Virus record (IMG/VR): IMGVR_UViG_3300045988_012479
Reading direction: 5' to 3' (one strand)
DNA: 5,980 bases
Origin: a virus
In this document: piece after piece, positions 1 to 5,980 of the stretch
Position numbering within the stretch: the stretch's first letter is position 1
Layout of the letters: each line of letters begins with the position of its first letter
Notes under the pieces: generated by a model
The model's database searches: none
What the model was told of the DNA's origin: nothing
Seen by the model: only the letters and a program-made list of their open reading frames with translations
Translations under genes and position numbers: made by a program

Positions 1-55
1 TACCAAACAGCTACTACAGCCGGTCAGAAAGTCAAAGCCAATGGTATCAGCTCGC
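1..55. repeat. Terminal redundancy: bases 1-55 are identical to 5926-5980 (assembly overlap of a circular genome, unit length 5925 nt)
   Basis: Direct comparison of the first 55 and last 55 nt of the window: a 55/55 identical direct repeat at the two ends. Confidence 0.95.
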
Positions 56-245
56 AGAAGCCGTAGGCAGTCAAATGAGCACAAGCTACAGCAGCCCAAA
101 ACAACTGACAGAAGATTTGCTGAAAACCTACAGGCAAATGCAAAAGACAGAAAGCACAGTACCGACCACGCCAAAAATGGACGGCGGAAAAGCAGGCGGT
201 GGAGCAGGCAGAAAGAAAAAAGGACAAGGAGGCGGAGGATACTAA
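3..245 (+). CDS. C-terminal continuation of VP2 (minor capsid / DNA pilot protein) after wrap-around; unique part is 56-245, TAA stop at 243-245
   Basis: The frame of the ORF starting at ATG 5316 continues without a stop through 5980; because 1-55 equals 5926-5980 and 5925 is divisible by 3, the same frame resumes at base 3 and reaches TAA at 243-245. The total is 284 aa, a plausible size for gokushovirus VP2. Confidence 0.8.
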   Translation, partial: PNSYYSRSESQSQWYQLAEAVGSQMSTSYSSPKQLTEDLLKTYRQMQKTESTVPTTPKMDGGKAGGGAGRKKKGQGGGGY

Positions 246-1265
246 GTGAGTTGCTACAAACCGTTAATACGGCTGTACAACCCTAACGACAAAAACATTA
301 GCGGGAGGGTGTATTCACTCTCCCGCTATTCTCAGTTAGTGGGGAGACAGCTAAAATATGAAGATTTGATGTTTAGAAAAAATGTAATGTTAATACCATG
401 CGGGCAGTGCATCGGATGCAGAATAAGACAAAGAGAGGACTGGACAACACGAATAGAATTAGAAGCACGAGACTATCCAAGAGAAGAAGTATGGTTTATC
501 ACAATGACTTACGACGATGACCACGTACCTGGCATGATAGTAAACACAGGCGAAATCATGAGAAAAGTACAATACATCTGGAAACCGGGAGAGAAGCGCC
601 CAGAAAGCGTCCAAACATTACTATATACTGACGTTCAAAAATTCTTAAAACGTCTCAGAAAGGCTTACAGGGGCAAATTACGCTATTTTGTGGCAGGAGA
701 GTATGGAGAACAAACAGCAAGACCACACTACCACATGATATTGTATGGATGGCAACCAACAGACCTAGAGCACCTATACAAAATACAACACAACGGATAT
801 TTCACAAGTAAATGGCTAGCAGACCTATGGGGCATGGGTCAAATACAAATAGCACAAGCAGTACCAGAAACCTATAGATATGTTGCAGGATACGTTACGA
901 AAAAAATGTACGAGATAGACGGAAAGAAAGCAAATGAATACTACGAACTAGGCCAACAAAAACCGTTCGCATGCATGAGCCTAAAGCCGGGATTGGGAGA
1001 CCACTATTACCAAGAACACAAAGAAGAAATATGGAGACAAGGCTACATCCAATGTACAAACGGAAAACTCGCACAGATTCCACGTTATTATGAAAAGATG
1101 ATGGAAGCTGAAAACCCACAAAGGTTGTGGAGAATTAAGCGAAACAGACAGGCAACAGCCATAGCAGAAAACCGACTAAAGTATGAAAATACAGACTTTG
1201 CAGAGCAATGCAAGACAAAAGAAAGGGTAATCAAGAAGCAAATGAAGAAGAAAGGGACACTCTAA
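246..1265 (+). CDS. Replication initiation protein VP4 (rolling-circle HUH endonuclease, phiX174 gpA-like)
   Basis: 339-aa ORF. It contains motif I WFITMTYDD (uuTuT), the HUH motif RPHYHMILYG, and the active-site motif RYVAGYVTKK, which closely matches phiX174 gpA ARYVAKYVNKK (two catalytic Tyr). The N-terminus MSCYKPL and a CGQCIGC Cys cluster are typical of Microviridae VP4. The GTG start at 246 has the SD GGAGGA at 234-239; if GTG is not used, the alternative start is ATG 364. Confidence 0.92.
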   Translation: MSCYKPLIRLYNPNDKNISGRVYSLSRYSQLVGRQLKYEDLMFRKNVMLIPCGQCIGCRIRQREDWTTRIELEARDYPREEVWFITMTYDDDHVPGMIVNTGEIMRKVQYIWKPGEKRPESVQTLLYTDVQKFLKRLRKAYRGKLRYFVAGEYGEQTARPHYHMILYGWQPTDLEHLYKIQHNGYFTSKWLADLWGMGQIQIAQAVPETYRYVAGYVTKKMYEIDGKKANEYYELGQQKPFACMSLKPGLGDHYYQEHKEEIWRQGYIQCTNGKLAQIPRYYEKMMEAENPQRLWRIKRNRQATAIAENRLKYENTDFAEQCKTKERVIKKQMKKKGTL

Positions 1266-1275
1266 CGGTGTCACC

Positions 1276-1318
1276 TAGCCCAGTACCTATCAAGTAAGTA
1301 CTGGGCTATTTTAGTTTT
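1276..1318 (+). terminator. Rho-independent terminator downstream of the Rep gene
   Basis: An 11-bp perfect inverted repeat, tagcccagtac (1276-1286) paired with gtactgggcta (1298-1308), with an 11-nt loop, is followed directly by ttttagtttt (1309-1318). It lies 11 nt after the VP4 stop. Confidence 0.7.
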
Positions 1319-1489
1319 CAACACTTTCAACACTTTCAACAGGTTTTCAACATAAAAGTGCACAATAAAATCCGTCATAATGACGAACATTCAACAATTC
1401 AACAAGTTATCAACAAAACTTTCAACAACATTTTAAAGCAAAAAAACACAACACAACGTTAAAATTTAAAGATATTCAACATTTCAACA
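1317..1489 (+). repeat. Iteron-like array of direct TTCAACA heptamers (nine perfect copies plus one ATCAACA variant), including a tandem 9-mer cactttcaa x2
   Basis: TTCAACA occurs at 1317, 1326, 1335, 1346, 1390, 1398, 1421, 1475 and 1483; the variant tATCAACA is at 1409. All copies are in the same orientation, within 173 nt of non-coding DNA between the Rep terminator and the promoters. Confidence 0.85.
1373..1385. other. Short palindrome cgtcat-a-atgacg embedded between the iteron clusters
   Basis: A 6-bp inverted repeat with a 1-nt spacer read directly from the sequence; its function is unknown (candidate nick site or protein-binding site). Confidence 0.35.
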
Positions 1490-1559
1490 GAGCCTACTAC
1501 TACTCCTACAACAAGTTATATAATAAAACGGCATAAACGCGCACAGCGCTAAAAAGGAA

Positions 1560-1587
1560 ACCATTTTCGGGAGTTCCCGAAAATGGT
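1560..1587. other. Strong perfect hairpin (13-bp arms accattttcggga / tcccgaaaatggt) in the intergenic region
   Basis: Arms at 1560-1572 and 1575-1587 are exact reverse complements; the realistic stem is 11-12 bp with a 4-6 nt loop. On the minus strand it is followed by tttccttttt; on the plus strand no T-run follows it. GC-rich half-palindromes (cgcgcacagcgct, gagcgctaaagcgc) flank it. Confidence 0.75.
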
Positions 1588-1654
1588 GACCAGCCGAGTT
1601 CCGCATACGCTCCACACGGCAGAGCGCTAAAGCGCCATTCAAACCAAAAAAACA

Positions 1655-1683
1655 TTGACAAGCAGAAAAAAAGATGCTAAAAT
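1655..1683 (+). promoter_or_regulatory. sigma70-type promoter P1: TTGACA - 17 nt - TGc TAAAAT with an upstream A-tract
   Basis: Perfect -35 TTGACA (1655-1660), a 17-nt spacer, -10 TAAAAT (1678-1683) preceded by a TGn extended -10 (1675-1676), and an A-rich UP-like tract aaaccaaaaaaaca (1641-1654). The predicted TSS is near 1690. Confidence 0.6.
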
Positions 1684-1869
1684 AGAATCACGAAGGGGGA
1701 CCGGGAAGCTCCTCAAAACGTCCAGCGAATGCCAAATAGGCGGCTGGCAAAGAAACCGGATAGACCGGAACAACAGTGAACCCAAGTGACCAGAAATGCT
1801 CATAAGGGAGCTGGAGCCTTAAAGCGACCAGAAAGAGAATTACAAAATTATTACAACTATCAAAAAACA

Positions 1870-1898
1870 TTGAAAAGCCTATTGACAGATGGTATAAT
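1870..1898 (+). promoter_or_regulatory. sigma70-type promoter P2: TTGAAA - 17 nt - TGg TATAAT
   Basis: -35 TTGAAA (1870-1875), a 17-nt spacer, a consensus -10 TATAAT (1893-1898) with TG at 1890-1891, and an AT-rich upstream region. The predicted TSS is near 1905, about 20 nt before the first accessory ORF. Confidence 0.65.
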
Positions 1899-1924
1899 AG
1901 AGTCAGAGAAAGGCGGTGCTAAAG

Positions 1925-2110
1925 ATGAGGCACAGATACGAACTGAGAAAATTGAACGCTAACGATAGCATAACCACAGTATTAAGAATCAACGATGAAC
2001 CAAAAAGCGCAAAACGAATAGCAAAAAAATACGCAAACGAACACAAAGGAATCTATTCACTATACAAAATTGAAGAAGTAGAAATGTACTTCACCGAAAA
2101 AGAGAATTGA
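1925..2110 (+). CDS. Hypothetical small protein (61 aa from ATG 1925; the six-frame track starts it at GTG 1916)
   Basis: First ORF downstream of P2; an AAAGG motif lies 11 nt upstream of ATG 1925. The stop TGA 2108-2110 overlaps TTG 2107 of the next ORF. I recognise no family. Basic, K/E-rich. Confidence 0.5.
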   Translation: MRHRYELRKLNANDSITTVLRINDEPKSAKRIAKKYANEHKGIYSLYKIEEVEMYFTEKEN

Positions 2111-2115
2111 CGAAA

Positions 2116-2508
2116 ATGATTAAATGCTATATCATGAATACAGACGCAAACGAAAAAGTAGGAAAGCACTTTAAAGTGCGAGAATTTGCATGCAAGGACG
2201 GTTCACAAGTAGTTTTTATAGACGACTACCTAGTATCCATTCTAGATATCCTCAGAAACAAAGTCGAAAAGCCGGTATACATAAACAGCGGATACAGAAC
2301 ACCAGAGTGGAACAAAAAATGCAATGGAGCGAAATACAGCTACCATATGCGCGGTATGGCAGCAGATATCCGGGTTGAAGGAATGACCGCAAAACAGGTT
2401 GCCAACAAACTGAATGAAATCATCCCGGACGAATGCGGCATTATCGTATACAAAAGCTGGGTACACTTTGATGTACGAAGCGGCAAAAAATACAGAAAGG
2501 GGGTATAA
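2116..2508 (+). CDS. Zinc D-Ala-D-Ala carboxypeptidase-like peptidase, family M15 (Peptidase_M15_3-like); probable peptidoglycan hydrolase/endolysin
   Basis: The protein contains SGYRTPEWN ... YSYHMRGMAADI (H-x6-D zinc-ligand motif) ... WVHFDVR (third His), which is the M15 pattern seen in small phage cell-wall peptidases. The start is ambiguous: TTG 2107 (overlapping the upstream stop), ATG 2116 (chosen here) or ATG 2134. Confidence 0.88.
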   Translation: MIKCYIMNTDANEKVGKHFKVREFACKDGSQVVFIDDYLVSILDILRNKVEKPVYINSGYRTPEWNKKCNGAKYSYHMRGMAADIRVEGMTAKQVANKLNEIIPDECGIIVYKSWVHFDVRSGKKYRKGV

Positions 2509-2509
2509 A

Positions 2510-2632
2510 ATGGCGCTTATTTCTATTAAAGACGTCAAGCAGGCAATTCGCCTCATGATGCAGATTTTGGAAAAGCTGGACGAGATCTATCATGCACTGC
2601 ACGATAGCATCAACGAAGAAAAAGAGGAGTAA
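2510..2632 (+). CDS. Hypothetical 40-aa protein (MALISIKDVKQAIRLMMQILEKLDEIYHALHDSINEEKEE)
   Basis: SD AAGGGGG (2497-2503) lies 6 nt upstream of ATG 2510, which starts 2 nt after the peptidase stop. Amphipathic helix-like, with an acidic C-terminus. The track's longer version from 2414 overlaps the peptidase gene and has no RBS. Confidence 0.45.
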   Translation: MALISIKDVKQAIRLMMQILEKLDEIYHALHDSINEEKEE

Positions 2633-2635
2633 ACC

Positions 2636-2863
2636 ATGATGAACAAAACATGGAACGTAAGAGACCAGACCAAAAAAGCGCTTGAAGAGTTGCTAACTCG
2701 AAAGTACAAAGAGATCGATAGCGAATACAAAATGCTGCGCAAAGTAACCAGCATCCAAGACGCAAAGAAACTGCTGGATGAAATATGGCAGATGAAAAGT
2801 TTTGCAAACACAATCGAAATGGAGCTAATCAGAAGGGAGTACAACGATGGCACAGCATCGTAA
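2636..2863 (+). CDS. Hypothetical 75-aa protein
   Basis: SD GAGGAG (2622-2627) lies 8 nt upstream of ATG 2636, immediately after the upstream stop. Charged, helical composition; no recognisable family. Confidence 0.55.
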   Translation: MMNKTWNVRDQTKKALEELLTRKYKEIDSEYKMLRKVTSIQDAKKLLDEIWQMKSFANTIEMELIRREYNDGTAS

Positions 2864-2969
2864 GAAGATGAACGGCGCAAAAGACCGCCGAATGTTTAAC
2901 GTAACAGCACGAAAAACCAAAACGATTAACCTCAGCCAAAAGCCCATGCGAGGCGGAATCCGACTGTAA
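2847..2969 (+). CDS. Small Arg/Lys-rich protein (40 aa, MAQHRKKMNGAKDRRMFNVTARKTKTINLSQKPMRGGIRL); candidate DNA-binding/packaging protein (phiX J analogue, gokushovirus ORF8/VP8-like)
   Basis: SD AAGGGAG (2833-2839) lies 7 nt upstream of ATG 2847. 12 of 40 residues are R/K, with a C-terminal PMRGGIRL tail. Microviridae encode small basic J-like proteins that are packaged with the ssDNA. It overlaps the 3' end of the 75-aa ORF by 17 nt in another frame. It is below the 60-aa cutoff of the supplied ORF track. Confidence 0.5.
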   Translation: MAQHRKKMNGAKDRRMFNVTARKTKTINLSQKPMRGGIRL

Positions 2970-2985
2970 GAGAGGAGAAAAAACA

Positions 2986-3225
2986 ATGGAACATCTGTAT
3001 TACGGCATTTGGGACAACGTGGCAAAATGCTACGCATGGGTAGGCGAAAGCAAAAACGACGGGACTTTTGCACGAATGTGCAACACAATGGCAAAGGACA
3101 AAGGAACCTTCATCGGGCAGAGTCCGCAGGACTACACCGGCTTTAAACTGGCAACGTTTGAGGATGAGCTTGGAACGTTCACGAACGACAACGAAAAGGT
3201 GTGGGAGGGCAAGCCGAATGAATAA
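2986..3225 (+). CDS. Hypothetical 79-aa protein with a triplicated GTF motif (DGTFARM / KGTFIGQ / LGTFTND)
   Basis: SD GAGGAG (2971-2976) lies 9 nt upstream of ATG 2986. Its stop TAA 3223-3225 overlaps the next start (ATGAATAA). No recognisable family. Confidence 0.55.
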   Translation: MEHLYYGIWDNVAKCYAWVGESKNDGTFARMCNTMAKDKGTFIGQSPQDYTGFKLATFEDELGTFTNDNEKVWEGKPNE

Positions 3226-3616
3226 GCGATACGAGGAAGGGCGAGAGCCCTTCTTTTCAAATTCAGGCGAAAAACTGCGAAGACAGTACATCTGGACAAA
3301 GGACGAAAAAGGGAAAGAAGTGTTGCAGGAAACCGAGCCAATTGACATCCAGCAGGAAATCGAAAGCTATGCGGACGAATGTGACATCAAAAACATTGTT
3401 CGGAAAGCGAGTTTCGACCCGGAATTCCTGAAAAGCTTGTCACAAGGTGCTATGGAAGGCGTAGAAATAGACGTGACCGAATGGCCGCAAAACATCCACG
3501 AGTATCACCAGATGATCGCGACCGCACAAGTAAACGCAATGAAGCTCAAAGAGCTGGAAGAACAAAGCAAAGCACAGAAAGAAGAATCAGCAGAAAGGAG
3601 TGAAACGGCAGAATGA
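3218..3616 (+). CDS. Acidic 132-aa protein, putative internal scaffolding protein (VP3-like), translationally coupled to VP1
   Basis: SD GGGAGGG (3203-3209) lies 8 nt upstream of ATG 3218. Highly acidic (E/D-rich), about 130 aa, and located directly upstream of the major capsid gene with an ATGA stop/start overlap at 3613-3616, as expected for a gokushovirus VP3 scaffold. The assignment rests on size, charge and position only; the track's longer start at 3068 overlaps the previous gene. Confidence 0.6.
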   Translation: MNKRYEEGREPFFSNSGEKLRRQYIWTKDEKGKEVLQETEPIDIQQEIESYADECDIKNIVRKASFDPEFLKSLSQGAMEGVEIDVTEWPQNIHEYHQMIATAQVNAMKLKELEEQSKAQKEESAERSETAE

Positions 3617-5277
3617 ACAGAAACAACGAAAGACACTTTCTGAACGTACCGCAGATGCACACGAGCAGAACGAGATTCAACCGAGACCAGACAATCCTAA
3701 CCACATTCGACAGCGGCAAGCTCATTCCGTTCTTTGTAGACGAAGTGCTGCCGGGCGACACGTTCCAGGTAGACACCAGCGCAATCATCCGCATGACTAC
3801 ACCGAAGTATCCGGTCATGGACGATGCATTCATTGACTTCTACTACTTCTACTGTCCAAACCGAATCCTATGGGACGACTTCAAGAGATTCATGGGAGAA
3901 GCAGACCAAACAGCATGGATGCCAACCAAAACCTACAGCGTGCCGAAAATCAAAATCGAAGCAGGTAAAGCGTCACCAAAAATTCCGGGGCCGAAAGAAA
4001 AAAGCATTCTCGACTACATGGGAGTGCCAACGAAAATCGAAAACGAATTCAAAATAAACGCGCTGCCAGTCCGTGCATATGTCATGATTTGGAATGAATA
4101 TTTCAGAGACCAGAACGTAGAAAATGCAGCAGTACTAAAAACAGACAGCGAAGAAGTCACATACAGCGACAACGAACCAGAAAACGTAGAAAGAACACTT
4201 AGAGAAGCGGTGACGGGTGGTCGCTGTCTTCCCGTAAACCGTTTCCACGACTACTTCTCAAGTTGTTTACCTTATCCGCAGCGCGGACCGGAGGTAACAG
4301 TACCAATGACAGGTAATGCACCAGTATTCGGATACAGCACCATCCAAGACAGCGAAAAATTAACAGATAAAATAATTCTAAACCAACCGTGGCCAACAAA
4401 CAGCACAACGGATTTTTATAACACGGAAAAAGGAGGAAAACTGACAGGAAAAGGCGCACTGAATGGAGGTAGCTACACTGCAGAAGCATTCCTAAAAGCA
4501 GACCTCAGCGCCGTAACCGCAACAACCATCAACGAACTGCGAAACGCAATTGCAGTGCAGCAGTACTACGAAACAATGGCACGAGGCGGAAGCCGATACC
4601 GTGAACAGGTACAGGCACTATGGAATGTAACCATCAGCGACAAAACGGCACAGATTCCGGAATATCTTGGCGGTGGCCGCTATCGCGTCGGAATGAACCA
4701 GATCGTACAGACAAGCGGACAGCAGAGCGAGAACGATACACCTATTGGCGAAACCGGTGCAATGTCAGTAACGCCAATCAACGAAAGTTCCTTCACGAAG
4801 AGCTTTGAAGAACACGGGTTTGTAATTGGTGTGTTGTGCGTGCGCCACAGCAGAACGTACCAGCAGGGACTTGAACGTTTCTGGAGCAGAACCGACAGGC
4901 TGGACTATTATGTACCTCAGTTTGCAAATCTGGGCGAACAGCCTGTAAAGAAAAAAGAAATCATGTTAACCGGCACGAAAACTGATGAAGAAACATTTGG
5001 CTACCAAGAGGCCTGGGCCGATTACAGAATGAAGCCGAACCGAGTGAGCGGCCTCATGAGAAGCAACGCAACAGGCACGTTGGATTTCTGGCACTATGCA
5101 GACAACTACTCAACTACGCCTACACTGTCTCAGGAATGGATGGCAGAAGGCAAAAAAGAAATTGAAAGAACACTCATCGTACAGAATGAAGATCAATTCT
5201 TCGGTGCAATTCGTGTAGCAAACAAGACCACACGTTGCATGCCCTTGTACAGTGTACCGGGCTTGTACAAACTGTAA
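3613..5277 (+). CDS. Major capsid protein VP1 (Microviridae F-like, Gokushovirinae-type)
   Basis: 554 aa. The N-terminal region HFLNVPQMHTSRTRFNRDQTILTTFDSGKLIPFFVDEVLPGDTF ... FYYFYCPNRILWDDFKRFMGE is the characteristic gokushovirus VP1 signature (PGDTF, the FxVPxRxxW..F..F.GE block). The size matches VP1 with its hypervariable insertion loop. SD AAAGGAG at 3593-3599. Confidence 0.96.
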   Translation: MNRNNERHFLNVPQMHTSRTRFNRDQTILTTFDSGKLIPFFVDEVLPGDTFQVDTSAIIRMTTPKYPVMDDAFIDFYYFYCPNRILWDDFKRFMGEADQTAWMPTKTYSVPKIKIEAGKASPKIPGPKEKSILDYMGVPTKIENEFKINALPVRAYVMIWNEYFRDQNVENAAVLKTDSEEVTYSDNEPENVERTLREAVTGGRCLPVNRFHDYFSSCLPYPQRGPEVTVPMTGNAPVFGYSTIQDSEKLTDKIILNQPWPTNSTTDFYNTEKGGKLTGKGALNGGSYTAEAFLKADLSAVTATTINELRNAIAVQQYYETMARGGSRYREQVQALWNVTISDKTAQIPEYLGGGRYRVGMNQIVQTSGQQSENDTPIGETGAMSVTPINESSFTKSFEEHGFVIGVLCVRHSRTYQQGLERFWSRTDRLDYYVPQFANLGEQPVKKKEIMLTGTKTDEETFGYQEAWADYRMKPNRVSGLMRSNATGTLDFWHYADNYSTTPTLSQEWMAEGKKEIERTLIVQNEDQFFGAIRVANKTTRCMPLYSVPGLYKL

Positions 5278-5287
5278 GAAAGGAGGA

Positions 5288-5313
5288 AGGCCGGAGAAAT
5301 CCGGCCTATTTTT
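5288..5313 (+). terminator. Hairpin plus T-run between VP1 and VP2 (intrinsic terminator/attenuator)
   Basis: aggccgga (5288-5295), a GAAA loop, tccggcct (5300-5307), then aTTTTT (5308-5313). It lies 11 nt after the VP1 stop; the strong SD AGGAGG (5281-5286) sits just 5' of the stem and the VP2 ATG is at 5316. Confidence 0.65.
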
Positions 5314-5315
5314 AA

Positions 5316-5980
5316 ATGAGCGTTTTATCAACAATCGGTGGAATAGCAGCAAAAGGCTTACAGTGGGCAGCGGCAAATCCACAATTAGTCACAGGAGCAA
5401 TGACACTGGCGGGAAAAGGTCTACAAGGACTATACGGACAGCAAAGCCAAAGCCAAAGCCAAGGGTACAACCAAAGCCAAAGCCAAGGAGGAGGACAAAG
5501 CAGCAGCAGCAGCCAAGGTGGAACCAATGACCAATTAATCCAAGACTATCTTAAACAGTTCTACAACTGGCAGAGCGGGCAAAACGAATTCCAGAGCAAA
5601 ACAAACCGACAAAACATGTTAATGCAAATGGGTTACAACACCCTAGGCGCAATCCAACAGGGAATCTATAACCAAATTGAACGCAATGCAGCCATGAACT
5701 ACAACAGCGCAGAAGCTCTGAAAAACAGAGAGTTTCAAGAACGCATGTCAAGCACAGCATACCAAAGAGCAGTTGAGGATATGAAAAAAGCCGGAATAAA
5801 TCCTATCCTAGCATACGCACAAGGTGGAGCGAGCACACCGGGAGGCTCAGGAGCAACCATCACAGGCGCAAGCATGGGACTACCGTCCGCAAGTGCACTA
5901 GGCGTGTCAACAATGTCAGGTAACGTACCAAACAGCTACTACAGCCGGTCAGAAAGTCAAAGCCAATGGTATCAGCTCGC
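5316..5980 (+). CDS. Minor capsid / DNA pilot protein VP2 (N-terminal 221 codons; the ORF runs off the window end and continues at bases 56-245)
   Basis: ATG 5316. It has a glycine-rich, hydrophobic N-terminus, an SQ/G low-complexity linker, and the conserved block FQERMSSTAYQRAVEDMKKAGINPILAYAQGG typical of Microviridae VP2/H-like pilot proteins. It follows VP1 directly, as in gokushoviruses. Confidence 0.88.
   Translation, partial: MSVLSTIGGIAAKGLQWAAANPQLVTGAMTLAGKGLQGLYGQQSQSQSQGYNQSQSQGGGQSSSSSQGGTNDQLIQDYLKQFYNWQSGQNEFQSKTNRQNMLMQMGYNTLGAIQQGIYNQIERNAAMNYNSAEALKNREFQERMSSTAYQRAVEDMKKAGINPILAYAQGGASTPGGSGATITGASMGLPSASALGVSTMSGNVPNSYYSRSESQSQWYQL
5442..5517 (+). repeat. Microsatellite-like tract inside VP2: (CAAAGC)3 ... 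(CAAAGC)2 ... GGAGGAGGA ... (CAG/AGC)5
   Basis: Hexanucleotide and trinucleotide tandem repeats read directly from the sequence; they encode SQSQSQGYNQSQSQGGGQSSSSSQGG. Confidence 0.8.

Follow-up and report, generated by a model that had tools for sequence, protein, structure and literature searches.

The closest described counterpart of the element analysed here is the basal unwinding system (BUS) of bacterial chromosome origins. A BUS comprises a DnaA-box, usually two in tandem ≤3 bp apart, a GC-rich gap of ∼4 bp between box and trios, at least three DnaA-trios with a central adenine and the consensus 3′-GAT-5′, and an AT-rich element past the trios (PMC8287927; PMC7561715). The strand complementary to the trios in B. 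subtilis reads 5′-CTACTATTACTTCTACTA-3′, lies 3′ of the boxes and doubles as the TnnT element that DnaD recognises (PMC10201434; bioRxiv preprint). Validated scaffolds include those of B. subtilis (TTATCCACA-AATCCACA-GGCC-CTACTATTAC..., trio start CTACTATTACTT), S. aureus (TTATCCACC-AATCCACA-GCAC-CTACTACTATTA...), S. elongatus (TTTTCCACA-TTTTCCACA-GCCC-CTACTACTACTG..., trio start CTACTACTA) and E. faecalis (TTTTCCACA-GAATCAACA-TGCC-CTATTACTT...) (PMC8287927 supplement). The B. subtilis origin also requires upstream DnaA boxes.

Mobile replicons use other arrangements. Plasmid and phage origins such as P1 oriR, pSC101, F, RK2 and R6K combine an initiator of their own with DnaA boxes near an AT-rich region; the boxes number one to few and are accessory to 17–22-bp iterons bound by a RepA-type protein, and we know of no such origin with the module of box pair and trios. 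In pMV158-type plasmids, circoviruses and geminiviruses, the origins of HUH-Rep replicons are intergenic and carry direct repeats and a hairpin. The ∼30-bp origin of phiX174 lies inside its Rep gene (gene A), with the cleavage region CAACTTG/ATA and no DnaA boxes. Known microviruses rely on rolling-circle replication initiated by Rep, and phiX174 does not depend on DnaA, so the need for a DnaA module in such a phage is not obvious. A full-text search, in which subscription journals are thinly covered, returned no paper that links gokushoviruses or other Microviridae to DnaA, a DnaA box or oriC, and none that describes DnaA-trios in a phage. Gokushoviruses are the dominant ssDNA phages of animal guts, with undefined origins; the module described here is a conserved candidate that comes with base-level predictions.

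The stretch of DNA analysed (the window, 5980 nt) is a gokushovirus-like microvirus genome (Table 1). No RepA-type initiator gene is found in the window, where the HUH Rep, homologous to that of phiX174, is the only initiator-like protein. The gap of ∼840 nt between the Rep and peptidase genes includes the part of the window that is poorest in G and C (GC 0.30), and within it lies an array of the heptamer TTCAACA. The first-pass annotation had reported nine exact copies and one variant in the same orientation, a 9-nt tandem duplication and a palindrome, placed between the Rep terminator and the promoters, and all of this was recovered: the nine copies of the window are all on the + strand inside 1317–1489 and are joined by a one-mismatch copy (ATCAACA, in TTATCAACA at 1407–1415), the 9-nt TTTCAACAC is repeated 2.9 times at 1316–1341 and an 8-nt ATTCAACA 2.1 times at 1389–1405, and the array is bounded by the post-Rep hairpin and T-run on the left and by both sigma70-type promoters on the right. 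The enrichment that the annotation had implied was borne out by 200 dinucleotide-preserving shuffles, in which the expectation was 1.16 copies and the maximum five, and 0/200 reached nine. An Rfam scan of the whole window (E ≤ 1) gave nothing relevant. A dif/XerCD-like site, an IHF site and a −35-like reading of TTGAAA were considered and found unconvincing on inspection by eye.

Table 1. Coordinates of the array, its core module and the surrounding features in the window.
Feature	Position	Strand	Description
HUH Rep/VP4	246–1265		PF23343
Hairpin after the Rep stop codon, then T-run	1276–1308	+	Inverted repeat of 14 nt, 93% complementary
DnaA-box cluster I (predicted, distal)	1315–1352	+	Four boxes, heptamers at 1317, 1326, 1335, 1346
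Central hairpin/palindrome	1371–1388		(TC)CGTCAtaaTGACG(AA); palindrome CGTCATAATGACG at 1373–1385
DnaA-box cluster II (predicted)	1388–1427	+	Boxes at 1390, 1398, 1409 (variant), 1421
A/T-rich spacer without boxes, cluster II to box pair	1428–1472		Lower conservation
Tandem DnaA-box pair (predicted)	1473–1489	+	TATTCAACA / (A)TTTCAACA; 8 nt start to start, facing the trios
G/C-rich gap	1490–1493	+	GAGC, 4 bp, proximal box to first trio
DnaA-trios (predicted)	1494–1508	−	3′-GAT GAT GAT GAG GAT-5′; + strand CTA CTA CTA CTC CTA
Near-invariant phage-specific motif	1506–1518		CTACAACAAGTTA; exact in 74/80 Rep-homology loci
Short AT-rich tail, presumed unwinding element	1516–1530		TTATATAATAAAAC; within it TTATATAATAAAA at 1516–1528
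Fixed right flank	1535–1549		AAACGCGCACAGCGC; reverse complement AGCGCTGTGCGCGT conserved in 107/187 phage loci
Perfect 13-bp hairpin	1560–1587		In the same Rep–peptidase gap
Strong sigma70-type promoters (two)	1655–1683 and 1870–1898
M15 peptidase	2107–2508
Chp2-type scaffold protein	3068–3616
F-type capsid protein	3613–5277

The candidate functional unit runs ∼40 nt past 1489, to ∼1530, through a stretch that the first-pass annotation had overlooked. Its core (1473–1529) reads TATTCAACA-TTTCAACA-GAGC-CTACTACTACTCCTA, followed by CAACAAG and then TTATATAATAAAAC. The pair, with heptamers at 1475 and 1483, lies 5′ of the CTA-written strand, has a gap within the 3 bp usual for a BUS and corresponds to B. 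subtilis DnaA-boxes #6/#7. A gap of BUS length and composition leads to four GAT trios and one GAG trio on the − strand, all with a central adenine, and the + strand of 1494–1508 repeats with the TnnT period of the element that DnaD recognises. The AT-rich element sits directly past the trios as in a BUS, yet at only ∼13–15 bp it is shorter than in model origins. Upstream boxes are present too: eight further boxes precede the pair, at −177 to −73 from the first trio. The window therefore agrees with the validated scaffolds in how the boxes are oriented and spaced (8 nt), in the length of the gap (4 bp), in the sequence of the trios and in the AT tail, and shares with E. faecalis a TCAACA box (GAATCAACA in that species) adjoining the trios. 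Its counterpart of the published strand-separation scaffold is a TATTCAACATTTCAACAGAGC duplex with a CTACTACTACTCCTA tail.

The published BUS finder applies a strict rule, namely a box ≤16 bp from the trios with ≤2 mismatches to TTATCCACA or to a species-specific box. The window 9-mers TATTCAACA and ATTTCAACA have three mismatches to TTATCCACA, the E. coli consensus, including an A at position 6, and so fall outside this rule unless a species-specific box is allowed. Both are one mismatch from TTTTCAACA, the box of Oscillospiraceae dnaA–dnaN origins, and the proximal box of 61 related phages, TTTTCCACA, is one mismatch from TTATCCACA and an exact fit to the DnaA-box consensus TTWTNCACA. Judged by its sequence, the element has the features of a BUS, the window departing only from the strict limit on mismatches to the E. 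coli box, and the array is very probably a DnaA-box/BUS-type module. Because the window encodes the Rep, M15 peptidase, scaffold and F capsid proteins of a microvirus, the element is a viral module and not an oriC.

Compared with the bacterial BUS between dnaA and dnaN (B. subtilis incC, C. difficile oriC2), the phage has the same pair, gap, run of at least five CTA triplets and AT stretch, and also upstream boxes, in clusters positioned as in Clostridial origins. It differs in lying in a 6-kb ssDNA phage beside an HUH Rep gene, in its short AT element, in the invariant CTACAACAAGTTA after the trios and in having no fixed orientation to its neighbours. Like P1 oriR, pSC101, F, RK2 and R6K, it is predicted to let a mobile replicon recruit host DnaA via boxes; unlike in those origins, the repeat unit is 7–9 bp and the whole site is of DnaA type.

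The link to chromosomal origins was examined with a pattern derived from the phage, TTCMACNNTTCMACNNNNNCTACTACTA, which occurs once in the window and in 0/200 shuffles, even with two mismatches allowed. Over one genome per bacterial species, it matches >120 chromosomal stretches, with ∼1 expected by chance on our estimate. Among 120 matches examined, 81 lie between dnaA and dnaN and another 33 at ≤1.5 kb from either gene; the other six have neither gene in the fetched locus, and none was placed elsewhere. With 114/120 matches at dnaA/dnaN, the pattern is a highly specific finder of bacterial origins. DnaA and DnaN ORFs flank the site in sampled loci according to Pfam, and none of the 120 loci encodes microvirus proteins. 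Most of these origins use TTCCAC boxes; TTCAAC boxes dominate in 17/120, and all 17 belong to Clostridia, mostly Oscillospiraceae, as exemplified by GTTTTCAACATTTCAACAGCCCCTACTACTA with 7–10 TTCAAC boxes upstream. Owariibacterium komagatae 13GAM1G is a cultured member of the Oscillospiraceae whose origin is of the TTCAAC type.

The positions of the boxes agree as well. Counted from the first trio, boxes of the window stand at −177, −168, −159, −148, −104, −96, −73, −19 and −11, those of one Clostridial oriC (L239) at −176, −165, −158, −144, −105, −74, −30, −19 and −11, and those of another (L244) at −176, −165, −158, −144, −84, −19 and −11, while a third origin (L305) has boxes at −94, −85 and −74 to set against phage cluster II (−104 to −73). 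Phage and Clostridial box positions are colinear. A resemblance to DnaA boxes, which the first-pass annotation had dismissed as weak, thus proved to be the key to the array, the boxes being those of dnaA–dnaN origins of gut Clostridia. We consider it likely that the TTCAACA repeats are DnaA sites in the TT(T/A)TCAACA dialect of gut Clostridia, especially Oscillospiraceae, and that the array, together with the next ∼40 nt, copies or mimics the unwinding half of oriC. This suggests that the phage borrows the initiation machinery of its host, and that the hosts are Clostridia (Oscillospiraceae). The box dialect may then serve as a host signature for phages without a known host, TTCAACA-type boxes pointing to Oscillospiraceae and related Clostridia and TTATCCACA-type boxes to other hosts. 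When the boxes are set aside, the block is no more similar to Clostridial origins than spacer-shuffled controls are, except for L244 (z = 3.7), so that the module may stem from capture of a host origin or from convergence on DnaA geometry.

The module is widespread among phages. The trio core (CTACTACNNCTACAACAAGTTA) was found in >120 viral contigs, all of microvirus size, and BLAST against GenBank phages revealed layered conservation, with the whole block retained in 24 records, only its 3′ two-thirds in ∼10, and only window ∼1474–1528 in the most distant phages. Five distant GenBank genomes share a core of boxes TTTTCAAC and TTTTC(A/C)ACA, 4 nt of G/C-rich sequence, CTA CTA CTA CTn CTA CAA CAA G and AT-rich DNA with TTATATA; TTCCACA can thus stand in place of TTCAACA. 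We assembled a systematic set of 167 distinct microvirus contigs, so that at least 167 carry the module. The proximal box is TTTTCCACA in 61 of these contigs, TTTTCCACT in 28 and ATTTCAACA in 20. The two boxes of the pair are spaced 8 nt apart in 126 contigs and 9 nt apart in 24 (150/167 either), and the gap before the trios is 4 nt in 129/167, with a mean GC of 0.55 in a region of ∼0.30. CTA accounts for 642/694 triplets, mean AT at the tail position is 0.72, and a median of nine boxes in the same orientation lies within 330 nt upstream.

Conservation within the block is concentrated in the boxes. Over 64 distinct, orientation-normalised copies from relatives, heptamer columns reach 0.973 and the rest of the block 0.892 (Mann-Whitney p = 3e-8, a value that ignores kinship), which agrees with the expectation of the first-pass annotation that homologous phages would keep the array. 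Columns of cluster I, whose 9-mers read TTTTCAACA, CTTTCAACA, CTTTCAACA and TTTTCAACA at −177 to −148 from the first trio, score 0.96–1.00, and the variant box TTATCAACA of cluster II is TTTTCAACA in most relatives. These observations bear on the idea that the module is a non-functional passenger, either a recombined fragment of a host origin or an assembly chimera. A passenger would explain the resemblance to host origins and a flank 14-mer shared with an Oscillospiraceae origin contig, but it is extremely improbable for a module that several laboratories have deposited, in 45 GenBank records, and that occurs in the at least 167 distinct metagenomic contigs, has boxes more conserved than its spacers and is retained across lineages with proteins 37–40% identical.

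DnaA might also bind here with no origin firing, either as a sink that titrates it from the host origin in the manner of datA or as a regulator of the two downstream promoters. DnaA is also a transcription factor, and a dense cluster of boxes in one orientation ∼170 nt upstream of strong promoters would suit such a role. However, conservation reaches furthest not in the distal boxes but in the stretch from the box pair through the 4-bp gap and CTA triplets to the AT tail, an arrangement that is specific to unwinding; orientation and position relative to promoters and Rep also vary, a poor fit for a promoter-proximal operator. We regard a sink or regulator as unlikely. If the BUS-type reading is correct, the phage module is a natural experiment on the minimal sequence that DnaA needs.

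The first-pass annotation likened the array to Rep-binding arrays of plasmids and CRESS viruses. On such a view the repeats would be iterons bound by Rep (VP4) beside a nick-site hairpin, as in pMV158-type plasmids, circoviruses and geminiviruses. In keeping with it, direct repeats flank the conserved hairpin at 1373–1385, in an intergenic region beside the Rep gene of an HUH-Rep replicon. In the 64 blocks, the hairpin is conserved in its stem and variable in its loop. Distant relatives, however, lose both the hairpin and the upstream boxes while retaining the core of box pair and trios. The iterons of those plasmids and viruses co-vary with Rep. The phage repeats, by contrast, match host DnaA boxes exactly and keep the form TTC(A/C)AC alongside very divergent Reps: in the 167 contigs Rep shares 37–100% identity with that of the window (below 50% in 48 contigs), and the box sequence does not follow it. 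The same boxes and spacing also build bacterial dnaA–dnaN origins.

An independent lineage, with another box dialect, leads to the same point. A search of viral contigs for the canonical module, the one with two TTCCAC boxes, had nine hits, four of which are microviruses (L309, L310, L314 and L316) with Rep ∼29% and VP1 ∼35% identical to those of the window. In these four, 4–5 perfect TTATCCACA boxes lie downstream of Rep and precede TTTCCACA-TTTCCACA, the sequence ATGC, a run of five or six CTA triplets and AT-rich DNA. A constant architecture with a changing box type is predicted by host-specific DnaA sites and not by Rep iterons. The iteron model was accordingly rejected for want of co-variation with Rep, and we hold it to be very unlikely. 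Of the annotation's wider proposal, an origin or a platform for Rep or a host factor, the origin-like character and the binding of a host factor, as predicted from the BUS layout, are upheld, and Rep binding, with its plasmid- or CRESS-like iterons, is not.

The orientation of the module varies between phages. In the 167 contigs it is antisense to the genes in 134 and sense in 33. Among 80 viral contigs with a Rep 89–96% identical to that of the window, the array lies directly downstream of Rep in nearly all, as the reverse complement in ∼70 and sense to the genes only in the window and six others. The inverted unit spans window ∼1314–1525, with a right end at up to ∼1534, and the flanks to ∼1310 and from 1535 keep their orientation; the hairpin after Rep, which was the left anchor in blastn comparisons, is the fixed left flank in all relatives. 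Identity of the block to that of the window is 81–99% in sense and 73–79% in antisense copies. The right flank and a GC-rich left element, found in most relatives and not in the window, form a weak inverted repeat (7-bp exact core, ∼11/14 extended). A fast invertible switch was ruled out, as blocks cluster by orientation and the bracketing repeat is weak; two diverged block types and so weak a repeat point instead to an old rearrangement or cassette exchange. The window block is nearer to those of KX513876 and MT121961 (81–82%; Rep ∼37% identical) than to the blocks of close Rep relatives, which suggests exchange of a cassette rather than flipping in place. In the KX513876-like group, the module lies upstream of Rep, in the VP2–VP4 spacer. 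To judge from these placements, the module works as a cassette, in either orientation and upstream or downstream of Rep, and this behaviour fits an element that acts on duplex DNA regardless of orientation.

The module probably serves phage replication as an element that is unwound by DnaA, which would make a near-complete DnaA unwinding module in a rolling-circle ssDNA phage a new form of viral takeover of host initiation. We infer the following course from the layout. The substrate would be the double-stranded replicative form, with DnaA bound at the tandem pair as well as at the eight boxes upstream of it. A DnaA-ATP oligomer would grow out from the pair, over GAGC and onto the five trios of the − strand, and stretching of this strand would melt the duplex into the AT-rich tail, with an opening at 1494–1530. 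The bubble could be used in two ways, and both may apply. In the first, host helicase and primosome would be loaded for DnaA-dependent replication of the replicative form, which is plausible because the free + strand carries TnnT repeats recognised by Firmicute DnaD. In the second, CTACAACAAGTTATATA would be exposed as single-stranded DNA for VP4, an HUH nuclease; such nucleases need single-stranded DNA.

The same TnnT run could instead mark a complementary-strand origin, at which the CTA run recruits DnaD, or the TAG run DnaA, on incoming single-stranded DNA, leading to primosome assembly and second-strand synthesis. In the literature, DnaD binds the strand opposite the trios via TnnT and has been connected with the assembly of primosomes at single-strand origins, and helicase loading has been proposed for either strand of an opened BUS. 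Against this, DnaA boxes need duplex DNA, and the boxes of the window cannot pair with each other because all point the same way. Since both orientations occur (33 sense, 134 antisense), a signal that depends on the strand would also be misplaced in one of the two groups, unless the packaged strand flips too. We therefore judge a complementary-strand origin improbable and retain a DnaA-dependent element acting on the replicative form.

Finally, the motif that follows the trios is peculiar to the phages. CTACAACAAGTTA is exact in all five GenBank relatives inspected, in addition to the loci of Table 1, and was seen neither after the trios of bacterial origins nor in the four microviruses of the TTATCCACA-type lineage. 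It is a candidate site for a phage protein, possibly the nick or recognition site of VP4; near-invariance in phages and absence from bacterial origins and from the TTATCCACA lineage are the grounds for this idea. That VP4 cuts inside the bubble is a tentative proposal, less likely than not to hold. A bolder form of it makes the module the true origin, where DnaA melts the duplex and VP4 cuts CTACAACAAGTTATATA; because the cassette exists in both orientations, sense and antisense gokushoviruses would then roll off and package opposite strands relative to their genes, contrary to the rule that the coding strand is the one packaged in Microviridae. We think this improbable. Substitution asymmetry was examined as a possible sign of packaged-strand polarity: synonymous C>T and G>A changes number 403:297 in antisense and 20:28 in sense genomes (Fisher p = 0.035, with only seven, non-independent sense genomes); after normalisation for C/G content the antisense ratio is ∼1, and a stricter version kept one sense genome.

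The module is intergenic, unlike the phiX174 origin inside the Rep gene, and thus is not of the phiX174 type. Its − strand motif TATATAACTTGTTG (1509–1520) contains AACTTG of the phiX174 cleavage region, a match of only 6 nt in AT-rich DNA.

The block of the window at 1314-1525, a putative origin cassette comprising the TTCAACA DnaA-box array, box pair (tandem DnaA boxes), CTA trios and AT-rich tail, is 81-82% similar to the blocks of KX513876 and MT121961, whose Rep proteins are ~37% identical to that of the window; against phages closely related to the window in Rep, block similarity is lower, at 73-79%. On this comparison, distant gokushovirus lineages seem to have swapped the origin cassette.

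An exact copy of a 14-mer from the fixed right flank of the block (AGCGCTGTGCGCGT, the reverse complement of the window sequence) is present in 107 of 187 phage loci. A comparison with 120 bacterial origin loci, for which ~0.005 matches are expected by chance, detected it in L255 alone, which is a dnaA-dnaN contig of Oscillospiraceae. Its location in L255, ~11 nt upstream of the box pair, corresponds to its placement next to the boxes in the majority phage form. The shared 14-mer may be a remnant of phage-origin exchange, or it may be a site for another factor.

Sites with a box pair and CTA trios are also present in non-microvirus viral contigs of 9.6-69 kb. In all four (L308, L311, L312 and L313), TTATCCACA-type boxes lie upstream, and neither dnaA nor dnaN was found beside the sites. 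The sites adjoin replication-type genes, encoding a Prim-Pol primase in L308 and an HTH_36 protein in L312. Origin mimicry may be more widespread among phages.

Coordinates of features in the window, related phage loci and other viral contigs
Feature	Locus	Position	Remark
Block of KX513876.1	L085	5379-5580	compared with window 1314-1525
Conserved 14-mer	window	1536-1549	part of fixed right flank
Box pair and CTA trios	L308	3675-3702	larger viral contig
Box pair and CTA trios	L311	8237-8264	larger viral contig
Box pair and CTA trios	L312	9822-9849	larger viral contig
Box pair and CTA trios	L313	391-418	larger viral contig
Extra segment	L015	3848-4000	between Rep hairpin and block
Extra segment	L065	1395-1540	between Rep hairpin and block
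Extra segment	L003	4545-4680	between Rep hairpin and block
Hairpin	window	1560-1587	right of block
Duplicated 44-nt segment	window	1647-1690	
Duplicated 44-nt segment	window	1862-1905	
CAAAGC x7.5	window	5442-5486	
AGC x5	window	5499-5513	

Most relatives carry 90-170 nt of additional sequence between the Rep hairpin (the inverted repeat after the Rep stop codon) and the block, which includes a hairpin of 13 perfectly paired bp (AAGGGGTTGACTT/AAGTCAACCCCTT) together with a self-folding run of alternating GCGCGCACGCGCGC-type sequence. The window, where this segment would fall between 1309 and 1313, and the phage locus L001 both lack it; their anchor-to-anchor distance is 226 nt, compared with 310-400 nt in other relatives.

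To the right of the block, a hairpin with a perfect 13-bp stem and a 2-nt loop (ACCATTTTCGGGA/TCCCGAAAATGGT) scores as a terminator on the - strand. L015 has a hairpin at the equivalent position, but with a different stem-tip sequence, and L003 has an entirely different sequence there. Further on, a 44-nt segment is present twice, 215 nt apart and with 77% identity; each copy carries a predicted sigma70 promoter that is close to consensus and has a TG-extended -10 (TTGACA-17-TAAAAT and TTGAAA-17-TATAAT). The 170 nt separating the copies are relatively GC-rich, and no convincing ORF was found in them.

Across the whole window, A strongly exceeds T on the gene-sense strand (AT skew +0.2 to +0.6), with frequencies at third codon positions of 0.35-0.43 for A and ~0.15 for T. 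Among polarised synonymous changes, C>A greatly outnumbers G>T (93:16), regardless of module orientation. A hexamer tandem repeat (CAAAGC, 74% matches) is followed by an AGC repeat, both probably within a coding region that lies beyond the capsid gene on its downstream side.

What the first reader, a model, noticed from the sequence alone, without database searches (positions are those of the whole stretch)
1655..1905. Two tandem near-consensus promoters 215 nt apart bracket a GC-rich ORF-free segment: possible small RNA or structured 5' leader
P1 (TTGACA-17-TGcTAAAAT, 1655-1683) is as strong on paper as P2 (1870-1898), but the first start codon downstream with an SD is at 1925. A P1 transcript would therefore carry a leader of roughly 235 nt, or be a separate RNA. 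Bases 1690-1860 are noticeably GC-richer than the rest of the genome, contain repeated gaccagaaa and ccgg...ccgg elements, and have no plus-strand ORF longer than 16 codons. Non-coding RNAs are not described for Microviridae.
Basis: inference. Interest (0 to 1): 0.55.

Follow-up and report, generated by a model that had tools for sequence, protein, structure and literature searches.

The report
Structured RNA leader behind a phage promoter
Between two real-looking promoters of a small gut single-stranded-DNA phage lies a rare ~130-145-base element whose four-hairpin fold is preserved by compensating mutations. It is most likely a structured 5' leader RNA, a kind of element I found no description of for this phage family.

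Summary
P1 (1655-1683) and P2 (1870-1898) are the only 11/12 sigma-70-type matches in the 5925-nt circular gokushovirus genome, whereas random sequence gives about 0.07.

They lie in a 44-nt direct repeat, so they are related copies. Relatives normally carry one or the other: P1-type directly before the M15 peptidase gene, P2-type before a small ORF. The window is a mosaic with both.

The segment after P1 (1690-1816, tail to about 1834) occurs in only about 6 distinct phage genomes. It always sits 6 nt after P1's -10. In three lineages it runs straight into the peptidase ribosome-binding site, with no P2.

Its four-hairpin fold, predicted from the window alone, is confirmed by the one divergent copy (86% identical). 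Twelve of that copy's 17 substitutions form 6 compensatory pairs (0 of 100,000 permutations). Unpaired bases are more conserved than paired ones.

It has no ORF, no terminator, no Rfam match and no bacterial copy.

Best reading: a new, narrowly distributed structured 5' leader RNA carried as a promoter-plus-leader module. Its function (mRNA protection or factor binding) is inferred, not shown. All covariation comes from one lineage, and a single-stranded-DNA role is not excluded.

The parts
1655..1683 (+). P1, a 'type A' promoter: -35 TTGACA 1655-1660, 17-nt spacer, TG 1675-1676, -10 TAAAAT 1678-1683.
   Evidence: 11/12, TG; chance 0.07 per genome. The hexamers and spacing are kept while the spacer varies in at least 22 relatives and in all element carriers.
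1684..1695 (+). Initial transcribed sequence AGAATCACGAAG; predicted +1 near A1690, 7 nt after the -10.
   Evidence: There is a constant 6-nt gap between the -10 and the conserved CACGAAGG in all carriers. The same start, AGAATCACGAAAGG, follows a P1-like promoter in L218/L227, where it leads straight to an SD and ATG. The TSS is inferred, not mapped.
1690..1721 (+). Hairpin 1: ACG/CGU (1690-1692 with 1719-1721) and GGGGA/UCCUC (1696-1700 with 1710-1714, one G.U), plus C1702-G1708. It contains an SD-like GGGGGA and an anti-SD-like CUCCUC (1709-1714).
   Evidence: It is invariant in all copies, so there is no covariation for or against it.
1722..1747 (+). Hairpin 2: CCAGC/GCUGG (1722-1726 with 1743-1747), a GAA bulge, UGCC/GGCG (1730-1733 with 1739-1742) and loop AAAUA.
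   Evidence: There are three compensatory pairs in L036, CCAGC..GCUGG to CUGGU..ACCAG.
1756..1768 (+). Hairpin 3: CCGG-AUAGA-CCGG, flanked by A-rich linkers CAAAGAAA (1748-1755) and AACAA (1769-1773).
   Evidence: There is one compensatory pair in L036, CCGG..CCGG to CUGG..CCAG. The linkers are invariant.
1774..1813 (+). Hairpin 4, a composite stem: 1774-1777/1810-1813, 1781-1783/1806-1808, 1786-1789/1800-1803 and 1791-1792/1797-1798. It is capped by a GAAA tetraloop at 1793-1796.
   Evidence: There are two compensatory pairs in L036, including the pair closing the GAAA loop (A-U to U-A). U.G to C-G and G.U to A-U changes occur in the L078-type copies.
1814..1834 (+). 3' tail of the element (GAGCCUUAAAGCGAC + CAGAAA). 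Similarity to the L078-type copies ends at 1834.
   Evidence: blast and alignment end points. No hairpin plus U-tract.
1835..1924 (+). 'Type B' promoter module: TTACAA repeats (1840, 1851), P2 (-35 TTGAAA 1870-1875, TG 1890-1891, -10 TATAAT 1893-1898), predicted +1 near 1905, and SD AAAGGCGGUG 1908-1917.
   Evidence: It is orthologous to the only promoter of MG945162, MG945233, L038 and about 29 other relatives.
1925..2110 (+). First downstream gene, a 61-aa small ORF. It is followed by the M15 peptidase gene at 2116-2508.
   Evidence: In one search the identical contig L174 has Pfam PF08291 on the next gene. Homologues of the small ORF follow type B/C promoters in relatives.

Best explanation
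The 250-nt stretch is a mosaic of two alternative promoter modules of a clade of gut gokushoviruses.

The upstream module is P1 plus a structured RNA element of about 127-145 nt (1690-1816, tail to about 1834). The element begins at P1's predicted transcription start and folds into four hairpins separated by A-rich linkers. It has no ORF and no terminator, so it is transcribed as the 5' leader of the phage's polycistronic mRNA. The downstream module is P2 with a short leader of about 20 nt.

In the window, P1 transcripts would carry the leader and read through P2 into the small ORF, the peptidase gene and the structural genes. P2 transcripts would lack the leader. In the other carriers, P1 plus the leader directly precedes the peptidase gene.

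Shown: the promoter matches are far beyond chance and are conserved. The element is an accessory insertion relative to most relatives. Its fold, and the sequence of its unpaired bases, are under purifying selection on the plus strand.

Inferred: that it acts as RNA in cis on the P1 mRNA. A hairpin at the very 5' end would protect against 5'-end-dependent decay, and the conserved loops and linkers would be recognised by a host or phage factor. The result would be a differently regulated or longer-lived version of the same mRNA.
For: Promoters. The -35/-10 hexamers and 17-nt spacing are conserved with variable spacers across relatives.

Accessory insertion: MG945162 and MG945233 go from the conserved block (1592-1648) to the P2 module in about 19 nt, where the window has 185 nt. 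Only 5 of the 80 closest IMG/VR relatives carry the element.

Leader position: in L078, L072 and L036 the element lies between P1 and the SD/ATG of the peptidase gene.

Fold: the MFE of the window alone has 35 pairs in 4 hairpins. L036 folds the same way on its own.

Test by L036: 17 substitutions in 133 columns, 14 of them in paired columns, giving 6 compensatory pairs and 1 broken pair. None of 100,000 random placements reached 6; the maximum was 4. In one search, 0 of 500 shuffles matched, and slid-partner controls gave 0-1 compensatory pairs against 6.

Loop conservation: unpaired columns changed in 3 of 63 cases against 14 of 70 for paired columns (Fisher p=0.009). The adjacent promoter spacer shows 13 differences in 57 positions.

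Conservation against flanks: the element is 96-97% identical between genomes whose genes are 81-88% identical.

RNA and plus strand: four helix positions use G.U. There are U.G to C-G and G.U to A-U changes and a GAAA tetraloop. With DNA parameters only hairpins 2 and 3 survive (-15 kcal/mol, z -0.7). The minus strand gives z +0.29.

No terminator follows the element, and there is no ATG ORF longer than 16 codons.
Against: All six compensatory pairs come from one divergent lineage (L036). Hairpin 1 and the inner stem of hairpin 2 never vary, so they are unsupported by covariation.

Folding z-scores are modest, -1.6 to -2.0.

There are no transcript data, and the host is unknown, so the TSS and promoter use are predictions.

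High identity among the L078-type copies could partly reflect recent recombinational spread rather than selection. Between the window and L005 the whole intergenic region is nearly identical, not just the element.

A consistent expression platform was not found. SD sequestration by the CUCCUC of hairpin 1 appears in L078 (probability about 0.47) but not in L036 or the window.

The viral ssDNA strand has the same sequence as the mRNA, so a DNA-level role cannot be excluded by strand.
Confidence: 0.62

Rival explanations
1. A stand-alone or processed small RNA. P1 drives a ~130-145-nt non-coding RNA that is released, by processing in the A-rich tail rather than by termination, and acts in trans. 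It might act as a decoy or sponge for a host RNA-binding or defence protein, or by pairing with host RNAs.
For: The element has its own strong promoter and is inherited with it as a cassette. In the window (P2) and in L078-type genomes (an extended -10-like TGGTAAAAT right after the element) a second promoter-like site follows. Downstream genes might therefore not need P1. Loops and linkers are more conserved than stems, as expected for a factor-binding RNA. No phage gene co-occurs with the element, so any partner would be host-encoded or universal.
Against: No intrinsic terminator follows the element in the window, and none is visible in the downstream sequence of L078 or L036. L036 has no plausible second promoter, so there the RNA must be part of the peptidase mRNA. 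There is no antisense match of 9 nt or more to the rest of the phage genome. No bacterial copy or target was seen, although only one 18-nt pattern was scanned.
Confidence: 0.15
2. A single-stranded-DNA element. The hairpins form in the packaged plus-strand DNA and serve as an accessory origin or priming signal for complementary-strand synthesis. This would be analogous to the phiX174 primosome assembly site, the G4 origin hairpins, or the interchangeable sso cassettes of rolling-circle plasmids.
For: The genome is ssDNA with the same polarity as the mRNA, so the covariation fits DNA hairpins equally well in principle. The element is about 130-145 nt, non-coding, orientation-specific and patchily distributed like a cassette. 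From general knowledge, these are properties of sso elements.
Against: With DNA parameters only hairpins 2 and 3 form, and the fold is not better than shuffles (z -0.7). Several helix positions rely on G.T wobble, and one loop is a GNRA tetraloop. The element is always locked 6 nt behind a promoter -10, which a DNA origin would not need. More than 170 close relatives lack it, yet share other conserved structured blocks (1590-1650, hairpins) that are better origin candidates. The ssoA loop motif TAGCGT/A, recalled from memory, is absent from the sequence.
Confidence: 0.1
3. A ligand-sensing riboswitch. The four-hairpin domain is an aptamer, and alternative pairing switches expression of the downstream genes. 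The candidate switch is AGCUCCUC (1707-1714) pairing either with GGGGGA, with GGGAGCU (1806-1812) or with the downstream SD.
For: It is a 5' leader position with covarying stems and highly conserved junctions and loops. Mutually exclusive pairings exist on paper. Full-leader MFEs pair CUCC with the SD region in the window and in L078.
Against: There is no match to any of 4227 Rfam families even at E<=10. There is no terminator-type platform. SD masking is not consistent across the three contexts. The downstream genes (lysis peptidase, capsid) suggest no metabolite. The family is far too small to judge.
Confidence: 0.07
4. Non-functional recombination scar or mobile insertion. A stretch of foreign DNA was captured by illegitimate recombination or template switching, or a MITE-like element inserted into the promoter, duplicating the -10 region. 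The second promoter is a by-product.
For: The element is flanked in L078-type and L036 genomes by imperfect 16-nt direct repeats of the promoter spacer and -10 (AAAAAAccTGcTAAAAT ... AAAAAAaTGgTAAAAT). It is absent from most relatives. The intergenic region is highly mosaic.
Against: The compensatory substitution pattern and the strong conservation of unpaired bases show selection on the element itself. There are no terminal inverted repeats. It always sits at the same locus, never elsewhere in phage or bacterial sequence. An origin by insertion is compatible with the best explanation; only 'non-functional' is contradicted.
Confidence: 0.05

Closest known systems
5'-terminal stabiliser leaders of bacterial and phage mRNAs (for example the ompA 5' UTR and the ermC and aprE leaders; from general knowledge)
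   Same: A stem-loop begins at or within a few nucleotides of the predicted 5' end of the mRNA. It is non-coding, co-transcribed with the genes it precedes, and needs no terminator.
   Different: Those need only one 5' hairpin, and their loops are not sequence-constrained. Here there are four hairpins, with loops and linkers more conserved than stems. No half-life data exist.
Promoter-proximal cis-acting antitermination RNAs (HK022 putL/putR, Bacillus EAR; from general knowledge)
   Same: A structured RNA of two or more stem-loops is encoded just downstream of a phage or operon promoter. It acts in cis on the transcript or polymerase that made it. The phage has internal terminator-like hairpins downstream: 5288-5307 after VP1 and 1276-1308 after VP4.
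   Different: No sequence or structure similarity was demonstrated, and no Rfam hit of any kind was found. Read-through was not measured. Relatives with the same terminators lack the element.
Riboswitch and protein-binding leader RNAs
   Same: A 5' leader with covarying helices and conserved junctions.
   Different: There is no known family match and no consistent expression platform. No ligand is suggested by the gene context.
Single-strand origins of ssDNA replicons (phiX174 PAS, G4 origin, plasmid ssoA/ssoU)
   Same: A structured, orientation-specific, non-coding cassette of about 130-150 nt in the intergenic region of an ssDNA replicon, patchily distributed.
   Different: It folds poorly with DNA parameters. 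It uses G.U pairs and a GNRA loop. It is locked to a promoter, and it is dispensable in most close relatives.
Phage morons (promoter-cargo-terminator cassettes)
   Same: An accessory cassette with its own promoter, inserted between resident modules and exchanged among related phages.
   Different: The cargo is a non-coding structured RNA, not an ORF. There is no terminator.

Membership tests
Any Rfam 15 family (riboswitches, ribozymes, sRNAs, CRISPR repeats, leaders) | Covariance-model score at or above the family's gathering threshold | tested here: not met
   Whole window at E<=10: nothing in 1684-1840. With 1640-1930 searched alone under laxer filters, the only hits were SAM-II at 16 bits (threshold 44) on the A-rich promoter spacer and a snoRNA at 10 bits.
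tRNA / tmRNA | Cloverleaf or tmRNA detected by ARAGORN | tested here: not met
   0 genes.
Independent bacterial-type sRNA gene | Own promoter | tested here: met
   P1 scores 11/12 with an extended -10, and it is conserved in all carriers. This is a prediction only.
Independent bacterial-type sRNA gene | Intrinsic terminator (or other defined 3' end) after the RNA | tested here: not met
   No terminator-like site on the plus strand between 1690 and 2110. The L078 and L036 downstream sequence shows no hairpin plus U-tract.
Structured cis-regulatory 5' leader RNA (generic kind) | Lies between the transcription start and the first gene's RBS, on the coding strand | tested here: met
   In L078, L072 and L036 the order is P1, element, SD/ATG of the peptidase gene. 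In the window the order is P1, element, P2 module, SD/ATG at 1925. The TSS is predicted, not mapped.
Structured cis-regulatory 5' leader RNA (generic kind) | Secondary structure conserved with compensatory changes | tested here: met
   There are 6 compensatory pairs. 0 of 500 shuffles and 0 of 100,000 permutations matched. Caveat: all come from one lineage, L036.
Riboswitch | Expression platform: a terminator/antiterminator or an SD-sequestering helix conserved across members | tested here: inconclusive
   No terminator. Pairing of CUCCUC with the SD has probability about 0.47 in L078 but is absent in L036 and the window.
Riboswitch | Specific ligand binding | not testable with these tools
   Needs in-line probing, ITC or reporter assays.
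5'-terminal mRNA stabiliser | Stem-loop within a few nt of the 5' end of the transcript | tested here: inconclusive
   Hairpin 1 starts at A1690, 7 nt after the -10. This is met only if the predicted TSS is right.
5'-terminal mRNA stabiliser | Increases mRNA half-life | not testable with these tools
   Needs rifampicin-chase or reporter experiments.
HK022 put-type / EAR-type processive antitermination RNA | Promotes read-through of downstream terminators in cis; family-specific stem-loop architecture | not tested
   No model for put was available. No Rfam family reached E<=10 in the element. Function is not testable here.
ssDNA complementary-strand origin (PAS / G4 ori / sso) | Stable secondary structure as single-stranded DNA | tested here: not met
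   The DNA-parameter MFE is -15.1 kcal/mol with z -0.70. Hairpins 1 and 4 are lost.
ssDNA complementary-strand origin (PAS / G4 ori / sso) | Presence in related replicons that need the function, or replacement by an equivalent cassette at the same place | tested here: inconclusive
   It is absent from more than 170 relatives searched with the model. Those genomes keep other conserved structured blocks, so no replacement cassette is evident at this site.
MITE / IS-derived mobile element | Terminal inverted repeats | tested here: not met
   No inverted repeat spans the element's ends.
MITE / IS-derived mobile element | Copies at multiple unrelated loci | tested here: not met
   All copies sit at the same locus behind P1. 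Pattern scans of IMG/VR, metagenomes and GTDB genomes, plus model searches, gave no other site.
MITE / IS-derived mobile element | Target-site duplication | tested here: inconclusive
   Imperfect ~16-nt direct repeats of the promoter spacer and -10 flank the element in L078-type and L036 genomes. They are too long and too diverged for a typical TSD, and they are absent on the 3' side in the window.

The most novel reading that the evidence does not exclude
This is the first structured regulatory RNA family of the Microviridae. It is a promoter-plus-RNA cassette that spreads among gut gokushoviruses by recombination. Its conserved loops and linkers bind a host factor (RNA polymerase, a ribonuclease, or a defence or RNA-binding protein). 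It would reprogramme transcription read-through or mRNA fate, or act as a decoy, rather than being a passive stabilising hairpin.
Probability: 0.2. Interest if true: 0.7.

Novelty: new variant of a known kind. Interest (0 to 1): 0.5.

Why it matters
Microviruses are among the smallest and most abundant DNA phages of the human gut, and their genomes are thought to be almost entirely protein-coding. My literature searches found no structured RNA element described for them.

A 5' leader under clear structural selection, present in some strains and absent in near-identical ones, would show that even 6-kb ssDNA phages use RNA-level regulation. The closely related genomes with and without it form a natural comparison set for finding out what it does.

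It also shows that the main promoter region of these phages is built from exchangeable modules. That matters for annotation and for synthetic reconstruction of uncultured gokushoviruses.

The practical limits are the very narrow distribution (about 6 genomes) and the unknown host.

Tried and rejected
1. Known RNA family: Rfam on the whole window and on 1640-1930 alone at E<=10 gave nothing. ARAGORN found nothing.

2. Wider family:
- Five exact or degenerate pattern scans of IMG/VR, one of metagenome contigs and one of GTDB genomes.
- Covariance model R1 run over about 250 loci. These included the 80 closest VP4 relatives, 80 relatives of the L036 peptidase, and contigs sharing an identical 40-aa protein.
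- Only the same ~6 genomes plus one new 97% copy (L139) turned up. The bacterial hits were chance matches to the 18-mer.

3. Element as a duplicate of the upstream conserved block: the best local alignment is not better than shuffles, 195 of 500.

4. Element as a decayed copy of the small zinc-ribbon-like ORF that follows the same promoter in L218/L227: not significant, 171 of 1000.

5. Coding potential: only short or SD-less frames. The minus-strand 60-aa frame depends on window-specific flanking sequence.

6. Anti-SD switch: the full-leader MFEs looked suggestive, but base-pair probabilities show no consistent SD masking.

7. Antisense target in the phage genome: no complementary stretch of 9 nt or more.

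8. A phage protein partner that co-occurs with the element: all neighbouring genes are near-universal among relatives.

9. Element-specific conservation between the window and L005: rejected as evidence, because the whole intergenic region is nearly identical in that pair.

10. Resemblance of hairpin 2 to a type I-F CRISPR repeat, and the multiple GGA motifs as a CsrA sponge. Both were considered from memory and dropped: no Rfam CRISPR or CsrB-type hit, a 5-nt insertion in the repeat alignment, and GGA motifs not conserved in L036.

Full report
CONTEXT

The window is a complete circular gokushovirus genome of 5925 nt (Microviridae; bases 1-55 repeat at 5926-5980). All genes are on the plus strand:
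- VP4/Rep, 246-1265.
- A 660-nt intergenic region, 1266-1924.
- A 61-aa ORF, 1925-2110.
- An M15 peptidase, 2116-2508.
- Three small ORFs.
- VP5, VP3 and VP1 (3613-5277), then VP2, which wraps around the origin.

These assignments rest (Pfam on the 100%-identical contig L174) and (GenBank relatives from human and pig faeces).

P1 (TTGACA-17-TAAAAT, TG-extended, 1655-1683) and P2 (TTGAAA-17-TATAAT, TG-extended, 1870-1898) are the two best promoter-like sites in the genome, each 11/12. Random sequences of the same composition give 0.07 such sites on average, and none of 300 had two.

The two sites lie in a 44-nt direct repeat, 77% identical and 215 nt apart. The repeat extends beyond the hexamers into the upstream AAAAAACA and the first transcribed bases AGA(A/G)TCA. 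They are therefore related copies of one promoter type.

The stretch between them is moderately GC-rich, 0.53 against 0.445. It has no ATG ORF longer than 16 codons and no terminator.

WHAT THE RELATIVES SHOW

More than 100 related genomes share a nearly invariant block ending in GCGCTAAAGCGCC (window 1590-1650). After it they carry one promoter module:
- 'Type A' (P1-like, TTGACA...TGnTAnAAT) sits about 25 nt before the peptidase ATG in at least 22 genomes.
- 'Type B' (P2-like, preceded by TTACAA repeats) sits before one of several small ORFs in about 29 genomes.
- There is also a third type.

MG945162 and MG945233 pass from the conserved block to the P2 module in about 19 nt, where the window has 185 nt. 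The window thus carries both modules in tandem.

This is not an assembly artefact. A genome only 92% identical overall (L005) has the same arrangement, as do independent ENA, JGI and Logan contigs.

THE ELEMENT

The sequence after P1 (1684-1834) is found in only about 6 distinct genomes:
- The window type.
- An L078 type (L078, L139, L072, L047), 96-97% identical in the element although the genes are only 81-88% identical.
- L036, 86% identical.

In every carrier the element starts 6 nt after P1's -10. In L078, L072 and L036 it is followed directly by the SD and ATG of the peptidase gene, with no P2 and no small ORF. There it can only be a 5' leader.

In those genomes it is flanked by imperfect ~16-nt direct repeats of the promoter's spacer and -10. 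This suggests it arose as an insertion or recombinational capture in a type A promoter. The window type then arose by joining this module to a type B module near 1834.

L218 and L227 have a P1-like promoter followed by the same first bases, AGAATCACGAAAGG. There those bases are simply the SD of a short leader.

STRUCTURE

Folding the window's 1688-1818 alone gives four hairpins with 35 pairs. L036 alone gives the same architecture, and so does RNAalifold.

I used the window-only structure as the hypothesis and L036 as the test. L036 has 17 substitutions in 133 columns. Fourteen fall in paired columns, and twelve of those form six compensatory pairs:
- Three in hairpin 2.
- One in hairpin 3.
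- Two in hairpin 4, including the pair that closes a GAAA tetraloop.

One pair is broken. None of 100,000 random placements of 17 substitutions gave six compensatory pairs; the maximum was four, and on average 6.8 pairs were broken. The tool's own controls agree: 0 of 500 shuffles, and sliding the partners by 1-3 columns gives 0-1.

Unpaired columns are significantly more conserved than paired ones (3 of 63 against 14 of 70, p=0.009). The neighbouring promoter spacer differs at 13 of 57 positions. This suggests selection on both the fold and the sequence of the loops and linkers, which points to specific recognition by some partner rather than a passive hairpin.

The caveat is depth. All compensatory changes come from one lineage, and hairpin 1 and the inner stem of hairpin 2 are invariant. 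Folding z-scores are only -1.6 to -2.0.

RNA OR DNA?

The packaged strand has the same sense as the mRNA, so strand does not decide. Several points favour RNA:
- Four helix positions use G.U.
- L078-type copies show U.G to C-G and G.U to A-U changes.
- One loop is a GNRA tetraloop.
- With DNA parameters only hairpins 2 and 3 form, and the fold is no better than shuffles.
- The minus strand shows no excess stability.
- The element is locked to a promoter's start site.
- It is dispensable in most close relatives, which keep other conserved structured blocks that are better candidates for replication signals.

FUNCTION

No terminator follows the element, so P1 transcripts continue into the genes. 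I therefore read it as a cis-acting 5' leader.

The tests for a more specific mechanism were negative or inconclusive:
- No Rfam family matched.
- SD masking is not consistent. The CUCCUC of hairpin 1 pairs with the SD in L078 but not in L036 or the window.
- There is no antisense target in the phage genome.
- No phage gene co-occurs with the element.
- No bacterial copy was found.

The most likely mechanism is an inference. A hairpin at the very 5' end protects the polycistronic mRNA, and the conserved loops and A-rich linkers recruit a host factor. The window's phage would then make two versions of the same mRNA, one with the leader (P1) and one without (P2).

A processed trans-acting RNA, a put-like antitermination RNA, a riboswitch and an ssDNA priming signal remain possible, in descending order of my belief.

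COMPARISON AND NOVELTY

The element behaves like known structured 5' leaders but belongs to no described family. I found no report of a structured RNA element in Microviridae, though the searchable library is incomplete. It is a new, very small family of a known kind of element.

Its 'structured leader' reading is supported by covariation. Its 'separate small RNA' reading and the idea of a purposeful promoter pair are not supported.

VERDICT

This is a real and moderately interesting finding. The comparative support is good but thin, and the function is unknown. Interest 0.5.

Noticed in passing
window 1314-1527: This AT-rich block has 9 exact TTCAACA repeats on the plus strand, and the motif occurs nowhere else in the genome. 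The block is in the opposite orientation in L036, L078, L072, L047, L139 and most GenBank relatives, while VP4 and the conserved block 1592-1650 keep their orientation. L005 and MG945447 share the window's orientation. No inverted repeats were seen at the breakpoints. It ends with CAACAAGTTATATAATAAAAC (1509-1529), which from memory resembles the phiX174 plus-strand origin. An inverted origin-like block in an ssDNA phage would deserve its own study.
   Followed up: partly
window 1560-1587: This is a perfect 13-bp palindromic hairpin (ACCATTTTCGGGA gt TCCCGAAAATGGT). It is an insertion of roughly 28 nt relative to MG945162, MG945233 and KT264791. It scores as a terminator only on the minus strand.
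   Followed up: no
window 1590-1650: The block AGCCGAG.TCCGCATACGCT.C.CACGGCAG.GCGCTAAAGCGCC is nearly invariant in more than 100 related genomes, although the surrounding intergenic region is highly mosaic. It contains a GCGC-TAAA-GCGC mini-hairpin. It is a candidate replication or packaging cis element.
   Followed up: no
window 1840-1856 (and type B relatives, e.g. L003 1415-1450): There are TTACAA repeats just upstream of P2, two copies in the window and three in many type B relatives. They may be an operator or UP-like element of the P2 module.
   Followed up: no
L078 3222-3240; L036 ~3640-3675: In L078-type genomes an extended -10-like TGGTAAAAT with no -35 lies immediately after the element. 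L036 has a decayed copy. The element is thus flanked by imperfect 16-nt direct repeats of the promoter spacer and -10.
   Followed up: partly
L078 2560-2750: The intergenic region of L078 has about 190 nt absent from the window. This includes several GC-rich hairpins and a ~40-nt alternating GC tract (gcgcacgcacgcgcgcgcgtagcgcgcacgcatgcgcgcgc), so the region is a hotspot of insertions.
   Followed up: no
L218 ~640-830, L227: A ~60-aa Cys-rich (CxxC...CxxC) small ORF follows a P1-like promoter in two relatives, at the place where the window has the RNA element. This is another example of cargo swapping at this site.
   Followed up: no
window 5288-5307 and 1276-1308: There is a strong terminator-like hairpin plus T-run right after VP1, and a 14-bp hairpin right after VP4. 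If all genes are transcribed from P1/P2, VP2 and VP4 expression would need read-through of the first one.
   Followed up: no

Follow-up and report, generated by a model that had tools for sequence, protein, structure and literature searches.

The gene at positions 2116-2508 of the analysed window, a 5,980-nt stretch of DNA from a gokushovirus-type microvirus, is an M15A zinc peptidase gene in which, judging from the sequence, all catalytic motifs are intact. We lean towards the view that its product is a muralytic lysis enzyme (endolysin) for progeny release, which would be made in the cytoplasm, the membrane being breached by a step other than a classical holin. Peptidase-bearing gut microviruses are very abundant (relatives account for 1,823 protein clusters and at least 557 IMG/VR contigs), and the enzyme itself is ordinary. 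What is added here is the clade-wide absence of a holin, observed in 93 of 94 genomes from two lineages, which turns the matter into a defined question, i.e., what substitutes for the holin. In addition, the likely host is narrowed to bacteria that have promoters of the sigma-A type and initiate translation in a Shine-Dalgarno-dependent manner, Clostridia being the leading candidate.

M15 peptidases in gut microviruses, read as endolysins acquired by horizontal gene transfer, have been known since 2012. Roux et al. (2012; PMC3394797) described M15_3 peptidases in 11 Microviridae associated with humans (five Gokushovirinae among them), noted an affinity to Faecalibacterium, inferred horizontal transfer, proposed an endolysin role, and set the peptidase against phiX174 E and holin-endolysin systems. 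The same reading was published again in 2020, 2022 and 2024 (PMC7062461 among these reports). Relatives deposited in GenBank are labelled either 'peptidase M15' (KX513868, KX513876 and KX513877) or 'similar to peptidase' (MG945xxx records). The novelty implied by the initial annotation is therefore not sustained, as the gene family, the kind of virus and the interpretation had all been published in 2012 and GenBank relatives are annotated. The M15_3 genes of gut Gokushovirinae and Alpavirinae (PMC3394797) belong to the same family, occupy the same position between VP4 and VP5 and encode proteins 61-84% identical to the one analysed here. There is no essential difference from these systems, and the genome is another member of the group. 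In the literature searched, we found neither a microviral M15 peptidase nor its holin problem addressed by experiment, and how gokushoviruses lyse their hosts is described as unresolved (PMC7062461).

The first 55 nt of the window recur at its end (positions 1-55 equal 5926-5980). This terminal duplication is the overlap of a circular assembly, and the window thus represents a complete circular genome of 5,925 nt. After circularising, all supported genes lie on the + strand. Gokushovirus-type Microviridae are recognized by the presence of VP1 (Phage_F), the VP2 pilot protein, VP3 (Chlamy_scaf), the VP4 Rep and VP5 on a circle of approximately 4.5-6 kb. All five genes were found on one strand of the circular genome, which shares 73-80% nucleotide identity with GenBank gokushoviruses from human, pig and monkey gut, records classified as Gokushovirinae. 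An ENA gut-metagenome scaffold is 100% identical to the genome. Rfam and tRNA scans of the whole window returned zero matches. The gene map is as follows.

246-1265, + strand: VP4 Rep (Pfam REP_ORF2-G2P; PHROG 942)
1266-1924: intergenic or variable region, without a supported ORF
1925-2110, + strand: ORF64, 61 aa from the ATG, without a family match
2116-2508, + strand: M15A peptidase (Peptidase_M15_3), putative endolysin, 130 aa (Pfam and PHROG matches)
2510-2632, + strand: ORF40, 40 aa, without a family match
2636-2863, + strand: ORF75, without a family match
2847-2969, + strand: basic VP8-like ORF (PHROG 10695)
2986-3225, + strand: VP5 (Pfam Phage_ORF5)
3218-3616, + strand: VP3 (Pfam Chlamy_scaf)
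3613-5277, + strand: VP1 (Pfam Phage_F, E=2e-137)
5316-5980, continuing at 56-245 past the duplicated 55 nt, + strand: VP2 DNA pilot protein, 284 aa, with its 3' part in 1-245 (PHROG 8742 'pilot protein for DNA ejection', E=1e-103)

ORF64, which lies directly 5' of the peptidase gene, is a hydrophilic, variable accessory ORF present in few relatives; searches of Pfam and PHROG gave no family match for it.

The peptidase ORF may start at either 2107 (TTG) or 2116 (ATG) and ends at 2508. The ENA and Logan gene callers choose the ATG at 2116, which yields a protein of 130 aa. Homologues are conserved from M1 on, and tailed-phage enzymes align from residue 2, which identifies 2116-2508 as the correct extent. 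The protein matches Pfam Peptidase_M15_3 (PF08291) with E=5.4e-20 and 72 bits (cut-off 23.2) over the full profile (positions 1-108 of 108), and PHROG 894, 'endolysin', with E=2.1e-42. HxxxxxxD and (W/F)xH are the motifs that define M15A peptidases (PMC5025407), and both could be read from the sequence, the latter as WxH.

2344-2367, + strand: H77-x6-D84 zinc-binding motif (SYHMRGMAAD)
2458-2472, + strand: W115-V-H117-F-D119, the WxH motif with the third predicted zinc ligand
2287-2298, + strand: S58-G-Y-R61 motif, aligned to GGFR of 1LBU

The predicted zinc ligands are H77 (nt 2344-2346), D84 (nt 2365-2367) and H117 (nt 2464-2466). These residues, as well as W115, D119 and the SGYR61 motif, are invariant in 31/31 homologues (78-100% identity). 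An equivalent of the H77/D84/H117 triad is found in LysPM1 of a Proteus phage. The alignment suggests that the SGYR61 motif probably binds the substrate carboxylate. The initial annotation had described a clear M15 peptidase with intact zinc ligands, and the profile match and the invariance of the triad, which is not degenerate, fully agree with that description.

By sequence, the peptidase matches a single solved structure, 1LBU, the zinc D-Ala-D-Ala carboxypeptidase of Streptomyces albus G. This is the type enzyme of M15A, and the match spans the M15A motifs of the peptidase, with H-x6-D aligned to the same motif of 1LBU, although identity is just 19-24% or so. The two proteins differ in architecture. 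While 1LBU is a secreted protein of 213 aa with an extra N-terminal wall-binding domain, the microvirus peptidase has a single domain. An AlphaFold model (pLDDT 78) was used in two structure searches, and only LAS/M15 folds ranked on top (among them Shh-N, 1LBU, VanX, VanXY, MepA, VanY, phage L-Ala-D-Glu peptidases and Ply500). The modelled protein has the Hedgehog/DD-peptidase (LAS) fold. The JGI product name of the protein is 'YcbK (DUF882 family)', and a weak match to PF05951 (DUF882/Peptidase_M15_2; 29.8 bits) was also obtained. E. coli MepK (YcbK), a murein L,D-endopeptidase, belongs to the same clan, yet the peptidase has no Tat or Sec signal and falls outside the MepK family, scoring 40.8 bits against an equivalog cut-off of 185 in NCBIfam NF053624 (PtglEndpepMepK). 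The peptidase is a basic protein of 15 kDa with a net charge of +8, and hydropathy and profile searches revealed neither a signal peptide nor a TM segment nor a cell-wall-binding domain.

A similar organization is found in the M15A endolysins of tailed phages, such as FP_oengus, Lelie, Burkholderia phage ST79, Proteus phage LysPM1 and Shewanella phage Spp64. These enzymes consist of a single Peptidase_M15_3 domain of approximately 115-140 aa, share HxxxxxxD and WxH with the microvirus enzyme, and have no wall-binding domain either. The M15A phage enzymes that have been tested, those of ST79 (PMC5025407), Spp64 and LysPM1, are peptidoglycan-degrading endolysins. The genetic context differs, however. 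Tailed-phage M15A genes adjoin holins or other membrane proteins, and ST79 adds the spanin-type LysB/LysC, whereas in the microvirus the enzyme stands alone. For instance, the annotated endolysin of FP_oengus precedes a TM protein and an annotated holin, and the Lelie peptidase precedes two unannotated TM proteins. None of the partners in the FP_oengus and Lelie lysis cassettes is similar to any ORF of the window.

Candidates for a membrane partner were sought by scanning every stop-to-stop frame of 20 aa or longer in the circularised genome with Kyte-Doolittle (KD) windows, hydropathy being the only criterion and 1.6 the usual threshold. In the three + strand frames, overprinted ORFs included, no window exceeded 1.6, and the best one (1.38) lies inside the core of the peptidase. 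There is consequently no hydrophobic segment in any + strand frame that could correspond to a single-gene lysis protein of the phiX174 E type. Among the supported ORFs, no signal-like N-terminus was found other than a short, mildly hydrophobic stretch in VP2. No ORF of the genome matches a holin in PHROG or Pfam. The peptidase does not resemble SAR or signal-peptide endolysins, as KD over 10 residues does not exceed 0.61 within the first 35 residues of the protein (N-terminus MIKCYIMNTDANEKVGKHFKVREF), and no in-frame hydrophobic extension 5' of the gene exists in the window or in relatives. Accordingly, of the two components of a canonical holin-endolysin cassette, the sequence features a muralytic enzyme apparently devoid of an export signal but lacks the adjacent small membrane protein. 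Of seven membrane proteins used as positive controls, six scored KD 1.9-2.8, and the annotated holin of Faecalibacterium phage FP_oengus just 1.43; the no-holin result is thus strong but not absolute.

The scan was extended to 18 GenBank and 80 IMG/VR genomes related to the window (98 in total). No TM segment or signal peptide was detected by the same scan on the + strand of 93/94 peptidase-bearing relatives. Three misassembled or chimeric contigs were set aside, and KT264793 is the sole peptidase-bearing relative with a credible + strand TM ORF. As 93/94 genomes belonging to two microvirus lineages have no holin-like ORF, the absence is a feature of the clade rather than an oddity of one genome. 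The assertion that no holin, TM or signal-peptide ORF is present is hence borne out for the coding strand, within the reach of a hydropathy screen.

The endolysin reading that we favour rests on the family assignment and intact motifs of the peptidase, purifying selection, the homologues in lysis cassettes and the prior literature. The enzyme would accumulate in the cytoplasm and would cut the stem peptides of the sacculus only after the cytoplasmic membrane has been compromised. The agent compromising the membrane would not be a classical holin. The only candidates encoded by the genome would be VP2 and ORF40, and a function of the host or of a resident prophage could equally serve. The gene may be an old acquisition from the lysis cassette of a tailed phage, the holin having been left behind, and may later have been exchanged among microvirus lineages within a module. 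What speaks against an endolysin is that the genome yielded no protein that could bring a folded enzyme of 15 kDa through the membrane, which leaves the mechanism one essential step short.

Among the N-termini encoded by the genome, only the Gly/Ala-rich one of VP2 is mildly hydrophobic (KD 1.83 over 10 residues and approximately 1.0 over 19), and in VP2 proteins of relatives KD over 19 residues reaches 1.5-1.85. Only 1 nt separates the start of ORF40 from the stop codon of the peptidase gene, and the Shine-Dalgarno sequence of ORF40 is strong. An amphipathic helix (hydrophobic moment 0.70) makes up the N-terminal half of the protein, and the tail is acidic. ORF40 was found in 92/94 peptidase-bearing genomes, including those of the second lineage, where identity is approximately 75%, and has a dN/dS of 0.08. 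No family match was found for it in Pfam or PHROG. ORF40 is a possible functional partner of the peptidase. Both VP2 and ORF40 are guesses as partners; ORF40 is net acidic (-4), and two genomes without the peptidase also have a divergent homologue of it. A conserved intergenic element contains a Leu/Lys-rich ORF ('...VENLLKVLKVLK...'), which was considered as an amphipathic lysis peptide and discarded as non-coding, since conservation is at the nucleotide level, in both orientations and without codon periodicity.

Another possibility is that the genome contains a hidden holin or lysis partner, which might be encoded on the minus strand, be tiny or weakly hydrophobic, or correspond to ORF40 or VP2 if these are membrane-active. 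In line with this, hydrophobic windows occur in 48/98 minus-strand frames, one genome described in PMC3394797 has a complementary-strand ORF adjoining the peptidase gene, and the low KD of the FP_oengus holin demonstrates how weakly hydrophobic an annotated holin may be. The amphipathic character of ORF40 and its co-conservation with the peptidase across two lineages, as well as the TM ORF of KT264793, also fit. Minus-strand ORFs, however, are no more numerous or longer than in 300 synonymous-codon shuffles (15 versus 15.2 expected for ORFs of at least 60 aa, and 6 versus 5.7 for those of at least 90 aa), and none of them has a PHROG match. On these grounds a minus-strand holin was rejected as evidence. 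The hydrophobicity of the minus strand is an effect of base composition, as this strand is T-rich; the plus strand contains 17-19% T in relatives, and third-codon-position T is 0.09-0.15 in most genes of the window. Promoter-like sites on the minus strand are weak (9/12 matches). The KT264793 TM ORF encodes 39 aa, is located between the VP8-like gene and VP5, and has a homologue in a peptidase-less sister clade, but the window has just 16 nt at this site. The net charge of ORF40 also weighs against a membrane-active role. Overall, we regard a hidden partner as unlikely.

The absence of a holin would be readily accounted for if the peptidase killed from within. In such a scheme, a cytoplasmic peptidase cleaves UDP-MurNAc-pentapeptide or inner-leaflet lipid II, wall synthesis is starved, and growing cells lyse. 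The enzyme would then be the enzymatic counterpart of the 'protein antibiotics' phiX174 E, Qbeta A2 and phage M Lys. Small phages typically lyse by blocking murein synthesis. In phiX174, for instance, MraY is inhibited by E, a small membrane protein whose gene is overprinted on gene D. PhiX174 has in common with the virus analysed here a very small genome and lysis with minimal coding capacity; in contrast with E, the candidate here is a soluble hydrolase, and no + strand membrane ORF is present. VanX and VanXY, both retrieved in the structure searches, show that the M15/LAS fold does include cytoplasmic precursor cleavers. However, the nearest homologues reside in tailed-phage holin cassettes and have the same N- and C-termini, and the microviral sequence bears no sign of specialisation. 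Moreover, the M15A endolysin of ST79 was overproduced in the cytoplasm of E. coli and purified (PMC5025407), which suggests that such an enzyme does not kill from within, at least in E. coli. The overproduction of the ST79 enzyme and the lack of specialisation weaken the idea, and we consider it quite unlikely. The same low probability is assigned to the broader proposal that the peptidase is the sole, sufficient lysis effector of an entire clade of gut microviruses, which would kill from inside without a holin either by precursor destruction or through a non-holin partner (ORF40 or VP2). If true, this would be a lysis strategy undescribed for any phage, and would explain the exit of peptidase-bearing gokushoviruses.

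Across about 90 relatives, the peptidase gene evolves under strong purifying selection; median dN/dS against 88 relatives is 0.16, compared with 0.14 for VP1 and 0.07 for VP4. Peptidase identity is not correlated with that of VP1 or VP4 (Spearman 0.08 and 0.05, respectively), whereas VP1 and VP4 identities correlate with each other (0.65). In a second microvirus lineage, VP1 and VP4 are only about 40% and 37% identical to those of the window, yet the peptidase is about 80% identical. This lineage also shares ORF40 and intergenic elements (80-93% identity) with the window. The pattern fits the inter-family recombination that Kirchberger et al. (2022) reported for a peptidase region, and the sequence comparisons indicate that the peptidase moves among microvirus lineages as a module. 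The gene has no counterpart in the sister genomes MG945780, MG945138, KT264788, KT264789, KT264790 and PV067914, and its absence from these six genomes confirms at the family level that it is accessory, as the initial annotation had proposed.

The best non-microviral matches are the endolysin of FP_oengus (43% identity) and the peptidase of Lelie (42%), both from Faecalibacterium phages. Matches in bacterial chromosomes are almost all from Clostridia/Bacillota, with identities of at most 46%. Thus, the gene seems to derive ultimately from a lysis cassette of Clostridia tailed phages. GC content (0.412), GC3 (0.466), AT skew and codon adaptation (0.69) of the peptidase gene are all inside the range of the core genes, and a recent horizontal transfer was rejected because composition and codon use are no different. 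Of the suggested horizontal acquisition, the foreign origin stands, given the Faecalibacterium phage and Clostridia homologues at no more than 46% identity, whereas its recency does not; the comparison of GC content and codon usage gave no sign of it.

Selection and position also bear on roles other than lysis. The peptidase might remodel the wall, either in superinfection exclusion or in a chronic infection with an altered wall, or might be a dispensable passenger. Sister genomes manage without the gene, and gokushovirus lysis is generally unexplained (PMC7062461). Nevertheless, purifying selection, the intact catalytic residues, the conserved position and the near-universal retention in two lineages all point the other way, and a cytoplasmic enzyme would meet the same problem of access to the wall in any wall-related role. 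A non-lysis role is therefore highly improbable.

The two best sigma-70-type promoter-like sites of the genome, P1 and P2, both map upstream of the peptidase gene. The expression signals in this region are as follows.

1276-1308, + strand: conserved hairpin, then TTTTAGTTTT (T-run), directly 3' of the VP4 stop codon
1655-1683, + strand: promoter-like site P1, TTGACA, 17-nt spacer, TAAAAT, with extended -10 TG (11/12 matches)
1870-1898, + strand: promoter-like site P2, TTGAAA, 17-nt spacer, TATAAT, with extended -10 TG (11/12 matches), upstream of ORF64 and the peptidase

P1 and P2 lie in the two copies of a 44-nt direct repeat (1647-1690 and 1862-1905), the P1 copy being a diverged duplicate of the other. 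The stretch between the two sites (1676-1861) is missing from the close relative L192. A promoter-like site with at least 10/12 matches occurs within 500 nt upstream of the peptidase in 81/90 relatives, the genome-wide background being 0.15 per 500 nt. Downstream of P1 and P2, the peptidase is at the head of a block that comprises ORF64, the peptidase, ORF40, ORF75, the VP8-like gene, VP5, VP3 and VP1. A terminator-like hairpin is found 3' of VP1. Across relatives, identity over positions 1266-1310 is mostly 90-98%, dropping to 75-83% in the three most distant ones, and the hairpin at 1276-1308 is probably the terminator of a long rightward transcript. Most genes have strong GGAGG-type ribosome-binding sites. 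The Shine-Dalgarno sequence at the peptidase start is the weakest in the genome, an observation that counts against an endolysin.

The place of the gene in this block is also relevant to the proposal that the peptidase is a virion-associated entry enzyme, which would be packaged or attached to the capsid and would open the wall locally at infection rather than at release. Such an enzyme needs no holin and would be useful on the thick Gram-positive wall of a host that may be of the Clostridia type; in keeping with this, the protein is small and basic (net charge +8). Yet the gene heads the block that follows the intergenic region, and ORF40, ORF75 and the VP8-like gene separate it from the capsid genes; the protein has neither a fusion to a structural protein nor a docking domain. 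Homologues with a functional annotation (FP_oengus, FP_Toutatis and PHROG 894) are labelled endolysins and not virion proteins. We know of no microvirus with a wall hydrolase in its T=1 particle, and release would be left unexplained. An entry function is, in our opinion, very unlikely.

Extended -10 promoter-like sites and strong Shine-Dalgarno sequences point to a host that uses sigma-A-type promoters and Shine-Dalgarno-dependent initiation, and would argue against Bacteroidota. Together with the affinities of the peptidase, these features suggest that the host is probably a gut bacterium of the Clostridia/Bacillota. A host assignment from a 29-kb ENA contig (L019), which carries spore-former genes and the peptidase and stops 26 nt past the latter, was discarded. 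The contig was judged to be chimeric, as its junction splits glgB and ORF64 mid-gene. Microvirus prophages have been reported in Gram-positive bacteria. No integrated prophages of this clade were found in species-representative bacterial genomes, in which the best matches (52-54% identity) are microvirus-sized contigs binned into MAGs.

A second, distant microvirus lineage, represented by 23 IMG/VR loci (including L024, L030, L035 and L044), shares part of its genome with the window. VP1 and VP4 of this lineage are only ~40% and ~37% identical to those of the window, yet the M15 zinc peptidase, a putative endolysin, is ~80% identical, the product of the downstream ORF40 is ~75% identical, and intergenic elements are common to both. 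The pairing of distant VP1 and VP4 with a common peptidase, ORF40 and intergenic elements indicates that a module composed of the regulatory region and the peptidase gene has been exchanged between microvirus families. Within the lineage of the window itself, peptidase identity does not correlate with VP1 or VP4 identity. Elements in and around this region are listed below.

Elements flanking the peptidase gene (window coordinates)
1314-1525: TTCAACA-repeat element, ~212 nt, intergenic, with dense TTCAACA repeats spaced ~9 nt apart
1560-1587: perfect 13-bp palindrome (ACCATTTTCGGGA / TCCCGAAAATGGT)
1592-1648 (and 1535-1559): conserved 57-nt stretch, immediately 5' of the promoter-like site P1 (1655-1683, plus strand)
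1647-1690 and 1862-1905: diverged 44-nt direct repeat, corresponding to both promoter regions
2510-2632, plus strand: ORF40 (MALISIKDVKQAIRLMMQILEKLDEIYHALHDSINEEKEE), starting 1 nt past the peptidase stop codon

Few proteins in the clade are as well conserved as the one encoded by ORF40 (median identity 90%, dN/dS 0.08), which combines a helix of marked amphipathicity (hydrophobic moment 0.70) with an acidic tail. The protein matches no known family. A divergent ORF40 homologue is also encoded by two genomes that lack the peptidase.

The TTCAACA-repeat element is far more conserved than synonymous sites in the adjoining genes. At most columns conservation is at least 90%, in unbroken runs devoid of codon periodicity. 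The element is located downstream of VP4 in the window, whereas it is found upstream of VP4 in the second lineage. Among 96 related genomes, it is inverted in 68 and oriented as in the window in 28. Close relatives (92-100% identity) share the orientation of the window, and the element is therefore not a fast switch. In single-stranded form it is mostly unstructured; it may serve as an origin or offer an array of sites for protein binding.

The 57-nt stretch, which includes a GCGC-TAAA-GCGC mini-hairpin, retains 84-93% identity in the second lineage despite the divergence of VP1 and VP4. L192, a relative ~96-98% identical over the part of the genome containing the promoter region, lacks window residues 1676-1861, exactly between the two promoter regions. 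This interval, with its small ORFs at 1655-1789 and 1786-1962, is therefore dispensable. The palindrome lies in sequence for which most of the relatives in the alignment have no aligned counterpart; read on the minus strand, it resembles a terminator with a T-run.

We identified a family of single-TM ORFs, ~38 residues long (pattern ...IAMCSA.FALI.MGIDIIKNW.K..), between the VP8-like gene and VP5, with a GTG start overlapping the stop codon of the VP8-like gene.

Single-TM ORFs in related genomes
L014 (KT264793): 5057-5176
L018 (KT264790): 5148-5264
also found in L186, L187 and L188

These ORFs, none of which is annotated in GenBank, are carried by a sister clade lacking the peptidase (KT264788, KT264789, KT264790 and PV067914) and by one peptidase-bearing genome. 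They are candidates for a gokushovirus lysis or holin-like protein. In the window, the VP8-like gene and VP5 are separated by only 16 nt. Real holins can escape simple hydropathy thresholds of 1.6-1.9, since the annotated holin of the Faecalibacterium phage FP_oengus (L104, 3154-3405) peaks at just 1.43 on the Kyte-Doolittle scale over 19-residue windows. In L030, a member of the second lineage, a tandem array of a ~15-nt unit (GCTGCATGCTGAAGG) is found 3' of the VP8-like gene, from ~5740 to the contig end.

A 540-nt microvirus sequence (L019, 9882-10419), encompassing the peptidase gene and the 3' half of ORF64, the ORF upstream of the peptidase, is located at the end of a 29-kb contig (ENA ERZ1742712) carrying the Firmicute genes for spore germination, trigger factor and glgB. 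The junction interrupts both ORF64 and glgB; a chimera created during assembly is the most likely explanation, and the contig was rejected as evidence of the host.

Exact terminal duplication of the window
1-55 and 5926-5980: 55 nt

This duplication marks the genome as circular, with an assembly that ran on beyond its own start. Its true length is 5,925 nt, and the junction falls inside VP2, the pilot protein gene.

Follow-up and report, generated by a model that had tools for sequence, protein, structure and literature searches.

A covarying hairpin between the Shine-Dalgarno sequence and the VP2 start codon in gokushoviruses: a candidate terminator and bridge of a split ribosome-binding site

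Genes 38 and 25 of bacteriophage T4 have split ('accommodated') ribosome-binding sites, in which the Shine-Dalgarno (SD) sequence is brought close to the start codon by a hairpin (Nivinskas et al. 1999; Malys and Nivinskas 2009; reviewed in PMC3014915). The linear spacings of 22 and 27 nt become 5 and 11 nt, respectively, once the RNA is folded (PMC3014915). In phiX174, expression of the structural genes involves another kind of element, the leaky terminators TJ, TF, TG and TH, which are well established (10.1101/2020.03.05.979765). Unambiguous terminators are also present at the VP1/VP2 junction of several gokushoviruses, including the Escherichia phage EC6098. Here we analyse a gokushovirus VP1/VP2 junction that combines features of these systems and of which no description in Microviridae was found in the literature searched.

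The window is the whole 5,980-nt stretch of viral DNA that was analysed, and all features given below are on its + strand. The VP1 major capsid gene (3613–5277 in the ORF list, 554 aa) was identified from Pfam family PF02305 on its homologues and from matches to annotated VP1 genes of GenBank gokushoviruses. It ends with a TAA codon at 5275–5277 and is followed by an SD sequence, AAAGGAGG (5279–5286, AGGAGG core at 5281–5286), the proposed 5′ half of a split VP2 ribosome-binding site. A hairpin (5288–5307), proposed to be both the stem of an intrinsic terminator and the bridge of the split site, starts 10 nt past the VP1 stop. Its arms, AGGCCGGA (5288–5295) and TCCGGCCT (5300–5307), form 8 bp (six G-C and two A-T) around a GAAA loop (5296–5299). 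The U-rich tail ATTTTTAA (5308–5315, T run at 5309–5313), which doubles as the 3′ portion of the spacer between SD and ATG, leads to the ATG (5316–5318) of VP2, the DNA pilot or minor capsid protein. The VP2 ORF (5316–5980) exceeds the end of the window and continues over the circular junction. The intergenic region from VP1 stop to VP2 start is 38 nt long; true stop/start overlaps of the TAATG type are present in other, distant gokushoviruses.

An in-frame TAA at 5313–5315 directly precedes the VP2 ATG, so that 5316 is the sole possible start for this ORF. The equivalent ATG is annotated as the VP2 start in GenBank KX513868, and by eye the differences between VP2 genes of relatives fall mainly at third codon positions from the first codons on. 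We also considered the next in-frame ATG (5400), which has AGGAG only 2 nt upstream, and rejected it on the third-position pattern, which is seen, again by eye, from codon 2.

Every other gene of the window is preceded by a GGAG-type SD, 5–11 nt from its start, indicating that the host uses SD sequences and leaving VP2 as the single exception. The upstream SD is 29 nt from the VP2 ATG in linear sequence and only 9 unpaired nt from it when the hairpin is folded. Its predicted duplex with the anti-SD has a dG of -11.9 kcal/mol, versus +3.6 kcal/mol for the best that 5308–5315 can offer, and no second SD-like sequence was found within that segment. The hairpin alone is predicted at -15.3 kcal/mol, with pair probabilities of 0.94–1.0 in contexts of 120–300 nt. 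The VP2 AUG, in an A/U-rich context, is predicted to be 0.85–0.91 unpaired. In the RNAfold prediction for naked RNA the SD itself is about 0.35 unpaired, owing to a weak GGAGG:UUUUU wobble pairing or to pairing upstream. The same geometry is found in relatives (n=163), with linear SD-to-ATG distances of 28–39 nt and a median folded spacing of 9 nt (interquartile range 9–11, range 6–14). With the width of the helix end added to the 9 unpaired nt, the folded spacing is 2–5 nt above the 5–7 nt typical of these genomes. A preliminary description of this DNA had placed the AGGAGG too far from the VP2 ATG, with the hairpin lying between the two and leaving a short spacing after folding, and had pointed to T4 gene 38 as a precedent. 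The layout that it gave is confirmed to the base, and the distances given above, like those published for genes 38 and 25, agree with it.

The resemblance to T4 genes 38 and 25 covers an SD that is too distant linearly (29 nt, versus 22 and 27 nt in T4), a spacer that encloses the whole of a stable hairpin, and a workable folded spacing (9 nt, versus 5 and 11 nt in T4). In both cases the structure is kept in one clade and missing from more distant relatives, and it is found between two cistrons of a structural operon in a phage genome. In the gokushovirus junction, however, the proposed bridge has all the parts of an intrinsic terminator, GC stem and U tail, directly behind a highly expressed gene, and the U tail is itself the 3′ spacer. 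It belongs to ssDNA Microviridae with a probable Clostridia host. The T4 sites are backed by mutation and probing, whereas the bridge described here is predicted from sequence comparison.

We then assembled related junctions. A protein homologue search with VP1 gave only relatives that are at least 78% identical; outgroups were gathered by tblastn against GenBank phages and by seeded locus searches, and a single metagenome project (3300045988) supplied the majority of the loci. The hairpin was present in all 78 usable close relatives (VP1 71–100% identical; 32 distinct sequences), always in the layout TAA-GAAAGGAGGAA-stem-loop-stem-CTATTTT-ATG. Intergenic columns are 94–100% conserved, versus mostly about 0.5–0.8 for neighbouring VP1 third codon positions. 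The SD, conserved at 94–100% in these 78 relatives, is level with first and second codon positions of coding sequence. Its variants (AAAGGAGG, 82 occurrences; AAAGGGGG, 53; AAAGGAGA, 25) all keep their pairing with the anti-SD.

Within the close clade, 99% of the cells of the stem alignment are paired, three of the eight pairs show double changes, one-sided changes are absent and the covariation score was reached by none of 500 shuffles. When the comparison was widened to 105 distinct junctions, from genomes whose VP1 identity falls to about 44%, compensatory double changes were seen in seven of nine stem pairs; again 0 of 500 shuffles reached the score, and slid controls collapsed. At the five internal pairs of this larger set, G-U occurs in 12 cells versus 2 mismatches, which points to a structure on the + (mRNA-sense) strand; the other 58 unpaired cells belong to the outermost pair and to the two pairs closing the loop. 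Such covariation is equally compatible with a hairpin formed by the RNA or by the packaged ssDNA (+ strand). Fifty-one distinct hairpin sequences were recovered, all of them base-paired, with a GC-rich stem of 7–11 bp directly followed by 4–6 T. A GNRA tetraloop was rejected as a specific feature of the element, as the loops include GAAA, GAGA, AAAA, CAAAA, TTTT, CAATA and GCAAAA. Conservation of the hairpin had been named in advance as a point on which the preliminary description could fail; the stem has been maintained through compensatory changes at the 3/8 and 7/9 pairs mentioned, and by these comparisons the hairpin is real.

The position of the SD relative to the hairpin was surveyed in 324 distinct gokushovirus VP1/VP2 junctions, with start codons called by ATG-first rules. 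Among junctions with a hairpin, the SD was upstream only in 165, downstream only in 36 and on both sides in 2. In 165 junctions the hairpin ends at most 13 nt from the ATG; these have a strong SD just 5′ of the stem and none 3′ of it. In another 43, EC6098 among them, it ends 14–60 nt from the ATG, and the SD is downstream with none upstream. Grouped the other way, the hairpin-to-ATG distance is 4–13 nt (mode 8) if the SD is upstream and 14–46 nt if it is downstream, apart from one SD-upstream outlier at 184 nt, whose start is probably mis-assigned. Anti-SD duplex energies follow the same partition, at -11.8 upstream and +3.6 downstream in the SD-upstream class versus +0.7 upstream and -9.0 downstream in the SD-downstream class. 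A Fisher test of SD side against distance gives p = 2e-30, a value that ignores phylogeny. This reciprocal placement of the SD supports a split ribosome-binding site like that of T4 genes 38 and 25.

Among near relatives there are five variants (L332, L335, L338, L344 and L353) in which the homologous hairpin is kept, the upstream SD is replaced by CACAAAAACAA and AAAGGAG is found 5–7 nt 5′ of the ATG. Their VP1 proteins are 86–97% identical to those of genomes with an upstream SD. Recombination seems to have spread a single junction type among these swap variants, which therefore count as approximately one evolutionary event. In genomes with inserts of 60–130 nt past the VP1 stop, the SD-hairpin unit adjoins the ATG and not the stop codon, and in the outgroups L121, L124 and L327 the junction (TAAggaggtg...ATG) has no hairpin. 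The upstream AGGAGG had been taken for the SD of VP2, an assignment supported by its conservation, by the anti-SD pairing of its variants and by the presence of one SD per junction. Indeed, every part of the earlier interpretation that sequence comparison could test held.

The hairpin also has the features expected of an intrinsic terminator. It combines a GC-rich 8-bp stem with a 4-nt loop (6–13 bp and 3–7 nt in relatives), and the tract U-A-UUUUU-AA lies directly 3′ of the last G-C pair; one A interrupts this tract, and the predicted strength is moderate. An approximate d'Aubenton-Carafa-type score is borderline (-1.6 to +10.3). The element lies 3′ of the end of VP1 on the coding strand, in a genome whose genes all share the + strand, with promoter-like sites upstream, and the T-rich tail is kept in all relatives with the SD-before-hairpin arrangement. 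It is the sole + strand terminator-like match in the window. The terminator scan as a whole is at chance level (9 matches found, 8.8 expected); it is therefore conservation and covariation, and not the scan, that set the hairpin beyond chance. No promoter-like site was found by the window scan between the hairpin and the VP2 or VP4 start, and the junction matches no Rfam family. We infer that RNA polymerase would terminate here, with a fraction reading through and a VP1:VP2 ratio resulting from it. The suggested value of about 12 VP2 per virion is drawn by analogy with phiX174 protein H.

Like the Rho-independent terminators TJ, TF, TG and TH of phiX174, this element would be a partial terminator after structural genes, the major capsid gene included, giving graded transcript levels from upstream constitutive promoters and making downstream genes depend on read-through. 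phiX174 belongs to another subfamily and has another gene order, and terminator activity was measured there whereas it is predicted here. Other counterparts are EC6098, MG945531 and the prophage of Oscillibacter sp. PC13, which also have a GC hairpin with a T run between VP1 and VP2 and a single SD. In these, however, the SD comes after the terminator, 4–8 nt from the ATG, whereas in the window it precedes the hairpin, which would thus be enclosed in the ribosome-binding site.

We propose that the hairpin probably does two jobs (a probability of roughly 55%), acting as a leaky terminator and as the bridge of a split VP2 ribosome-binding site. Together with the U-rich tail it would terminate part of the transcripts and stabilise the 3′ end of the abundant VP1 message, a task that falls to the leaky terminators in phiX174 and to the canonical terminators of this junction in other gokushoviruses. 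On read-through transcripts, the folded hairpin would loop 20 nt out of the spacer and bring the SD AAAGGAGG from 29 nt to about 9 unpaired nt from the VP2 AUG, as in T4 genes 38 and 25; a 30S subunit, we infer, would use the upstream SD across the hairpin. VP2 and VP4 would be made from read-through RNA only, and the sub-optimal VP2 initiation site would be deliberate, so that read-through and weak initiation together would keep VP2 and VP4 well below VP1. More tentatively, and with somewhat less assurance than for the dual role itself, we suggest that this combination of terminator and ribosome-site bridge in one hairpin, with the U tract as spacer, has gone to fixation across a large gokushovirus clade of the gut. 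Possibly, hairpin formation, and with it termination, also responds to a 30S subunit on the SD, 1 nt away from the base of the stem, or to a ribosome that halts at the end of VP1, 10 nt upstream; the hairpin would then amount to a translation-sensing attenuator without a leader peptide. Blocking of the hairpin by a ribosome at the VP1 stop was rejected as a general, conserved anti-termination feature, the stop-to-stem distance being fixed only in the close clade; in the 53–58% tier it ranges from about 7 nt to over 130 nt.

The hairpin could instead be a terminator and nothing more, VP2 being initiated on the A/U-rich leader AUUUUUAA, which is unstructured, or by re-initiation of ribosomes terminating on VP1. 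The canonical terminator shape, the terminators found at the VP1/VP2 junction of many relatives and an AUG about 90% unpaired in A/U-rich surroundings all agree with this explanation. The AGGAGG would then have to be kept for some other reason, such as pairing of the purine/A-tract with the U tract, and GGAGG is indeed able to wobble-pair with the U run. The swap variants, which retain an A-rich tract upstream, could be read in the same way; yet it is precisely GGAGG that is lost, and the A-tract that is kept, when a downstream SD is present. Moreover, what is found upstream is the defined motif AAAGG(A/G)G(G/A) rather than any purine-rich tract, with variants that keep anti-SD pairing, and each junction has one SD. 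An SD-less VP2 start would also be at odds with the SD of every other gene in the genome and with the strong SD dependence of Clostridia, the likely hosts. As for re-initiation tied to the stop codon, the SD-hairpin unit follows the ATG and not the VP1 stop in the long-insert genomes, and stop and start are 38 nt apart in the window, with 60–130-nt inserts in some relatives, distances outside those of termination-reinitiation coupling. We therefore regard a role restricted to termination as unlikely. A purely translational element, i.e. a structural bridge and perhaps a nuclease barrier, with no useful termination and the T-rich tail as unstructured spacer, appears less likely still. The U run is short and interrupted, the terminator score borderline, and strong termination would be harmful, as VP4, the replication protein gene, lies downstream without a promoter-like site of its own; neither are the T4 gene 25 and 38 hairpins described as terminators in PMC3014915. 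Nevertheless, a GC-rich stem with its T run is retained throughout the 51 hairpin versions, and the relatives with a downstream SD keep homologous or analogous hairpins, with even longer T runs, where no bridging role can be served. The logic of a leaky terminator is, in addition, the one used by phiX174 (10.1101/2020.03.05.979765).

Finally, the hairpin might act at the DNA level, in the packaged + strand, for complementary-strand priming, replication or packaging. Covariation that tolerates G-T on the + strand would fit ssDNA equally well, and the origin hairpins of phiX174 and G4 do lie after the major capsid gene. However, the phiX174 primosome assembly site and the G4 origin are larger, multi-hairpin structures with a conserved loop or recognition sequence and are indispensable for replication. 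Within the 38 nt between VP1 and VP2, the gokushovirus element has just one short stem, a loop of unconstrained sequence and a T tail, and its absence from the close outgroups L121, L124 and L327 implies that it is dispensable for replication. A stronger candidate for the origin is an 830-nt non-coding region that has TTCAACA repeats and a hairpin of 12 bp, and a DNA-level role would leave the reciprocity of SD placement unexplained. We thus consider a DNA-level function very improbable. If the hairpin is both terminator and bridge, read-through and initiation of VP2 (then VP4) translation would be physically coupled within 38 nt, that is, two regulatory layers for capsid-protein ratios in a genome of 6 kb that has hardly any non-coding space. 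After the T4 genes, the junction would be just the second natural family of hairpin-bridged split sites with good support, the first found outside T-even phages and the first case where the bridging hairpin doubles as a terminator. In practice, software for gene calling or for modelling ribosome-binding sites that searches no farther than about 15 nt from the start for an SD will treat these VP2 starts as SD-less. The natural SD-before and SD-after variants provide a ready set of constructs for studying how ribosomes accommodate a helix in the spacer in Gram-positive hosts.

A scan of genomes for prophages with the VP1 of the window gave no matches. With a VP1 alignment, integrated relatives were found in Clostridia, including Oscillibacter sp. 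PC13 and Muriventricola aceti; the SD-before-hairpin order was absent from those found, whose VP1 identity is 37–45%. By this indirect route, the clade is assigned to Clostridia as its probable hosts, a group in which initiation depends strongly on SD sequences. One genome with the arrangement (L380) is a 5.8-kb contig in a Prevotella MAG; it was regarded as an unreliably binned free phage genome.

Beyond the junction, positions 5926–5980 repeat positions 1–55, and the 3′ end of VP2, read from the sequence, lies at 56–249. Its TGA stop (247–249) overlaps the GTG start (246) of the VP4 replication initiator gene (246–1265), an ORF that matches annotated VP4 genes and has an SD (GGAGG) 7 nt 5′ of the GTG. 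Since VP4 lies 3′ of the hairpin, it would also depend on read-through. A second terminator-like element is located after VP4 (1276–1318), with an 11-bp stem (1276–1286 paired with 1298–1308) followed by TTTTAGTTTT; the 74-nt stretch 1262–1335, which includes a small 3-bp hairpin besides this stem, is predicted by RNAfold at -20.2 kcal/mol. Two promoter-like sites, identified by consensus match only, each have 11 of 12 matches and a TG: TTGACA-17-TAAAAT (1655–1683), located 5′ of the structural gene block, and TTGAAA-17-TATAAT (1870–1898). A further promoter-like site is found at 2107.

On the + strand of the window, the VP1 stop codon TAA (5275-5277) is followed by the SD AAAGGAGG (5279-5286), one unpaired A, a stem AGGCCGGA/TCCGGCCT (5288-5295/5300-5307) with a GAAA loop, and the tail ATTTTTAA (5308-5315). 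The VP2 ATG 5316 comes next, immediately preceded by an in-frame TAA, and the GenBank annotation KX513868 places the VP2 start at the equivalent ATG. The order of AGGAGG, 8-bp hairpin and ATG 5316 given in the preliminary description is therefore exact, as read from the sequence. The hairpin has a folding energy of -15.3 kcal/mol and a formation probability of about 1.0 in each context folded; the SD is unpaired only about 35% in the RNAfold prediction. Folding brings the SD-to-AUG gap of 29 nt down to 9 unpaired nt, in agreement with the shortening to about 9-10 nt proposed earlier. The remaining window genes have GGAG-type SD sequences 5-11 nt before their start, indicating that the host uses such sequences, and VP2 is the sole gene of the window without a conventionally placed SD.

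In the split ribosome-binding sites of phage T4, the spacing is reduced from 22 to 5 nt for gene 38 and from 27 to 11 nt for gene 25 (PMC3014915). The hairpin is required in both cases, as determined by mutations and structure probing, and the arrangement is limited to one clade (PMC3014915). The T4 gene 38 precedent invoked for a spacing-shortening hairpin is thus confirmed by this source. From the comparison, we propose that the window junction would function as a split ribosome-binding site of this kind. In contrast to the T4 genes, the bridging hairpin of the window is itself terminator-shaped, its U tract being part of the spacer; no description of a terminator-shaped bridging hairpin was found in the Microviridae literature searched.

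The position of the SD relative to the hairpin was analyzed in 324 distinct VP1/VP2 junctions, using a 5-mer SD criterion. Among hairpin junctions, the SD was upstream only in 165, downstream only in 36, on both sides in 2 and on neither in 8. The hairpin lies 4-13 nt from the ATG (mode 8) in the upstream-SD class, except for one 184-nt outlier that is probably a mis-assigned start, and 14-46 nt from it in the downstream-SD class. When this distance is at most 13 nt (n=165), the median anti-SD dG is -11.8 kcal/mol upstream and +3.6 kcal/mol in the downstream spacer; at 14-60 nt (n=43), it is +0.7 kcal/mol upstream and -9.0 kcal/mol before the ATG. Energies and counts together indicate one SD per junction, on either side of the hairpin (2x2 Fisher test of SD side against hairpin distance, which ignores phylogeny, p = 2e-30). 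Anti-SD pairing is retained in all three upstream motif variants, AAAGGAGG (82 junctions), AAAGGGGG (53) and AAAGGAGA (25). The linear spacing is 28-39 nt; excluding the hairpin leaves a median of 9 nt (6-14), compared with a median of 6-7 nt at the canonical junctions of relatives. Adding the width of a helix end makes the folded spacing rather long.

The most telling junctions are those of five relatives from the 45% VP1 identity tier (L332, L335, L338, L344 and L353), in which the SD has changed sides. The homologous hairpin is kept, with the same VP2 N-terminus in some, CACAAAAACAA replaces the GAAAGGAGGAA of their relatives, and AAAGGAG stands 5-7 nt ahead of the ATG. In VP1, they match upstream-SD genomes at 86-97% identity. 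These variants keep the upstream A-rich tract and lose GGAGG, so that a possible terminator A-tract can be separated from the SD; they appear to represent about a single evolutionary event that recombination then spread. Where inserts of 60-130 nt follow the VP1 stop, the SD-hairpin unit still adjoins the ATG, which speaks against any mechanism dependent on that stop codon. Overall, these comparisons make the split-SD reading of the junction well supported.

Conservation of the hairpin was examined in 80 IMG/VR contigs with VP1 71-100% identical to that of the window. The SD-hairpin-tail-ATG layout was present in all 78 readable junctions (32 distinct sequences). Intergenic columns are 94-100% conserved, versus mostly about 0.5-0.8 for third codon positions in the last 50 VP1 codons, pointing to purifying selection on the non-coding stretch. 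In this alignment 99% of stem cells are paired, one-sided changes are absent, and 3 of the 8 stem pairs display compensatory double changes (C-G to G-C twice, A-U to G-C). The covariation score was reached by 0/500 shuffles, and pairing collapses when the partner strand is slid. Conservation of the hairpin, named beforehand as a check, also held when stem covariation was followed in a wider set of 105 distinct junctions, with double changes in 7/9 stem pairs and a score again reached by 0/500 shuffles. All 51 distinct hairpin sequences are base-paired. Loops are diverse (GAAA, GAGA, AAAA, CAAAA, TTTT and others), suggesting that the helix alone matters. No Rfam family matched the junction. These alignments identify the hairpin as a real structure maintained by selection. 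In the five internal pairs, 12 G-U cells against 2 mismatches over the 105 junctions indicate a structure on the mRNA-sense strand. Covariation would be equally compatible with a hairpin acting in single-stranded DNA. Such a role is nevertheless unlikely, because the stem is short and indifferent to its loop and the hairpin is absent from close outgroups.

The same element has canonical terminator anatomy, at a site where related phages have unmistakable terminators. It was the only + strand match of a terminator scan that as a whole performed at chance level, so that this match alone carries little weight. Strong promoter-like sites precede the structural block (at 1655, 1870 and 2107), and the promoter scan of the window gave none in the stretch from the hairpin to either VP2 or VP4. 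Synthesis of VP2 and of the essential VP4 would depend on transcripts reading through the hairpin; the terminator would then have to be leaky, in keeping with a borderline score and a U run that is interrupted. Transcript levels in phiX174 are graded by four Rho-independent terminators, all leaky, that follow J, F, G and H (10.1101/2020.03.05.979765). Termination with control of VP1:VP2 stoichiometry is a plausible, consistent reading. A second strong hairpin with a T run after VP4 (1276-1318; 11-bp stem, then TTTTAGTTTT; -20.2 kcal/mol for 1262-1335) is probably the end of a transcription unit, and was missed by the scan because of its long loop.

Searches seeded with VP1 of more distant gokushoviruses, sampled mostly from one metagenome project, revealed the order SD, hairpin, T-rich tail and ATG far outside the clade of the window: AAAGGGGGAA-AGCCCGGGG-caaaa-CCCCGGGC-ATATTTTT-ATG at 53-58% VP1 identity and GAAAGGAGGAA-GCCGGG-gcaaaa-CCCGGC-TATTTTAGTAT-ATG at 44-47%. 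Other junctions read stop, SD, ATG without hairpin, as in locus L081 (TAAgggggtgagaatATG) and the nearest outgroups L121, L124 and L327 (TAAggaggtg...ATG); or stop, terminator, SD, ATG, as in the E. coli phage EC6098 (GGCCTCtgcgGAGGCC-TTTTTTT-cATGAGGTGAaattATG), MG945531 and others; environmental lineages have TAATG-type stop/start overlaps. Loci L188-L241, obtained with the EC6098 VP1 (56-59% identity), have an extra hydrophobic, MALVIWLAVVGTVVIFALGQ-like ORF of roughly 20 codons, preceded by an SD of its own, in the VP1-VP2 interval (in L188, the ~75 nt that follow the VP1 stop). In L266, L279, L298, L313, L314 and L316, inserts of 60-130 nt with repeated CTCAGCTGAG palindromes separate the VP1 stop from the SD-hairpin-ATG unit, within ~130 nt of that stop. 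Relative to VP1, the N-terminus of VP2 is mosaic, with 48 different 8-residue N-termini in 77 junctions at VP1 identity of at least 68% (L001-L080); L338 and L339 share 97% of VP1 but begin VP2 with unrelated sequences. The conserved 38-nt junction resembles a boundary at which modules recombine.

GenBank relatives of the window are gokushoviruses of human and pig gut. A genome scan with VP1 alignment found integrated relatives (VP1 37-45% identical) on long Clostridia contigs, including the isolates Oscillibacter sp. PC13 and Muriventricola aceti, and in Peptostreptococcaceae, Lachnospiraceae and Christensenella MAGs. Together with the strong SDs and extended -10 promoters, they make a Bacillota host likely for this clade. 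The genome-sized contig L380 (CALBJK010000280.1, 5840 nt), with an SD-hairpin-ATG junction, is assigned to a Prevotella MAG, probably through mis-binning of a free phage genome. Correct binning would contradict the argument for an SD-dependent host, since SD use is largely absent in Bacteroidota.

The two ends of the window are identical over 55 nt (5926-5980 = 1-55); the window is therefore a circular 5925-nt genome plus an assembly overlap, and represents a complete gokushovirus-type microvirus genome. All genes are on the + strand: VP4, the replication protein (GTG 246 to 1265), then a non-coding region of 830 nt; a peptidase M15-like gene (about 2107-2508); several small ORFs, among them a basic VP5-like one (2847-2969); VP3 (ATG 3218 to 3616); VP1 (3613-5277); and VP2, from ATG 5316 across the circular junction to TGA 247-249. 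The VP1 start overlaps the VP3 stop (ATGA, 3613-3616), and the SD spacing of VP1, the most abundant protein, is rather long (GGAGT, 11 nt, ATG 3613; 3594-3615). VP4 GTG 246 overlaps the VP2 stop (GTGA) behind a double SD AGGAGGCGGAGGA (227-239); VP2 and VP4 are tightly translationally coupled at 244-249. CAAAGC repeats encode a low-complexity Gln/Ser/Gly run, QSQSQSQGYNQSQSQGGGQSSSSSQGG, in VP2 (5440-5520). The large non-coding region holds nine TTCAACA in about 170 nt (1317-1483), a cluster suggestive of an iteron array or an origin region; of the 12 TCAACA copies in the genome, 10 lie in 1266-1520. A perfect 12-bp inverted repeat, ACCATTTTCGGG-AGTT-CCCGAAAATGGT (1560-1587), also lies in the non-coding region, preceded by an A run. 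The terminator scan gives it as terminator-like on the minus strand; it may form a hairpin for origin function or packaging.
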